Source: Spirochaetaceae bacterium
GTDB lineage: Bacteria; Spirochaetota; Spirochaetia; DSM-2461
Direction of reading: 5' to 3'
NCBI GenBank assembly: GCA_965224705.1
Contig: OZ245056.1
Coordinates: 192,001 to 256,000 of the forward strand
DNA: 64,000 nucleotides
Shown here: one piece after another, positions 1 through 64,000 of the stretch
Layout of the letters: each line of letters opens with the position of its first letter
Numbering within the stretch: position 1 is the first letter of the stretch
The notes under the pieces: generated by a model
The model's database searches: none
Told to the model about the DNA's origin: nothing
What the model saw: the letters and a program-made list of their open reading frames with translations, nothing else
Made by a program: the position numbers and the translations under genes

Positions 1-2008
1 CTGTACCCCAGGGGACGGTGGGATACCTTGGACAAAACAGGTACCCCCGATCTCCCTCAACAACTGATCGGCCAAGTCCTACAGCAATTCTGGAGGCACC
101 ATCTTCCCTGTCCATGGGACCAATTGGATAGTAATTAAGGGACTGGGCTGTCCCTGAGAGGCGGGGGAACCAGAAGTCGCCATTTTTACTTCCAGCCAGC
201 CTCTGTATTACAACGGCCATTTTTTCTTCATCCCTCCCGACACCCAGAGCCTCCCGATATCTTGCGGCTTCGATTGAAAAAGTACTGGCCCACACAAGCT
301 TCACCGCATCGCAGAGAAGTTTTACTCGATCATTGGAATCGGCTTCACCGGGGATCATGTAGGTATCGTAAACACCGGCAAAAGGTATGGATTGAGAATC
401 CTCCAGAAGAGTGGAAGATCGAACGGCCAGAGGACCTGTTTCCCTCCTTGAAAAGATGCTGAGAACTTGAATGAGTTCTTCTGCAATCGGGGCTGCAAGG
501 AATGCCCTGTGAAGCTTACTGTTTTCCAGATCAGACTCAACAGGCAGATCACTTCCATCCAAAAACCTGTCAAACTCCCCTGTCGCAATGATGAGTGTTC
601 TGGGGATTTCAACGGTAAGAGGATAAAACTTCTCCCCTGGAAGTATGGCATGAAGGAGGGAATTAAAAAAAGCCAGACCCCTGCCTTTACCTCCAAGGGA
701 ACCACTCCCATACCTCACAACCGCTCCCGAAGCACCAGGATCTTCAAAGCTAAAGTCTATTACCCGGCCGCGATGGCGGGCTACTCTCACCTCTCTGAGA
801 ATCTTTGAGAAAAAAGCTCTTCGTTCTTCCGCATCAGAAAAATCTTCCATACGCACAGGTTTTATTTGCCGAACCACACTGAATTCACCACGGGCAGCCA
901 TCCAGCGGGAGAAATCATTCTGATCGGCATGGTGGAGGAATGATTCTGATGGCAGGGAATTGATCGCTATTTCAAATTCTCTGAGAGTTCGTACCCGCCG
1001 GAGAGGTTCACCTCTGGGATTTCGAAATATGAAGTCTCCAAATCCCAGTTCTTTCAGTATGAACTTTCGTATACCTCGATGAAGATCACCCGCCAGTTTC
1101 CCCTGAAAACGGGCACCATATGCTTCAGCTTTCACAGCCAGACTGTCATCTGATGATTGAAAAAGAACCGGTACACTGATACCCATCTCCCGAAAACGTT
1201 CTATCAGTGAAAAACCCGCACTGGAATCGATCTTCCCATTCCGGGTAAAGGAAATATCGGACACGATTCCAATGAGTGCATCCCTGTAGGTTTTCCCAAT
1301 TGTAAGTGCTTCAATCCAATCCCTGGCTAAAAGGACTTTGGGTCGGGTTCTCATACGCCAGTACTTATCCGTATCGTTCATTTCTTCCGCTATAAGTCGT
1401 TGGGTATGAGTCATTATCTGAGCATACAGCAGGGGCAGGTAGGCTGAATAAAATGGGACGGAATCTTCCACAACAAGCAGAACGCCTACTTTTCCATCAC
1501 TGGTGTCATTGGGTGAATTACGCTTATCTTCAACGAATTTAATCATGGCAAGGAACAACCGCGAATCACCGGTCCATACAAAATGGGCATCGATCAGTTT
1601 TCTGTTATCGTAGTTATCAGTATTGGTTGTGAACTCACTTCTTGAGGAATACAGCATTAAAACAGTCAGCTCAGGATGGAGGTTTTTTGCCATTTCAGTC
1701 AGCTCAACAGGCGATAGATTCCCGGTTCGCGTACCGATGATCATTAAATCAAATTCCCTGTTCTTCAAGTTCTCCAGAGCTTCATCTCCATCAGCCACAG
1801 TAATAAGCCGCGGTACGGTTGTGAGGTTGAGCTGATGGTACTCTCCAACTATTTGATCTGAGAGCTTGGCATCGTGTTCCAGAATCCATGCATCATAATG
1901 GGGGAGGACCAGAAGGACATGCCGAATGCGCCATTGCATGAGTTCATGAAATGTATCATCGCCGAATTTTAATTTATCGAATGCGGTATTGAGATCAATA
2001 TTGTCCAT
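1..2008 (-). CDS. PEP/pyruvate-binding domain protein with N-terminal receiver-like domain (PEP synthase/PPDK-like); partial, runs off the left edge
   Basis: Manual translation from ATG at 2008: MDNIDLNTAFDKLKFGDDTFHELMQWRIRHVLLVLPHYDAWILEHDAKLSDQIVGEYHQLNL...; same frame near the edge reads RIAVGLGRSVVEGDRGYLFCPRYP. Absent from the ORF track, presumably because its stop lies outside the window. Confidence 0.75.
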   Translation of the reverse strand, partial: MDNIDLNTAFDKLKFGDDTFHELMQWRIRHVLLVLPHYDAWILEHDAKLSDQIVGEYHQLNLTTVPRLITVADGDEALENLKNREFDLMIIGTRTGNLSPVELTEMAKNLHPELTVLMLYSSRSEFTTNTDNYDNRKLIDAHFVWTGDSRLFLAMIKFVEDKRNSPNDTSDGKVGVLLVVEDSVPFYSAYLPLLYAQIMTHTQRLIAEEMNDTDKYWRMRTRPKVLLARDWIEALTIGKTYRDALIGIVSDISFTRNGKIDSSAGFSLIERFREMGISVPVLFQSSDDSLAVKAEAYGARFQGKLAGDLHRGIRKFILKELGFGDFIFRNPRGEPLRRVRTLREFEIAINSLPSESFLHHADQNDFSRWMAARGEFSVVRQIKPVRMEDFSDAEERRAFFSKILREVRVARHRGRVIDFSFEDPGASGAVVRYGSGSLGGKGRGLAFFNSLLHAILPGEKFYPLTVEIPRTLIIATGEFDRFLDGSDLPVESDLENSKLHRAFLAAPIAEELIQVLSIFSRRETGPLAVRSSTLLEDSQSIPFAGVYDTYMIPGEADSNDRVKLLCDAVKLVWASTFSIEAARYREALGVGRDEEKMAVVIQRLAGSKNGDFWFPRLSGTAQSLNYYPIGPMDREDGASRIAVGLGRSVVEGDRGYLFCPRYPTVPWGT

Positions 2009-2042
2009 TCCACATCATAGCATGAAAAGGACTGATTGGAAC

Positions 2043-3158
2043 CTATAAGTCCTGCAGTAGTATTGGCGAAGGTTCTTCGCTTACACCATGTCTTTCAGCA
2101 AATTGCCTTAGAAGATCTTTTTCCCGGCCGTTGAGGCGCTGAGGAATATTGACTTTGAGCTTGACGATGAGGTCGCCGCGGCGGTTTTTATCGCCATGAA
2201 TCGGGACTCCTTCCCCACGAATACGCAGCATTTTCCCATCCTGAGTTCCACCGGGGATCTTGAGCCGTATGCGCTTGTTATCCAGGCTGCGAACCCAGAT
2301 TTCGGCTCCAAGAGCTGCCTGAGTCATGGCAAGGGGGATGACACAGTACAGGTCATACTCATGCCGTTCAAAGTACTTATGATCCCGTACATGAATGTAG
2401 ACATAGAGATCGCCGGGAGGAGATCCTTTGGGGCCATGGTTGCCCTGCCTTTCAAGACGCAAACGCCTTCCCGGGTCCATCCCCGGCGGAATGGTAACTT
2501 TGATTTTCTGGTGAACCTGACTGGTACCGCTTCCCTTACAGTTCCTGCAGGGATCGTTTATAACCGTGCCTTCCCCTGAGCAGGAGGGACAGCTGGTGGC
2601 AATTGAGAAGAATCCGGAATTCCGTCTAACCTGCCCCGATCCTCCGCAATGGGAACAGGTTCTCACTCCTTTCCCGCCAATACCATTACAGGAATCGCAG
2701 GCTTTGAGTTTATTGTACTCAAGTTCGACTTCCACACCGAAAACTGCCTGATGAAAGTCTACACGAATGTCCTGCCGTAAATCGCTGCCGCGGGAGCGGC
2801 TGCCCGATGTGCGGCGACTGCTGCCCCCGCCAAAAATGGACTCAAAAATACCGCCAAAACCCCCAAAATTATCCCCAAAGATATCTTCAAAACCACTGAA
2901 GGCCGATGCGTTAAACGATGGTCCATCCATTCTATCCACGCCTTCAAAACCATACTGATTGTAGGCCTGGCGTTTTTTATCATCAGAAAGAACTTCATAG
3001 GCTTCCGTTGCTTCTTTGAATCTCACTTCAGCCTCAGGATTATTCTGATTGCGATCTGGATGATACTTTATCGCGAGTTTACGATAGGCTTTTTTTATTT
3101 CTTCGGTTCCGGCATTTTGAGGAACTTCAAGAACCTCATAATAATCTCTTCTTGCCAC
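2043..3158 (-). CDS. dnaJ: Chaperone DnaJ
   Basis: J-domain with HPD, G/F region, four CxxCxGxG zinc-finger repeats. Confidence 0.98.
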
Positions 3159-3164
3159 ACAATC

Positions 3165-5072
3165 CTACTTATCTTCATCGACAACTTCATAATCCGCATC
3201 TTCTACATCTTTGTCAGTACCCGCATCGCCCGCTTCGGGGGTGGCTTCATTTTCAGAACCATGATCAGCAGGCGGGGTTTTATACATCTCTTCGGCCAAT
3301 TTCTGAGATGCCGCCGCAAGAACCTGGGTCTTTTCCTTTATGGATTCAGTATCCCCTGTTTGCACAGCATTTTTCAGATCGTTAATCGCAGCTTCTATGG
3401 AAGCCTTATCGTCACTGCTCACCTTATCCCCAAAGTCACTCAGAGCTTTTTCTGACTGATATATCAATGAATCGGCGTTGTTGCGTACTTCAGCCGCCTC
3501 CCTTGCAGACTTATCCGCATCAGCATTTGCCTCAGCTTCCTTCACCATCCTGTCAATTTCCTCCTCGGATAGGCCGCTGGAGGATTCAATTCTGATTTTC
3601 TGTTCCTTTCCGGTTCCCATATCCTTGGCAGAAACATGAACAATACCATTGGCATCAATGTCAAATGCCACCTCTATCTGAGGAACACCGCGAGGTGCGG
3701 GAGGTATTCCCGTCAACTCAAACCGGCCTAAAGTCCTGTTATGGGCGGCCATATCTCTCTCACCTTGAAGGACATGAATCGATACCGCCGGCTGATTATC
3801 AGCGGCTGTGGAGAAAACTTGACTCTTTTTTGTTGGTATCGTTGTATTCTTTTCAATAAGCTTGGTAAACACGGCACCCAGAGTTTCAATACCAAGGGAC
3901 AGAGGCGTAACATCCAGCAAAAGGACATCATTGACATCGCCCCCAAGTACCCCCCCCTGGATGGCAGCCCCCATGGCCACAACCTCATCGGGATTCACAC
4001 CACGATGAGCTTCTTTTCCAAAGATTTTTTTCACGGCTTCCTGCACAGCAGGTATACGTGTAGAACCGCCTACAAGAATGATTTCATCTATATCCGAGGC
4101 CTTATAACCAGCATCTTCAAGGGCCTGGATACAGGGGCCTTTGGTCCTCTCCACCAATTCAACCGTCATTTGATCAAACCTGGCCCTGGTCAAATTATAC
4201 TGTAGATGCTTCGGTCCAGAGGAATCTGCTGTTATAAAAGGAAGATTGACATCCGAACTCTGAGTTCCTGAAAGCTCTTTCTTGGCTTTTTCCGCGGCTT
4301 CTCTCAGACGCTGGAGTGCCATTTTATCCTGGGAGAGATCAATCCCCTGATCCTTTTTGAATTCACTTACAAGCCAGTCAATGATTTTTTGATCAAAATC
4401 GTCGCCGCCCAGATGTGTATCCCCATTGGTTGACCGCACTTCAAACACACCGTCCCCAAGATCCAGTATGGATATATCAAAGGTACCGCCACCAAGATCG
4501 TACACCGCAATTTTTTCTTCCTTCTCATGCTTGCCAATACCATAAGCCAGGGCAGCGGCTGTCGGTTCATTGATGATGCGTTTCACTTCAAGACCGGCAA
4601 TTTTGCCGGCATCCTTGGTAGCCTGGCGCTGAGCATCATTGAAATAGGCCGGTACCGTAATAATAGCCTCTGTCACTTCCTCGCCAAGATAACTCTCAGC
4701 GGTCTTCTTCATTTTCTGTAGAATCAGTGCGGATATTTCCGGCGGTGAATAATCCTTGTTCTTGATGCTTATCTGCACAACATCATTGGCACCTTTTCCA
4801 ACAGCATAGGGTACCATGCTCAATTCTGAGCCAACCTCACCGAATCGCCTACCCATAAATCTCTTTATCGAATAGATTGTATTAACTGGATTGGTAACCA
4901 TCTGGTTTTTGGCCGCCTGTCCCACAAGACGATCATCTTTATCAGTAAAGGCCACCATGGAAGGAGTCGTTCTGGCTCCTTCATCATTCTGTATGACAAT
5001 GGATTCGCTCCCTTCCATGACTGCGACACATGAGTTAGTTGTTCCGAGATCAATTCCAATAATCTTGCCCAT
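3165..5072 (-). CDS. dnaK: Chaperone DnaK (Hsp70)
   Basis: [25 protein letters not shown] motifs. Confidence 0.99.
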
Positions 5073-5689
5073 TATTCAACTCCTTCTTCGATTATTTCTT
5101 CTGGTACTACTCTGGTTTCATTGCTGCTTTGAATTGGTTTGACAACTATAACTTTCGCTGGTCGAAGAACTCTGTCATACAGTCGATATCCAGCCTGCAG
5201 CACCTGTTTAACCATGGCATTATCCACCTCTTCTGATTCTTCCATCATCATAGCCTCATGAGCCAGAGGATCAAAGCCTCCGCCAGGTTCAGCGATGCGC
5301 TGTAAATGGTACTTATCTGTCAGCATTCCAATGAACTGCTTCCCTATCATTTCAATACCTGCATGAAAAGTATCAAATTCCCGTGATTTAACGGATGATT
5401 CAATGGCTCGTTCAAAATTATCAATCACCTCTGCAAGATCCTTCAATATATCCTGGTGACGATATTTATGATCTTCCTGTTGTTGTTTCACCAGCCGCTT
5501 CCTGGTATTCTGCATTTCCGCAACCATCCGCAATTTTGAATCCTCAAGTTCAGCTATTTTCTCTTTCAAAACCTGTGACTCTTCAAGATCTGCGGACTTC
5601 CTGATATCTGTAGATTCATCACAAACAGCCTGTTCCTGATCACTGTTTTCTACTGCTTTCTCGTCCAGGCCCTTTTCTCCATCATTCAT
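5072..5689 (-). CDS. grpE: Nucleotide exchange factor GrpE
   Basis: [31 protein letters not shown]; first gene of grpE-dnaK-dnaJ. Confidence 0.96.
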
Positions 5690-5873
5690 TAACTATGACT
5701 ACCTCTTATAAATCTAATTTCCTGCATTTTTCTGTGGCTTAAAATACTCAAAAGCAAGAATTACGGTCAAGTAAAACAGATATTAAATTAATGATACGAA
5801 AATATCAAAGAAAAAATGCTTTCCACACAAAAAAACATTGTCGCTCTCACACCTTTGTACTACAATGTAGTTA

Positions 5874-6179
5874 ATGGTACGCAAAGTTTTCTTGAATGGA
5901 CAGGTAAGAACACTTCTGGTTCTTGAGGATCAGCAGGATGAGCCGGTTTTCAACCCGATTCTTGAAACTCTCAGCGAACAGGCAGAGCGTATAGCAAGTC
6001 TGGAAGCCCAGAATAGAGAGTTGATCAGACAGGAAGAAATTCTCATCCAGCTGGTGGAAATAACGACTCAAACAGGAGAACTCATGTCCCGCAGCCTGCG
6101 GGCCTTAAAGAAATTGGAAGAAAGCCTGCAAAGTGAAGAACTCCTGGCCATGAGTCTTAAGGATCATGATTCCGAATGA
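5874..6179 (+). CDS. Hypothetical coiled-coil protein
   Basis: 101-aa helical ORF; TACAAT -10-like box 7 nt upstream of the ATG. Confidence 0.55.
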   Translation: MVRKVFLNGQVRTLLVLEDQQDEPVFNPILETLSEQAERIASLEAQNRELIRQEEILIQLVEITTQTGELMSRSLRALKKLEESLQSEELLAMSLKDHDSE

Positions 6180-6190
6180 TCGCAGATTTC

Positions 6191-9100
6191 TCACTTCTTA
6201 TTCCCTGGCATTAGATTCAATATCAGTTCAACTTCGCTGCGACTGATTTTTGTATAGTTGGCAATTGTTAGCGGATCCCAATTCTGTTTAGCCAGTCTCT
6301 CTATCATTTCCCGAGTGCTCATATCCGGCAAACCCGGATCTTTCCTGTTATCCTGTCGGGATAGAGAACCAAGCAGCCGAATGTGCTGCTGCGTTTCTGT
6401 ATTAATCTCCCCCAATCGGGTTTCTGCCCTGGCCAACCATTCCCTTACCTTTCCAAGTTCTTCCAGACGGGAATCCAGTTCCAGAATGGTGGAGTCCAGT
6501 GTTGCAACTTTATCAACAGCCGTATCTATTCTTTTCTTATTATCCGTTATAATAGCCTGACGTTTCGCTACTTCCTTCATGTGCTCCTTCATGGAAACGA
6601 GGGAATCACCAATCTTCCTGATTGAATCTTCCAGTTCAACCATCTGTTGAAAATTACTGTCGACTCCCTCAGTCGTTTTATCAAGAACCCTGGTCGTTGC
6701 CGATAGTCGGTCATACTGCTGAGTCAGATCCTTCTGTAGATCTTCCAGTTGTTTCAACCGAACCTGGAGATCCAGCAATGTGTCATGTGTGTCATTAACT
6801 CTGTCCAGCTTATGCTCTATCGATTCAGACAAACCACTGATTCGGGCTATCTTCCCTTCAAGGTTATCAACTTTTTGCTGCTCAGTTAAAAACCGGCTCA
6901 TTTTTATATTGACATCAGAATAAAGACTCATTACATGTTCATATTGCTGGCTGATTTCCTGGATCTCCACACGGCTTGATCCGACAACTTCGATTTGGCG
7001 TTTGAGTTCCGCAAGATCTTTTTTCAGATGTCCCTTTAACTCATCAGCACGTTTAAATATTCCAGTTTCAGCAATGAAGTCTTTCTGCCTCCTGTCGATT
7101 TCGTTAAGATTCTCAGACAGCCGCATGCTGTCTTCATCTATACGGCTGATCATTTCATTTCGAGAGCTGTCGATACGACTTCGAGAATCCTGAACCAATT
7201 GCTTTAGATCTCTAATCTTGCGCTCTAAATCACTTTTTGTTTCCTGGGAATTTCTTCGGAACTCAAGGAGAAAACTGTCTTTTTGCTTCTTGAGATCATC
7301 CATGGTTTCCTGACGTTTTTCGATAAGTTCGTCTGACAGAGAGTCAACCCTTTCCCTCATATCAGATAACTCCTGGACAATAACAGTTCGTTCCCCATCA
7401 GATTCCAGAATTAACTGCTCCGTACGGCCTTTGAACTCATCCTGGATATCGGTAATCCTGGTAGTGAAATCCACCTGCAGCGTATCAACACTTTCCATCA
7501 CATTCCGTTCTGATTCTGACATCTGCTTATTGACACGAATCTTCCAGTCATCATTGTTATTCTGGATTTGCTGCATTTTATTGGCCAGATCTTCCTTCCA
7601 TTCTTCCATTTCCCGGGAAAAGTCCGTTATTTCCTGCTTGATCATTGCAGCAGATTTGGACAGCATTTCATCAATTTCGCCTTCCATTGAACCAAATGCC
7701 TCATGGAATTCAACAAGGGCAGATTTCTTTTCTGCGGCGAGTTTTTCCGACAGTGATTCTCTGAATTGAATTATTTCTTTCTCGGAAATCTCAATTCGTC
7801 CCGTCAGGGAAGCCTGTAATGTATCAACCTGAACCTGAAAGGCATCGATCTGATTGAAGACATGGGACTGTAGATCCGCAAGCTTCTGTTTCAATTCGGC
7901 AGAATGCTGCTGTTCGGTTATATCTCTTTGCCTCACAGCCTTTAAACTCAGCTCTTCTATTTCCAAATCCGCATTTCTCTGCCATTCATCAAGGGATTCC
8001 TTCAACTCACTGCTTCTATTTTTAATGTCTGCAAAGAAGCTGTCCTCGAAGTCCTGCAGCTTCTCCGAAACATTGTCATAAGCACGTTCCTTCAGGCTGT
8101 CCAATCCTTTTTCAAGATCTGTCATTATTCGGCGAATTCGTATGGACTCTTTTTCAAGATCTTTATTCTCATTCTCCCTTTTCACTCTCAATCCGTCATC
8201 AAATTCCTTATATACAGCCTTGAAATCTTCCACTGTCTTCTGTTGAGATGCCTTCAGACTTTCCGCAAGAACATCCATGTCATGGATGAAACCTTCAATG
8301 TGCTTGAAGCGGTTTTCAATTTCTTTTTTATAATCAAACTGGTGATTTTCAATGGATTCCAGCATTTTGCTTTCTTTCTTGTGGAAAGAATCGACAAATT
8401 GAACTTCCAGTTCATCCAGTTTTTTATCAAGTTCAGTCACATTTGACTGGATGTGTTTCTCTGTTTCTCTCAAGATTTCATCAAAACCGTCAGAAGTAAC
8501 TTGAATACGTTCCTCAATGTATTTATCCGTGTTTGAGACTTCAGTATCAACAAGTTCCACAAGTCTGCTCACATCCGAATCAATTTTTGAAGAAATAGAA
8601 CTCACTTCATCTTCCATGTATTTGTTGAGACGGCTCAATTCCAGGCGGAGATTTTCTTCGGTTTCCCTGTTCAGTCTGTCAATACTGGATTCCATATGTT
8701 TTTCAAGATTGGCCATGCTTTCATCAGAAGAAACCGCTGTCGACTGAACACGTTTTTCCAATTCCTGCAACTCATTGAACCGATTATCCAGTGTGATGGA
8801 GACCATCTGCAATTTCCTTTCTAAACGACTTTCAATGCTACTGGATTCTGCTTGAAACCGTTCCTCCAGTTCAGCCAGATTTATATTGAAACCCTCTTCA
8901 GCCGATTGAACCTGTGCGTCCAACTGTTTTTCAAGGTCACTGGCATCTGAACTCATTCGCTGTTCCAGTTCCTGCAATTCCTTGAAGCTATTACCAAAGT
9001 CGTTGGAGACTGTCTTCAATCGGTCATTAATGTGCGATTCCAGTTTCCCTGTGTTGTTCTGTACTCGTTCCTTTACTTCTTCAAGACCTGCATTGAATCG

Positions 9101-10738
9101 GTTCTCCGCAGACTCAACATGTTCATCAATCTGCTTATCAAGTTTATCAATACGGGATTTCATGTGTTCTTCCAGTCGACTGTCAAACTTTTTAATGCTG
9201 GATTGTACCTTATCCTGTAATTCCATAAGACTGGATTCAGTGCTATCCGAAGCGGACTGCACCTGCTCTTCCAACACCTTCAACTCATCCAGATCGGTAT
9301 TGAAATTATCCGATGCGGACTGAAGCCGTCCTTTGAGCTGGCTTTCAAGATTGTCCGTTTCCGTTTGCAGCTGCTCCTGGATTTTTACAAGTTTTATCTC
9401 ATGTTCACTGGACATCGCTTCAACCTGATTTCCCAGACGATCCTCTAATTCAGTGACATCTGATTGTATCTGTTTTTCCAATTCTGTCAGGTTAGAATCT
9501 GAATCCAGGGAGATTGTCTGAATGCGCCCTTCCAGCTCACAAATCTGACTGTAGCTGGTTTCAATACTCTTTTCAGAGGATTGGATGCGGACTTTGAGGC
9601 GATTTTCAAGTTCGTCTACACTGGTTTGCATACTGTCTTCCAGATCTACAAAACCAGTATCAAAATGACCTGCGGCATGCCGTATTCGTTTTTCCATTTC
9701 TTCCAATCTGTCGTCACAATCAGCTGAAACTGCCTGCAGATGCTCATCCATTTCCTTCAGTTTTAAACGAGAATCATCAGATGCAGCAGAGAAAATCTTT
9801 TCCAGTCTCTCATCAAAAGTACTGGTTCTGGATTGAATGCTCTCTTCCAATTCTTGAAACTGATTTTTTACGGTATCCATATCATTGCGTGTTTCCTTCA
9901 GCTCATCCTGAATACTTGCTGCAGTGGACGATATCCTGTTTCTGAGCTCATTGATTCCTCCAAGCCATTTTGCTTCCAGGCGCGATGCATCGGAATCTAT
10001 CTTTTCCTTGAGAGCAGAGAAAACATCATCCTCCAGTTGTAATCCCTCCTCAGCGGTTTTCTCCCGCCGTTTATTGAAAACAGTCTCTACCTGAGTCAAA
10101 CTGTCCTGATATGCTGCAATTCCAGCCTGCATTTCTCCATCTCGCTGCGTATTGAGATTGTCCAGTTTTTCCTTATATTGAACTAATTGACGGTCAGTAT
10201 CGCTGAGATCGTCACGAAGGTTGAGGATTTCACTATTGAGATCGGCCAGAACTTCGCTGCGGAACGCTGCAAAGCGTGCTTTATCTTTTTCTTCAAGTGA
10301 AGAGAATTTCTCCCGGATATCATTCAATCGCCCACCGACTTCATCCACATATATCGATTCATCTTTCAATCGAGACAGATTTTCATCAACTCTGAGAGCT
10401 AAATCATTTAATTCATCAAGCGCACGCTCATGAACTTCTATTTGCTTCACTCTATCTTCAAGTTCATCGGTACGCATGATGATTTCATTCCGTGCATCTT
10501 CAATATGTGAATAAATTGTTTTGTTTGTTTCTTCCTGCACTTCAAGATCGAGGAATGAGTTGCTTATTCCATCAGTTTTCTGCTTGATCCATTTATCAAG
10601 TTCACTTTTGGTTTTCTCAGCATAACTTCTGACTTTCTTAAGAGATCTCCCTGTTTTGTCAAAGCGCTTGGACAGGTAAAAAGCAATGCCTACACAAATA
10701 ATAATGAGGATATCTCCGCCATCAAAAAAGAAAGTCAT
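6191..10738 (-). CDS. SpiroCoCo-family large coiled-coil protein
   Basis: 1515 aa, N-terminal TM followed by RSLKKVRSYAEK, long coiled coil, C-terminal WLARAETRL and IANYTKISRSEVELIL typical of this spirochaete family. Confidence 0.8.
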   Translation of the reverse strand: MTFFFDGGDILIIICVGIAFYLSKRFDKTGRSLKKVRSYAEKTKSELDKWIKQKTDGISNSFLDLEVQEETNKTIYSHIEDARNEIIMRTDELEDRVKQIEVHERALDELNDLALRVDENLSRLKDESIYVDEVGGRLNDIREKFSSLEEKDKARFAAFRSEVLADLNSEILNLRDDLSDTDRQLVQYKEKLDNLNTQRDGEMQAGIAAYQDSLTQVETVFNKRREKTAEEGLQLEDDVFSALKEKIDSDASRLEAKWLGGINELRNRISSTAASIQDELKETRNDMDTVKNQFQELEESIQSRTSTFDERLEKIFSAASDDSRLKLKEMDEHLQAVSADCDDRLEEMEKRIRHAAGHFDTGFVDLEDSMQTSVDELENRLKVRIQSSEKSIETSYSQICELEGRIQTISLDSDSNLTELEKQIQSDVTELEDRLGNQVEAMSSEHEIKLVKIQEQLQTETDNLESQLKGRLQSASDNFNTDLDELKVLEEQVQSASDSTESSLMELQDKVQSSIKKFDSRLEEHMKSRIDKLDKQIDEHVESAENRFNAGLEEVKERVQNNTGKLESHINDRLKTVSNDFGNSFKELQELEQRMSSDASDLEKQLDAQVQSAEEGFNINLAELEERFQAESSSIESRLERKLQMVSITLDNRFNELQELEKRVQSTAVSSDESMANLEKHMESSIDRLNRETEENLRLELSRLNKYMEDEVSSISSKIDSDVSRLVELVDTEVSNTDKYIEERIQVTSDGFDEILRETEKHIQSNVTELDKKLDELEVQFVDSFHKKESKMLESIENHQFDYKKEIENRFKHIEGFIHDMDVLAESLKASQQKTVEDFKAVYKEFDDGLRVKRENENKDLEKESIRIRRIMTDLEKGLDSLKERAYDNVSEKLQDFEDSFFADIKNRSSELKESLDEWQRNADLEIEELSLKAVRQRDITEQQHSAELKQKLADLQSHVFNQIDAFQVQVDTLQASLTGRIEISEKEIIQFRESLSEKLAAEKKSALVEFHEAFGSMEGEIDEMLSKSAAMIKQEITDFSREMEEWKEDLANKMQQIQNNNDDWKIRVNKQMSESERNVMESVDTLQVDFTTRITDIQDEFKGRTEQLILESDGERTVIVQELSDMRERVDSLSDELIEKRQETMDDLKKQKDSFLLEFRRNSQETKSDLERKIRDLKQLVQDSRSRIDSSRNEMISRIDEDSMRLSENLNEIDRRQKDFIAETGIFKRADELKGHLKKDLAELKRQIEVVGSSRVEIQEISQQYEHVMSLYSDVNIKMSRFLTEQQKVDNLEGKIARISGLSESIEHKLDRVNDTHDTLLDLQVRLKQLEDLQKDLTQQYDRLSATTRVLDKTTEGVDSNFQQMVELEDSIRKIGDSLVSMKEHMKEVAKRQAIITDNKKRIDTAVDKVATLDSTILELDSRLEELGKVREWLARAETRLGEINTETQQHIRLLGSLSRQDNRKDPGLPDMSTREMIERLAKQNWDPLTIANYTKISRSEVELILNLMPGNKK

Positions 10739-11391
10739 CTTGTCACCTCGCTAAGAATACTGTCAGCTAAATGCTTAAAATTGGAATAAACAATGACATC
10801 AGACGGGACATGGCGTTTATTGATACCCACAAGGGCACCGCGCATGCCCGAGTTTTCAGCTCCCCGAACATCATACTCAAGTCTATTCCCAACATAGAGA
10901 ATATCTTCAGCATCAACACAAAGCTTTTCAGCCATTATACTGAATGGCTGAGAATCAGGTTTAAGCCGTTTTGACTCCGGGAAACCCAGAGTGACATCAA
11001 AGACACCATCTAATCCAAAGTATTTGAGTTTGTTTCCAACAGGAAAATCCGACAATACGGCCAATTTCAATCCAGCATCTTTGAGACGCAGTAATGCATC
11101 AAGAACTCCCGGATATACTGGAACATTCCGAAAGCATTTCTCCCATTTCCTATAGATTATACTATCACGGATGAATTTAGATGACTCTACATCACAATGA
11201 AGTTTTTGAGCAAATATCTCCACTTCATCCGAGTCTGTGTCTCTATTGGTTTCCCTCATAATACGCCGCGTTTTGACAAATGCACGAACAACTTTCAGGT
11301 TTGAAATCAAAAAGAAAACTGAACGTTCCTTCGCTCGACGTTCCCTGTAAAGAGTTCCATCAATGTCAAAACCAATAGCTTTCAGTGCCAT
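10735..11391 (-). CDS. HAD-family hydrolase
   Basis: FDIDGTLY motif I; LSD; KPD; YVGN..YDV.GA. Confidence 0.9.
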   Translation of the reverse strand: MALKAIGFDIDGTLYRERRAKERSVFFLISNLKVVRAFVKTRRIMRETNRDTDSDEVEIFAQKLHCDVESSKFIRDSIIYRKWEKCFRNVPVYPGVLDALLRLKDAGLKLAVLSDFPVGNKLKYFGLDGVFDVTLGFPESKRLKPDSQPFSIMAEKLCVDAEDILYVGNRLEYDVRGAENSGMRGALVGINKRHVPSDVIVYSNFKHLADSILSEVTR

Positions 11392-11846
11392 TTATAACCT
11401 TTATCATCTGAAACCACCCCTTCCAACTTCATCAGGAATCGCAATGATAATCTCACAGGGGATTTGAACCGCCTTCTACAGGGAGCATGGTCATTTCGTG
11501 GCTGCCGATACCGCAGCAATTAACTCCGCTGCTGCTGTAATTGAGAAGTAAATTAATCATCCCCCCTCCCATTAAACAATATTTTAAACCATTTAGATGA
11601 CTGATTCCAGAAGAAATTCTTGAATTGTATATGAAATCTACAGCAATTTGACATGACCGGCCTGATTACTCCGTTCAATATGCGGAAGACTGAGACAATC
11701 ACCCTGTATTGAAAAAGTAACAGATGAAGATGTGTCCCTGCCTGCCAGGGAATCATTGATGGTTCGAGTCACTCTGGAAGACAGGCTCACAGGATTCAGG
11801 GAGGAAATCGGTGACGGGACCACTCAGGGAATTCGATGGAAAAAGT

Positions 11847-13370
11847 TTAGTATGCTTCGGGAAGTGGCAGAGGTTGGAAATCTGGAGGAATTTCTGCTCG
11901 AACCAGGTGGACCATCACTTCAGGAACAACGACATTTCCAGAATCATCCCTGCCCATTTTCCCATGTTGAGCCGCTTTGTCCAGAATAAATTCAAGAAAT
12001 CGGGGCTGAAAATCTGTTCCCGGCTCTCTAATCAAGGTTTCAGCGATATCTCCCGTATCGAGAACGGCAACATGGAAACTTCCTGCCTCCCCTCCCCCAC
12101 GGCCGTCATCAAACCATGGAGCCAACATCATAACATGCCAATACTGATGCAGGGCTATTGGGTCGCCCTCACCGACATCAGGAACAAAACGGGAATTAAT
12201 CGCAGCCAGATAAATAGAACCCGGATGAATGGATGCCAGTTGATACAGAGCCGGTACCAGGTTTCCAAGTTCATAGCCGATGTCCTTCTTATGAGGAATC
12301 CCAAAGAGATTTCCTGTGTTCAGCACATCTTTTTCATCTGAATCAAGATCCCGTCGAATACGTGCGGACTCTATTCGCTGGGCAAGATTTCTATTCCAGT
12401 CCAATCCAAACAGCGGATCTCGAATGAAACTGTTATTCTCTCGAATTTCCTGACCGGCAGCTGACCGGGATTCACTCCAGGAATTCCAATTCCCCGACTG
12501 AGCCGATTTCCGCAGGGGATCGATATCCAGGTATTCCTGACCAGGTTTACCGGCCCAGGCTGAATACATGCCATCAGCAACCCATTTCACAAATCCTGCA
12601 CAATTTAAACCAGTCCTGCCTGATGGAACAGCGTTGACAGGCAGTGCTTCTCCTGTTTCAATCAATACATTTCGTCCGCCTCCATCAATGGCGGCATCAT
12701 CAAATTCAACTATTCTATCAGTGTAAGGCTGTATCTTTTTTACCAGAGTTTCAACTCGACGATAACCATGCCGCCGGGGATCGGGGAAGATTAGATTCCA
12801 ATCGATTAACCGATCAGTACTGGAGATTATCTCAGCAAAGGATGACAGTACCAACTCGTTAAATGAGGAAGGTATGATGACATCATCCCCCAGCTGCTGA
12901 CCGTAAAGATGGACATCAAGACGACTCCGGTTCTCGTCTTTTGGAAATATACGGACGAAGCTTTCCTCATCATCCTGCAGGAATACTTTGGCCTGTATGA
13001 ATTCACCGGTCAGCATACTCTTCTTTATAATCCATGTTCCCCTGCCCCAGAGTGGATATTCTCCATCCATGTCATTTCCCCGCTGATTGCGGAATATGAG
13101 ATACCACTCAAGAATCATCTCCCTCAATTCAAACTGAACTATCCGCCCATCTGAACGCTGCCTGAGGACGCGAAATGAGGTTTCATCTGATGGATAGGAA
13201 GGAGACATGACAAGGTGCTGCAAAAAACGCCGACTCTCCCCGTTTTCTGGAAAATTTGACCGGGCAAGCATCTGGCGAAACAGTGCCAGATTGGTTTCAT
13301 CAGCTCGAATTCCAATTATTGCCACTGCGGCTGTCAAAGAAATAAAGAGAAATACTCGTTTTTTGTTCAT
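11847..13370 (-). CDS. Conserved exported hypothetical protein
   Basis: 507-aa ORF with N-terminal signal peptide, GLNCAGFVKWVADG motif; ATG overlaps the der stop. Confidence 0.7.
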   Translation of the reverse strand: MNKKRVFLFISLTAAVAIIGIRADETNLALFRQMLARSNFPENGESRRFLQHLVMSPSYPSDETSFRVLRQRSDGRIVQFELREMILEWYLIFRNQRGNDMDGEYPLWGRGTWIIKKSMLTGEFIQAKVFLQDDEESFVRIFPKDENRSRLDVHLYGQQLGDDVIIPSSFNELVLSSFAEIISSTDRLIDWNLIFPDPRRHGYRRVETLVKKIQPYTDRIVEFDDAAIDGGGRNVLIETGEALPVNAVPSGRTGLNCAGFVKWVADGMYSAWAGKPGQEYLDIDPLRKSAQSGNWNSWSESRSAAGQEIRENNSFIRDPLFGLDWNRNLAQRIESARIRRDLDSDEKDVLNTGNLFGIPHKKDIGYELGNLVPALYQLASIHPGSIYLAAINSRFVPDVGEGDPIALHQYWHVMMLAPWFDDGRGGGEAGSFHVAVLDTGDIAETLIREPGTDFQPRFLEFILDKAAQHGKMGRDDSGNVVVPEVMVHLVRAEIPPDFQPLPLPEAY

Positions 13371-14707
13371 TTTTTTCCCTCCCTGAGTTCCAGTATGACC
13401 GGAACCAGATTGAAACTGAAATCACGGCGGATCTGATTGACAAGGAAGCGGCGGTAGGAATCAGGGAAACCAGTTTTTCTGTTGACAAATGCTACAAATC
13501 GTATTGGTCTGGTAGAAACCTGGGTAATATACTTAATTCTGAACGATCGTCCATTCCGTGATGGCGGTGGAGTCAAATCGACCCACTCAGCCTTGGCCCG
13601 ATTTAATTCTGCCGTATCCACTCGCCTGCTCTGCTGCTGATCAGCTTCGATAACAAGATCCAGCAATTTTGATATATTGTATCCGTAGATGGCTGAAACA
13701 GGCATGATGGGAGCCCACTCCAGAACAGGAAACTGAAAATGAATTCGATCAACCATCGTCTCCAGTCTTTTGGGATCAGGGTTTTCTTCATCCCATTTGT
13801 TGATAACGATAACTATGGATTTACCCTTTTTGAGGGCCAGAGCGGCGATTTTCTTATCCTGATCAGTAAGCCCCGCATCAACATCAATCAGGAGGATGGT
13901 AACGTCAGCCTCGGACATGGACCTTACAGCCCGGTTAACCGAGTAATATTCAACATTCCCGGCCACTTTTGTTCGACGGCGCATACCGGCTGTATCGATG
14001 ATCCTTACTGACCGATCCCTGTATTGAGTCTCTCCAATTACAACATCCCGTGTTGTACCGGCAATTTCCGACACCAGAGAACTATCTTTGCCGATCATCT
14101 GATTGAGAAGTGTCGACTTGCCGGCATTGGGCCTGCCGACAATGGTAAGCACCAGCGATCCATCATCTCCTGTTTCACTGCTGTTTCCTGCATCGTTTCC
14201 CCATACCTTCTTCAGCTGTTTTCTCATGGCTTCCTTGAGTAAGTCCATGTTTCTCCCATGAACAGCCGAAATGGAGATGGGGTTTCCCATACCAAGTGCT
14301 TCAAACTCCCATGCCATGCAGTCTTTCTCAATGCTGTCAGCTTTGTTGACAGCCAGTATAACTTTGCTTGAGAATACACGAAGTTCATCGGTGATAAACT
14401 GATCCTCTGCTGTTTTTATTCCCAGTTCCAGTACAAAGAGAATAACATCTGCATTCTTCATCTCCAGACGTGCCCGGTCTGCAACCAGACTGTCAAAGTC
14501 ACCATCAGGATCGGCTTTAATTCCCCCTGTATCAATAAGAGATATCAGGATTCCCCCTAAAGAACAGTCTTCCTCAATAACATCACGGGTAACACCGGGT
14601 AGAGGAGCGGTAATGGCACGGTGTCGACCCAGAAGTCGATTGAACAGTGTCGATTTACCAACATTGGGACGTCCCACAATGACTACTCTTGGTTTTCTAT
14701 CAGTCAA
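13367..14707 (-). CDS. der: Ribosome biogenesis GTPase Der (EngA)
   Basis: Two G domains (GRPNVGKS/DTGG/NKAD and GRPNAGKS/DTAG/NKWD) plus KH-like tail. Confidence 0.97.
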   Translation of the reverse strand: MTDRKPRVVIVGRPNVGKSTLFNRLLGRHRAITAPLPGVTRDVIEEDCSLGGILISLIDTGGIKADPDGDFDSLVADRARLEMKNADVILFVLELGIKTAEDQFITDELRVFSSKVILAVNKADSIEKDCMAWEFEALGMGNPISISAVHGRNMDLLKEAMRKQLKKVWGNDAGNSSETGDDGSLVLTIVGRPNAGKSTLLNQMIGKDSSLVSEIAGTTRDVVIGETQYRDRSVRIIDTAGMRRRTKVAGNVEYYSVNRAVRSMSEADVTILLIDVDAGLTDQDKKIAALALKKGKSIVIVINKWDEENPDPKRLETMVDRIHFQFPVLEWAPIMPVSAIYGYNISKLLDLVIEADQQQSRRVDTAELNRAKAEWVDLTPPPSRNGRSFRIKYITQVSTRPIRFVAFVNRKTGFPDSYRRFLVNQIRRDFSFNLVPVILELREGKK

Positions 14708-14956
14708 ATAGATATCCTGTATCTTTCATAAGTAAGGCAGTATCCACCGCATAAGCCAGTACACTGCTTTCTGAAACATATATCGACCAGATGACGTGTT
14801 TTTCTTCGGGAATACGTGAAGAACCGGCAGAGATTTATCTCCCCTGAGGATGAAATCTGCTGTAATATCTCATTCATCTCCAGAAAAACATGGAACTTGA
14901 GCTGCATGGAACACATACAGGTCTTCTAATTCCATGAAATGCTTCTATAATATAGT

Positions 14957-15712
14957 ATGAAATCTTCAAGAACGAAAAACTACCATTCTGTTTCTCCAGG
15001 GACGACCCAGAAACAGACAAATCAAACCCACCGCATTGATTTCGTTACAATAATCCTTGTTTCAATCACTATAATACTTCTTATCCTTGTATTGATTTTC
15101 CTGATAATCAGTCAGATTTCAAGAAAAAACGGAGTCGAATACAGCCAGAATCCCGTTATTGAACGTGTCAAAGATCCTGTCATACAGGCCGATCCTGTCG
15201 AACCCATTCTGGAACTTGGAACACCAGAACTCAAGGCGGAAAACATGCCCGATGTAAAGGCTCCATCAGTCGATACAGAAATAACAGGACAGGATAAAGC
15301 CCGTCTGTTTTTTATCAAGTTCATTGATGAACAGAAGATTGTTACAAAAAGTGTATTGCGGGATGTCTCTTCCTCCAAAACCCCGTTAACCATGGCCATC
15401 CAATCCCTCCTGGATGGTCCCCGGGCTGGTGAATTGAGTAATGACATGTTTACTCTGATACCCAAGGATTCCAGGCTTCTTGGAGCTCGTGTCGATAATT
15501 CTGTGGCTTATCTTGATTTTAACGAGGACTTTCGTTTCAACACACTGGGAATTGATGGCTACAGGGCCCAGGTTGAGCAAATTGTTTACACGGCGACTGA
15601 ATTACCCACTGTTGACAAGGTTCAAATCCTGATAGACGGTCAGAGGGTGGATTATCTTGGCGGGGAAGGATTCTGGGTTGGGAGTCCATTGGGACGGGAA
15701 GATTTTAAGTAA
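14957..15712 (+). CDS. GerMN-domain membrane protein
   Basis: N-terminal TM; LLDGP...IPKDSRLLG...AYLDFNEDF...QIVYTATE...VQILIDG. Confidence 0.85.
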   Translation: MKSSRTKNYHSVSPGTTQKQTNQTHRIDFVTIILVSITIILLILVLIFLIISQISRKNGVEYSQNPVIERVKDPVIQADPVEPILELGTPELKAENMPDVKAPSVDTEITGQDKARLFFIKFIDEQKIVTKSVLRDVSSSKTPLTMAIQSLLDGPRAGELSNDMFTLIPKDSRLLGARVDNSVAYLDFNEDFRFNTLGIDGYRAQVEQIVYTATELPTVDKVQILIDGQRVDYLGGEGFWVGSPLGREDFK

Positions 15713-15721
15713 GGACATTTC

Positions 15722-16528
15722 TCAAGGGTTTTTCGCCATCCCTGTTTCAAGTGCCCTGTCTATCTTTTGATTGATATCAACTTCATCCGAACATCGAACA
15801 GCAGAGAGAAGGAAGAAGACTTCTACATTGCCGCGGCGGCCGGTTAAGGGTGAAACAACCGCGTCGTGGATAAACACCTGATCCCTCTCTAAATCCTCTT
15901 TGAGCCTGAAAAGAACCTCCCGGCGAGCTTCCATGGTTTTCACCACACCATTGAAATTCCTCTCCCGGGGATTTTCAAACTGCGGCTTTATCAGGGCCAG
16001 CAGATATCCCCCTCTGATAAGCTTAAGGATATGGGCGGCTGCTCCCCGAATTGAACGGAAGGCAAGATCGGCCACGGCAAGCTGTGCCGGCGGTTTCAGA
16101 TGACCGGGATTCAAACTCATGATATTGGTTCTCTCATAGATTGTGACTTCAGGATGAGTTCTCAGCTTCCACGCAAGCTGATTATATCCCACATCTATGG
16201 CATGGATGTGTCTGGCTCCCCGCTGCAGCAGACAATCTGTAAAACCGCCTGTCGATGCCCCCGCATCTATACAAACCCTACCCTCCGGATGGAAGTCCAG
16301 GCTATCCAGCACGCAATCGAGTTTTACCCCTCCCCGGCTGACAAATTGTTTTGTCTCATGGAAGAAATCAGAGTCAGGGGATACCAATGCTCCGGGATCT
16401 CTCACGAGTTCACCATCAACATATATCTCACCACACAAAATGGCGGCGTATATATCCTGCCTGGACATATCAGACCAGATCGCATCAAGTTGAAGCAGCA
16501 GGGGCTTTCGAGTTGGCTTCGGAGGCAT
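15722..16528 (-). CDS. tlyA: TlyA-family RNA methyltransferase
   Basis: S4-like N-terminus, FVSRGGVKL, DAGASTGGFTDCLLQRGA, LIKPQFE. Confidence 0.93.
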   Translation of the reverse strand: MPPKPTRKPLLLQLDAIWSDMSRQDIYAAILCGEIYVDGELVRDPGALVSPDSDFFHETKQFVSRGGVKLDCVLDSLDFHPEGRVCIDAGASTGGFTDCLLQRGARHIHAIDVGYNQLAWKLRTHPEVTIYERTNIMSLNPGHLKPPAQLAVADLAFRSIRGAAAHILKLIRGGYLLALIKPQFENPRERNFNGVVKTMEARREVLFRLKEDLERDQVFIHDAVVSPLTGRRGNVEVFFLLSAVRCSDEVDINQKIDRALETGMAKNP

Positions 16529-16593
16529 TCAACTTCCTTTGAGCGGAGATAGAATCCCTGCGGTTTGAGCACTTCTTCTCCCGGCAGGCAGGA

Positions 16594-18123
16594 TTATCGG
16601 GCGTATTCGACAACCCGGGTTTCACGGATAATGGTTACCCGTATACGGCCGGGATACTTGAGTCGGCTTTCAACTTCCCTGGCAATGTCTTTTGCCAGTG
16701 TCCGGGCCCGCTGGTCATTCACCTGGGCATGGTTGACCATGATTCTCAGTTCACGGCCAGCCTGAATCGCAAAGACTTTCTCAACTCCATCAAATGACAG
16801 TGCAATCTTCTCCAGATTCTCCAGGCGCTTGATGTAGTGATCCAGAGATTCTCGTCTCGCACCAGGCCGGGCAGCCGAAATGGCATCAGCCAGTTGAACG
16901 ATGACACCTTCCAGTGAAGAAATCTCTTCATCGTTGTGATGGGCTGCTATGGCATTAATCACCCTGGGATCTTCACCCAGATGCCGGGCTAATTCTCCAC
17001 CAATCTCCGCATGTCCGCCTTCACGGTCAGTTTCCTGACCTTTTCCAATATCATGGAGTAAGGCACCACGTTTTGCAATCATAACATCGGCACCCACTTC
17101 ACTGGCAATCATTCCGGCAATAATGGCCACTTCCTTTGAGTGAGAGAGAACATTCTGACCGCTGCTTGTTCGAAAATGAAGTCGCCCCAGGGCCTTGATG
17201 CCCTCAGGCCGCATACCATGGATGCCAAGTTCGAATAAAACCCGTTCTCCCTCCTCGAAGATAACCTGCTCAATTTCCTTTGCCACCTTGTGCACTATTT
17301 CTTCTATCCTGGCAGGATGAATACGGCCATCTTCAATAAGCCGTTCAAGAGCGGTTTTCGCAATACTCTTGCGAATCGGATCAAAACAGGATATGACGAC
17401 AGCTTCAGGGGTATCATCAATTATAATATCCACACCGGTAAGAGTTTCCAATGTCCGAATATTGCGCCCCTCCCGGCCGATTATCTTCCCTTTCATATCA
17501 TCATTAGGCAGGGTAACCGAAGTGACTGATACTTCTGTTGTAACCTCAGTAGCAAGCCGTTGAATAGTTGAAACAAGAATACTCCGTGACTTCCTCTCCG
17601 CTATGTTTTGAGTTTCCTGTTCAATTTTATTGAGAATAACCTGGGCATCGTGCCTGGCCTCATTCTCAATCGTCTGCATTATTATTTTCTTAGCTTCCTC
17701 GGCTGATAGACTGGCAATCCTCTCTAATTCGGTCAGCCAGCGTTTCTCCTCTTCGGCCAGTCTGTTTTCCCTGGAACTGCAATTCTTCTCTCTCTTACTG
17801 AACAATGATTGACGTTTTTCGAAATCAGCAATTTTTCTCTCAAGGTTATCTTCTTTCTGCTGAATACGCATCTCATATTGCTGGATCTGGGAACGCTGTT
17901 CTCTACCTTCCTTTTCAAGGAGTCTTCTTTCTTCCAATATTTCATCCTGAGCTTCCAGAAGCATTTTTTTCTTTGCGTTCTCAATATCATGAAGCCAGTC
18001 TTTTTCTTTTCTGCGGGCTTCATTTTCTGATGAAGAGTGTCTTATCTTTGTGTAAATCCATCGAACAGACCATCCAATGACTAAACTACCGAGGGCAATT
18101 ATTATCAACTGTACGATGTTCAC
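16594..18123 (-). CDS. rny: Ribonuclease Y
   Basis: N-terminal TM, coiled coil, KH (GKIIGREGRNIR) and HD (LLHDIGK) domains; likely start is GTG at 18123 behind a GGGAGA SD. Confidence 0.97.
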   Translation of the reverse strand: MNIVQLIIIALGSLVIGWSVRWIYTKIRHSSSENEARRKEKDWLHDIENAKKKMLLEAQDEILEERRLLEKEGREQRSQIQQYEMRIQQKEDNLERKIADFEKRQSLFSKREKNCSSRENRLAEEEKRWLTELERIASLSAEEAKKIIMQTIENEARHDAQVILNKIEQETQNIAERKSRSILVSTIQRLATEVTTEVSVTSVTLPNDDMKGKIIGREGRNIRTLETLTGVDIIIDDTPEAVVISCFDPIRKSIAKTALERLIEDGRIHPARIEEIVHKVAKEIEQVIFEEGERVLFELGIHGMRPEGIKALGRLHFRTSSGQNVLSHSKEVAIIAGMIASEVGADVMIAKRGALLHDIGKGQETDREGGHAEIGGELARHLGEDPRVINAIAAHHNDEEISSLEGVIVQLADAISAARPGARRESLDHYIKRLENLEKIALSFDGVEKVFAIQAGRELRIMVNHAQVNDQRARTLAKDIAREVESRLKYPGRIRVTIIRETRVVEYAR

Positions 18124-18271
18124 ATAATTCTCCCTTAGTAAGTATTCCCTTAATAAATATATAATTAACAATTATACATTCAGAGAGACTAAGGTCAAGC
18201 AAAATTTCCAAAGACAATCGACTTTGAATAAACCAGTTGGAAAAGAGTGGTACTGAAACCTGGAAAAGTTC

Positions 18272-18298
18272 CTCCGGACCGATTCAAACAGTCCGGAG
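18272..18298. terminator. Hairpin, putative terminator after the Gld-like ABC operon
   Basis: ctccggac...gtccggag inverted repeat directly after the 18306 stop. Confidence 0.5.
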
Positions 18299-18305
18299 AA
18301 GACCT

Positions 18306-19220
18306 TTACTCTTCGGAACTCTCCGATGAGAATCCTTCCAGAATACTGTCGCCAACATAGGAAGAGATTATCACGGGGAATGGATAACTCGATGCAATAA
18401 CCGGATACCCTCTGTCATCCTGGTTGAAAAACCTGATTGTAACGGCTGTTTCTCCAGTCAGAGTCAGAACAGCGGCGGCATTTTTCTCATCGGGAGGATT
18501 CTCAGGAAAATCCGTTGCTCTCAAAGAAGTAAATCTTCCGAGTATTTCATTCACCTTTTCGGTAGCCCAGACAACTTCATTCGAATCAGTCCAGGTTTCT
18601 TCTTCATTTTTTGTGAGCACAATGTCAGCCTGGTCATCGGCGGTGTATTTTATAGAAGTGACGGTACTGCGGTTTAACTCAAGAACCAGCTTGTCACGGA
18701 ATGATTCAGGATCCCTTGAAAGAGTTTCAACCATTGTTCCCCGAACTGTATAAACACTCCTGTACCCTGGAAAAAGAACATAATTGTATTTGTTGGATGA
18801 TGAAGTTTTCCCAAAAAATACTTCCCTCAGCAAGTCTTCCTTACTGTATCCTCTCAGGGTATAGCGGCCCTCCTCATCCAACTCATATCGTCCATATTTC
18901 CCCGATTCGGAGACCAGATCGATGGGAGTGGGTTTTTCAAGGAAATCCAGCATGCGATTGACCACAGTTGGGTCTGCAGGATAGTTGTCTGAAATAGTCC
19001 ACTGCCCTCCATTTTTTTCCATACTCAACGGATTTCCATCGGGTGGAAGGATCTCCAGTCTTGAAAACTCATCTGTACTGAGTTCCGGAAATGATGGAAG
19101 GGTGTAATTTATGTCGTTCCTTTCCCTGAAGCTGATGTAGATTATGCATATCAGAGCAATAACCCCAAGTATTACAAAACTTCTGACATCTTTCTCTGTC
19201 AGATTAAGTTTCATCTTCAT
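18306..19220 (-). CDS. DUF4340-domain protein
   Basis: N-terminal TM; last gene of a GldA/F/G-like operon; YPAD..V...L and FRDK motifs. Confidence 0.75.
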   Translation of the reverse strand: MKMKLNLTEKDVRSFVILGVIALICIIYISFRERNDINYTLPSFPELSTDEFSRLEILPPDGNPLSMEKNGGQWTISDNYPADPTVVNRMLDFLEKPTPIDLVSESGKYGRYELDEEGRYTLRGYSKEDLLREVFFGKTSSSNKYNYVLFPGYRSVYTVRGTMVETLSRDPESFRDKLVLELNRSTVTSIKYTADDQADIVLTKNEEETWTDSNEVVWATEKVNEILGRFTSLRATDFPENPPDEKNAAAVLTLTGETAVTIRFFNQDDRGYPVIASSYPFPVIISSYVGDSILEGFSSESSEE

Positions 19221-21361
19221 TACTCAACCTCCCTGCTGAAGAGAAGTTCTATCCGTTTCTTTCTTGATATACTCCGCAGCAGCACGACTATCCCGACAAA
19301 GATCACAATGACTGGCAATCCCACAATGTTGAATCCCTTAACCAGACGCCTGAATGCTACAGAGGTTTCACTCAGGGGACTGTAGGTTTGCCCCTTACTC
19401 CGCATCCTTGCATAATCTTCCCTGTTACTCAGGGTATCGACAAGGTTAAGAAGAAATGCGGCATTGGCACTCCTGCCCTCTGCATCCAGAATATTGTCCA
19501 TGAGCAATGTGCTGCTCCCAATAACAAAAATCTTTCCATCACCGGAATCTATCTGTACCATATCGGCAGCAGCTTGATCAGACGAAAAAACGGCCAGTGC
19601 ATCATCATTGTCCGCATCGTCTGTATCTTCCTCCTCAACAGGAGGGTCCGGGATGGACTTTCCTTTGAAGTAACTTGACTTTGTGCCATCGATAAAAACA
19701 GCCGCATTCATTGTAAGCCGCTGATCATCCGAGGGAGGATAGATGGTGGTGGGATTGTAGAGATTGATCTGCTCCCGCATCTCCCAGGATTTTGCCGAAG
19801 ATCGAAACAGTACCCGGGGTTCTACCCCCGAAGCAGCATCAGTACTCACTGTCAGCGGTGAATTGCTCAGAAGCAGGATTCGTTTTATGCTGCCCATCAC
19901 AACGGATTCGGATTCGATAGTCTCCCTTTCAATGTATGGAGCGAAGTAGTACTTGATTTCCCGTAAACCACCTGTCTGATCCCGTTGAGTTTGAACGTAG
20001 CTGTTTTCATCCAGAATGTAACTGTTCTCAACCGTTATGCCATAATGGGCTAACAGAGGTTCCAAACCTGTGTTTCGAGGCAGGTATGCCGGAGGCTGTG
20101 CATTGTAGGGATTTCCTCCAGAAGTATCAATTGCTGTCATGGAGTCAATGAAAAACCCTATGGAATTGCCCTTCATAATATACTGATCCAGTTGAAAGAG
20201 TTCCCACTCAGAAAAACCTTCTCGGGGACTGACGATGAGGAGCGTACTCACATCGGAAGGGATTCCATCAGCCAGAGAAACATCGACCAGATCATAGTTT
20301 TTCCCCAACAGATTCTGGAGATTATTCATCCCGGGTTCATTCTGCCCCTGTGGAGCACCGTATATACTCCGGGAATTATGATCGGAAAGAAATCCTACTC
20401 TGGGATCAATTCCAACGAAAGTATCCACGATACCAGGAAGAACACCAATCAGTGCCGCTGTATCTTCAATACTGTAGTTGCCAAATATACTCCGCTTAAA
20501 GAGATTGACTGCCCGTGCTGTAACACCGTTGTCTATTACCAGACTGGCATAAACCGTCTTATTAACAGGATTATTCGGCGGACCAAGCGGAATGGTAAGG
20601 GACGAAAGATTGTACTCCTGTGGAGACTTCTCACCGGCTGCAAGATTCTCAGGATCAATTCGTTTGAAATCCAGCCGTCCATAATACTGCCGGTTCAATT
20701 CTTCCACTTTGTCGGCAAAATCACCCGGGTATGCCGCCAGGGATGCAACGTTCTTCTCCAGGGAAGATGACAGGTAGAGCTTCAGTTGAATATTCTTATC
20801 CAGCGCCAGCAGTGTTCCTGTTTTATCACTCATTTTCTTCATTGTAGAAGTAATCATGAGCTCCCTGTTTTCTCCCACATCCAGAACGGGAATGGTCTCA
20901 ATAAGATCCCCCTGAATGAATACAATCCCCATGAAGGCACTCACCAGAGTGACCTCATCAGCTTCAACCTTTTGAATCTGTATTGGATTGATGCCATAGC
21001 TCCGTGCATCGGCACGGTTGGCCAGGGAGTCTTCACTTTCACCTGTGCTTTCAGAACCAATTGAATGGATTGAGTAATTGAAAAACTTATTGCCCCTGAG
21101 ACTGTATGCTTCCATGAGATCAGAGATCTCCTGCTCCAGATTATTATACGGCGGGGGAAGATTTTCTGAAAAATAGGCCTTGACAGTAAGGGGTTCCTCA
21201 AAGTTGGCCACCACATCTTTACTCGCCTGAGACAGGGAGTGAATTCTGTTTCTTGTTAGATCAATTCGAAAAAACAGTGTGCTGGCCGCACTGTTGATCA
21301 AAAGAATGACTACGACAAATGCTGTCCATTTTATCCATTGCCAGTTAAATTTCATCATCAA
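19220..21361 (-). CDS. GldG-like ABC transporter auxiliary component
   Basis: RIDLTRNRIHSLS, LDQYIMKG, N- and C-terminal TMs. Confidence 0.88.
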   Translation of the reverse strand: MMMKFNWQWIKWTAFVVVILLINSAASTLFFRIDLTRNRIHSLSQASKDVVANFEEPLTVKAYFSENLPPPYNNLEQEISDLMEAYSLRGNKFFNYSIHSIGSESTGESEDSLANRADARSYGINPIQIQKVEADEVTLVSAFMGIVFIQGDLIETIPVLDVGENRELMITSTMKKMSDKTGTLLALDKNIQLKLYLSSSLEKNVASLAAYPGDFADKVEELNRQYYGRLDFKRIDPENLAAGEKSPQEYNLSSLTIPLGPPNNPVNKTVYASLVIDNGVTARAVNLFKRSIFGNYSIEDTAALIGVLPGIVDTFVGIDPRVGFLSDHNSRSIYGAPQGQNEPGMNNLQNLLGKNYDLVDVSLADGIPSDVSTLLIVSPREGFSEWELFQLDQYIMKGNSIGFFIDSMTAIDTSGGNPYNAQPPAYLPRNTGLEPLLAHYGITVENSYILDENSYVQTQRDQTGGLREIKYYFAPYIERETIESESVVMGSIKRILLLSNSPLTVSTDAASGVEPRVLFRSSAKSWEMREQINLYNPTTIYPPSDDQRLTMNAAVFIDGTKSSYFKGKSIPDPPVEEEDTDDADNDDALAVFSSDQAAADMVQIDSGDGKIFVIGSSTLLMDNILDAEGRSANAAFLLNLVDTLSNREDYARMRSKGQTYSPLSETSVAFRRLVKGFNIVGLPVIVIFVGIVVLLRSISRKKRIELLFSREVE

Positions 21362-21367
21362 TCCTCC

Positions 21368-22078
21368 TCAGCGGTATTCCCGATTTATAATCCAGGCCGC
21401 ATAATGAGCCAGGAAAATGAGACTGACAAAGTAGAGAATATCTCGTGAGTCAATAATCCCCCGGCTGATGTTGGCAAAGTGATAACCTGTTCCCAGATTC
21501 TGTAAAACATTCCCCAGACCGGAAGGAATAAGGACAAGCATTTTATTCACAATGGATAAAAACAGACAGGTAACAGCCCCAATAATAAAAGCGACAATCT
21601 GATTTCGAGTGGCTGAAGAAGCCAGTATGCCTATGCCCACATAGGCCGCCGATAGAAGCAATCCTCCAAGATAGCCGCCGATTACCGGTCCCCAATCCAA
21701 CTCTCCCATAAAGGAGATGAAGATTGGATATGAAAAGGTGGATAACAGCATACATATAACGAATGCCAGCGAAGACAGACTTTTGCCAATCACAATATCC
21801 CCGGTAGTAACGGGCAGCGTTCCCAGAATTTCCATGGATCCGCTTCGGTACTCCTCAGAGAACAACCTCATGGTGATGGCCGGAATAGTGAAGCTCAGGA
21901 TGATCGGCAGCAGGTTGAAGAAGTCTCGTAAATCGGCCCGGGCAGAAAGAAAGAATGTCGAGAAAAAGAACCAGCCAGTGACGAGAAGATAAAGCGTGAG
22001 CAGGATGTAAGCACCGGGAGAGTAAAAAAAAGAAACAAATTCACGCAAAAAGATTGTCCGGGTTTGTTTTAAATTCAT
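21368..22078 (-). CDS. ABC-2 permease (GldF-like)
   Basis: PAITMRLFSEEYRSGSMEIL.TLPV; about 6 TMs. Confidence 0.9.
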   Translation of the reverse strand: MNLKQTRTIFLREFVSFFYSPGAYILLTLYLLVTGWFFFSTFFLSARADLRDFFNLLPIILSFTIPAITMRLFSEEYRSGSMEILGTLPVTTGDIVIGKSLSSLAFVICMLLSTFSYPIFISFMGELDWGPVIGGYLGGLLLSAAYVGIGILASSATRNQIVAFIIGAVTCLFLSIVNKMLVLIPSGLGNVLQNLGTGYHFANISRGIIDSRDILYFVSLIFLAHYAAWIINREYR

Positions 22079-23007
22079 TGGGATACCTCCGTTGTCAACT
22101 CTCTGAAGATGTTTTCAAGTGACTGCTTCTCCTGAACCATTTCCAGCAGCGACCAATCGCTGTTCTTTACCGTACTGTAAATCATTTCCCGCATATCTTC
22201 CGAGCCTTTTACTTCTACAGCGAGTTCACCCGCATCGTCATTTATAGAATGAGATACAATGCCATCCAGGGAATCAAAAGTTGTTTTCACCTCTTTCGGA
22301 TCTGCATTTTTGAGTCGAAGATGCAAAATACGTTCCTCCACCAGAGAAGCCTTTAAACTGTCGGCAGAACCATCAGCGACAACCTTTCCCTTATTGATAA
22401 TCACCACCCGGTCACAGGTTGCCTCAGCTTCACTGAGGATATGAGTCGAAAAAATGATAGTCTTTTCCCTGCCGATTTCTCTTATTATATTCCGAATCTC
22501 GGCAATCTGGTTGGGATCCAGACCTGATGTCGGTTCATCCAGAACCAGTATTGGGGGATCATCCATCAATGCAAGGGCAAGACCGACACGTTGACGGTAG
22601 CCCTTGGACAGACTTGATATTGATTTATGCATGACTTCACGAATACTGCATAGATTCGACAGCTTCCTTAAACGAGGCATCTTTCCGGCAGGGTCAATGC
22701 CTCGAATATCGGCAATGAAACTGAGATAGTCATAAACGATCATATCAGAATAAAGAGGTGCCGATTCGGGTAAATAACCCATCTGCGCTTTTACTTTTTG
22801 CGGTTCCTGTGTTACATCGCAATCATCAATCCGTATGCTCCCCTTATTGGACAGTAGATATCCAGTCATGATTCTCAAGGTTGTTGATTTGCCAGCACCA
22901 TTTGGTCCAAGAAGCCCGAGTATTTCTCCATGAGGGATATCAAAGCTCAGATCGTCCACAGCCAATGTGTTTCCATACCATTTGGTGAGGTTTTGGATAC
23001 TTATCAT
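22075..23007 (-). CDS. ABC transporter ATP-binding protein (GldA-like)
   Basis: GPNGAGKST, LSKGYRQR, LDEPTSGLDP. Confidence 0.95.
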   Translation of the reverse strand: MISIQNLTKWYGNTLAVDDLSFDIPHGEILGLLGPNGAGKSTTLRIMTGYLLSNKGSIRIDDCDVTQEPQKVKAQMGYLPESAPLYSDMIVYDYLSFIADIRGIDPAGKMPRLRKLSNLCSIREVMHKSISSLSKGYRQRVGLALALMDDPPILVLDEPTSGLDPNQIAEIRNIIREIGREKTIIFSTHILSEAEATCDRVVIINKGKVVADGSADSLKASLVEERILHLRLKNADPKEVKTTFDSLDGIVSHSINDDAGELAVEVKGSEDMREMIYSTVKNSDWSLLEMVQEKQSLENIFRELTTEVSQ

Positions 23008-23256
23008 TCTTCCTCCAAGTATTCCCTGCTATCTGCATCAATGTGGTTCCTTCACCATGTATCCAGGAACGATTCAGCAGAATAATGAGTTTTTGATATT
23101 CTTAAAATATTGGCAGTATTCTGACAAGTAGGTTTGTACCAGTCTTACAAGATAGTAATACGGGTTTGTGCAGTAGCAATTTTTGATCCGCTGTATGGCC
23201 GAGCGGAATAGAAGTGTTTGTCCGAAACCCGGCAGCCGAAATTCAGATTACTGTAA

Positions 23257-23581
23257 GGCGCCTCTAAAAAACCCGCTTTCGGAATCTGGCGCAGAGATTT
23301 TTCACTGATACAAGGAGTCTGTCGGACTTTAAGACTTCGAGGCGATTTTTGATGATTTTTTCCTGATGCAAGGCGACAAAAACGGAGCGTAGCTGGGCTA
23401 CGTGAGTATTTTGGCAACACAGCAGCAGGTAAAAAGGGCAAAAATCGAGCCGTGAGGCGTAAGTCCGACAGACTCCAAGGCAACAGAAGCGGAGCGCAGC
23501 CGGGCTGCGTGAGCATTTTGGCAGCGCAGCAGCAGTGGTAAAGATCAAGCCAGAAACGGAATGGATGTTTTTTGAGATGCC
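23257..23581. mobile_element. MITE/REP-like element with a nested second element
   Basis: Outer ends ggcgcctctaaaaaa / ttttttgagatgcc; inverted homologue at 37321-37486; inner 23314-23476 has perfect 16-bp TIRs ggagtctgtcggactt. Confidence 0.75.
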
Positions 23582-23606
23582 CTGTAAAAACTCTGGAGAA
23601 TTCTTC

Positions 23607-23636
23607 TTGACTTCCATACTTCCCTCTCATTATACT
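23607..23636 (+). promoter_or_regulatory. Sigma70-type promoter of groES
   Basis: TTGACT-18 nt-TATACT. Confidence 0.6.
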
Positions 23637-23713
23637 CTATCCGGGTGAGGGCTGAAGCCGTACTCTACTGCTTCACCGTCGCTACTATTTATATATTTTC
23701 GTGAGGATCCCAG

Positions 23714-23983
23714 ATGACTGTCAAACCTCTGCAGGACCGTGTCCTGATTAAGGTTGAAGAGGCCGAAACCGTAACAGCCTCCGGCCTTTACATTCCCGAC
23801 ACAGCCCAGGAAAAAACCCAGACCGGTACCGTTGTTGCCATTGGAGACAACAAAGAAAAGATTACCGTAAAGGTTGGGGACAAAGTAATGTATGACAAGT
23901 ACGCAGGTACCAATGTCAGCATTGATGATGTCGACCACCTAATTGTCAAGGGCACCGATATTCTGGCTGTTGTCAGCAATTAG
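23714..23983 (+). CDS. groES: Co-chaperonin GroES (no adjacent groEL)
   Basis: [38 protein letters not shown]. Confidence 0.97.
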
Positions 23984-24004
23984 CTGCAATGAGGGGTCAC
24001 TTTA

Positions 24005-24165
24005 AAGGCTGCCTTCAAAAACTTATTTCTGGTATCTGAAGCAGAGGTTTTCACAGATGCAGGGTGATGAAACAAAGCACGGTACGAATGTGCGGCCATT
24101 TTGCCAACACTGCAGCAGTGAAAAGTTCAACCTGGAACCGGAATGGAAGTTTTCAGGCAGGAACC
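24005..24165. repeat. Degenerate copy of the 23257/37321 MITE-like repeat
   Basis: tctgaagcagaggttttcacagatgcaggg...attttgccaacactgcagcagtgaaaagttcaacctggaaccggaatgg aligns by eye with 23285-23570. Confidence 0.55.
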
Positions 24166-24223
24166 TGAATGAGTGCCCCTCATTTTACGCTTCCCTCCAG
24201 AACTGTTTCTGTCCCCACGGCAT

Positions 24224-25198
24224 TCACACGGTATTCTTGAGAGCTTTTACATACTGAAGACGATGGTAGTAATCCTCCATTTCATCACCTTTGAAGCTCA
24301 ATCGGCCTCGAAAATCATCAAGACTATTGAAGTTATGAGATTCCATCCAACCCATCAAGCCATTGAGTATCTTTCTCAAAACACCTGACTTGTGACGGTA
24401 GATGGCACTGCAGATCTGAATTGTCTGCCCTCCTGCCAGCAGCACTTTGACAGCTCCTTCTTCATCATAGATCCCGGTAGAAGCAGACAGTTCTATTCCA
24501 GACGTATCGGACAGGATACCAATCCAGCGAAGTACAGTTCCGAATTCCTCCGCCGACGAAAGCGAATTACCAGACTTAAACTCCAGTTTCTCAATATCGA
24601 TATCCATTCTATAAAATCGGTTAAACAGAGTAAGGGCATTGGCTCCTGCCTCCTTCAAGGCATTGGCCAGATGGGGTAGAGCTGTAAATCCTGGTCCGAT
24701 TTTCACTGCCAGAGGAATACTCACTGTTTCCCTCGCAAGCGAAACCATATTGATTAGCCTGTCTTCTATTGACTTTGCATCCGTTCCAGAATCCAGGGCA
24801 ATTGGTGAAAGATTCAGTTCAATGCCGTCAGCTCCCACACCGGCAATCCGTTCAGTATAATCCACCCACCAGCGGGGGCTGTAGCAGTTAAGGCTGGCAA
24901 TAACAGGAATATCCACCGAATTAACACTTTCTTCAACAAATTCAAGATAACGGTCGGGTTCAAGCAGCATATTCATTCTCTCAACATAATCCAGGGCTTC
25001 GGGGTGTATATTATAGTCAATCTCAACACTGGAATTGGCTCCTGCAATATCCTCTTCAAACAATGAAGTAAGAACAACCGCACCGGCCCCTGCCTTGAAT
25101 GCCTTCTTAACTCCTTTGATATTGGCCGTGAGAGGAGATGCAGAAACGATGAGAGGATTGGGAAGAGATAGACCCATGTATGTTGTCCTGATATCCAT
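24224..25198 (-). CDS. Dihydroorotate dehydrogenase-like protein
   Basis: LPNPLIVSASPL, GAGAVVLTSLFEE, PVIASLNC, IPLAVKI, LFNRFY. Confidence 0.88.
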   Translation of the reverse strand: MDIRTTYMGLSLPNPLIVSASPLTANIKGVKKAFKAGAGAVVLTSLFEEDIAGANSSVEIDYNIHPEALDYVERMNMLLEPDRYLEFVEESVNSVDIPVIASLNCYSPRWWVDYTERIAGVGADGIELNLSPIALDSGTDAKSIEDRLINMVSLARETVSIPLAVKIGPGFTALPHLANALKEAGANALTLFNRFYRMDIDIEKLEFKSGNSLSSAEEFGTVLRWIGILSDTSGIELSASTGIYDEEGAVKVLLAGGQTIQICSAIYRHKSGVLRKILNGLMGWMESHNFNSLDDFRGRLSFKGDEMEDYYHRLQYVKALKNTV

Positions 25199-25432
25199 AA
25201 GGCACTTTAACGAGATATCAGACAGTATGTCTATTACCAGTTTAGAATGATGTAGAAGTATTGAGCTGTTATATCAGGTATAAATCTTCACCTAACCGAT
25301 TTTAGATGAAACCACTTTCGTTCATGGCTGTTTGATTTTTCATTGGCATTTTAGCTGCAGCATTCCAAAAAATCTCCTTCCCATCTCAAGAAAAATCAGC
25401 TATGGTTTAGCATAGAATATCAACCCTGGAGA

Positions 25433-28426
25433 TTGAATATGCGTTTCGGAAAATGGATGGATCTGGTTTCGGGAGTTTTGACAAAGGGCCTGCTTCTTAT
25501 GATCGGCGGGCTATTTTTCTCAGGGGCGGCTTTGTTTGCCCAGAACAGGCGGGTGGCCCTGGTTATCGGTAACAGCGCCTATGAGCATGTGACGCCGCTG
25601 AATAATCCCATCAACGATGCCCAGGACATTGGGGTAACTCTGGAGAATCTGGGATTCACGGTGAGCCGGGTGCTGGATGCCAGCAAGGGCGATATTCAGC
25701 GAGCGGTGGACGAGTTCAAGGATCAGGCTTCCCAGAGAGGAACAGAGATGGCTCTGTTCTACTACTCCGGGCATGGGGTGGAATACGAGGGGATTAACTA
25801 CATTGTGCCGGTGTCGGCGGATATCAGCGACAGCTACGCCCTGATTGACCAGGCTGTTAGTCTGGAGAGGGTGGTGAACGCCATGGAACAGGGGCGTTCC
25901 GAGTTCAACATGGTGGTGCTGGATGCCTGCCGGGACAATCCCTTCTTTAAGAGCCGCGGCGGGGGCCGGGGGCTGGCGGCGATGAGCGGCGGAAGCAAGG
26001 GGAGCATGATTGTGTTCGCCACCAGTCCCGGGGATGTGGCCGCCGATGGGGTGGGGCGCAACAGTCCCTTCACCAGGGCCTTCATTGAGCACGCCGCCAC
26101 GCCGGGACTGGAGTTGAGCACGCTGATGCGGAAGGTGACCGGCACGGTGAAGGACGCAACGGGAGGGCGGCAGACCCCGTGGTTCAACGCCTCCTACAGC
26201 GGGGATATGTATCTGGGGGCGGTGGAAGAACTGACCAATGCCGCGGCCCGGGCCGGAACGGTTAACCTGGAAATAGCGGCCCTTGAGGCCGAAATCGCCC
26301 AGCGGGAAGAGGCCATCGCCGCTGCCCGCGACCGGACCGAGAGGATACGCCTGGAGGCTGAGCAGCAGCGGGCCCGTGCCGAAGAGGCGGCCCGGCGGAT
26401 GCAGGCCGAACAGCTCACCGAAATCGCCCTGAGGGCCAGGGAGGCCATTGATCAGAAAGAGGCTGACGCGGCCCTGCGCCGTCAGATGGAAGAACAGCTT
26501 GCCACCGAGAGGGTCCGCTTATCCGAGCAGGCCCAGGAGAGACGGGCCCGCCTTGAGGATCTTAAAAAAACCGGCGGCGGGGGACTTGGGGCGTGGGAGC
26601 AGCTCAAAACCATCGCCAGCCTGGTTCAGGCCGTCGCGGACATTGAGGAGCGCTTTGATGCCGCCATGGCGGCCATGGAAAAGGAGGTGGATGCCCTCTA
26701 CGACCAGCAGGCCGCGGCGGTGCGGGAGAACAACCCTAAGGAACCCTTTGAAACCCAGGAGGAATACGAGGCCCACATTGACGAACTGACTGCCGAAATA
26801 CGGGTTCGGCAAGAGGCGGAGATAGCAAAGCGGCGCGATGATCTTGGGGGCAGCCGTGAAACGGAATTAAGCGGCCTTAAGGAGCAGATGGCCCTGGCCC
26901 GGGCGGAACTGGGGCAGAGCCGCTTTGTTCTGGGGGCCGGTACCACCACGGTGACGGTGGCCCCCTTCAGTGCGGAAGACAAGAGCTTTCCCATGGAGGT
27001 GGAGGCCAGGCATGAGGAGCTGGCCTTCAGTATCCCGGTGTCCTACACGCTCAGTGGAACAAGCCGGGACGCGTTGAGAGACGAGTACTACCGGATCTAC
27101 CGTGCCGACCGTTCCGGCGGGCTGGCGGGGGAGCTTTCCTACAGGGCCTTTGAGCTGTCCCCCAACATCTGGGTTCTTCAGCCGACGGAAACCCGGGTGG
27201 TGAACCTTCTGGAAAACGACGCGGTGCTGACCGGTTCCCGCCAGTCAGGAGGGGCCATGGTGCTGAGCACGGAAAGGAAGCTGGAGAAGCTGGCGGCGGT
27301 GCTGCGTCTGGAATCGGGGGTGGCCGGGGAGGAGGCCGTGTTGAAGCTGGATGGAAAGGCCGTGGGGAAAACACCCTACACTCTGGGCGTCGATGAAACC
27401 CGGCTGGGTACGACCCGGGCAGAATTTGAGTGGCCCGATGGCCGCCGTCTGGCCTACAGCATACCCATCAACCGGGGGGTGAACGCGGCGGCAGTGGCCC
27501 TGCCGGAGAGACTGGAACGGCGGGGAATGGCGCTGTTCAGCGGCCTGCCGGTAGACACCGAGGTAGAACTGGCCGGAACCACGAAGCAGGCGGACGAAGG
27601 GCTGGCGATATTCACCCTGCCCGAAGGCCGCCACAGCTACAGCCTGTCGGGCTACTGGCTGATGAAACCGGGCAGCGGGGAGCTGGAGATTTCCAGCATG
27701 GATTCCCCGCTGGTGAACGTGGGCCTGGCGGAGGCTCAAACCTCGGTGGCCGGAGAAATCGCCCTGCCGCTGGGCGAAGATCTGCCCAAAAAGGTGGAGA
27801 TGGATGTCCGTTTTTACAGTCTGGACGGCAGGGAGGCGGCGGCGCAAGCCGAGTACAGAGACGGAGTTCTGGTGGCCCGTTTAGAGGAGGGCGAATACCA
27901 GATGGCCCTCAGCCGAAGCGACGACCCCTACCTTGCCGTGGTTAAACCGACTCAGGTTAGGGGTCAACAAAAAATCGAGGAAGGACTCACTGAATTGCCG
28001 CTTTCGGCCCGCTATAGGCTGGAGACGGCCCGGGCCAATCTAGAGCGGACGGAGAAGAAGATGGCCCGGCGCAAACCGCGCAATACTCTTGGAGGTGTGC
28101 TTCTGGGAACAGGCGTTCTGGGCTTGGGTGCGGTGGTTCTCAGTGCCCTTATGGGCGAAGAAGCCAGGGCGGCCTATGAGGGGGCATCTTCCACGGCGGG
28201 TTTAACCGCTGCACGGGGGGAATTGGAAATCTGGAACGGGGTGTTTATTGCCGGGGCCATCGCGGGGGGTGTTGGAACGGCCCTGGGCACGGGGCTTCTG
28301 GTTTTTGGTCCCAGTAAGAATGAACTCAGGGTTCAGCGCGATGAGTTCAGGGATAAGATAATTCTCTACGAGGATGAGTACCGGGGTCTTCTGTCCCAAC
28401 AGCCGCTTTACGGGAGAACGAAATGA
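25433..28426 (+). CDS. Exported caspase-family (peptidase C14) protein with coiled coil, PEGA-like segment and C-terminal TMs
   Basis: Signal-peptide-like ...ALFA|QNRRVALVIGN; catalytic YYSGHG and LDACR; NSPFT; LDGKAVGKTP; two hydrophobic C-terminal helices; visibly GC-rich. Confidence 0.88.
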   Translation: MNMRFGKWMDLVSGVLTKGLLLMIGGLFFSGAALFAQNRRVALVIGNSAYEHVTPLNNPINDAQDIGVTLENLGFTVSRVLDASKGDIQRAVDEFKDQASQRGTEMALFYYSGHGVEYEGINYIVPVSADISDSYALIDQAVSLERVVNAMEQGRSEFNMVVLDACRDNPFFKSRGGGRGLAAMSGGSKGSMIVFATSPGDVAADGVGRNSPFTRAFIEHAATPGLELSTLMRKVTGTVKDATGGRQTPWFNASYSGDMYLGAVEELTNAAARAGTVNLEIAALEAEIAQREEAIAAARDRTERIRLEAEQQRARAEEAARRMQAEQLTEIALRAREAIDQKEADAALRRQMEEQLATERVRLSEQAQERRARLEDLKKTGGGGLGAWEQLKTIASLVQAVADIEERFDAAMAAMEKEVDALYDQQAAAVRENNPKEPFETQEEYEAHIDELTAEIRVRQEAEIAKRRDDLGGSRETELSGLKEQMALARAELGQSRFVLGAGTTTVTVAPFSAEDKSFPMEVEARHEELAFSIPVSYTLSGTSRDALRDEYYRIYRADRSGGLAGELSYRAFELSPNIWVLQPTETRVVNLLENDAVLTGSRQSGGAMVLSTERKLEKLAAVLRLESGVAGEEAVLKLDGKAVGKTPYTLGVDETRLGTTRAEFEWPDGRRLAYSIPINRGVNAAAVALPERLERRGMALFSGLPVDTEVELAGTTKQADEGLAIFTLPEGRHSYSLSGYWLMKPGSGELEISSMDSPLVNVGLAEAQTSVAGEIALPLGEDLPKKVEMDVRFYSLDGREAAAQAEYRDGVLVARLEEGEYQMALSRSDDPYLAVVKPTQVRGQQKIEEGLTELPLSARYRLETARANLERTEKKMARRKPRNTLGGVLLGTGVLGLGAVVLSALMGEEARAAYEGASSTAGLTAARGELEIWNGVFIAGAIAGGVGTALGTGLLVFGPSKNELRVQRDEFRDKIILYEDEYRGLLSQQPLYGRTK

Positions 28427-29862
28427 GTGTGAGGAAATGGGTGATTCCGGTGCTGATGGCCGCGGCGGGTTTGCTGGTCTCCTGTCCCGGGGATATTTTG
28501 AAGAATCTGGATAATCCCATGGATCCGAAGGCTTCCTCCTATCAGGGTTATCATACGGTGGAGGGTGCGGATGAGGTGGAGGCGCATACGCCGACCTATG
28601 GCGGAAGTCTTGTGTTACAGCGTTTCATTATCAGCGAGGCATTAGAGGCGGAAGCCTACCACCTGCAGATAGCCTCTTCTGCGGATTTTGGGAATGCGCT
28701 TTATGATGGGGACAGCCATACCGCCAACATCATGCTGGCCGATGCGCCGCTTTCTTTGAACACCGATTACTACTGGCGGGGCCGGGCAAAGCAAGGCGGC
28801 CAGTGGGGAAAGTGGACCGATGGGTGGAAATTCACCATGACCACCATTGGCGGCCTAAGCCCCGCCGATGGGAGTTTCACCACGGACACCACGCCGACGC
28901 TGAGTTGGGATGCGGTACCGGGTGCGGCAAGTTACGAGTTACGTATAGCCGACAGCGAGTCCGGTTTAACCAGTGCATCATCGGACATTGTAACAGGCAC
29001 CACCCACACGCCGGCATCGGCCTTGACGGACGGGCAGACCTATTACTGGCAGGTGAGGGCAAAGGATGGGGCTGGACAGTTTGGGGCCTGGAGTGCGGTT
29101 CAAAGTCTGAATGTGGCGGCAGTTCCCCAGGGCTTTGTCTACGTAGTAGGCGGAACCTTCCAGATGGGCAGCACCAACAGCGATGCTGAATCGAATGAAA
29201 GCCCGGTGCACAGCGTAACGGTGAATTCGTTTTACATGGCCGAAACGGAGGTGACCTTTGATCAATACGATGCGTACTGTGCTGCTACTGGTGCTAATCA
29301 GCCTGACGATGGGGGCTTTGGTCGGGGGAACCGTCCGGTGATGAATGTGACTTGGTATGACGCAGTGAATTACTGTAATTGGCTGAGCGGGCAAGAGGGC
29401 TTAACCCCTGCCTATGAGGTAAACGGAACAGCCGTGAGCTGGAACCAGAGTGCCAATGGCTATCGATTGCCAACGGAGGCCGAGTGGGAATATGCGGCGC
29501 GGGGAGGGAGCCAGTCACAGGGATATAAGTATGCTGGGAGTAACGATGTGGATGAAGTGGGCTGGTATAAGGATAATTCCGGGAGTAAGCCCCAACCGGT
29601 GAAGGGCAAGAAGGCCAATGAACTGGGACTGTATGATATGAGCGGGAATGTATATGAGTGGTGCTGGGACTGGTATGATAATTATAGTTCTGGTTCTCAG
29701 ACCAATCCCACAGGGCCATCCAGCGGGTCGAAGAGGGTGTCGCGCGGCGGGAGCTGGGGTAGCCACGGTGTCCGTCCCCCGCAGTCGGTGTATCGTGGCC
29801 GCCTTTCGCCCGGCGATAGCCGCGACAGCCTCGGCTTCCGCCCCGTTCGGAGGACCAATTAG
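28423..29862 (+). CDS. Lipoprotein with two FN3-like modules and C-terminal FGE-sulfatase (CLec-fold) domain; probable DGR target
   Basis: Lipobox LLVSC; YYWRGRAK/YYWQVRAK repeats; FQMGS, RLPTEAEWEYAARGG, NELGLYDMSGNVYEW, RGGSW...LGFR; ATGA overlap with the caspase gene. Confidence 0.92.
   Translation: MSVRKWVIPVLMAAAGLLVSCPGDILKNLDNPMDPKASSYQGYHTVEGADEVEAHTPTYGGSLVLQRFIISEALEAEAYHLQIASSADFGNALYDGDSHTANIMLADAPLSLNTDYYWRGRAKQGGQWGKWTDGWKFTMTTIGGLSPADGSFTTDTTPTLSWDAVPGAASYELRIADSESGLTSASSDIVTGTTHTPASALTDGQTYYWQVRAKDGAGQFGAWSAVQSLNVAAVPQGFVYVVGGTFQMGSTNSDAESNESPVHSVTVNSFYMAETEVTFDQYDAYCAATGANQPDDGGFGRGNRPVMNVTWYDAVNYCNWLSGQEGLTPAYEVNGTAVSWNQSANGYRLPTEAEWEYAARGGSQSQGYKYAGSNDVDEVGWYKDNSGSKPQPVKGKKANELGLYDMSGNVYEWCWDWYDNYSSGSQTNPTGPSSGSKRVSRGGSWGSHGVRPPQSVYRGRLSPGDSRDSLGFRPVRRTN
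29731..29862 (+). other. Putative DGR variable region (VR)
   Basis: Between RGGSW and LGFR, positions usually Asn in FGE-type TRs are NNC/NNT codons (ggt agc cac; ggc cgc ctt; cgc gac agc); HRDC and RT remnants lie downstream. Confidence 0.6.
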
Positions 29863-29869
29863 CTTTTGG

Positions 29870-30098
29870 TTTTTTACCTTTCGCAGAAAAGTACCCGGTA
29901 GCATGAAGTTCGGAAAAAGCCCCGCAGGGGCAAAAAAGCGCCAACGGCGCAAAGGATGTCCCCATGCCGCAGGCAAATGCGGGACATTGCGGGCCGAGGG
30001 CCCGCTGATTTTAGGGCAGGAAGGGTAAAAAGAATGGTCAGTGCCTGATGGCATGAAGGAGGTCGGCAGGCATAAGCAGGCCCGCCGCCGAGAGGCGG
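29870..30098. promoter_or_regulatory. Cluster of GC-rich short-loop hairpins downstream of the VR
   Basis: tttc-GCA-gaaa (29879), gcccc-GCA-ggggc (29919), gcgcc-AAC-ggcgc (29938), tgcc-GCA-ggca inside atgtccc/gggacat (29956-29987), gcgggcc-GAG-ggcccgc (29989), ccgcc-GAGA-ggcgg (30085). Confidence 0.65.
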
Positions 30099-30165
30099 AA
30101 AAAATTTTTTTGGATATTCGGGATAATGCTTACAGGATTAGCTCCTTTTAAGAAGAGGCGGAGAA

Positions 30166-30625
30166 ATGCTGAATTACAGACTGTTCAGTGTGCCGGTTAA
30201 CGCGCCCCAGGACGAAATGCGGGAGTTGAACAAATTTCTAAAGCGGCCACCGCATCATGCAGGTGGATAAAACTCTGGCAACAGATGGCGGATCCAGCTT
30301 CTATGTGTTCTGCATCGCTTACGATGAAAAAAATCCCCAGCATAGCGCGAACAGCAGGAATGCTGTGGATTATAAGGAAGTTTTGAACGATGAAGATTTT
30401 GCTGTGTTCAGTAAGCTGCGGGAGCTGCGGAAGGAATGCGCCGAGCAATTCGGCAGGCCCGTGTATGCTGTGTTTACCAATGAACAGTTGGCTAAAATGG
30501 TCACTGGAAAGGTCTATAAGCCTGAGGAAATGCGGAAAATCGACGGCATAGGAGAGTCCAAGATGGCTGATTATTCAAAGCGGTTCCTGGATTTTCTCCA
30601 GTCCGTATACAGCCTGGAACCATGA
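30166..30625 (+). pseudogene. HRDC-domain DGR accessory protein, +1 frameshift at ~30241
   Basis: MLNYRLFSVPVNAPQDEMRELNKFL, one extra A, then SGHRIMQVDK...VDYKEVL...FSKLRELRKECA...PVYAVFTNEQLA...IDGIGESK. Confidence 0.82.
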
Positions 30626-30645
30626 AGCGGGCGGGAAATCTCTAT
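30622..30645 (+). pseudogene. N-terminal stub of a DGR-type reverse transcriptase (MKRAGNLY), cut by a repeat
   Basis: ATGA overlap with the HRDC stop; MKRxGNLY is a typical DGR RT start; sequence switches into the palindromic repeat at ~30646. Confidence 0.6.
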
Positions 30646-30756
30646 TTTTTAACCGCAGAGGACGCAGAAAGCGCAGAGTGTTCAAGGTAAATATTGACCA
30701 ATTTTTTATGCTATATTTCTCTGCGCAGCTCCGCGTCCTCTGCGGTTTATCCCCAG
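30646..30756 (-). repeat. Inverted, circularly permuted copy of the cgcagag palindromic unit
   Basis: Reverse complement reads ggggataaaccgcagag...aattggtcaatatttacctt-gaacactctgcg...ctctgcggttaaaaaa; arms are in swapped order relative to the array copies. Confidence 0.7.
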
Positions 30757-30868
30757 AAAGAATTATATCAAAGAGGACTGGATTTTTTTGTACTATGGAT
30801 AGGTACTATGGACTTCTCACGGAGGCACGGAGGTGGGGAACTCGGAATGCAGGGGAGGCTTGTTTCTG

Positions 30869-31147
30869 TTAGAGCTTTTTGAGCTCTTCTTCGCTTAGGC
30901 CGGTGGCCTTGATGATGATGTCAAGGGAGACTCCGGCGGCTTTGAAGTCTTTGACTGTTTGGGTTATGCCTTTCTCTATGCCTTTTTCCATGCCGTCGTT
31001 CCAGGATTCATCCAGACCGCTTAGATAATCCCTTCTCCATTTCTCTTTGGCTTCCAGCCTGTCAAGCATGGCTTGATCGGCGGTGAATGTGGTGTAGAGT
31101 TTATGGGCCTCCTGAATATACGGGTTGTCTCCCAATAGCACTCGCAT
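30869..31147 (-). CDS. Predicted intragenic small protein (RpnS-like, 92 aa)
   Basis: AAGGAGG-5 nt-ATG in frame (M197) within the Rpn gene. Confidence 0.6.
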   Translation of the reverse strand: MRVLLGDNPYIQEAHKLYTTFTADQAMLDRLEAKEKWRRDYLSGLDESWNDGMEKGIEKGITQTVKDFKAAGVSLDIIIKATGLSEEELKKL

Positions 31148-31735
31148 CTCGTCCTCCTTTAAGTAACCTTCGTACTTGAAAAAATAGCACCATCGCTCAA
31201 AGTCGCTCCTAAAAGTCAAGTTGTCTTTGTTGGGAAAGGTCATCTTCGACAGCTCCATAAACATGATGCACAGATGATCCGTCAACACCAGCTCTGGATT
31301 ATCCTTTTCCGTAATATGAAAGCAGGTGTAATACTCCTCCAACTGCGGAAAAATGGGTGTGCCAACCAGATTGATGCAAATAACCGGATTGAGCATGGTG
31401 TACACATCGGATTTCTTCAATTGGCTCTGGTAGTTCTTTGCCCAGTAGAGCAGACTGCGATTGGCAAAATACTCGCCGGTGGAAATTTGTATTTCTATGT
31501 CGATAATGCGTTTGTGACTGTCTCTTGCCTTGACATCCAGTATGGTTTCCTTGTCGTTGAAGTACTCTTTCAGGTTGTAGGGGTTAAGTATCTCGACGCT
31601 GATAACCGGACTTAATCCCTTTGGGGTTAAAAACGCATTGATGAAATTCGCCAGCAGGCTGGTGTTTTTCTCATCGCCCAGAAGGGCACGGGCAAACAAG
31701 TCAGACAGCGGATCGAACGGTCTGGTTGATTCCAT
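30869..31735 (-). CDS. Rpn family / PD-(D/E)XK nuclease-family transposase-like protein
   Basis: DPLSDLFAR.LLG, ILDVKARD, IDIEIQ, RSLLYWAKNY, MELSK, C-terminal G.EKG.EKG...ATGLSEEEL. Confidence 0.9.
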   Translation of the reverse strand: MESTRPFDPLSDLFARALLGDEKNTSLLANFINAFLTPKGLSPVISVEILNPYNLKEYFNDKETILDVKARDSHKRIIDIEIQISTGEYFANRSLLYWAKNYQSQLKKSDVYTMLNPVICINLVGTPIFPQLEEYYTCFHITEKDNPELVLTDHLCIMFMELSKMTFPNKDNLTFRSDFERWCYFFKYEGYLKEDEMRVLLGDNPYIQEAHKLYTTFTADQAMLDRLEAKEKWRRDYLSGLDESWNDGMEKGIEKGITQTVKDFKAAGVSLDIIIKATGLSEEELKKL

Positions 31736-31741
31736 GGATTT

Positions 31742-31770
31742 ACATTACGGGAGTTTTGGTGTTTATGCAA
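31742..31770 (-). promoter_or_regulatory. Promoter of the Rpn gene, probably leaderless
   Basis: TTGCAT-17 nt-TAATGT, 6 nt before the ATG; no SD. Confidence 0.55.
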
Positions 31771-31849
31771 GGGATATTTCTCACGGAGGACACGGGGGCA
31801 CGGAGGTGGGGCTGTCAAATGCCGGGGAGGCTGCGGGGGGATTTTCCTG

Positions 31850-31942
31850 TTAGCGCTTTTGGATCTCCTCTTTGCTCAGGCCGGTGGCCTTGATGATGTC
31901 AAGGAAAACTCCGGCGGCCTTGAAGTCTTTGACTGTTTGCAT
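31850..31942 (-). pseudogene. Orphan C-terminal tail of the Rpn-like genes (30 aa)
   Basis: MQTVKDFKAAGVFLDIIKATGLSKEEIQKR*. Confidence 0.75.
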
Positions 31943-32475
31943 TATGCCTTCAAATGCTGAAATAGGATCACTGTAGAAGGAATAATTGATGAAATTCTTT
32001 CGTGTTGTTCGTGTGGTTCGTTGTTTATAAAAAAAGACAGGAAGCAGATTGAAAGGACCGTTCTGGTTCTGGGACTTTTGGGCTAGGAGGATTTTTTACC
32101 GCGAAAGGCACGGAAATTTGGTGGTTTCCTTTCCAGGGTTCCTGATTAACCCGCCCCACCAGGGCAATCGTATCTCATTCTGTTCCCGATAAAATAAGAA
32201 TAATGGTTCTGGGGGATCGAAATGAGTTTTTTTGGGATGTTTCTCACGGAGGCACGGAGGTGATGGCCCGAATGTCGAGGGGCTTTCGCAGGGGGCCTTG
32301 GGGAAGTTTGGAGAGGGGTGTTTCTCTCGGAGGTGGGGAAATATATAGAGATATCCCTGTTATGTGTAAGGGAAGTATTGAATAATCTCCGTGAACTCCG
32401 TGCCTCCGTGAGAGGTTTTCGGTGGTGGAGGAGTTGCCAATGCAGGGGGCGTTTGCTGGGGGAGATTTGTTTCTG

Positions 32476-33229
32476 TTAGAGCTTTTGGATCTCTTCTTCG
32501 CTTAGGCCGGTGGCCTTGATGATGATGTCAAAAGAAACTCCGGCGGCTTTTAAGCGCCTGGCTGTTTGGGTTATGCCTGCTTTTTTGCCTTCTTTTATTC
32601 CGTCATCCCAGGCCTTTTCCAGTTGAGGCCTCATCAGTTCTGTTACATCGGCAACAGGTACCATATTGTTCTCCTTGCCTTCGAAAATTGATAATCTCAT
32701 TATAACGCCCTTAAGTAGCTTGTCAATAATCTGCTTGGGGAGACCGGACTCCTTGATTTCGATCTGGTCGGATAAGCGGTCGATATTCCGGCAGAATTCG
32801 GATAGAAACACGCCGTCAGGCCCCGATAATTGGATGATTTCAATGTTGATGATGTGAATTTTGTACATTCCATAGTTGCCGATGAAGTGGCCGGGACATG
32901 TCTCGATGAAATACTCTTTGTGTTCCCGGATGAATTTCCTCGGGGTTCTGGAGCAGATGAGTGTGATGGTTGTGTTGCTGTAGTTGGCTTTGGGGTTTTC
33001 TCTTAGGTAGAGGTTTGTGTATATGGAGAGGTCGTAAATGTCCTCTGTTCTTACGGCATCGCCGTATGATTTGTAGCTGACCAGGTTGAACGGAGCGAAG
33101 TAGTTGAAGATGTCGAATTCTACGCTGGCGGTGTTTTGTTTGATAAGGAGGACATCCAGCCTCTTGGGGCTTTTGAGCATTTCATGTTCCGTTTCAACCA
33201 GATATCCGCAAGAGCCAAAAAACTCCCTT
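32476..33229 (-). pseudogene. PD-(D/E)XK-like family-B protein, 5'-truncated copy
   Basis: Near-identical to 33624-34469 but N-terminal ~23 codons replaced by the repeat; internal AAGGAG-6 nt-ATG at 32664 (62 aa). Confidence 0.8.
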
Positions 33230-33623
33230 TAACCCTCTGCGCTCTCTGCGTCCTCTGCGGTTAAAAAACCATGAGGGGGATATAAACCGCAGAGATCGCA
33301 GAGATACGCAGAGAAATATGGGATAGAAAGATTGGTGAGTAATTACCTTCATTTGATGAAATAGAGTTACGGTATAAGGAATAATTGATGAAATCCTTTT
33401 GTGATTCTTGTGTGGTTTGTGGTTCATAAAAAAGGTTGGAAGCAGATTGAGAGGATTCTTTACCACGAAAGGCACGAAAATTTGGTGGTTTCCTTTTCAG
33501 GGTCCCGATAAGATGAGAATAATGGTTCCGGGGGATCGAAATGAGTTTTTTTGGGTGTTTCTCACGGAGGCACGGAGGGCACGGAGGTGGGGAACTCGAA
33601 ATGCAGGGGGAGATTTGTTTCTG

Positions 33624-34469
33624 TTAGAGCTTCTGGATCTTTTCTTCGCTCAGGCCGGTGGCCTTGATGATGATGTCAAGGGAGACTCCGGCGGCTTTTA
33701 AGCGCCTGGCTGTTTGGGTTTTTTCCTCATTTTTGCCTTCTTTTTTGCCCTCTTTTTTACCTTCTTTTATTCCGTCATCCCAGGCCTTCTCCAGTTGAGG
33801 CCTCATCAGTTCCGTTACATCGGCAACAGGTACCATATTGTCCTCCTTGCCCTCAAAGATAGATAGTCTCATTATAATGCCCTTAAGCAGTTTGTCAATA
33901 ATCTGTTTAGGGAAACCGGACTCCTTGATTTCGGTCTGGTCGGATAAGCGGTCAATATTCCGACAGAATTCGGATAGAAATATGCCGTCAGGTCCCGATA
34001 GCCGGATGGCTTCAATGTTGATAATGTGTATTTTGTACATCCCATAGTTGCCGATGAAGTGGCCGGGACATGTCTCGATGAAATACTCTTTGTGTTCCCG
34101 GATGAATTTCCTCGGGGTTCTGGAGCAGATGAGTGTGATGGTTGTGTTGCTGTAGTTAGCTCTGGGGTTTTCTCTCAGGTAGAGGTTTGTGTATATGGAG
34201 AGGTCGTAAATGTCCTGTGTTCTTACGGCATCGCCGTATGATTTGTAGCTGAGCAGATTGTACGGCGCAAAATAGTTGAAGATGTCGAATTCTACGCTGG
34301 CGGTGTTTTGTTTGATAAGGAGGACATCCAGCCTCTTGGGACTTTTAAGCATTTCATGTTCCGTTTCAACCAGATATCCGCAAGAGCCGAAAAACTCCCT
34401 TGCCTGTCTCTTGAAGAAGGTGTCCAGGGAGATTTGAGCTTTTGGTACTGATTTGGGCAGGGGCATCAT
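33624..34469 (-). CDS. PD-(D/E)XK-like family-B protein with Rpn-type tail, full length
   Basis: E.E....P.RLDVLLIK...NLLSYKS..D; EGKK repeats and TARRLKAAGVSLDIIIKATGLS; internal AAGGAGG-5 nt-ATG at 33836 (70 aa). Confidence 0.82.
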   Translation of the reverse strand: MMPLPKSVPKAQISLDTFFKRQAREFFGSCGYLVETEHEMLKSPKRLDVLLIKQNTASVEFDIFNYFAPYNLLSYKSYGDAVRTQDIYDLSIYTNLYLRENPRANYSNTTITLICSRTPRKFIREHKEYFIETCPGHFIGNYGMYKIHIINIEAIRLSGPDGIFLSEFCRNIDRLSDQTEIKESGFPKQIIDKLLKGIIMRLSIFEGKEDNMVPVADVTELMRPQLEKAWDDGIKEGKKEGKKEGKNEEKTQTARRLKAAGVSLDIIIKATGLSEEKIQKL

Positions 34470-35096
34470 ATTTAGAGTAGCATGATTTTTGAGAAGTGTT
34501 TAGGGCTGTGCATAGGGACACTGTGCAAGGAGTAATTTATGAAATCCTTTCGTGTGGTTCGTGGTTCACAAAAAGAGGCAGGAAGCAGATTGAAGGGACC
34601 TTCTGGTTCTGGGACTTTTGGGTTAGGAGGATTCTTTACCGCGAGAAACACGAAATTTTGGCGGTTTCCTTTTCAGGGGTACTGATTAAACCTCACCTTA
34701 AAAGTCAAACATGGCATGAATAAAGTTTGATGAGTAATTACCTTTAACCCTCTGCGCTCTCTGCGTCCTCTGCGGTTAAAAAATCATGAATGGGGATATA
34801 AACCGCAGAGATCGCAGAGATACGCAGAGAAATATAGTATAAAAAATTTGGTGAATAATTACCTTCATTTGATGAAATAGGGTTACTGTATAAGGAATAA
34901 TTGATGAAATCTGTTCGTGCCTTTTGTGTGGTTCGTGGTTTCTAAAAAGAGGCAGTAAGCAGATTGAGAGGATTCTTTACCACGAAAGGCACGAGAATTT
35001 GGTGGTTTCTTTGATTCCGGGGGATCGAAATGAGTTTTTTGGGGTGTTTCTCACGGAGGCACGGAGGTGAGGCTGTCGGATGCAGAGGATTTTTTG

Positions 35097-35930
35097 TTAG
35101 AGCTTTTGGATCTCTTCTTTGCTTAGGCCGGTGGCCTTGATGATGATATCAAGGGAAACTCCGGCGGCCTTGAAGCGCCTGGCTGTTTGCGCTATGCCTT
35201 CCTTTTTGCCTTCCTTTTTGCCTTCTTCTATGCCGTCATCCCAAGCTTTTTCCAGTTGAGGCCTCATCAGTTCCGTTACATCGGCAACAGGTACCATATT
35301 GTTCTCCTTGCCCTCGAAAATTGATAATCTCATTATAATGCCCTTAAGCAGTTTGTCAATAATCTGTTTGGGGAAACCGGACTCCTTGATTTCGGTCTGG
35401 TCGGATAAGCGGTCGATATTCCGGCAGAATTCGGATAGAAACACTCCGTCAGGTCCCGATAATCGGATAGTTTCAATGTTGATGATGTGAATTTTGTACA
35501 TCCCATAGTTGCCGATGAAGTGGCCAGGACATGTCTCGATGAAATACTCTTTGTGTTCCCGAATAAATTTCCTCGGGGTTCTGGAGCAGATGAGTGTGAT
35601 GGTTGTGTTGCCGTAGTTGGCTCTGGGGTTTTCTCTAAGGTACAGGTTGGTATAGATGGAGAGGTCGTAAATGTCCTGTGTTCTTACGGCATCGCCGTAT
35701 GATTTGTAGCTGACCAGATTGTATGGAGCGAAATAGTTGAAGATGTCGAATTCTACGCTGGCGGTGTTTTGTTTGGTAAGGAGGACATCCAGTCTCTTGG
35801 GGCTTTTGAGCATTTCATGTTCCGTTTCAACCAGGTATCCGCAAGAGCTAAAAAACTCCCTTGCCTGTCTCTTGAAGAAGGTGTCCAGGGAGATTTGGAC
35901 TTTTGGTACTGATTTGGGCAGGGGTATCAT
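35097..35930 (-). CDS. PD-(D/E)XK-like family-B protein, full length
   Basis: Paralog of 33624; internal SD-ATG at 35297 (66 aa). Confidence 0.82.
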   Translation of the reverse strand: MIPLPKSVPKVQISLDTFFKRQAREFFSSCGYLVETEHEMLKSPKRLDVLLTKQNTASVEFDIFNYFAPYNLVSYKSYGDAVRTQDIYDLSIYTNLYLRENPRANYGNTTITLICSRTPRKFIREHKEYFIETCPGHFIGNYGMYKIHIINIETIRLSGPDGVFLSEFCRNIDRLSDQTEIKESGFPKQIIDKLLKGIIMRLSIFEGKENNMVPVADVTELMRPQLEKAWDDGIEEGKKEGKKEGIAQTARRFKAAGVSLDIIIKATGLSKEEIQKL

Positions 35931-36681
35931 GTATTAGAGTAGCATGTTTTTTGGGAAGTGTTTAGGGCTGTGCAAGGGTCACTGTATAAGGAATAACTGA
36001 TGAAATCCTTTCGTGCTTTTCGTGTGGTTCGTGGTTTATAAAAAGATGCAGGAAGTAAATTGAAGGGAGCGTTCTGGTTCTGGGGCTTTTGGGTCAGGAG
36101 GATTCTTTACCGCGAGAAACACGAAAATTTGGCGGTTTCCTTTTCAGGGTTCCTGATTAAAACTCTCCTTAAAAGTCCAGAATGGCATGAATAAAGTTTG
36201 ATGAGTAATTACCTTTAACCCTCTGCGCTCTCTGCGTCCTCTGCGGTTAAAAAACCATGAATGAGGATATAAACCGCAGAGATACGCAGAGAAATATGGG
36301 ATAAAAATTGGTGAATAATTACCTTCATCTGATGAAATAGGGTTACTGTATAAGGAATAATTGATGAAATCTGTTCGTGCCTTTTGTGTGGTTCGTGGTT
36401 TATAAAAAGAGGCAGGAATCAGATTGACGGGACCGTTCTGGTTCTGGGACTTTTGGGTTAGGAAGATTTTTTTACCGCGAAAGACACGAAAATTTGGTGG
36501 TTTCCTTTTCAGGGTCCCGATAAGATGAGAATAATGGTTCCGGGGGATCGAAATGAGTTTTTTTGGTTTTTCCCACGGAGGGCACGAAGGTGGGGCTGTC
36601 GAATGCAGGGAGGCTGGGAAAGTGTTTTTGGAGGGATTTTTGAGGTTTTTCACGCCGGAAGGCACAGACATTCTTGATGAG

Positions 36682-36719
36682 ATTTCCTTGTGGACACGGA
36701 AAGGAAATGCCTGTAGAAT
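36682..36719 (+). promoter_or_regulatory. Promoter and operator of the TA pair
   Basis: TGGACA-17 nt-TAGAAT; inverted repeat atttcctt/aaggaaat straddles the -35. Confidence 0.6.
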
Positions 36720-36752
36720 ATAAAAATCCCTTAGAATCAGGAGATATTCCCC

Positions 36753-37022
36753 ATGCCTTCAATCTCAATGTTTTACGGACTTATCGTTTACATGTATTTC
36801 AAGGACAATAAACAGCACAAGCTTCCACATATCCATGTCAAATATCAAAATGACGAAGTCATCGTGCAAATACCGGAAGGAACAGTGCTTGAGGGGAAAA
36901 TCCCGACTTCCAGAATGAAACTGCTTCAGGCATGGATTGAATTACACAAAGAGGAATTGATCGCTGACTGGGCTCTTGCGGTTTCAGGTGAACAGCCATA
37001 CAAAATAGAACCATTGAGGTGA
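36753..37022 (+). CDS. DUF4160-domain protein (putative toxin)
   Basis: MPSISMFYGLIVYMYF.D...H.LPHIHVKY...WIELHKEELIADW; AGGAG SD. Confidence 0.88.
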   Translation: MPSISMFYGLIVYMYFKDNKQHKLPHIHVKYQNDEVIVQIPEGTVLEGKIPTSRMKLLQAWIELHKEELIADWALAVSGEQPYKIEPLR

Positions 37023-37029
37023 TACGGCG

Positions 37030-37272
37030 ATGAACCCCAGAGTAAAACATGTGGAAACAATTCCCGGCTATAAGTTGAAGCTGCACTTCAGCAATGGTGA
37101 AAAAGGAATTTATGACTGCTCCCCTCTGCTTGATTTTGGCGTGTTCAGGGAGCTTAAAGATGTCAGCTATTTCCAGTGGGCCAGTGCGAAAGACGGCACG
37201 GTTGTCTGGCCGCATGAGCAGGATATCTGTCCCGACACATTGTATCTGGATTCAGTGAAAATAGAGGTGTGA
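37030..37272 (+). CDS. DUF2442-domain protein (putative antitoxin)
   Basis: YKLKLHFSNGE...GTVVWPHEQDICPDTLY; standard partner of DUF4160. Confidence 0.88.
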   Translation: MNPRVKHVETIPGYKLKLHFSNGEKGIYDCSPLLDFGVFRELKDVSYFQWASAKDGTVVWPHEQDICPDTLYLDSVKIEV

Positions 37273-37320
37273 GTTGTTTTTTGCGCGGATATTGTCATTG
37301 AAAACAAGGTGATTTTTGAA

Positions 37321-37486
37321 GGCGCCTCTAAAAAACACCCATTCCGTTTCTGACTTGATCTTTACCACTGCTGCTGCGTTGCTAAAATGCTCAAGCGCAG
37401 CTTAAGCTGCGCTTGAGCTTTTGTCGCCTTGTATCAGTGAAAAATCTCTGCGCCAGATTCCGAAAGCGGGTTTTTTTAGAGGCACC
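37321..37486. mobile_element. MITE-like element
   Basis: TIRs ggcgcctctaaaaaa / ttttttagaggcacc (14 of 15 match); internal palindrome gctcaagcgcagcttaagctgcgcttgagc; inverted homologue at 23257. Confidence 0.78.
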
Positions 37487-37488
37487 TT

Positions 37489-37721
37489 TATAGCTACCGG
37501 AAAAACAAGTGAAATACGGCGAATGCGGCAGAGCTTGAGGTTGGCTGTGAAGCCAATCTATTCAGCAGGCTATGGACGAAATCAACAACGGGGGATACAG
37601 GCCGGGAAAATCGTTGGCTTTTATTGTGGAAAGACCGATAAAGCGGGAAATTTTCGCCGCCGATTTTTGTGGCCTCAGTGTGTATCATCTCATCATCGCT
37701 AAAATTTACAAGTTGGTTTGA
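37489..37721 (+). pseudogene. Degenerate N-terminal fragment of a DGR-like reverse transcriptase
   Basis: YSYRKNK*NTANAAELEVGCEANLF, frameshift, then MDEINNGGYRPGKSLAFIVERPIKREIFAADFCGLSVYHLIIAKI; resembles RT motif REIFAADFRDRVVHHL. Confidence 0.75.
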
Positions 37722-38189
37722 TTATTAGTTTCGACACGTTAAAAGTCAAACATGGAATAATTACCTTGAATCCTCTGCGCTCTCTGCGTCCTCTGCGGTT
37801 AAAAAACCATGAATGGGGATATAAACCGCAGAGATCGCGGAGATACGCAGAGAAATATGGGATAAAAAGATTGGTGAATAATTACTTTCATCTGATGAAA
37901 TAGGGTTACTGTATAAGGAGTAATTGATGAAATCCTTTCGTGCTTTTCGTGTGGTTCGCGGTTCATAAAAAGAGGTAGGAAGCAGATTGAGAGGATTCTT
38001 TACCACGAAAGGCACGAAAATTTGGTGGTTTTCTTTTCAGGGTTCCCGGTAAAATGAGAGTAATGGTTCTGGGAGATCGAAATGATTTTTTTGGTGTTTC
38101 TCACGGAGGCACGGAGGGCACGGAGGTGGGGAACTCAAAATACAGGGAGGCTTGCGGAGTTATGGGAGCTTGGGGGAGATTTGTTTCTG

Positions 38190-38943
38190 TTAGAGCTTCT
38201 GGATCTTTTCTTCGCTCAGGCCGGTGGCCTTAATGATGATGTCAAGGGAGACTCCGGCGGCTTTTAAGCGCCTGGCTGTTTGGGTTATGCCTGCTTTTTT
38301 GCCTTCTTTTATTCCGTCATCCCAGGCCTTTTCCAGTTGAGGCCTCATCAGTTCCGTTACATCGGCAACAGGTACCATATTGTCCTCCTTGCCCTCAAAG
38401 ATTGATAATCTCATTATAATGCCCTTAAGCAGTTTGTCAATAATCTGCTTTGGGAAACCGGACTCCTTGATTTCAGCCTGCTCGGATAAGCGGTCGATAT
38501 CCCGGCAGAATTCGGATAGAAACACGCCGTCAGGTCCCGATAATCGGATGGCTTCAATGTTGATGATGTGTATTTTGTACATCCCATAGTTGCCGATGAA
38601 ATGGCCGGGACATGTCTCGATGAAATACTCTTTGTGTTCCCGGATGAATTTCCGCGGGGTTCTGGAGCATATGAGTGTGATGGTTGTGTTGCTGTAGTTA
38701 GCTCTGGGGTTTTCTCTCAGGTAGAGGTTTGTGTATATGGAGAGGTCGTAAATGTCCTGTGTTCTTACGGCATCGCCGTATGATTTGTAGCTGACCAAAT
38801 TGTACGGAGTGAAGTAGTTGAAGATGTCGAATTCTACGCTGGCGGTGTTTTGTTTGATAAGGAGGACATCCAGTTTTTTCGGGTTTTTAAGCATTTCATG
38901 TTCCGTTTCAACCAGATATCCGCAGGAGCCGAAGAACTCCCTT
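38190..38943 (-). pseudogene. PD-(D/E)XK-like family-B protein, 5'-truncated copy
   Basis: Same truncation junction as the 32476 copy; internal AAGGAGG-ATG at 38378 (62 aa). Confidence 0.8.
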
Positions 38944-39300
38944 TAACCCTCTGCGCTCTCTGCGTCCTCTGCGGTTAAAAAACCATGAGGGGGATATAAA
39001 CCGCAGAGATCGCAGAGATACGCAGAGAAATATGGGGTAAAAGATTGGTGAATAATTACCTTCATCTGATGAAATAGGGTTACTGTATAAGGAATAATTG
39101 ATGAAATCCTTTCGTGCCTTTTGTGTGGTTCGTGGTTTCTAAAAAGAGGCAGTAAGCAGATTGAGAGGATTATTTACCACGAAAGACACGAAAATTTGGT
39201 GGTTTCCTTGATTCCGAGGGATCGAAATGAGTTTTTTTGGGTGTTTCTCACGGAGGCACGGAGGTAGGGAACTCGAAATGCAGGGGGGGATTTGTTTCTG

Positions 39301-40102
39301 TTAGAGCTTCTGGATCTTTTCTTCGCTCAGGCCGGTGGCCTTGATGATGATGTCAAGGGAGACTCCGGCGGCTTTTAAGCGCCTGGCTGTTTGGGTTATG
39401 GCTTTTCTTTCGCCTTCTTTCTTGCCCTCTTTTTTGCCTTCTTTCTTGCCCTCTTTCCTGCCCTCTTCTATTCCATCACCCCAGGCTTTTTCCAGTTGAG
39501 GCCTCATCAGTTCCGTTACATCGGCAACAGGTACCATATTGTCCTCCTTGCCCTCAAAGATTGATAATCTCATTATAATGCCCTTAAGCAGTTTGTCAAT
39601 AATCTGTTTGGGGAAACCGGACTCCTTGATTTCAGCCTGGCCGGATAAGCGGTCAATATTCCGACAGAATTCGGATAGAAATATGCCGTCAGGCCCCGAT
39701 AATTGGATGGTTTCAATGTTGATGATGTGAATTTTGTACATTCCATAGTCGCCGATGAAGTGCCCAGGGCATGTCTCGATGAAATACTCTTTGTGTTCCC
39801 GGATGAATTTCCGCGGGGTTCTGGAGCAGATGAGTGTGATGGTTGTGTTGCCGTAGTTGGCTCTGGAGTTTTCTCTCAGGTAGAGGTTTGTGTATATGGA
39901 GAGGTCGTAAATGTCCTGTGTTCTTACGGCATCGCCGTATGATTTGTAGCTGACCAGATTGTACGGCGCAAAATAGTTGAAGATGTCGAATTCTACGCTG
40001 GCGGTGTTTTGTTTGATAAGGAGGACATCCAGCCTCTTGGGACTTTTAAGCATTTCATGTTCCGTTTCAACCAGATATCCGCAAGAGCCGAAAAACTCCC
40101 TT
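39301..40102 (-). pseudogene. PD-(D/E)XK-like family-B protein, 5'-truncated copy
   Basis: Same junction; longest EGKK tract; internal AAGGAGG-ATG at 39537 (78 aa). Confidence 0.8.
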
Positions 40103-40471
40103 TAACCCTCTGCGCTCTCTGCGTCCTCTGCGGTTAAAAAATCATGAATGGGGATATAAACCGCAGAGATCGCAGAGATACGCAGAGAAATATAGTATAA
40201 AAAATTTGGTGAATAATTACCTTCATTTGATGAAATAGGGTTACTGTATAAGGAATAATTGATGAAATCTGTTCGTGCCTTTTGTGTGGTTCGTGGTTTC
40301 TAAAAAGAGGCAGTAAGCAGATTGAGAGGATTATTTACCGCGAAAGGTGCGAAAATTTGGTGGTTTCCTTGATTCCGAGGGATCGAAATGAGTTTTTTTG
40401 GGGTGTTTCTCACGGAGGCACGGAGGGCACGGAGGTGGGGAACTCGAAATGCAGGGGGAGATTTGTTTCTG

Positions 40472-41305
40472 TTAGAGCTTCTGGATCTTTTCTTCGCTCA
40501 GGCCGGTGGCCTTGATGATGATGTCAAGGGAGACTCCGGCGGCTTTTAAGCGCCTGGCTGTTTGGGTTATGCCTTCTTTTTTGCCTTCTTTTTTGCCCTT
40601 TTTTATTCCGTCATCCCAGGCCTTCTCCAGTTGAGGCCTCATCAGTTCCGTTACATCGGCAACAGGTACCATATTGTTCTCCTTGCCCTCGAAAATTGAT
40701 AATCTCATTATAACGCCCTTAATCAGTTTGTCAATAATCTGCTTTGGGAAACCGGACTCCTTGATTTCGGTCTGGTCGGATAAGCGGTCGATATTCCGGC
40801 AGAATTCGGATAGAAACACGCCGTCAGGTCCCGATAATCGGATGGCTTCAATGTTGATGATGTGTATTTTGTACATCCCATAGTTGCCGATGAAGTGGCC
40901 GGGACATGTCTCGATGAAATACTCTTTGTGTTCCCGGATGAATTTCCGCGGGGTTCTGGAGCAGATGAGTGTGATGGTTGTGTTGCTGTAGTTAGCTCTG
41001 GGGTTTTCTCTCAGGTAGAGGTTTGTGTATATGGAGAGGTCGTAAATGTCCTGTGTTCTTACGGCATCGCCGTATGATTTGTAGCTGAGCAGATTGTACG
41101 GCGCAAAATAGTTGAAGATGTCGAATTCTACGCTGGCGGTGTTTTGTTTGATAAGGAGGACATCCAGCCTCTTGGGACTTTTAAGCATTTCATGTTCCGT
41201 TTCAACCAGGTATCCGCAAGAGCCGAAAAACTCCCTTGCCTGTCTCTTGAAGAAGGTATCCAGGGAGATTTGAGCTTTTGGTACTGATTTGGGCAGGGGC
41301 ATCAT
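40472..41305 (-). CDS. PD-(D/E)XK-like family-B protein, full length
   Basis: Paralog of 33624; internal SD-ATG at 40672 (66 aa). Confidence 0.82.
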   Translation of the reverse strand: MMPLPKSVPKAQISLDTFFKRQAREFFGSCGYLVETEHEMLKSPKRLDVLLIKQNTASVEFDIFNYFAPYNLLSYKSYGDAVRTQDIYDLSIYTNLYLRENPRANYSNTTITLICSRTPRKFIREHKEYFIETCPGHFIGNYGMYKIHIINIEAIRLSGPDGVFLSEFCRNIDRLSDQTEIKESGFPKQIIDKLIKGVIMRLSIFEGKENNMVPVADVTELMRPQLEKAWDDGIKKGKKEGKKEGITQTARRLKAAGVSLDIIIKATGLSEEKIQKL

Positions 41306-41744
41306 ATTTAGAGTAGCATGATTTTTGGGAAGTGTTTAGGGCTGTGCATAGGATCACTTTGCAAGGAGTAATTGATGAAATCCTTTCGTGCTTTTCGTGT
41401 GGTTCGTGGTTCATAAAAAGAGGCAGGAAGCAGATTGAGAGGATTCTTTACCACGAAAGGCACGAAAGACACGAAAATTTGGTGATTTTCTTTCCAGGGG
41501 TACTGATTAAACCTCTCCTTAAAAGTCCAGAATGGAATAAAAAGTTTGGTGAATAATTACCTTGAATCCTCTGCGTCCTCTGCGGTTAAAAAACCATGAG
41601 GGGGATATAAACCGCAGAAATCGCAGAGATACGCAGAGAAATATGGGATAAAAAATTGGTGAATAATTACTTTCATATGATGAAATAAGGTTACTGTACT
41701 TCATTAAACAGTGTAAAAAGAGTCCTGAAGAGCCACTGCTTTGT

Positions 41745-42065
41745 TGAGGAAAGGAAACGGCGTAAACAGCTTGTGCTGCAGAAGCTCGCAGATTACCATC
41801 CCGTGCAGGCTCCAAACGATGTGTGAACGGTTGATTTTAAATGCTGGTGGTATGCTAAAGACCGTCCCGCTGTGAGCCATTGACAGTCAGAGATGAGCTG
41901 TTTTATTCTGGAAGCGGTGATTTTGCCTTCCCCCCGCATAGAAGATGTTTAAATGACCTTTGAGAGGGTTTTTAAGCTGTATGGACTGCCCGGAGTCATC
42001 AAAAGTGATAATGGAAGTCCCTTTGCCAACGCTCGTTCAGTCCGAGGCCTCACACGCCTTTCTTA
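41745..42065 (+). pseudogene. IS481/IS3-type (rve integrase core) transposase remnant
   Basis: APNDV*TVDFK.WW...CEPLTVRD...FERVFKLYGLPGVIKSDNGSPFA...GLTRLS with a stop and frameshifts. Confidence 0.8.
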
Positions 42066-42214
42066 CAGCTGTGGCGCAGGGAATTCAACACCGTCAGGCC
42101 TCATGAAAGGTCATGTCGGCAGTTGTGGCATGGACAAGCTAAAAAGGCATATTTGCCGTGTTTTACTCGGCTTAATCCATTCACTACTGCATATTTCTGA
42201 TTTAAGATAACAGC

Positions 42215-43342
42215 ATGACAGGCGCCGATAATTATAATATTCAGGACATTATGTCCCATTTTGATCTACTGGGTGATTTTACCGATGCCGCTCCCTATGG
42301 GAACGGACATATAAACGATACCTTCGCAGTGAACTACCTGCAGGCCGGAGTTGAGATTCGCTATATTCTGCAGCGTATAAACGGTTTCGTATTCAAGGAA
42401 CCCGAGAAGCTGATGGAGAACGTAGGGCGGATATGTGATGAACTGCAGCGCCAGCTGAAGGCCGACGGCGTTCCTGATCCGTCGAGGCGCGCACTTACCA
42501 ATGTCAATGAGTTGTCGGGCCTTCCGTATTATAAGGATCCGGACGGAAACGTCTGGCGCGTCTATCTGTTTATAGAAGGCGCCGTGGGGTTCGATATAAT
42601 CGAAAATGAAGAGCAGGCTTATCAGGCCGCCGCCGCCTTCGGCGAGTTTCAGAAGCTCCTGACCAATATACCGGGTGGAAGACTGCATGAAACGATACCC
42701 GGATTCCATGATACGCCTAAGCGATTTGGAAGGTTCAGGGAGGTTCTTCTCCTGGACGCTGGGGGCCGGGCGGAGTCGGCAGGCTCCGAGATCGACTTCT
42801 TTCTGTCGTATGAATCACAAGTCGGCAGGCTTCTTGATCTGCATCGGCAGGGACTAATTCCGGAACGGGTAACTCATAACGATACGAAGCTGAACAATGT
42901 GTTGATTGATCTTAAAACCCATGAAGCGGTTTGCGTTATAGATCTCGATACCTCAATGCCGGGGCTCGCGCCCTATGATTTTGGTGACCTTGTCCGTACC
43001 TCGACTACTTCAACTGCCGAAGACGAGACAGATCTCTCGAAGATTGTATTCCTTCCCGAAATGTTCAAGGCTACAATTCGGGGATATCTCTCTACTGCGG
43101 GAGACTTTCTCACGAAGGCCGAACTTGATAACCTCGTGTTCGGCGGAATCCTGATGACTTATGAGGTCGGATTGAGATTTTTGACCGATTACCTCAAAGG
43201 CGATGTCTACTTCAAGACGGCCTACTCCGAACATAACCTTATCCGCTGCCGGACTCAAATGACTCTCGTGAAATTGATGGAAGAGAATCGTGATTCACTT
43301 GAGAAATATGCACTGGAGGAGTACAACCGACTGTCGTCATGA
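42215..43342 (+). CDS. Phosphotransferase-family sugar kinase (N-acetylhexosamine 1-kinase-like)
   Basis: GNGHINDTF, LQRIN, ETIPGFHDTPKR, HNDTKLNN, IDLDT, DFGD, RFLTDYL. Confidence 0.82.
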   Translation: MTGADNYNIQDIMSHFDLLGDFTDAAPYGNGHINDTFAVNYLQAGVEIRYILQRINGFVFKEPEKLMENVGRICDELQRQLKADGVPDPSRRALTNVNELSGLPYYKDPDGNVWRVYLFIEGAVGFDIIENEEQAYQAAAAFGEFQKLLTNIPGGRLHETIPGFHDTPKRFGRFREVLLLDAGGRAESAGSEIDFFLSYESQVGRLLDLHRQGLIPERVTHNDTKLNNVLIDLKTHEAVCVIDLDTSMPGLAPYDFGDLVRTSTTSTAEDETDLSKIVFLPEMFKATIRGYLSTAGDFLTKAELDNLVFGGILMTYEVGLRFLTDYLKGDVYFKTAYSEHNLIRCRTQMTLVKLMEENRDSLEKYALEEYNRLSS

Positions 43343-44251
43343 TTCTCTCCAGCCCTCGCTCTTGAGCTTTATCGATGACGAGTACTCCGAGGGAGTAAAT
43401 CCGGTAAAACGCTTGAACATCTTTGAGAAATACTGCTGGGATGAAAATCCCAGAATATCACAGATCTGAGTAAAATTATATTTCCCCTCGCGTATAAGCT
43501 GTTTAGCTTTTTCAAGCTTCACTCTTTTGTAATACTCCATGACGCTGTGGCCCGTTCTTTCCCGGAACACCTGATATAGATATGAACGACTGTATCCAAT
43601 CGAGCCGCAGATGTCGTCGAGGTGAAATTCCGCGGACATATTATTTTCGAGGAAGTTGACAACCCTATTGAAGGCCCACTCTTTCGTTCGCTGGTTAATC
43701 GAACTCGAGATCTTGTCTCTCGTCGAAATATCGGTGCCGCGTCTTATCAGCCTTACCAGCATCTCCTCAAGATAGAGCAGAATCATATTCTCGCATCCGA
43801 ACGGAGCCGCCTCCCGCCGCACAAGTCCCTGGCTCAGGGGATCGTCGAGCGGTGAGCTGAACGCGCGTCCGGCCTCATGGATAATCTGCGCAAGCAGGGT
43901 ATGTTCCTGTTCGGCAATCCTCAGTATCTTTTCGGAAAACCAGGCGGCTGCGGGGCTCCGGCAGCTGTAGGATACCACAACGAGGTTGGGGGCGGTTTCG
44001 CCGTTTGCTCGCAGTCTGTGAAATTCTCCCGGCTGGTGAAATATCAGATCTCCCTTGAAGAGGGTGTGGTGTTTTTTATCGGTGAATACCTCGACTAAGC
44101 CGTTATCCACATAGAGCAGTTCCCAGAAATTATGGGCTTCGCCGGGGAAGTAGAAGTCCTTCGTATACTCGAAGTAGTGGATCGTATATATTTGATCGAC
44201 TGCGATTTCCTTCTTCATCGTGGTTCCATAATATTTGGGATTCTCCCTCAT
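43337..44251 (-). CDS. AraC-family regulator with cupin domain
   Basis: GEAHNFWELLYVD; C-terminal HTH with GFSSQQYFSKMFKRFTGFTPSEY; alternative start at 44218. Confidence 0.92.
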   Translation of the reverse strand: MRENPKYYGTTMKKEIAVDQIYTIHYFEYTKDFYFPGEAHNFWELLYVDNGLVEVFTDKKHHTLFKGDLIFHQPGEFHRLRANGETAPNLVVVSYSCRSPAAAWFSEKILRIAEQEHTLLAQIIHEAGRAFSSPLDDPLSQGLVRREAAPFGCENMILLYLEEMLVRLIRRGTDISTRDKISSSINQRTKEWAFNRVVNFLENNMSAEFHLDDICGSIGYSRSYLYQVFRERTGHSVMEYYKRVKLEKAKQLIREGKYNFTQICDILGFSSQQYFSKMFKRFTGFTPSEYSSSIKLKSEGWRES

Positions 44252-44398
44252 TGATACAGAATAGTTCTAAAGTACCGTAAAAACAAGCAAAAAAAATAAC
44301 CGTATAGACCAAAAGATAGGGATTCTATAACTCTAACCCATGCTATACTTTTTCAGTGAGCAGTTGTGCTCAAGGAACATTTATATAAGGAGTGTTTA

Positions 44399-45676
44399 AT
44401 GAAAAGGATAGTCCTATTACTGATTATCGCGGCAGTATTAATTCCGTCGATGCCGTTATTCGCTAAAGGCGAGCAGGAAGCTGGCGAATCTGTTAATCTT
44501 GTATACTGGTCGATGTGGAACGAAACAGAACCGCAGGCCATGGTACTCAAAAAAGCAATCAAGGATTTCGAAGACAAGAACCCCGGCGTCAGAGTGGACG
44601 TGCAGTGGAACGGTCGTGAGATCAGAAAAACTCTGCAGCCTGCACTTGATGCAGGAACGAAGATCGATATCTGGGATGAGGATCTTGAGCGTATCGTCAA
44701 GACATGGCAGAGCTATGCAGTCAGCATGGATTCATACTACGACAACACATACCCGACTACCGGCGGGAAGGCTTTCAAAGATACGGTTATGGGTTCGCTC
44801 CAGGCGCTGCTGAAGAGTTTCTCCTCCGACGGAAGTCTCTATGCGGTTCCCTATCAGCCGATGGTTCTCGTAACATTTTACAACAAGGATCATTTCAGGA
44901 AGGCAGGCATCACAAAACCTCCGACTACCTGGGATGAGTTCCTCGACGTCTGTGAAAAACTGAAATCAGCCGGATTTATCCCGATGACCCTCGACGACGC
45001 CTACATGGAGCTTCCACTCGGCATGCACCTGAACAGAGTCTTCGGAAACTATCAGGATGTTGAGGCTCTCGCAAAAGACAAGACCGGCAAACTCTGGGAC
45101 GACCCCCGGGTCCTTGAAGCTGCAAAGGCCTTTGAATCTCTTGCAAGCAGAGGTTATATCTCACCCCAGCTTGAATCGAACAAATGGCCTGCAGGTCAGC
45201 AGGAAGTTGCGACCGATCAGGTTTCAATGTATATGCTCAACGGCACCTGGCTTCCCAATGAAGTAAAGGGCACCACCGGCCCGGATTTTCCGTGGGGACA
45301 GTTTGCATGGCCGGTTGTTGATTCTGCAATCGGTTCGGACGCAGGTACCTACGGTGCACAGGGTTTTCAGATTAGCAAGGACTGTGCTAATCCCGATGCT
45401 GCATTTGCTCTTCTTGCCCACCTGACAACAGGAAACTGGGACAAGGAAATGGCTGCGAACACTCTGGGTGCTCCGATGGACACATCCATGCCGTGGCCGG
45501 AAGCAATTGCCGACTGTAAGGTTGTCTTCGAAGGACTCAAATCATGGGTACCCTGGAGCGGCGGTCTTGCTGCCGACACCGACGCCTTCCCCGTCATTAA
45601 GGCGGAATACACGGCTCTTCTTGCCGGAACGATTACTGCTGAAGAATTTGTTGAAAACATCAAAGCCAAGCTATAA
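44399..45676 (+). CDS. Carbohydrate ABC transporter substrate-binding protein
   Basis: AAGGAG SD, signal peptide ...LFAKGEQE, YAVPY, FYNKD, PTTWDEFL. Confidence 0.92.
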   Translation: MKRIVLLLIIAAVLIPSMPLFAKGEQEAGESVNLVYWSMWNETEPQAMVLKKAIKDFEDKNPGVRVDVQWNGREIRKTLQPALDAGTKIDIWDEDLERIVKTWQSYAVSMDSYYDNTYPTTGGKAFKDTVMGSLQALLKSFSSDGSLYAVPYQPMVLVTFYNKDHFRKAGITKPPTTWDEFLDVCEKLKSAGFIPMTLDDAYMELPLGMHLNRVFGNYQDVEALAKDKTGKLWDDPRVLEAAKAFESLASRGYISPQLESNKWPAGQQEVATDQVSMYMLNGTWLPNEVKGTTGPDFPWGQFAWPVVDSAIGSDAGTYGAQGFQISKDCANPDAAFALLAHLTTGNWDKEMAANTLGAPMDTSMPWPEAIADCKVVFEGLKSWVPWSGGLAADTDAFPVIKAEYTALLAGTITAEEFVENIKAKL

Positions 45677-45690
45677 TATCTGACCAATCG

Positions 45691-45719
45691 GCCCTCCCTC
45701 ATTGAGGGAGGGCTTTTTT
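45691..45719 (+). terminator. Stem-loop with U tract after the SBP gene
   Basis: gccctccctc-att-gagggagggc followed by tttttt. Confidence 0.75.
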
Positions 45720-45746
45720 CTTATTCCATTCATCAGGATTATTTTT

Positions 45747-46661
45747 ATGAAACGAAATAGAACAATGATGATTACCTTCCTGACTCCGGCTCTTGTATGT
45801 TTTGCAATTGTCTTTCTGTATCCGATTACTCGTACTGTTTTCATGAGCTTTTTCTATGTTCAAACGGTAACGGACGGGTTGGGGAAGTGGGAATTTGTCG
45901 CTCTGAGCAATTACGCGAAACTTTTTGAAAGTCCCATGTTTATTCAGTCTCTGAAAAATATTTTTAGTATCTGGCTGTGGGGCGGAATCGGAGTATTCAT
46001 CACGGCAGTTTTTTTCTCGGTGCTGCTGACATCCGGCTTCAAGGGAAAGTCGTTCTATCGGGCGGCGATCTATCTTCCAAACGTAGTTTCAGCAGTCGCA
46101 ATGGCTACGATGTGGATACAGTATGCCTTTAACAGTAAATATGGCTTATTTCATTCGGTTTTTGAATTTCTAGGTATGGAAAAACTGGCGGCCTTCCCCT
46201 GGACGAGCCCCGAGAATCAGTTTGTCGCAATGACGATTGCATACTGTTTCGGTATGGTCGGTTATTTCGTACTGATATTCATGGCTGGTATCGAGAAGAT
46301 TCCAACCGACTATTATGAAGCCGCAACGATCGAGGGTGCCAACATCTTTAAAAGTTTTACTCATATAACTATCCCGTTAATCCAGGGAGTAATGAGGACT
46401 GCAATCGTCATGTGGTCGGTCGGTTGTATCGCCTTCTTCATCTGGTCGATGATGTTCTCGCCGCTGGATCCGGACGTAGGCACCATTACTCCGATGGTTT
46501 ACATGTATAATCTTGTATTCGGGCGGAATCTGACACCGACTGATCCGAGACTTCTTAACGCCGGCGCAGGTGCGGCCGTAGGCGTCCTGATGACTGTACT
46601 GACGATATTCGTATTCGGGATTGTAAACCTCGTCTTCAAAGATAAAAAGCTACAGTATTAG
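45747..46661 (+). CDS. Carbohydrate ABC permease
   Basis: YYEAATIEGA (EAA loop), multiple TMs. Confidence 0.92.
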   Translation: MKRNRTMMITFLTPALVCFAIVFLYPITRTVFMSFFYVQTVTDGLGKWEFVALSNYAKLFESPMFIQSLKNIFSIWLWGGIGVFITAVFFSVLLTSGFKGKSFYRAAIYLPNVVSAVAMATMWIQYAFNSKYGLFHSVFEFLGMEKLAAFPWTSPENQFVAMTIAYCFGMVGYFVLIFMAGIEKIPTDYYEAATIEGANIFKSFTHITIPLIQGVMRTAIVMWSVGCIAFFIWSMMFSPLDPDVGTITPMVYMYNLVFGRNLTPTDPRLLNAGAGAAVGVLMTVLTIFVFGIVNLVFKDKKLQY

Positions 46662-46668
46662 AGAATGG

Positions 46669-47529
46669 GTGAGTAAAATGGTTACCAGTAAATCGACACT
46701 TAATAAATACACTCTGAGAAAGATTCCCGGTTATATATTACTGAACCTCTGGGTTCTTTTTACTGCTGTTCTGATCGGCTGGATCGTTGTGGCCTCTTTA
46801 TCATCGACCAGAGAAATCTTCACCAATACGCTGCTGGAATCCGGACTGCATTTTGAGAATTATGTCAATGCGTTTACTACTCATCATGTAGGTCAGTATC
46901 TGCTCAACAGTATAATCTATACGCTGACCGGAAGCGTCGGTATAATCGTCATAGCCGCTCCATGCGCCTATGTTCTGGCGAGGTATCCGTTTCGCGGCAA
47001 TAAACTCATTCAGAATATGTTCGTCGGTTCGCTGGGCGTCCCGCAGATAATGATTATTCTCCCGCTGTTTTTTCTTGCGTCGATTACGAAGCTTACCAAC
47101 TCGAGAACGCTGCTGATTTTTCTGTATATTGCAATGAATGTACCGTTTACGGTATTTTTCCTGATCAGTTTTTTTGCTACTCTCCCTACTTCCTTTGAAG
47201 AGGCGGCCGCTATAGACGGATGTTCGCCGATCAAAACTTTCTGGACTATCATGTTTCCGCTGGCGCAGCCCGGAATAATCACGGTCGGGATTTTCAATTT
47301 CATCGTGCTCTGGAACGAGTTTTTCATTGCGCTGATCTTCGCAAATACCTCTGAACTGAGACCGCTTGCCGTCGGTTTGTACACCATGGTTCAATCCATG
47401 CGGTATATCGGTGACTGGGCAGGGATGTTTGCGGCGGTCGTTATTGTTTTCGTTCCGACGTTCATTCTCTACCTCTTCCTGTCTCAGAAGATAATCGCAG
47501 GCGTGACCGGTGGGGCAATAAAAGAATAA
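46669..47529 (+). CDS. Carbohydrate ABC permease
   Basis: FEEAAAIDGC, WNEF, GAIKE. Confidence 0.93.
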   Translation: MSKMVTSKSTLNKYTLRKIPGYILLNLWVLFTAVLIGWIVVASLSSTREIFTNTLLESGLHFENYVNAFTTHHVGQYLLNSIIYTLTGSVGIIVIAAPCAYVLARYPFRGNKLIQNMFVGSLGVPQIMIILPLFFLASITKLTNSRTLLIFLYIAMNVPFTVFFLISFFATLPTSFEEAAAIDGCSPIKTFWTIMFPLAQPGIITVGIFNFIVLWNEFFIALIFANTSELRPLAVGLYTMVQSMRYIGDWAGMFAAVVIVFVPTFILYLFLSQKIIAGVTGGAIKE

Positions 47530-47533
47530 GAAT

Positions 47534-49555
47534 ATGAAGGCATATATCGAGACTCTGAATATAACCGGCTCGCTGCCGGGCGGTGAAAATCCGCTCCCGG
47601 CATTGAGGAGCTTCGAAACCGAGAAACCGCTGTCTTATGACGACAGTTTTCTCAAAGAAGATAAGGTGCTCTTCGGAGCCGAAACAGGATTCAGGATTCT
47701 GCCCTACCGGATGCAGGATGTTTACGGTAGAGATCGAACGCAGCTTGAGCTGAAATCAATTATTCTTGAGAATGAACACCTTCAGGCGGTCTTCCTTCCG
47801 GAATACGGCGGACGTCTATCCTCGTTGACCGAGAAAGATTCCGGACGTGAACTGCTCTTTAAGAATCCGGTGTTCCAGCCCGCCAACCTCGCTCAGCGCG
47901 ATGCCTGGTACTCCGGGGGTATCGAATGGAATATCGGGCGGTTCGGCCATACGGTCTTCACATGCTCACCTTTGTTTTTTGCTAAATTGATTGATGACGA
48001 CGGCAATGAGTTTCTGCGCGCCTGGGAGTATGAGAGAGTCAACCGGACCTTCTTCTCTATGGATTTTCATTTGCCCGGCGGGGCGAAGCAGCTTGCCGTT
48101 CATGTTCGTATAATAAACGACAATCCTCATGAAGTTCCGATGTACTGGTGGACGAATACGGCCGTGCGTGAAGAGAAAAATGTCAGGATTCTGAGTTCAA
48201 CAGAAGACGTCCTCTACATTAAACCTGAATCAAACCGGAAACAGAACAGTATACATGAGTTCGGCCGCGGTACAATGACCGATCTGGGTTCGCTGCCAGG
48301 GAAGGATCCGTCCTACCCCCAGCAGTTTGACTTCTCGTCGGAGTATTTCTTTCAGACTCAGCCTGACAAAGCCTGCCCCTGGGAGGCCGCAGCCTATGAC
48401 GACGGCTTTACTTTTTTCGAAAAATCGACAGCGATGCTGCGATATCGAAAGATGTTCTGCTGGGGAATGCATAAGGGCGGCCGGCATTGGTGCGATTACC
48501 TCTCGGAGCCCGGAAAAGGCGACTACCTCGAAATACAGGCGGGGCTCGCGCCGTCGCAGGTTCACGGTCTCATGATGCCCGGCGCATCCGAATGGAGTTT
48601 CACCGAATTCTTCGGTGCCTTTGATGCCGATCCGGGCAGGGTGTCCGGAGATTGGGATGATTCGAGCAGATACATTGAGTCGGTAATCGACGGGCTTCTT
48701 CCCGACCGGGAACTTGAGCTGCTCGACGAAGGTTATCGGAAATATTCCGTGCGGACTCCTATAGAACTGCTGCATTCCGGCTCCGGCTGGGGCGCCCTTG
48801 AAGCCCGTCGTCGTGAGGCCGACGATGACGACAGGAAAATGCCGACAGGACTGCTGTTCGAAAATGAACAGATGGAATCGGAGCAGTCTCCCTGGTTGGG
48901 GCTGCTGAACGGTAAGCCGCTGACGGAGTTAACGTCGTGGATGACTGATCCGAACTGGGAGGCCCGTCTGCAGCAGGTGGCCGATTCGGATTCGGAGAAC
49001 CCTCTGCCGCTGCTCCATCTCGGACTGCTTTATCATGAGGAGGGCAGGACCGACGACGCACTCAGGCTGTGGATCGATTCGCTGCGTCGTGAAGATACTG
49101 CGCTTGCACGACGGAATATAGCGATGCTGCAATACGGCCGCGGCAATACGGCAGAGGCCGTTGAATCGCTGCGGCGAGCGTTTGAACTCGAGCAGCCCGA
49201 ACCTTCTGCGGCTCTGACCGTCGAACTCATCGGCATGCTGTGCAAAACCGGCGGACACGCCGGGGCCTGGGAACTGTTTGAAGACCTGCCTGATGAGACT
49301 AAGACGGATGAAAAAATCGCAGTCGCCGCAGCCGAGGCTGCCTCCGAACTCGGGAACGACGATTATCTTCATGATGTATTCGGCCGTCCGCTGGCCTACA
49401 TAAAGGAAGGTGAGACGAAGTTAGTTGAATACTGGTACCGGATGCAGGCGCGGCGGATCGCTGCAGAGAAGGGGGTAGACGCTGGCGACGCCGAGTTTGA
49501 GGAGGCCCGTAAAAACTGTCCTCCGCCCGCAGCGATTGATTTCATGATGGTTTAG
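47534..49555 (+). CDS. DUF5107-domain protein with TPR-like C-terminus
   Basis: LENEHLQAVFLPEYGGR, GGIEWN, MYWWTN, YLEIQAGL. Confidence 0.8.
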   Translation: MKAYIETLNITGSLPGGENPLPALRSFETEKPLSYDDSFLKEDKVLFGAETGFRILPYRMQDVYGRDRTQLELKSIILENEHLQAVFLPEYGGRLSSLTEKDSGRELLFKNPVFQPANLAQRDAWYSGGIEWNIGRFGHTVFTCSPLFFAKLIDDDGNEFLRAWEYERVNRTFFSMDFHLPGGAKQLAVHVRIINDNPHEVPMYWWTNTAVREEKNVRILSSTEDVLYIKPESNRKQNSIHEFGRGTMTDLGSLPGKDPSYPQQFDFSSEYFFQTQPDKACPWEAAAYDDGFTFFEKSTAMLRYRKMFCWGMHKGGRHWCDYLSEPGKGDYLEIQAGLAPSQVHGLMMPGASEWSFTEFFGAFDADPGRVSGDWDDSSRYIESVIDGLLPDRELELLDEGYRKYSVRTPIELLHSGSGWGALEARRREADDDDRKMPTGLLFENEQMESEQSPWLGLLNGKPLTELTSWMTDPNWEARLQQVADSDSENPLPLLHLGLLYHEEGRTDDALRLWIDSLRREDTALARRNIAMLQYGRGNTAEAVESLRRAFELEQPEPSAALTVELIGMLCKTGGHAGAWELFEDLPDETKTDEKIAVAAAEAASELGNDDYLHDVFGRPLAYIKEGETKLVEYWYRMQARRIAAEKGVDAGDAEFEEARKNCPPPAAIDFMMV

Positions 49556-49559
49556 AACC

Positions 49560-50025
49560 CCAGACGTTCCGACGGTCGGTCCATCGGTAGGAGTATCTGC
49601 TCAGGATGTAAATACTGACGCCGGGTAGCCGGATATCTTCACGGTTCCGGCTGTGCTCGACCATTATGCTGCGGCTTATCGGCTTGAGGGCCTGATTCCA
49701 GATGCGTCTCGCTGCCGTTGGGGAGGATGGATCTGATGCCCTGTTCCACATGATACCCGAAAGAGCCCATAGAGATTTGTCCAGTACACTTCAACATCAA
49801 TGATCTTCAATTCCTTCTCCATATATTCGGGAGTATTCTTCTGACAGTGCTATTTGCCCGGTCGAAGTTCACAGTCCAGCATATACCCCCTGTACGGGTC
49901 AAAGTTTCTGTGGTAGTATCTATCTTCATAGGGCTCACCTCCTGGGTAAATTGGATTTTCGATATTAATTCACTATATCACAGAAGATTGAGCCTTTGTT
50001 TTTTACTTTTTCATACGGATTCAGG
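49560..50025 (-). mobile_element. IS1380-like remnant: left end and degraded transposase 5' part
   Basis: End sequence cctgaatccgtat (rc at 50013-50025); AGGAGG SD + MKIDTTTETLTRTGG; later PSSPT motif; stops and frameshifts. Confidence 0.55.
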
Positions 50026-50057
50026 ATAGGTCATAAACATTCCCGTGGAAGATCTAA

Positions 50058-51178
50058 GTGGAAAAACAGTACCATTTAAGACTTGATGAAGCTGTTATGA
50101 ATCAGGTCAAAATAACCGCCGCTTTACAGGATATGACCGTGAAGAAGTATACCTCTTATGTCTCCGAAGTCGCCGAAGCCACATCTGAATACGGGATTTG
50201 TGCTTTTCGTTTTATTGACCTTTTTGCGGGAATTGGGGGCTTGAGAATCGCTTTTGAAAGAGCAGGGGGGAAATGCGTATTTTCTTCTGAATACAATAAA
50301 TTTTCCAAGGAGACCTATGCCGCCAATTTTCTGGAAATGCCGAAAGGTGATATTACCCAGATTCACGAAAAACTTATACCGGACCACGACCTTCTTGTCG
50401 CCGGTTTCCCCTGCCAACCCTTTTCCATCGCCGGAGTGTCAAAGAAAAAAAGTCTGGGTAAATCCCGCGGATTTCTTGATAAAACACAGGGAACACTGTT
50501 TTTTGATATAGTAAGAATTCTACGACATAAAAGACCGTTGGCTTTCCTGTTGGAGAATGTTAAAAATCTCACATCCCACGATAAGGGAAACACCTTTCAG
50601 ATTATAAGCGAAACGCTTCACAATCTTGGTTATGAGATGTTTTATCAGGTTCTTGAGGTAAGTATTACACACCCCAGCACCGGGAGCGGATTTTTATCGC
50701 TGGGTTTGATAGAATGATATACGGAAATAACATCCCTTTCGTTTTTCCCGATATACCCCAAACGACTCCCAGGCTGAAAGATATTCTGGAAAAGAAAGTA
50801 GACCCCAAATATACATTGACTGATCATTTATGGGACTATCTACAAAGATACGCCAAAGAACATAAAAAGAAAGGGAACGGTTTTGGATTTGGTGTGGCCA
50901 ATTTAAACGGGATCACGAGAACATTGAGCGCAAGATATTATAAAGATGGATCGGAGATACTCATTCCACAAAAAGATAAAAATCCCCGAAGACTGACACC
51001 GAGAGAATGCGCCCGATTGCAGGGATTTTCTGATGATTTTAAAATTGTAGTCTCCGACACGCAGGCGTATCGGCAGTTCGGCAATTCCGTTGTCGTACCG
51101 CTTGCATGTGAAGTTGCAGAGAAGATAGTCAACGTCATGGATATGGGAAATGCTCATACAGGGGTGGTTTCACTATGA
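50058..51178 (+). pseudogene. C5-cytosine DNA methyltransferase (Dcm/EcoRII-like), 1-nt deletion at ~50657
   Basis: [24 protein letters not shown]; restoring one base gives [20 protein letters not shown], then [35 protein letters not shown]. Confidence 0.9.
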
Positions 51179-51251
51179 AATCAAGCGCGGGAACTATTAT
51201 TAAAAAGTGTATTTTGAACACGTTTATTGAATTCACAGAACAAAAAACGGC

Positions 51252-51935
51252 ATGACCACCGTTCAGGATCAGCTCATCGAGAACCATCCTCTGTACTTGA
51301 GAGATTTCATCTGGCGGCATGATATAACACCATACAGGATTTTAATAGCTGAATTCATGCTCCACAGAACGAAAGCGGAACAGGTTGAACCGGTCTATAG
51401 AGAATTCCTGAAAACGTATCCTGATGTTGAAAGTCTTTCACAGGTTTCCATTAAAGATATCTCATCAGTGACACAAAATCTTGGTCTGCATTGGCGTGCT
51501 CAACACTTTCGGGATGCGGCTATATATATCAGAGATGAATGGGATGGCATTATTCCTGATGAAAGAAAAAAACTTCTAAAGATTCCCGGTGTCGGTGATT
51601 ATGCAGCTGGAGCAATTTTGACGATCTGTTTTAAAAAACGTGAATATGTTATCGACAGTAATATTGCCCGTTTTATTAACCGTTATTTTGATTTGAACCT
51701 TTCCGGAGAGATAAGACGATTGAAAATTATCAGGGAACATGCTGTTGATCTTTTTAATTATAGAGACACAAGTGGGTTTTTATTTGCCCTGCTAGATTTT
51801 TGCGCTCTGATTTGCAAACCGATAAGTCCGATCTGTGCGAATTGTCCTGTGAAATCAGAGTGTCGCTTTAATATTTACAGGATTATGGATAACGATGCAG
51901 AATTGTATGCGGCGGAGAGGGGTAATATGACCTGA
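51252..51935 (+). CDS. HhH-GPD DNA glycosylase with [4Fe-4S] cluster, Mig-like T:G mismatch type
   Basis: PYRILIAEFMLHRT, IPGVGDYAAGA, VIDSN, CKPISPICANCPVKSEC; no MutY C-terminal domain. Confidence 0.8.
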   Translation: MTTVQDQLIENHPLYLRDFIWRHDITPYRILIAEFMLHRTKAEQVEPVYREFLKTYPDVESLSQVSIKDISSVTQNLGLHWRAQHFRDAAIYIRDEWDGIIPDERKKLLKIPGVGDYAAGAILTICFKKREYVIDSNIARFINRYFDLNLSGEIRRLKIIREHAVDLFNYRDTSGFLFALLDFCALICKPISPICANCPVKSECRFNIYRIMDNDAELYAAERGNMT

Positions 51936-52090
51936 ATCCGTATAAAGAAGGTGTACTGTGGAAATGATGCTTATGCCACTCTTTTACCTGTATTCTGGGA
52001 GCCTGGCGGAGAGGTATTTGATGGGCTGGGTATAGTCACCGTCCGTACCTTTTCTGTCCTGGATCTTCGTATTGTATCTTCAATTCATCG
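51931..52090 (-). mobile_element. IS1380-like remnant: right end and transposase 3' traces
   Basis: cctgaatccgtat at 51931-51943, inverted to 50013-50025; minus-strand fragments KVRTV and QPIKYLSARL. Confidence 0.5.
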
Positions 52091-52099
52091 AGAAATTTT

Positions 52100-52890
52100 C
52101 TGTCAATTCATGCTTTCTTCTTTACCTGTGCTCTTCACATTCTTGAAGCGCAAATGAATAACCGGATACTGCCCCTATGCCCAGTTGCAAGGTTCGCATA
52201 ATTTTGCATTATAGCGGAATGCTATGGGGAATGGGAGCAATAGCAGAAATCTGACAGATTTTATGCAAGACTGAGCAACAGCATAACGGGTTCCGGCTGA
52301 CCCGGCCTGCAGATTGAAATGCAGGATGATTTCAATCTGCTCATATTTGATTTGTTTCCTGATAGCCGAATGGTGTGGATTATGCCTCACAATACAGAGA
52401 CAAATCCTTCCCCCGGAAACCGATCCCCAGCACCAACAATTTCTTCGGATGCCATTTCTCCCTGACCCCGTCAAGGTATCCCTCCACAGCCTGGGCATAA
52501 GCAGCCCGGGCCAGCACTTCCAGGGAGGTATCAGCAGCAGTATTTCCCTGCTTGAACTCAAACACAAAAACCTCTTCGACCTGGGCAGGATTACTCCCCT
52601 TCCTGACCACCACAATGTCCGAGCGGCCTCTCCCGTACTCCCGGTTGCTGTCCACGGCATAAGCCGGACCAAGACAGGCCAGAAGCCCCAGTACCAGGCC
52701 ATGGTAGAAGTTTTCCCGCCTGTCTTCCTCGTCCCGTGGGCTATCGTAATAGAAGGTTTGCACCATGAAGCTGCGGACGAAGACATCATCTGATCGTAGT
52801 AGTTATCCACATGGGCTGAATGCAGGGGGGTGTCATACTCGTCCAGAAGGATGTATGACGGTTTGCCATAGGTGCGGTGAAGCCAGGCAG
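52100..52890 (-). pseudogene. AAA-ATPase + PD-(D/E)XK nuclease fusion remnants
   Basis: ILLDEYDTPL, ENFYHGLVLGLL, SNREYGRGRSDI, FEFK, GIGFRGK; separate piece GQYPVIHLRFKNVK; large internal deletion. Confidence 0.75.
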
Positions 52891-53409
52891 GTGGTATGCT
52901 AAAGGCGTAATAGTTGGAATCATTGATCTTGATGAATCGCATTTTTTGGCTTATTTTGATTGTATTGAGTTGGGATTGATCGAAAGAGACACGTACTGTT
53001 TCAATCCGTTCAATCAGAAGAACTTGCCCCTCAAAAAGTGGGGGTTGATGCCATGTCTGTCATGAGCTTTGGAAACAGCTGGTTTTCGACAGAGTTTTCA
53101 AGAACTGTCAGGCCGCCCCTGAAACGCTGCTGATTCTGGAAGCATGTATCCCGGCTCATTGAACCAGGCAGCGTGAGAGACAGAAGAGTGGAAAGGATAA
53201 CCCATCTCTGCTAATGGAGGAATCCAGGATTGAGATTGGGTTGGTTCATCTCTTTGTGTATCAGAGCACGGGGACGAAATCCCATTTTTTCAATACCAGA
53301 ATAATAAAAAAATACAATATTGTCGGTTACATACAAACTCAATTCTGATATTATCATTAAAGATTGTATCTTGTAGCTTGCCATGAATTGCAAGCGGTAA
53401 AGGAAAAAA

Positions 53410-55203
53410 ATGAAACCGACTGATACCAGTGATCCTGATTACTATCATAGAGTTGTGGATTGTCAGTGGGCATGTCCAGCCCATACACCCGTTCCTGCAT
53501 ACATCCGACTCATTGCCCAGGGCAAATACTCGGATGCATACATGCTTAACAGGGAATCAAATGTATTTCCGGGAATTCTTGGACGTGTTTGTGATCGGCC
53601 TTGTGAACCGGCATGCCGACGACGGAGAATTGAAGAGAAACCAGTGGCTATATGCCGACTGAAGAGAACCACGGCAGATTTCAGGGACGAGATTAAAGAT
53701 CAGCTTCCAAAGGCTCCTGCAAAGAAGAATGGGAAGCGCATAGCACTCATCGGGGCAGGACCCGCATCAATGACTGTCGCCAATGACTTACTTCCTCTTG
53801 GCTATGAAGTTGTTATTTTTGAGAAGCTCAGCACGACCGGGGGATTGATGAGAACCAGCATTCCTGCCTTTCGGCTTCCTGCGAGCATAATCGATGAAGA
53901 AATCGGCATGATTCTTGATATGGGTGCCGACCTTCGGTTGAATACACCTGTGGACAGCCTTAAGAAACTGCTTGAAGAAGGGGATGATGATGGATTTTTT
54001 GATGCTGTCTTTGTCGGCAGTGGAGCCCCTCAGGGAAAGGAACTTGAAATTCCCGGTAGACATGAAACAGACCAGATCTACGTTGGTCTGAATTGGCTGG
54101 AATCTGTTGCTTTTGGACATGTGAACAGCATTGCTCCCCGAGTTGTGATTATCGGAGGGGGGAATACAGCCATGGACTGCTGCCGTACGGCAAAACGTAT
54201 TGGCGGAGAGAATGTCAAGGTTGTAGCTCGAAAACCCTATAACATGCTCAAGGCTTCGGAGTGGGAACTGGAAGATGCCGAAGAAGAGGCCATCGACATT
54301 GTCACCAACTATTCTCCTGAACACTTCATTATTAAAGATGGTAAGCTAACTGGTGTCCTATTCGAGAATGTGGAATGGTATCGTGATGATTCAGGGAAAC
54401 TGAAATCCCAGAAGATCAAGGATGTAACGATACCATGTGATGCTGTCATACTGGCTGTTGGTCAGGAAAACGCCTTCCCATTTATTGAGACAGATATCGG
54501 GATTGAATTTGATGACTGGAACTGTCCTGTCGTGAATAAAACCAACTACCAGTCAACACGTCCTGGAGTATTCTTTGGTGGAGATGCGGCGTTTGGTCCC
54601 TTGAATATTATATGGGCCGTTGCCCATGGCCACGAAGCAGCCATATCCATCCATAACTACTGCAACGGCATCTCCATTGACCAACGTCTTCCCAGAGGCA
54701 TCAACCTCATCAGCCAGCGAATGGGTATTCACCAATGGAGTTACAGCAATACATGGGATGCGTCCAAACGTCGAAGAGTTCCACAGATGTCCCTTAAGGA
54801 ACGGTTTCTTGACCTCAAACTTGAAGTTGAACACGGCTTCGACAAGGCTGAAGCAGCCAAAGAGGCGGAACGCTGCCTGAATTGTGACATGCAGACCGAT
54901 TTCACCGCTTCACTTTGCATTGAATGCGATGCCTGTATTGATGTTTGTCCTGTAGACTGCCTCACCATCACTCATAACGGAGAAGAGACCGATCTTCGCT
55001 CCAGACTCACCGCCCCATCCATCAACCCTGAGCAGGCGCTGTTTATCTCCGAAGATTTGCCTCAAACTGGCCGGATAATGGTCAAGGATGAAGATGTCTG
55101 TATTCATTGTGGACTCTGCGCCGAACGCTGTCCAACAGGAGCCTGGGATATGAAAAAGTCAATTATAAGAATTCCACTTGCTGAGGATTACAATGGAAAA
55201 TAA
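53410..55203 (+). CDS. FAD/NAD(P)-dependent Fe-S oxidoreductase (GltD-like with ferredoxin domain)
   Basis: CQWACPAH, GRVCDRPCEPAC, IGAGPA, GGGNTAMDC, two CxxCxxCxxxCP motifs. Confidence 0.9.
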   Translation: MKPTDTSDPDYYHRVVDCQWACPAHTPVPAYIRLIAQGKYSDAYMLNRESNVFPGILGRVCDRPCEPACRRRRIEEKPVAICRLKRTTADFRDEIKDQLPKAPAKKNGKRIALIGAGPASMTVANDLLPLGYEVVIFEKLSTTGGLMRTSIPAFRLPASIIDEEIGMILDMGADLRLNTPVDSLKKLLEEGDDDGFFDAVFVGSGAPQGKELEIPGRHETDQIYVGLNWLESVAFGHVNSIAPRVVIIGGGNTAMDCCRTAKRIGGENVKVVARKPYNMLKASEWELEDAEEEAIDIVTNYSPEHFIIKDGKLTGVLFENVEWYRDDSGKLKSQKIKDVTIPCDAVILAVGQENAFPFIETDIGIEFDDWNCPVVNKTNYQSTRPGVFFGGDAAFGPLNIIWAVAHGHEAAISIHNYCNGISIDQRLPRGINLISQRMGIHQWSYSNTWDASKRRRVPQMSLKERFLDLKLEVEHGFDKAEAAKEAERCLNCDMQTDFTASLCIECDACIDVCPVDCLTITHNGEETDLRSRLTAPSINPEQALFISEDLPQTGRIMVKDEDVCIHCGLCAERCPTGAWDMKKSIIRIPLAEDYNGK

Positions 55204-57004
55204 TTTTATTAACGATTTCGTTCTCAAGATTGCCAATGTCAATGGTTCTGGATCGGCCAGCGCAAACAGCCTGATCTACAAATCCATATTCCGCTCCGGT
55301 GTCCCGGTGTCGGCAAAAAATATCTTTCCTTCCAACATACAGGGATTACCCACATGGTTTGAGGTAAGAGTGAATGCTGATGGTCACATTGCCCGGTCTC
55401 CCAGAGTGGATATACTCATCGCCATGAATCCACAAACAATGAAAGAGGATGTGGCCTCAGTTCGACCCAACGGATACTTCCTGTACGATTCCACCTGGCC
55501 GCTGAGAGAAGATTTGAAGCGTGAAGATCTACACTTCCTTCCTGTTCCATTTTCCAACCTGAACGTAGAAGCTTTCCCCGATGTAAAAGTCAGAATTCTA
55601 ATGAAGAACATCACCTATGTGGGAGCAACTGCGGCCTTTCTCAACATTGAACTTTCTGTCCTCCAAACATTGATAGAAGAAACATACAATCGAAAACCAG
55701 AGCTGGCCGATGCCAATATGAAGGCAATAACAATGAGTCACAGTTACGTTACAGAGAATTTTGACTATCCATTGCCTGTTCGTGTAAAACAATTGGATAA
55801 AACCCGAGATTGTGTTCTGATGACCGGAAACGCCGCCACTGCCCTGGGCTGTATTTATGCCGGAGCAACCGTTGCCGCATGGTATCCCATTACTCCGGCC
55901 ACCTCGGTTTCCAGCGTTTTTGGTCAATTAAGTGAACGCTTTCATCGGGATCCAGAGACAGGTCGCTTGAATGTTATCATTGTCCAGGCTGAAGATGAAC
56001 TGGCCGCTGCCGGAATTGCAATTGGGGCCGGCTGGGCCGGGGCACGTTCATTTACGGCCACCAGTGGGGCTGGAATATCCTTGATGAACGAATTCATTGG
56101 ATTTGCCTACTTTACTGAGATTCCGGTTGTATTCATTGATGTCCAGCGTGTAGGCCCATCCACAGGTCTGCCTACCCGGACCCAGCAGGGGGATATTCTA
56201 TTCGCTGCCTATGCCTCTCACGGAGATACGAAGCACATCCTTCTTTTTCCATCCGATCCCGAAGAATGCTTCTACTTCAGCGTTGCCGCCTTCGATCTTG
56301 CAGAACACTTTCAAACACCTGTTATTGTTCTCTCCGACCTTGACATTGGTATGAATGAGTGGTTGATACCACGACTGCAATGGGATGACTCATATCGTCC
56401 TGACCGTGGGAAAGTGCTCACGGCTGAACAACTCGAGAAAATGGAAAAGTTTTATCGCTATCTGGATACCGATGGAGATGAGATCGCTGCTCGCACCCTC
56501 CCTGGTGTTCATCCTAAAGGAGCCTATTTCCTCAGGGGATCCGGGCACAACAAGTACGGACAATACACTGAGAAATCTGAAGAATATATTGAAGTTGTTG
56601 ATAGACTCCTTCGAAAGGTTGAGTCTTCTGCCGACCAGGTTCCAGGTCCTGTGATAGAGAGTCAAAAAGGAAGCAAGTTTGGAGTCATTACTGTCGGCGG
56701 CTGCAATCTTGCCGTAAGAGAGGCTCTTAAACGGCTTGCTGACGAAAACATACATTTTGACTTCATGCGTATCCGGGCCTTTCCGTTTTCAAAACAGATT
56801 GAAGCCTTCATCACAGCTCATGAACGCTGTTTTGTCGTTGAACAGAATCGTGATGCTCAGCTCAGGAGTCTTTTGATTCTGGAAAGTGCTGCAACTAAAT
56901 CTCAGTTGATTTCAATCCTGGAGTACGGCGGTATGCCGATAGATGCTGATGCTGTTACAAAGAAACTGAGGGAAGCATATAAAAAAGAGGAGATTCAACA
57001 ATGA
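55193..57004 (+). CDS. 2-oxoacid:ferredoxin oxidoreductase alpha subunit
   Basis: NVNGSGS, YPITPAT, QAEDE, TATSGAG, QRVGPSTGLPTRTQQGD. Confidence 0.93.
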   Translation: MENNFINDFVLKIANVNGSGSASANSLIYKSIFRSGVPVSAKNIFPSNIQGLPTWFEVRVNADGHIARSPRVDILIAMNPQTMKEDVASVRPNGYFLYDSTWPLREDLKREDLHFLPVPFSNLNVEAFPDVKVRILMKNITYVGATAAFLNIELSVLQTLIEETYNRKPELADANMKAITMSHSYVTENFDYPLPVRVKQLDKTRDCVLMTGNAATALGCIYAGATVAAWYPITPATSVSSVFGQLSERFHRDPETGRLNVIIVQAEDELAAAGIAIGAGWAGARSFTATSGAGISLMNEFIGFAYFTEIPVVFIDVQRVGPSTGLPTRTQQGDILFAAYASHGDTKHILLFPSDPEECFYFSVAAFDLAEHFQTPVIVLSDLDIGMNEWLIPRLQWDDSYRPDRGKVLTAEQLEKMEKFYRYLDTDGDEIAARTLPGVHPKGAYFLRGSGHNKYGQYTEKSEEYIEVVDRLLRKVESSADQVPGPVIESQKGSKFGVITVGGCNLAVREALKRLADENIHFDFMRIRAFPFSKQIEAFITAHERCFVVEQNRDAQLRSLLILESAATKSQLISILEYGGMPIDADAVTKKLREAYKKEEIQQ

Positions 57005-58056
57005 GCTACGGTCAAAAACCAGAAGTAAGCCATCCTTCAATATCTCTGAATGAAGTGGGTTTAACTCGACGAGATTACGAGGGTGCCCTTTCCACTCTCT
57101 GTGCCGGATGCGGCCATGATTCGATTACAGCTGCTATAATTCAGGCCACCTGGGAACTCTCCCTGCCGCCTCATCGAATTGCCAAACTCAGCGGTATTGG
57201 CTGTTCGTCGAAAACACCCACATACTTTGTTTCAGAAGCTCATGGTATTAACTCCGTCCATGGTAGAATGGCGGCTGTGGCCACCGGAGCATCAGCGGCC
57301 AACCGTGATCTATGGCTGATTGGAGTCTCCGGGGATGGGGACTCCCTTTCCATCGGCCTTGGTCAGTTTGCCCATACTGCCCGTAGAAACGTAAATATGC
57401 TGTATGTTCTGGAGAATAACGGCGTTTATGGCTTAACCAAGGGACAGTTTTCTGCCTCTGCCGATGTTGGTTCCAAGCTGAAGAAGGGGGAACTAAATCC
57501 TTTCGGACCCATCGATCCCGCCCAGCTTGCCATCAGCATCGGGGCATCCTTTGTCGCCCGTTCATTCTCAGGCGACAAAGCCCAGCTTGTTCCGCTCATC
57601 AAGGCAGGCCTCACTCACCGCGGTTTCGCTGTCATCGACATTATTTCTCCCTGTGTCACTTTTAACGACCATGAAAGCTCTACGAAAAGTTATATACATA
57701 CCCGGGAGAACATAACTGAGGCGGTTCACATAGATTTTATTGAGGACTCTGAAGAAATAACAACAAGCTATGATAAAGGCACGAAGACAAAACTGACCTT
57801 ACATGATGGTTCCAATATAATCCTCGACAAAGTTGCCGAAAACTATGATCCTACTGATTCCCTGGAAGCACTTGCATACATTCGCCGATGTGCGATGAAA
57901 GGACGGGTTGCAACAGGATTGCTCTATATCAATAAAGATGCCGAGGACATGCATGACCATGCGTCAACATGTGATAATCCCCTGGTTAATCAGTCATTTG
58001 AACTACTCAATCCAGGCAATGAGGCATTGCAAAAACTTCAGAACTCCCTGTGCTGA
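57001..58056 (+). CDS. 2-oxoacid:ferredoxin oxidoreductase beta subunit
   Basis: LCAGCGH, SGIGCSS, GDGDS...NNGVYGLTKGQ, SPCVTFN. Confidence 0.93.
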   Translation: MSYGQKPEVSHPSISLNEVGLTRRDYEGALSTLCAGCGHDSITAAIIQATWELSLPPHRIAKLSGIGCSSKTPTYFVSEAHGINSVHGRMAAVATGASAANRDLWLIGVSGDGDSLSIGLGQFAHTARRNVNMLYVLENNGVYGLTKGQFSASADVGSKLKKGELNPFGPIDPAQLAISIGASFVARSFSGDKAQLVPLIKAGLTHRGFAVIDIISPCVTFNDHESSTKSYIHTRENITEAVHIDFIEDSEEITTSYDKGTKTKLTLHDGSNIILDKVAENYDPTDSLEALAYIRRCAMKGRVATGLLYINKDAEDMHDHASTCDNPLVNQSFELLNPGNEALQKLQNSLC

Positions 58057-58230
58057 GATGTTAGCCTTTGGAGCTGGCAATATATACCATTGATGACTCT
58101 GACCCGGATGTGAGGGAGCAATGCTGAAACAACTTCTATACTGAGTCTCTGTCGGCCATTTCAGGGATCCCCTGGAGGCTCGTACCACAGTAGAAGGATC
58201 CTGTCTGTGGATTTTCTTGTGAGTTAATAA

Positions 58231-58459
58231 CCCAGTGTCAGAAAGCCTGTAAAACCCCCTTCAACCCATCCCGGGAGTCCACTCTCATCCTAAACCTTCA
58301 CATATCCTCCTGAGATTGGCAAACCCGGTCTCATAGATGAACTCGGACTCACTTCTGGCAAAATGGCATGGTCGAACTCCTTTATAAATTGTTTTCTTAC
58401 TATGTTATAACGAGCCTGACAGGAGTTTTTGCTGCATTAACAAGCTTTCTGACACTGGG
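58231..58459. mobile_element. Internally deleted IS / MITE (229 bp)
   Basis: Perfect 16-bp TIRs cccagtgtcagaaagc / gctttctgacactggg; flanks aataa / aatga. Confidence 0.7.
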
Positions 58460-58465
58460 AATGAT

Positions 58466-60025
58466 CTACAATGGCATGCATCCATGCTTACGTGTTGGCA
58501 TCATGTCACTTTTCTCTGCTAGAATCTCCAGAGCCCTGATAATCCTGGGGCGAGTTTCCTCGGGAATTATCACATGGTCAATATAACCCCGTTCTGCTGC
58601 CCTGTAGGGATTGAAGAAGTAACTCTCATACTCCTTCTCTTTCATGGCAATGAATTTCTCCGGATCAGGGTTTTTGGCGGCTTCTTTCTTGTATATTATT
58701 TCTGCTGCACCGTGGGCACCCATAACCGCAATCTCGGCAGTCGGCCATGCATAAACAACATCTCCCCGAAGATGCCGGGAGCTCATAATGATGTAGGCCC
58801 CACCGTATGCTTTGCGTAGAATAATTGTTATCTTGGGTACTGTAGCCTCTGCGTAGGCATAGAGCATCTTAGCACCATGACGGATAATTCCTCCATGTTC
58901 CTGAAGAGTTCCCGGCATGAATCCCGGTACATCCACGAAAGTAATGACAGGAATATTGAAGGCATCACAGAACCGGATGAAACGGGCAGCCTTTGAAGAA
59001 GCATCAATGTCCAGCACTCCTGCCTTAATCATCGGTTGATTGGCTACAACTCCTGTTGAATGCCCATTCATCCTGCAGAATCCAATAACTATGTTGGCAG
59101 CATATTCTTTGGCAATTTCAAGAAAAACATTGGAGTCTGCAATCTCCTTGATGATTTCCCTTACATCGTAGGGTTTATGACTATCTTCAGGAATAATGGA
59201 ACCTATACGGTTGCTGATTCTGCTTTTTTTGTCCGAAGGAGGGCTGTAGGGCGCCTTTTGTCTGTTATTAGAAGGAAGATATGATAGTATACGGCGGATA
59301 GTGAAAAGGACAGATTTTTCATCATCTGCAATAAAATGTGCTACCCCACTCCTGGTACCATGAACCACGGAACCTCCAAGTTGCTCCGCACTGACATCTT
59401 CATAGATGACTTTTTTGACCACTTTGGGACCGGTGACAAACATATAACTGTTGTTTTTACTCATCACCACGAAATCCTGAATAGCTGGAGAGTAGACGGC
59501 ACCGCCAGCACAGGGACCAAGAATTGCTGCGATCTGAGGGATAACCCCGGAACACAGGACATTCCTCTGAAAAACCTCACCATAACCAGCCAGAGCATCA
59601 ATGCCGTCCTGAACTCTGGCTCCTCCAGAATCATTGAGACCAATGACAGGAACACCGGCTTTCATGGCCATATCCATCACCTTGCAGATTTTGTCGGCAT
59701 GAGTGCGCGAGAGCGTTCCTCCATTAATTGTGGCATCCTGAGCGTAAAGATAAACTGGACGTCCATCAATTCTGGCACAGCCGACAACCACCCCATCTCC
59801 ATACCATGCTATGCTGTTATCATCAAAACCGTGACTACGGTGGAGCCGAAGCATGTCGAATTCCTCAAAACTGTCTTCATCCACCAATGCCATGATGCGT
59901 TCACGAACGGAAAGCTTTCCCTTTTCATGCTGTGCCTTTATTTTTTGTTCACCACTACCTGCCATGGCCTCGGCAAGCTTTGATAGCAGTACGGCTGTTT
60001 TTTGATTCTCAGTTTTTTTCGACAT
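58466..60025 (-). CDS. Acyl-CoA carboxyltransferase subunit (PccB/MmdA-like)
   Basis: GDGVVVG, DSGGARVQDG, GPCAGGAVYSPA, RKAYGGAY, RKHGCMPL. Confidence 0.94.
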   Translation of the reverse strand: MSKKTENQKTAVLLSKLAEAMAGSGEQKIKAQHEKGKLSVRERIMALVDEDSFEEFDMLRLHRSHGFDDNSIAWYGDGVVVGCARIDGRPVYLYAQDATINGGTLSRTHADKICKVMDMAMKAGVPVIGLNDSGGARVQDGIDALAGYGEVFQRNVLCSGVIPQIAAILGPCAGGAVYSPAIQDFVVMSKNNSYMFVTGPKVVKKVIYEDVSAEQLGGSVVHGTRSGVAHFIADDEKSVLFTIRRILSYLPSNNRQKAPYSPPSDKKSRISNRIGSIIPEDSHKPYDVREIIKEIADSNVFLEIAKEYAANIVIGFCRMNGHSTGVVANQPMIKAGVLDIDASSKAARFIRFCDAFNIPVITFVDVPGFMPGTLQEHGGIIRHGAKMLYAYAEATVPKITIILRKAYGGAYIIMSSRHLRGDVVYAWPTAEIAVMGAHGAAEIIYKKEAAKNPDPEKFIAMKEKEYESYFFNPYRAAERGYIDHVIIPEETRPRIIRALEILAEKSDMMPTRKHGCMPL

Positions 60026-60256
60026 TTAGCGGTTCCATTTCTAATATTACGACTTCAACTCCAATGCACCTCAAGAACCTCTCTGCTGAACAAATCCTCA
60101 TATTGGTTCCGTACCGGGATGGGAAGGGATATCCATGAAGTATTCATCAGATTCTCTTGAAAGTGACATTTTCTCTGGCACTGTTCCTGGTACTGGGTGC
60201 AGCCGGAATTTCTTCGGTTATTCTGTTTTGCACAGGCGATGACCGCCTGACTCCTG

Positions 60257-60306
60257 CCCTGGAGCCTGTCGGACTTACGCCTCAAAGTCTTAAAGTCCGA
60301 CAGACT
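60257..60306. repeat. Minimal copy of the gtctgtcggactt TIR element
   Basis: Reverse complement agtctgtcggactttaagactttgaggcgtaagtccgacaggctcc equals the two ends of 23314-23476 without the interior. Confidence 0.7.
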
Positions 60307-60547
60307 TTTTGTTCGCTGCGTTCCAGAGGAGCCAAGTATCACTATATCGGGAATACAACCTCTCAGGATCTGAATAATATCAACTATTGTAATAAGTGCT
60401 CAGAATATTTTCAAGGGCGAAAAAGTTCCGAAAACACTGGAACTGCCTTTGATAATCCCATTCTGATTCTGCAATAATTCTTGTTGATGCGATGCCTGAT
60501 ACGTGTGCATGAAGAAATCCAGGGCCTGGATACAACTGACACCGTCC

Positions 60548-61762
60548 CTAAAATACCCGGTCCTTTCGAAGCAATGGTAGTACGAACAGACTGGATATAA
60601 GTGCCATGCTGCCAGAGATAAAACCTATCTGCTGGAATGTGAATTTTTGGAGAATCGCAAACCCGATGAAAGGGGCAAGTACACCACGTATACCGGAAAG
60701 AAGGGCATGGGCAGATTGATAGATCCGGACTTCGCCAGCCCCAACAATTCGGGTCACCCAGAGCTGCCAGATAAACAGTGATCCGGAGAGTCCTATCCCT
60801 ATAAGCATTGCGGATATGATGATAACAGGCAAAGACCTGGTGAGGAAACACAGTGGTACACCAACGGCAAAGATCAAATTAATATAAATCCTCATCGCCG
60901 GGAAACTCAATCTATGGTAAAGAGTGGCTGAAAATCGATTAAAGATGAGTTGAAATCCTGATGGAATGACGACCAGTATCAATGTTGCCATGAAAGGAGA
61001 GATACCCAGACCCCTTCCCGGTTCAGCAAGATAGACAGCCCTCAGCGGTATGGTGCATAAATTGGCGAAACCTATAAACATCCAGCAGAATTGAACATAG
61101 ACAAACCGGAGATCTCTAAACGGCAGGGTCATGGCATGCAGCCAGGATTCAGATCTGGGCGACGGCTTTGTCCCCGGGAGCCTGGCCAGAAGAAAAGCAC
61201 TGACTATGAGTACACTGATGGCGGCCAGATTGATCCACCTCCACCAGAAAAGATTAAGATCCAGAATGTACCCGCATCCAAGACCAGAAAACAGAGTAAC
61301 AATGAGATTCAATCCCGAACCATGAGAAATCCTGCGGGCACGTTTCTTATGGTGGTAAAACTCACCGTAGAGGTCCGTAAAGAAAGGCTGCCTCAGGTGA
61401 AAGGCCGCTGAACATAGAGTGACTGCAATTGTATAGGTCATACCATTCTGGACAATGGTCCCGACAGCTAAAGACACAGCGGCAGTTATAGTCAGCAGAA
61501 AAAGTATTCGGGATCGAGGTATATGAGTGCGATTGAGAAGTCCAATAAGGGGTGAGGACAATAGAAACCCAATGAACTTTGATGAAGCGATGAGACCTTT
61601 CCAAAAATCTCCAACAGAAAAGTACCGTATTGCTATAATGATGAAAACGGAATCAATGAGAGTTATAATAATACCATCGGTACTCTGCCTTATTGTGTCT
61701 ATAAGCCATGTGCGCTTTTCGTCAGTCATTAATGAACTCATGAGGCATAGTCTGTGAATCAA
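60548..61762 (-). CDS. MFS transporter
   Basis: 404 aa, about 12 hydrophobic segments. Confidence 0.8.
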   Translation of the reverse strand: MIHRLCLMSSLMTDEKRTWLIDTIRQSTDGIIITLIDSVFIIIAIRYFSVGDFWKGLIASSKFIGFLLSSPLIGLLNRTHIPRSRILFLLTITAAVSLAVGTIVQNGMTYTIAVTLCSAAFHLRQPFFTDLYGEFYHHKKRARRISHGSGLNLIVTLFSGLGCGYILDLNLFWWRWINLAAISVLIVSAFLLARLPGTKPSPRSESWLHAMTLPFRDLRFVYVQFCWMFIGFANLCTIPLRAVYLAEPGRGLGISPFMATLILVVIPSGFQLIFNRFSATLYHRLSFPAMRIYINLIFAVGVPLCFLTRSLPVIIISAMLIGIGLSGSLFIWQLWVTRIVGAGEVRIYQSAHALLSGIRGVLAPFIGFAILQKFTFQQIGFISGSMALISSLFVLPLLRKDRVF

Positions 61763-61838
61763 CCGATATCTGCAAGAGTACAGAAGACTGAGCTGTTGCA
61801 GGCAGATTCACTACGCTGTCAGCGGCTATGGACAACTT

Positions 61839-62201
61839 TCAGCCAATATTCTTTTCCATCTGATTCAAAGATCCGCCCACAAAAACCTTACTGTATCCCA
61901 TCATACGCAGTAGGCGAGCTCCTTTCCTGGCACGACTGCCCGTAGAACAGTAAAGGATGAGGGGTTTGGATTTGTTGCCAAGCCGCTTGCCGCTTTTTGT
62001 AATTTTTTCAACAGGAATGCTCATAGCTCCAGGAAAATGCTTGGCCCTGTACTCATCACTTGATCTGACATCAATGATATCAGCAGAGCGTATCAGTTCA
62101 CGGAGACGTTTTTCATGACGACCGGATGTGAGCATTCGGCCATATCCATACACTGTGAGTCCCACCAAAACTATGGCACCAATGATTGTACTTCTATCCA
62201 T
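61839..62201 (-). CDS. Rhodanese-like membrane protein
   Basis: IIDVRS..EY...HFPGA.SIP; LYCSTGSRA. Confidence 0.9.
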   Translation of the reverse strand: MDRSTIIGAIVLVGLTVYGYGRMLTSGRHEKRLRELIRSADIIDVRSSDEYRAKHFPGAMSIPVEKITKSGKRLGNKSKPLILYCSTGSRARKGARLLRMMGYSKVFVGGSLNQMEKNIG

Positions 62202-62498
62202 AGGGTCTCCTCTGGGGCATTTTAATTGATTTCCAAGTCAATGCCAATGGAGAAATCAATGCCTGCTCCAATTTGGTGAATTGTACCGTTAACTGTTCGC
62301 GATAAGAGGGGAAAAAGCCCCATGAAACTCATGTTACTACTCAAGAATCAAATGGGTCAGCATTGAAGTTTCTCCATCGCTTTCTAAAAGTCTCAAGATC
62401 ATTCCGAAGCCAGATACTTCTCACACCACCAGAAGAGATGAAAATACCCTTTTCCTTGCAATAATCTCCTGGGAATTTACTCCAGAGTCAGTGTCGGA

Positions 62499-63581
62499 TT
62501 AAACATCCTTCAGAAAATCAGGATCAGCAATATCCTCGCTGGTAAAATCATCGAAATCCACATCCGAAATGCTTGCTAATTCATCAACAGGAATTCTATC
62601 TGAATTCCCTGAAGCATTTGGTGCGGCTGCACCTGCTGGTGCAGGGGGAGGATTTGTTCTTATCGGGTTGTTTTTGAATGGTTTAGTTTTTTTTTTGGCC
62701 GCACCTCTTGTGGCTTCATTTCCCGGCAGGTTGCCAGCGGTGCTGAATGCCTGAGGTTTGCGATTGCTTTCATTCCATTTTCGGACATAGATACCAGTGA
62801 GGAAGAGGTCAAAAAAGTGACCCAATCCAAGAAGTCCTCCGGTAAGCAGCCAGATGAGCCCACTCACCCGTCGGCCAAGGTAAAAGCGGTGTATCCCCAG
62901 AAGCCCCCAATGCAGGAAGCAGGCATATGCCGTAACATAGCTTTTTCGTCCTTCGCCGGATACTGCAATCGCTACAACCACGGGAAGAAGTATACCTGTG
63001 GGTATACTCAACATAATCCACGCAGCAAGAAGACTCCAAAACCGCTGACGTGTCCAGTTGAATGCGGATACCAGGCCTTCCCCTTTGATAATACCATACA
63101 ACTGAGTGAAGTCATGAAACCTCCCGGTAACAAATCCTTTCACATCACTGAAACCAATCAATACGAATTTGATTTTTGGTGCTTTTCCTCCCAATTCTTT
63201 GTAGAGTTTGTTGAAAAACCGCCTGTTAACTTTTGTTTCAGAGTCAAAATGCTTCCTGGCCAGAGCAATACCTGTATCATGGGGGTATTGTTTTACCAGA
63301 AGATAATGAGCTGCTGCATACAGTGCTGATACGAGTTCCGGATCATCAATCATTGTCTGATATTGAAAACTTTTCGCCGCACGAAACATTACCACTCCAT
63401 CAGCACAGCCCTGAGTCAAAGCTCGCTGGTAAAATGCCCAGGCAGCATTGTAATCCTGCTTCCAGAAGTAGTCATTCGCGCAGAGCGCATCCTTTTCCCA
63501 TGCCTCTTCTGAAAAAACACCGGGAACTGCGCAAAAGAACAGGATTAATAACAGAATACAACGTTTTCGCTTACTTTCCAT
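62499..63581 (-). CDS. TM2-domain membrane protein
   Basis: Signal peptide; GLLGIHRFYLG...WLLTGGLLGLG..FDLF. Confidence 0.82.
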   Translation of the reverse strand: MESKRKRCILLLILFFCAVPGVFSEEAWEKDALCANDYFWKQDYNAAWAFYQRALTQGCADGVVMFRAAKSFQYQTMIDDPELVSALYAAAHYLLVKQYPHDTGIALARKHFDSETKVNRRFFNKLYKELGGKAPKIKFVLIGFSDVKGFVTGRFHDFTQLYGIIKGEGLVSAFNWTRQRFWSLLAAWIMLSIPTGILLPVVVAIAVSGEGRKSYVTAYACFLHWGLLGIHRFYLGRRVSGLIWLLTGGLLGLGHFFDLFLTGIYVRKWNESNRKPQAFSTAGNLPGNEATRGAAKKKTKPFKNNPIRTNPPPAPAGAAAPNASGNSDRIPVDELASISDVDFDDFTSEDIADPDFLKDV

Positions 63582-63610
63582 AATAGTATTATTACCAGTA
63601 TACTCTTATC

Positions 63611-64000
63611 CTACACTTTTGTATTCGTCTGCACAAGGTAATAACTTAACCTGGAGATTTTTATGATCAGAATACTATCCAAAGGCACGCTTGCATCAAT
63701 AAAGACCTCCCAGAACCATGTTTCTACACAGATTCGATTTGGGGGAGGAATCAAACAGTGTGATTTTTTTGCTGGAGTAGTGGAAATCCAGACTAAATGG
63801 GATGATACACAGTTGACAGCCGAACTGATCTCTTCAGAGAGCATCTTCGTAGAATCCTTTACACTGTCCTTCAAGTATAAATCGCCAAAAACATCTTCTG
63901 ATACATCTATCTGGTCAGAATCATTCAGCGATGATGTGCTGTCAGAGAGAGTCAATGGGATCCCCGGAGTTGAAACCAGTCGAAGAAATCGCCATGGTGC
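63611..64000 (-). CDS. Possible 3' part of a hypothetical protein entering from the right edge
   Basis: Frame of ORF 63611-63955 stays open to the window end; no recognisable motif. Confidence 0.3.
   Translation of the reverse strand, partial: APWRFLRLVSTPGIPLTLSDSTSSLNDSDQIDVSEDVFGDLYLKDSVKDSTKMLSEEISSAVNCVSSHLVWISTTPAKKSHCLIPPPNRICVETWFWEVFIDASVPLDSILIIKISRLSYYLVQTNTKV

Follow-up and report, generated by a model that had tools for sequence, protein, structure and literature searches.

Internal start signals suggest a gene-within-gene toxin-antitoxin design in an array of Rpn-type genes and a second nuclease family of a spirochete

Our analysis of a 64,000-nucleotide stretch of spirochete DNA (hereafter the window) points to an array of two-product Rpn-type genes, in which an inner start would yield a C-terminal tail that silences a likely toxic full-length nuclease, a reading that we hold with moderate confidence. 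Separate translation of the tail, judged from its start signals, is very probable, whilst its action as an antitoxin on a toxic nuclease is the interpretation that we favour on balance. One gene of the array (gene A) is a member of the RpnL/RpnS system, the Rpn (YhgA-like) toxin-antitoxin system of COG5464 (Zhong et al. 2023, PMC10400941), from which six paralogs (family B) differ by a nuclease domain outside Pfam and NCBIfam.

In the proposed mechanism each gene would encode a protein of PD-(D/E)XK fold ending in an RpnS-like tail. The inner start, which in family B has its own putative promoter, would likely make a separate and more abundant tail protein. The predicted role of this protein is to silence the full-length nuclease by binding it, the nuclease itself being likely toxic and weakly made from what is likely a leaderless mRNA. 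Three decapitated B copies would serve as tail-only (antitoxin-only) cassettes, and the choice of partner would depend on four-residue steps in the tail helix, as has been demonstrated with RpnC.

Organisation of the array

An earlier sequence-only reading had described one Rpn gene and six B paralogs lying head-to-tail on the minus strand, and all seven open-reading frames were found there (30869-41305; Table 1), the array being broken, however, by a plus-strand DhiT-like/DUF2442 pair and by repeated hairpins. Gene A is an ordinary Rpn, matching PF12784 (E=6e-47) and TIGR01784 (E=5e-43), both above the curated cut-off, and carrying the D...E-x-Q motif. Only three of the six B genes are full length; the other three lack codons 1-22, all being truncated at the same junction, and with these codons have gone the upstream promoter, the start and the first catalytic Asp, likely leaving the tail as their sole product. 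The B genes are near-copies (93-98% amino-acid identity), and six copies therefore do not amount to six independent observations. Three of the palindromic repeats adjoin the truncation junctions on the upstream side, and one arm of this repeat occurs 129 times in the genome (≤1 mismatch); an Rfam search returned no match for the palindrome or for any other structured RNA. The sequence-only reading had passed over the internal promoter, the catalytic E-to-S change, the decapitation of three copies and the leaderless look of the starts.

Table 1 Coordinates of features in the array, as positions in the window.
Feature	Position	Strand	Basis or detail
Gene A, intact Rpn-family nuclease	30869..31735	(-)	288 aa; D67, E81-x-Q83; PF12784, TIGR01784
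Gene A inner SD (AAGGAGG) and ATG 31147	30869..31159	(-)	sequence; predicted 92-aa RpnS-type product
Gene A leader, promoter-like, no SD	31733..31770	(-)	sequence; TTGCAT-17-TAATGT-6-ATG
Orphan remnant of the shared helix-turn-helix tail (its last 33 codons)	31850..31951	(-)	sequence; no strong SD
B copy, 5'-truncated (without leader, D16/K20)	32476..33228	(-)	inner promoter 32699-32726, ATG 32664, intact 62-aa tail
B copy, full length, 281 aa	33624..34482	(-)	gene 33624-34469; inner promoter 33871-33898, ATG 33836, 70-aa tail
Extended -10 leader of the 281-aa B copy	34464-34482	(-)	
B copy, full length, 277 aa	35097..35944	(-)	gene 35097-35930; leader 35925-35944; inner promoter 35332-35359, ATG 35297, 66-aa tail
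DUF4160/DhiT-like toxin gene inside the array	36753..37022	(+)	PF13711 E=1e-23; NF048015 94 bits (cut-off 100)
DUF2442/DhiA-like partner gene	37030..37272	(+)	PF10387 E=7e-13
B copy, 5'-truncated	38190..38942	(-)	inner promoter 38413-38440, ATG 38378, 62-aa tail
B copy, 5'-truncated	39301..40101	(-)	inner promoter 39572-39599, ATG 39537, 78-aa tail
B copy, full length, 277 aa	40472..41318	(-)	gene 40472-41305; leader 41300-41318; inner promoter 40707-40734, ATG 40672, 66-aa tail; site residues D16, D48, S74-x-K76, D89, Y93
Palindromic repeat, ~70 nt, seven copies	33244..41638	(.)	33244, 34759, 36230, 37782, 38958, 40117, 41569

Inner and full-length starts

Each of the seven genes carries AAGGAG or AAGGAGG before an in-frame ATG, just where the sequence-only reading had placed them, and the predicted products span the 62-92 aa it had given. 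This inner start is the strongest SD-led in-frame start in all seven genes (-8.5 to -11.6 kcal/mol, scored against an anti-SD octamer), and seven of the 11 AAGGAG-N5/6-ATG sites in the window are these starts. For the four full-length genes the score at the 5' start is about +2, in keeping with the description of these starts as SD-less. In every B copy a perfect TTGACA-16-TATAAT promoter sequence lies 34 nt upstream of the inner ATG; in gene A an SD-led in-frame start likewise precedes the C-terminal tail, and a consensus promoter was looked for before its inner ATG and was not found. Among the Rpn-type open-reading frames listed for the source genome, 11 of 12 have an SD-led inner start at -11.6 or stronger. 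On the short transcript the inner SD is predicted, in a computation made without a shuffle control, to pair in a small hairpin.

The full-length start of gene A is likely leaderless, judging by its promoter-like upstream sequence. Leaderless-like -10 boxes precede full-length starts in eight of 16 spirochete genomes and in none of 17 gut clusters, and also occur before 302 of 1639 long open-reading frames in the source genome generally. A leaderless start was consequently rejected as a trait of the whole of family B (0/17 gut clusters) and retained for the close spirochete lineages only.

The nuclease domain and its active site

The claim that family B is PD-(D/E)XK-like held up, the fold being confirmed by a confident structure model together with fold matches. 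The core of the model runs alpha-beta-beta-beta-alpha-beta (DSSP H15-29, E32-39, E46-53, E70-76, H84-100, E109-115) and carries D16 in helix 1, D48 in beta-2 and K76 in beta-3, as PD-(D/E)XK expects. Foldseek with this model gave no match at E≤0.001, the N-domain profile matched no solved structure, and the nuclease domain belongs to no Pfam family (0/11) and no NCBIfam family (N-domains, 0/20). NucS/EndoMS, Mrr-like AF1548 and McrC nuclease domains share ~10-12% identity with B, a likeness of fold alone that implies no shared function.

The B motif is SxK in place of ExK, thus lacking the acidic residue of (D/E)xK, whereas Rpn has ExQ or ExK at the same motif. S74 is present in 11 of 11 close homologues; among 149 wider profile hits, 89 have ExK and 44 have Ser, with SxK forming one side of a branch. 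This counts against the two-product reading, as PMC5350276 reports that E82A and Q84K each inactivate RpnA, abolishing all phenotypes. The SxK clade might accordingly have no nuclease activity, its long form binding DNA or a partner and its tail acting as a regulator with no toxin involved, and the persistence of two copies with a broken tail would also fit. We nevertheless consider this unlikely. Ser likewise replaces the motif acid, with Lys kept, in ThaI, EcoO109I and the NgoMIV/Ecl18kI group, where SxK is compatible with cleavage (PMC3025569), although these enzymes are not among the fold matches listed for B, which unlike them has no adjoining methyltransferase, bears an Rpn-type tail and is multicopy. 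The remaining site residues are invariant. At position 89, D/E occurs in 34 of 44 SxK proteins and K/R in 79 of 89 ExK proteins, a pattern that fits a moved carboxylate and probably reflects one evolutionary event. The ExK clade, moreover, carries the same inner start as the SxK clade.

Genomic context

The sequence-only reading had called the array defence-like, which was overstated: tandem rpn arrays have already been described (PMC10400941), and the neighbours in the window are mostly housekeeping and transport genes. A defence island in the window was unsupported. The only candidates are the DhiT-like pair, a gene with a caspase domain, and, 9 kb away, a split methyltransferase accompanied by a nicking-endonuclease-like gene. 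An anti-phage role is doubtful, though conceivable.

An addiction-type selfish module, a real toxin and antitoxin without a phage role that local recombination has multiplied where repeats abound, is rather improbable in our judgement. It would account for the 16 tail-start copies in several arrays of the source genome, interspersed with Rpn arrays, AAA-ATPase/PDDEXK_9 arrays, IS transposases and palindromic repeats, for the many broken copies, and for the absence of PADLOC matches to B, A or five homologues. However, variation in four-residue steps suggests diversifying pressure, RpnP2 of E. coli gives protection from T-even phages (PMC10400941), and one ExK query found no family match in plasmid records, where addiction modules are expected. 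This query had no match in phage records either, and in viral contigs the close profile recruited no relative and the gut profile two.

Conservation of the inner start

The predicted inner start is family-wide in family B: all 16 spirochete genomes have it, as do 13 of the 18 gut clusters, compared with a background of ~10%. The expectation that its signals would be conserved beyond amino-acid constraint was borne out for promoter, SD and start jointly in six lineages. That these signals are by-products of protein sequence, or drive downstream genes with no tail protein made, is highly improbable: Lys-Glu and Glu-Glu codons readily produce AAGGAG, and the SD by itself is unremarkable in five of the six lineages (P 0.08-0.32), but frame-shifted SDs, ATG/GTG exchange, the same hexamers over different residues and a joint P of 0.001-0.02 argue against it, as does the recurrence across the family.

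Also counting against the two-product reading are two copies in one genome (G012) with an intact N-domain but a broken tail, the hairpin over the SD, the patchy leaderless boxes, and the lack of a PADLOC or Foldseek match. The 20-to-2 count is biased, as the tail-start motif was required, the N-domain has three times the length and a single event lies behind several of the damaged copies. Contigs from three RNA runs and from a fourth run, its kind unrecorded, were compared with 30700-36100. In the RNA runs the tail bins were deeper than the N-domain bins, but this was not used as support for separate tail expression because contig depth cannot rank gene parts, the tail is common to Rpn copies and the runs contain only ~0.1 of the words.

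Relationship to Rpn and significance

Judged by its sequence organisation, family B shows the gene-within-gene design known from Rpn in a variant form, in a widespread family outside the standard protein-family libraries; the layout, as had been proposed, extends to a second nuclease family. Like RpnL/RpnS (PMC10400941), B combines a PD-(D/E)XK domain with a helix/HTH tail, inner promoter and start signals, four-residue repeat variation, tandem arrays and extra tail-only copies (there ypaA/rpnESs). It differs in that tail-only copies arise by 5' deletion rather than tail duplication, and the full-length starts here have a leaderless look, the rpnA start of E. coli being preceded by AAGGA. The description of B as unrelated-looking was overstated: the tail is RpnA-S-like, helical and varies by four-residue repeats, and the nearest named Atlas clusters are Transposase_31/Rpn (PF04754) at 0.92, with only ~130 features in common, although the nuclease domain does not align significantly with PF12784- and PF04754-type profiles (hhalign E=0.53 and 0.044, probability ≤1%). 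Against PF04754, PF12784 and TIGR01784 family B stays below cut-off (TIGR01784 37 bits vs. 52.1, tail only). Zhong et al. (PMC10400941) define Rpn by eggNOG assignment to COG5464, and some B members may already have been counted there through their tails.

A wider reading, which we offer tentatively, treats the RpnS-type tail, together with the promoter and ribosome site built into it, as a portable module that supplies the antitoxin for at least two distinct nuclease families. Family B would then give a view of a larger family, some thousand clusters at 50% identity that range from spirochetes to gut metagenomes, every one of them a gene-within-gene toxin-antitoxin system. In its spirochete branch a catalytic acid would have moved (E74 to D89), toxin would be made from leaderless mRNA, 5' deletion would have given rise to antitoxin-only copies and, in the source genome, the terminal helix-turn-helix would be swapped with Rpn genes. 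If so, this terminal swap means that cross-family neutralisation may occur.

A commentary by Koonin (PMC10400984) puts foremost among the open questions whether an internal start makes a dominant-negative regulator in other toxin-antitoxin systems. Family B offers a large number of concrete candidates, with coordinates predicted for both promoter and start. The SxK and ExK clades, and the intact and decapitated copies, provide natural controls, whilst A and B genes, which have the terminal tail in common but differ upstream, test where antitoxin specificity lies. Family B genes are currently annotated as hypothetical or weakly FliH-like; for annotators, they likely encode two proteins each.

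Array organisation and inner starts

The array of seven minus-strand ORFs proposed in the sequence-only reading was borne out, and in all seven genes an in-frame ATG follows AAGGAG(G) by 5-6 nt at the proposed position; this inner start has the best SD pairing of its gene in every case, as scored with an anti-SD probe. The four full-length genes have no SD at their 5′ starts, as claimed, and gene A is indeed an Rpn nuclease, matching PF12784 and TIGR01784. All six family B paralogs are present (93-98% pairwise identity, catalytic motif D48...S74-Y-K76), but in three of them the leader, the start and the first 22 codons, with D16 and K20 among them, are missing through one common junction adjoining a palindromic repeat; these copies retain promoter, SD and tail (the predicted C-terminal small product). 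CGCAGAG-type palindromic repeats number 129 arms genome-wide, and searches within the window gave no Rfam match.

Every B gene carries TTGACA-16-TATAAT ending 34 nt upstream of the inner ATG, and 14 of the 20 perfect copies in the 3.0-Mb genome lie within B genes. The full-length starts sit 4-7 nt after TGcTACTCT (B) or 6 nt after TTGCAT-17-TAATGT (gene A), a position that suggests leaderless mRNAs. In one further B copy a deletion brings the -10 box almost directly onto the SD, with the 58-aa tail intact in its own frame, and this is likely another tail-only cassette.

Features of the array, its neighbours and related loci (G000:C1, contig of the source genome; L117, L118 and L120, other stretches)
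Feature	Location	Strand	Remark
Nuclease array	window 30869-41305	-	seven ORFs
Gene A	window 30869-31735	-
Caspase-domain protein and FGE-sulfatase/Ig lipoprotein-like pair	window 25433-29862	+	high GC (57-64%); directly left of array
Stand-alone HRDC-domain ORF	window 30257-30625	+	122 aa
DUF4160/DUF2442 (DhiT/DhiA-like) pair	window 36753-37272	+	within array, opposite strand; DhiA-like partner 80 aa, longer C-terminal part of DhiA absent
C5 DNA methyltransferase (two overlapping ORFs), then HhH-GPD protein	window 50058-51935	+	latter matches PADLOC type II nicking-endonuclease model
B copy with deletion	G000:C1:1958535-1958929
Second Rpn subfamily	G000:C1:961115 and 533709		internal SD precedes GTG/TTG
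Second Rpn subfamily	G000:C1:961115 and 963435		full-length start 10 nt after TTGACA-17-TATACT
CGCAGAG-type repeat, dense clusters	G000:C1 ~1010000-1015000 and 1166000-1187000
Ig/Lcl gene similar to that left of array	L117:16947-18386		flanks second B array
AAA-ATPase_like and PDDEXK_9 tandem arrays	L118:94-5594; L120:11-5373		adjoin B and Rpn arrays

Evidence for selection on the inner start

Promoter and SD hexamers are kept under differing residues in six lineages, at identities down to ~35%; one lineage keeps GGAGG though the frame is shifted, and in another the inner start is GTG. Conservation beyond amino-acid constraint held for promoter and SD jointly, which synonymous recoding rarely matched in strength (P 0.0012, 0.0014, 0.0054, 0.0052, 0.003 and 0.020, not multiplied because the lineages are kin), but the SD alone was unremarkable in five of the six. 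Among 188 degenerate third positions, five do not vary; three fall within the -35 box, the -10 box or the SD, and another follows the start. A perfect or near-perfect inner promoter is a trait of close lineages, distant ones scoring 6-10/12 at best (17 of 20 loci parsed).

With each genome represented by one locus, the internal start with the strongest SD lies 59-98 aa from the C-terminus in 16/16. A zone of 55-102 aa, chosen after viewing these genomes, holds the best internal start of 54/517 control ORFs. Applied unaltered to 82 further loci, with metagenome loci drawn from the best 80 of 584 matches, it captured 13 of 18 clusters against 2.6 expected (79 loci, three open or broken ones dropped), and in four of the five missing clusters the second-best start falls within it. 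We conclude that the inner-start feature is real, and comparison of homologues strongly supports a second product, the predicted tail.

Relationship to Rpn systems

For COG5464, including a C. difficile gene, Zhong et al. (PMC10400941) have already shown a promoter and a start inside the gene, repeats of four residues, arrays in tandem and copies consisting of the tail alone, and gene A is therefore ordinary. Koonin (PMC10400984) asks whether the gene-within-gene design extends wider; our literature searches, in which subscription journals were thinly covered, returned no paper on family B. Family B resembles RpnL/RpnS in layout, with internal start and tail, whereas it fails HMM membership tests for Rpn and gives no significant alignment with Rpn nuclease profiles. 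Its genes match TIGR01784 solely in the tail, below cut-off; 44/109 homologues match at E<=0.001, the match position being known for the first only (the tail), and NCBIfam matched 0/20 isolated N-domains (the nuclease domain). Among 30 scanned homologues, one scores above the Pfam cut-off for a nuclease family (PDDEXK_4) and a second above those for unrelated families. Atlas, the protein-cluster resource, places B closest to Transposase_31 clusters, so that distant kinship with Rpn nucleases is likely.

Over the last 29 codons, the source genome's B genes share a mean 82% identity with the same genome's Rpn tails and 55-60% with B tails of three relatives. Its B and Rpn rows intermingle in a tree of 40 tails, one clade uniting seven B and five Rpn rows (support 100/99), and a single B clade was marginally rejected (p-AU 0.049). 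Such mixing is absent in the relatives compared, and B-Rpn recombination in the source lineage is its likely cause.

The source genome has 16 B tail-start motifs in several arrays, nine of the 16 belonging to intact genes, and also 12 Rpn-type ORFs of at least 150 aa. B relatives occur in 3/13 same-genus genomes (all near-complete assemblies), in 12/401 genomes phylum-wide, and in records whose titles name Spirochaetaceae, Leptonemataceae and Leptospirales. An N-domain profile search found 982 representatives at E<=0.001; among 149 read, the catalytic motif was SxK in 44 and ExK in 89, the two separated by one change (tree of 118, support 63). An ExK member also occurs on two viral contigs (L226 and L227).

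Proposed mechanism

Of 67 copies, damaged ones kept the tail in 20 cases vs. 2 the other way, a biased count, and two copies in one relative run against the trend; this tail-biased survival fits what a mechanism in which the tail silences the nuclease predicts. The evidence argues moderately for a toxin-antitoxin role and weakly for phage defence. Most likely, by analogy with RpnL/RpnS, the long nuclease would be weakly expressed from its leaderless mRNA and the tail strongly from the internal signals, the long form being held inactive in complexes with the abundant tail until stress or infection releases it.
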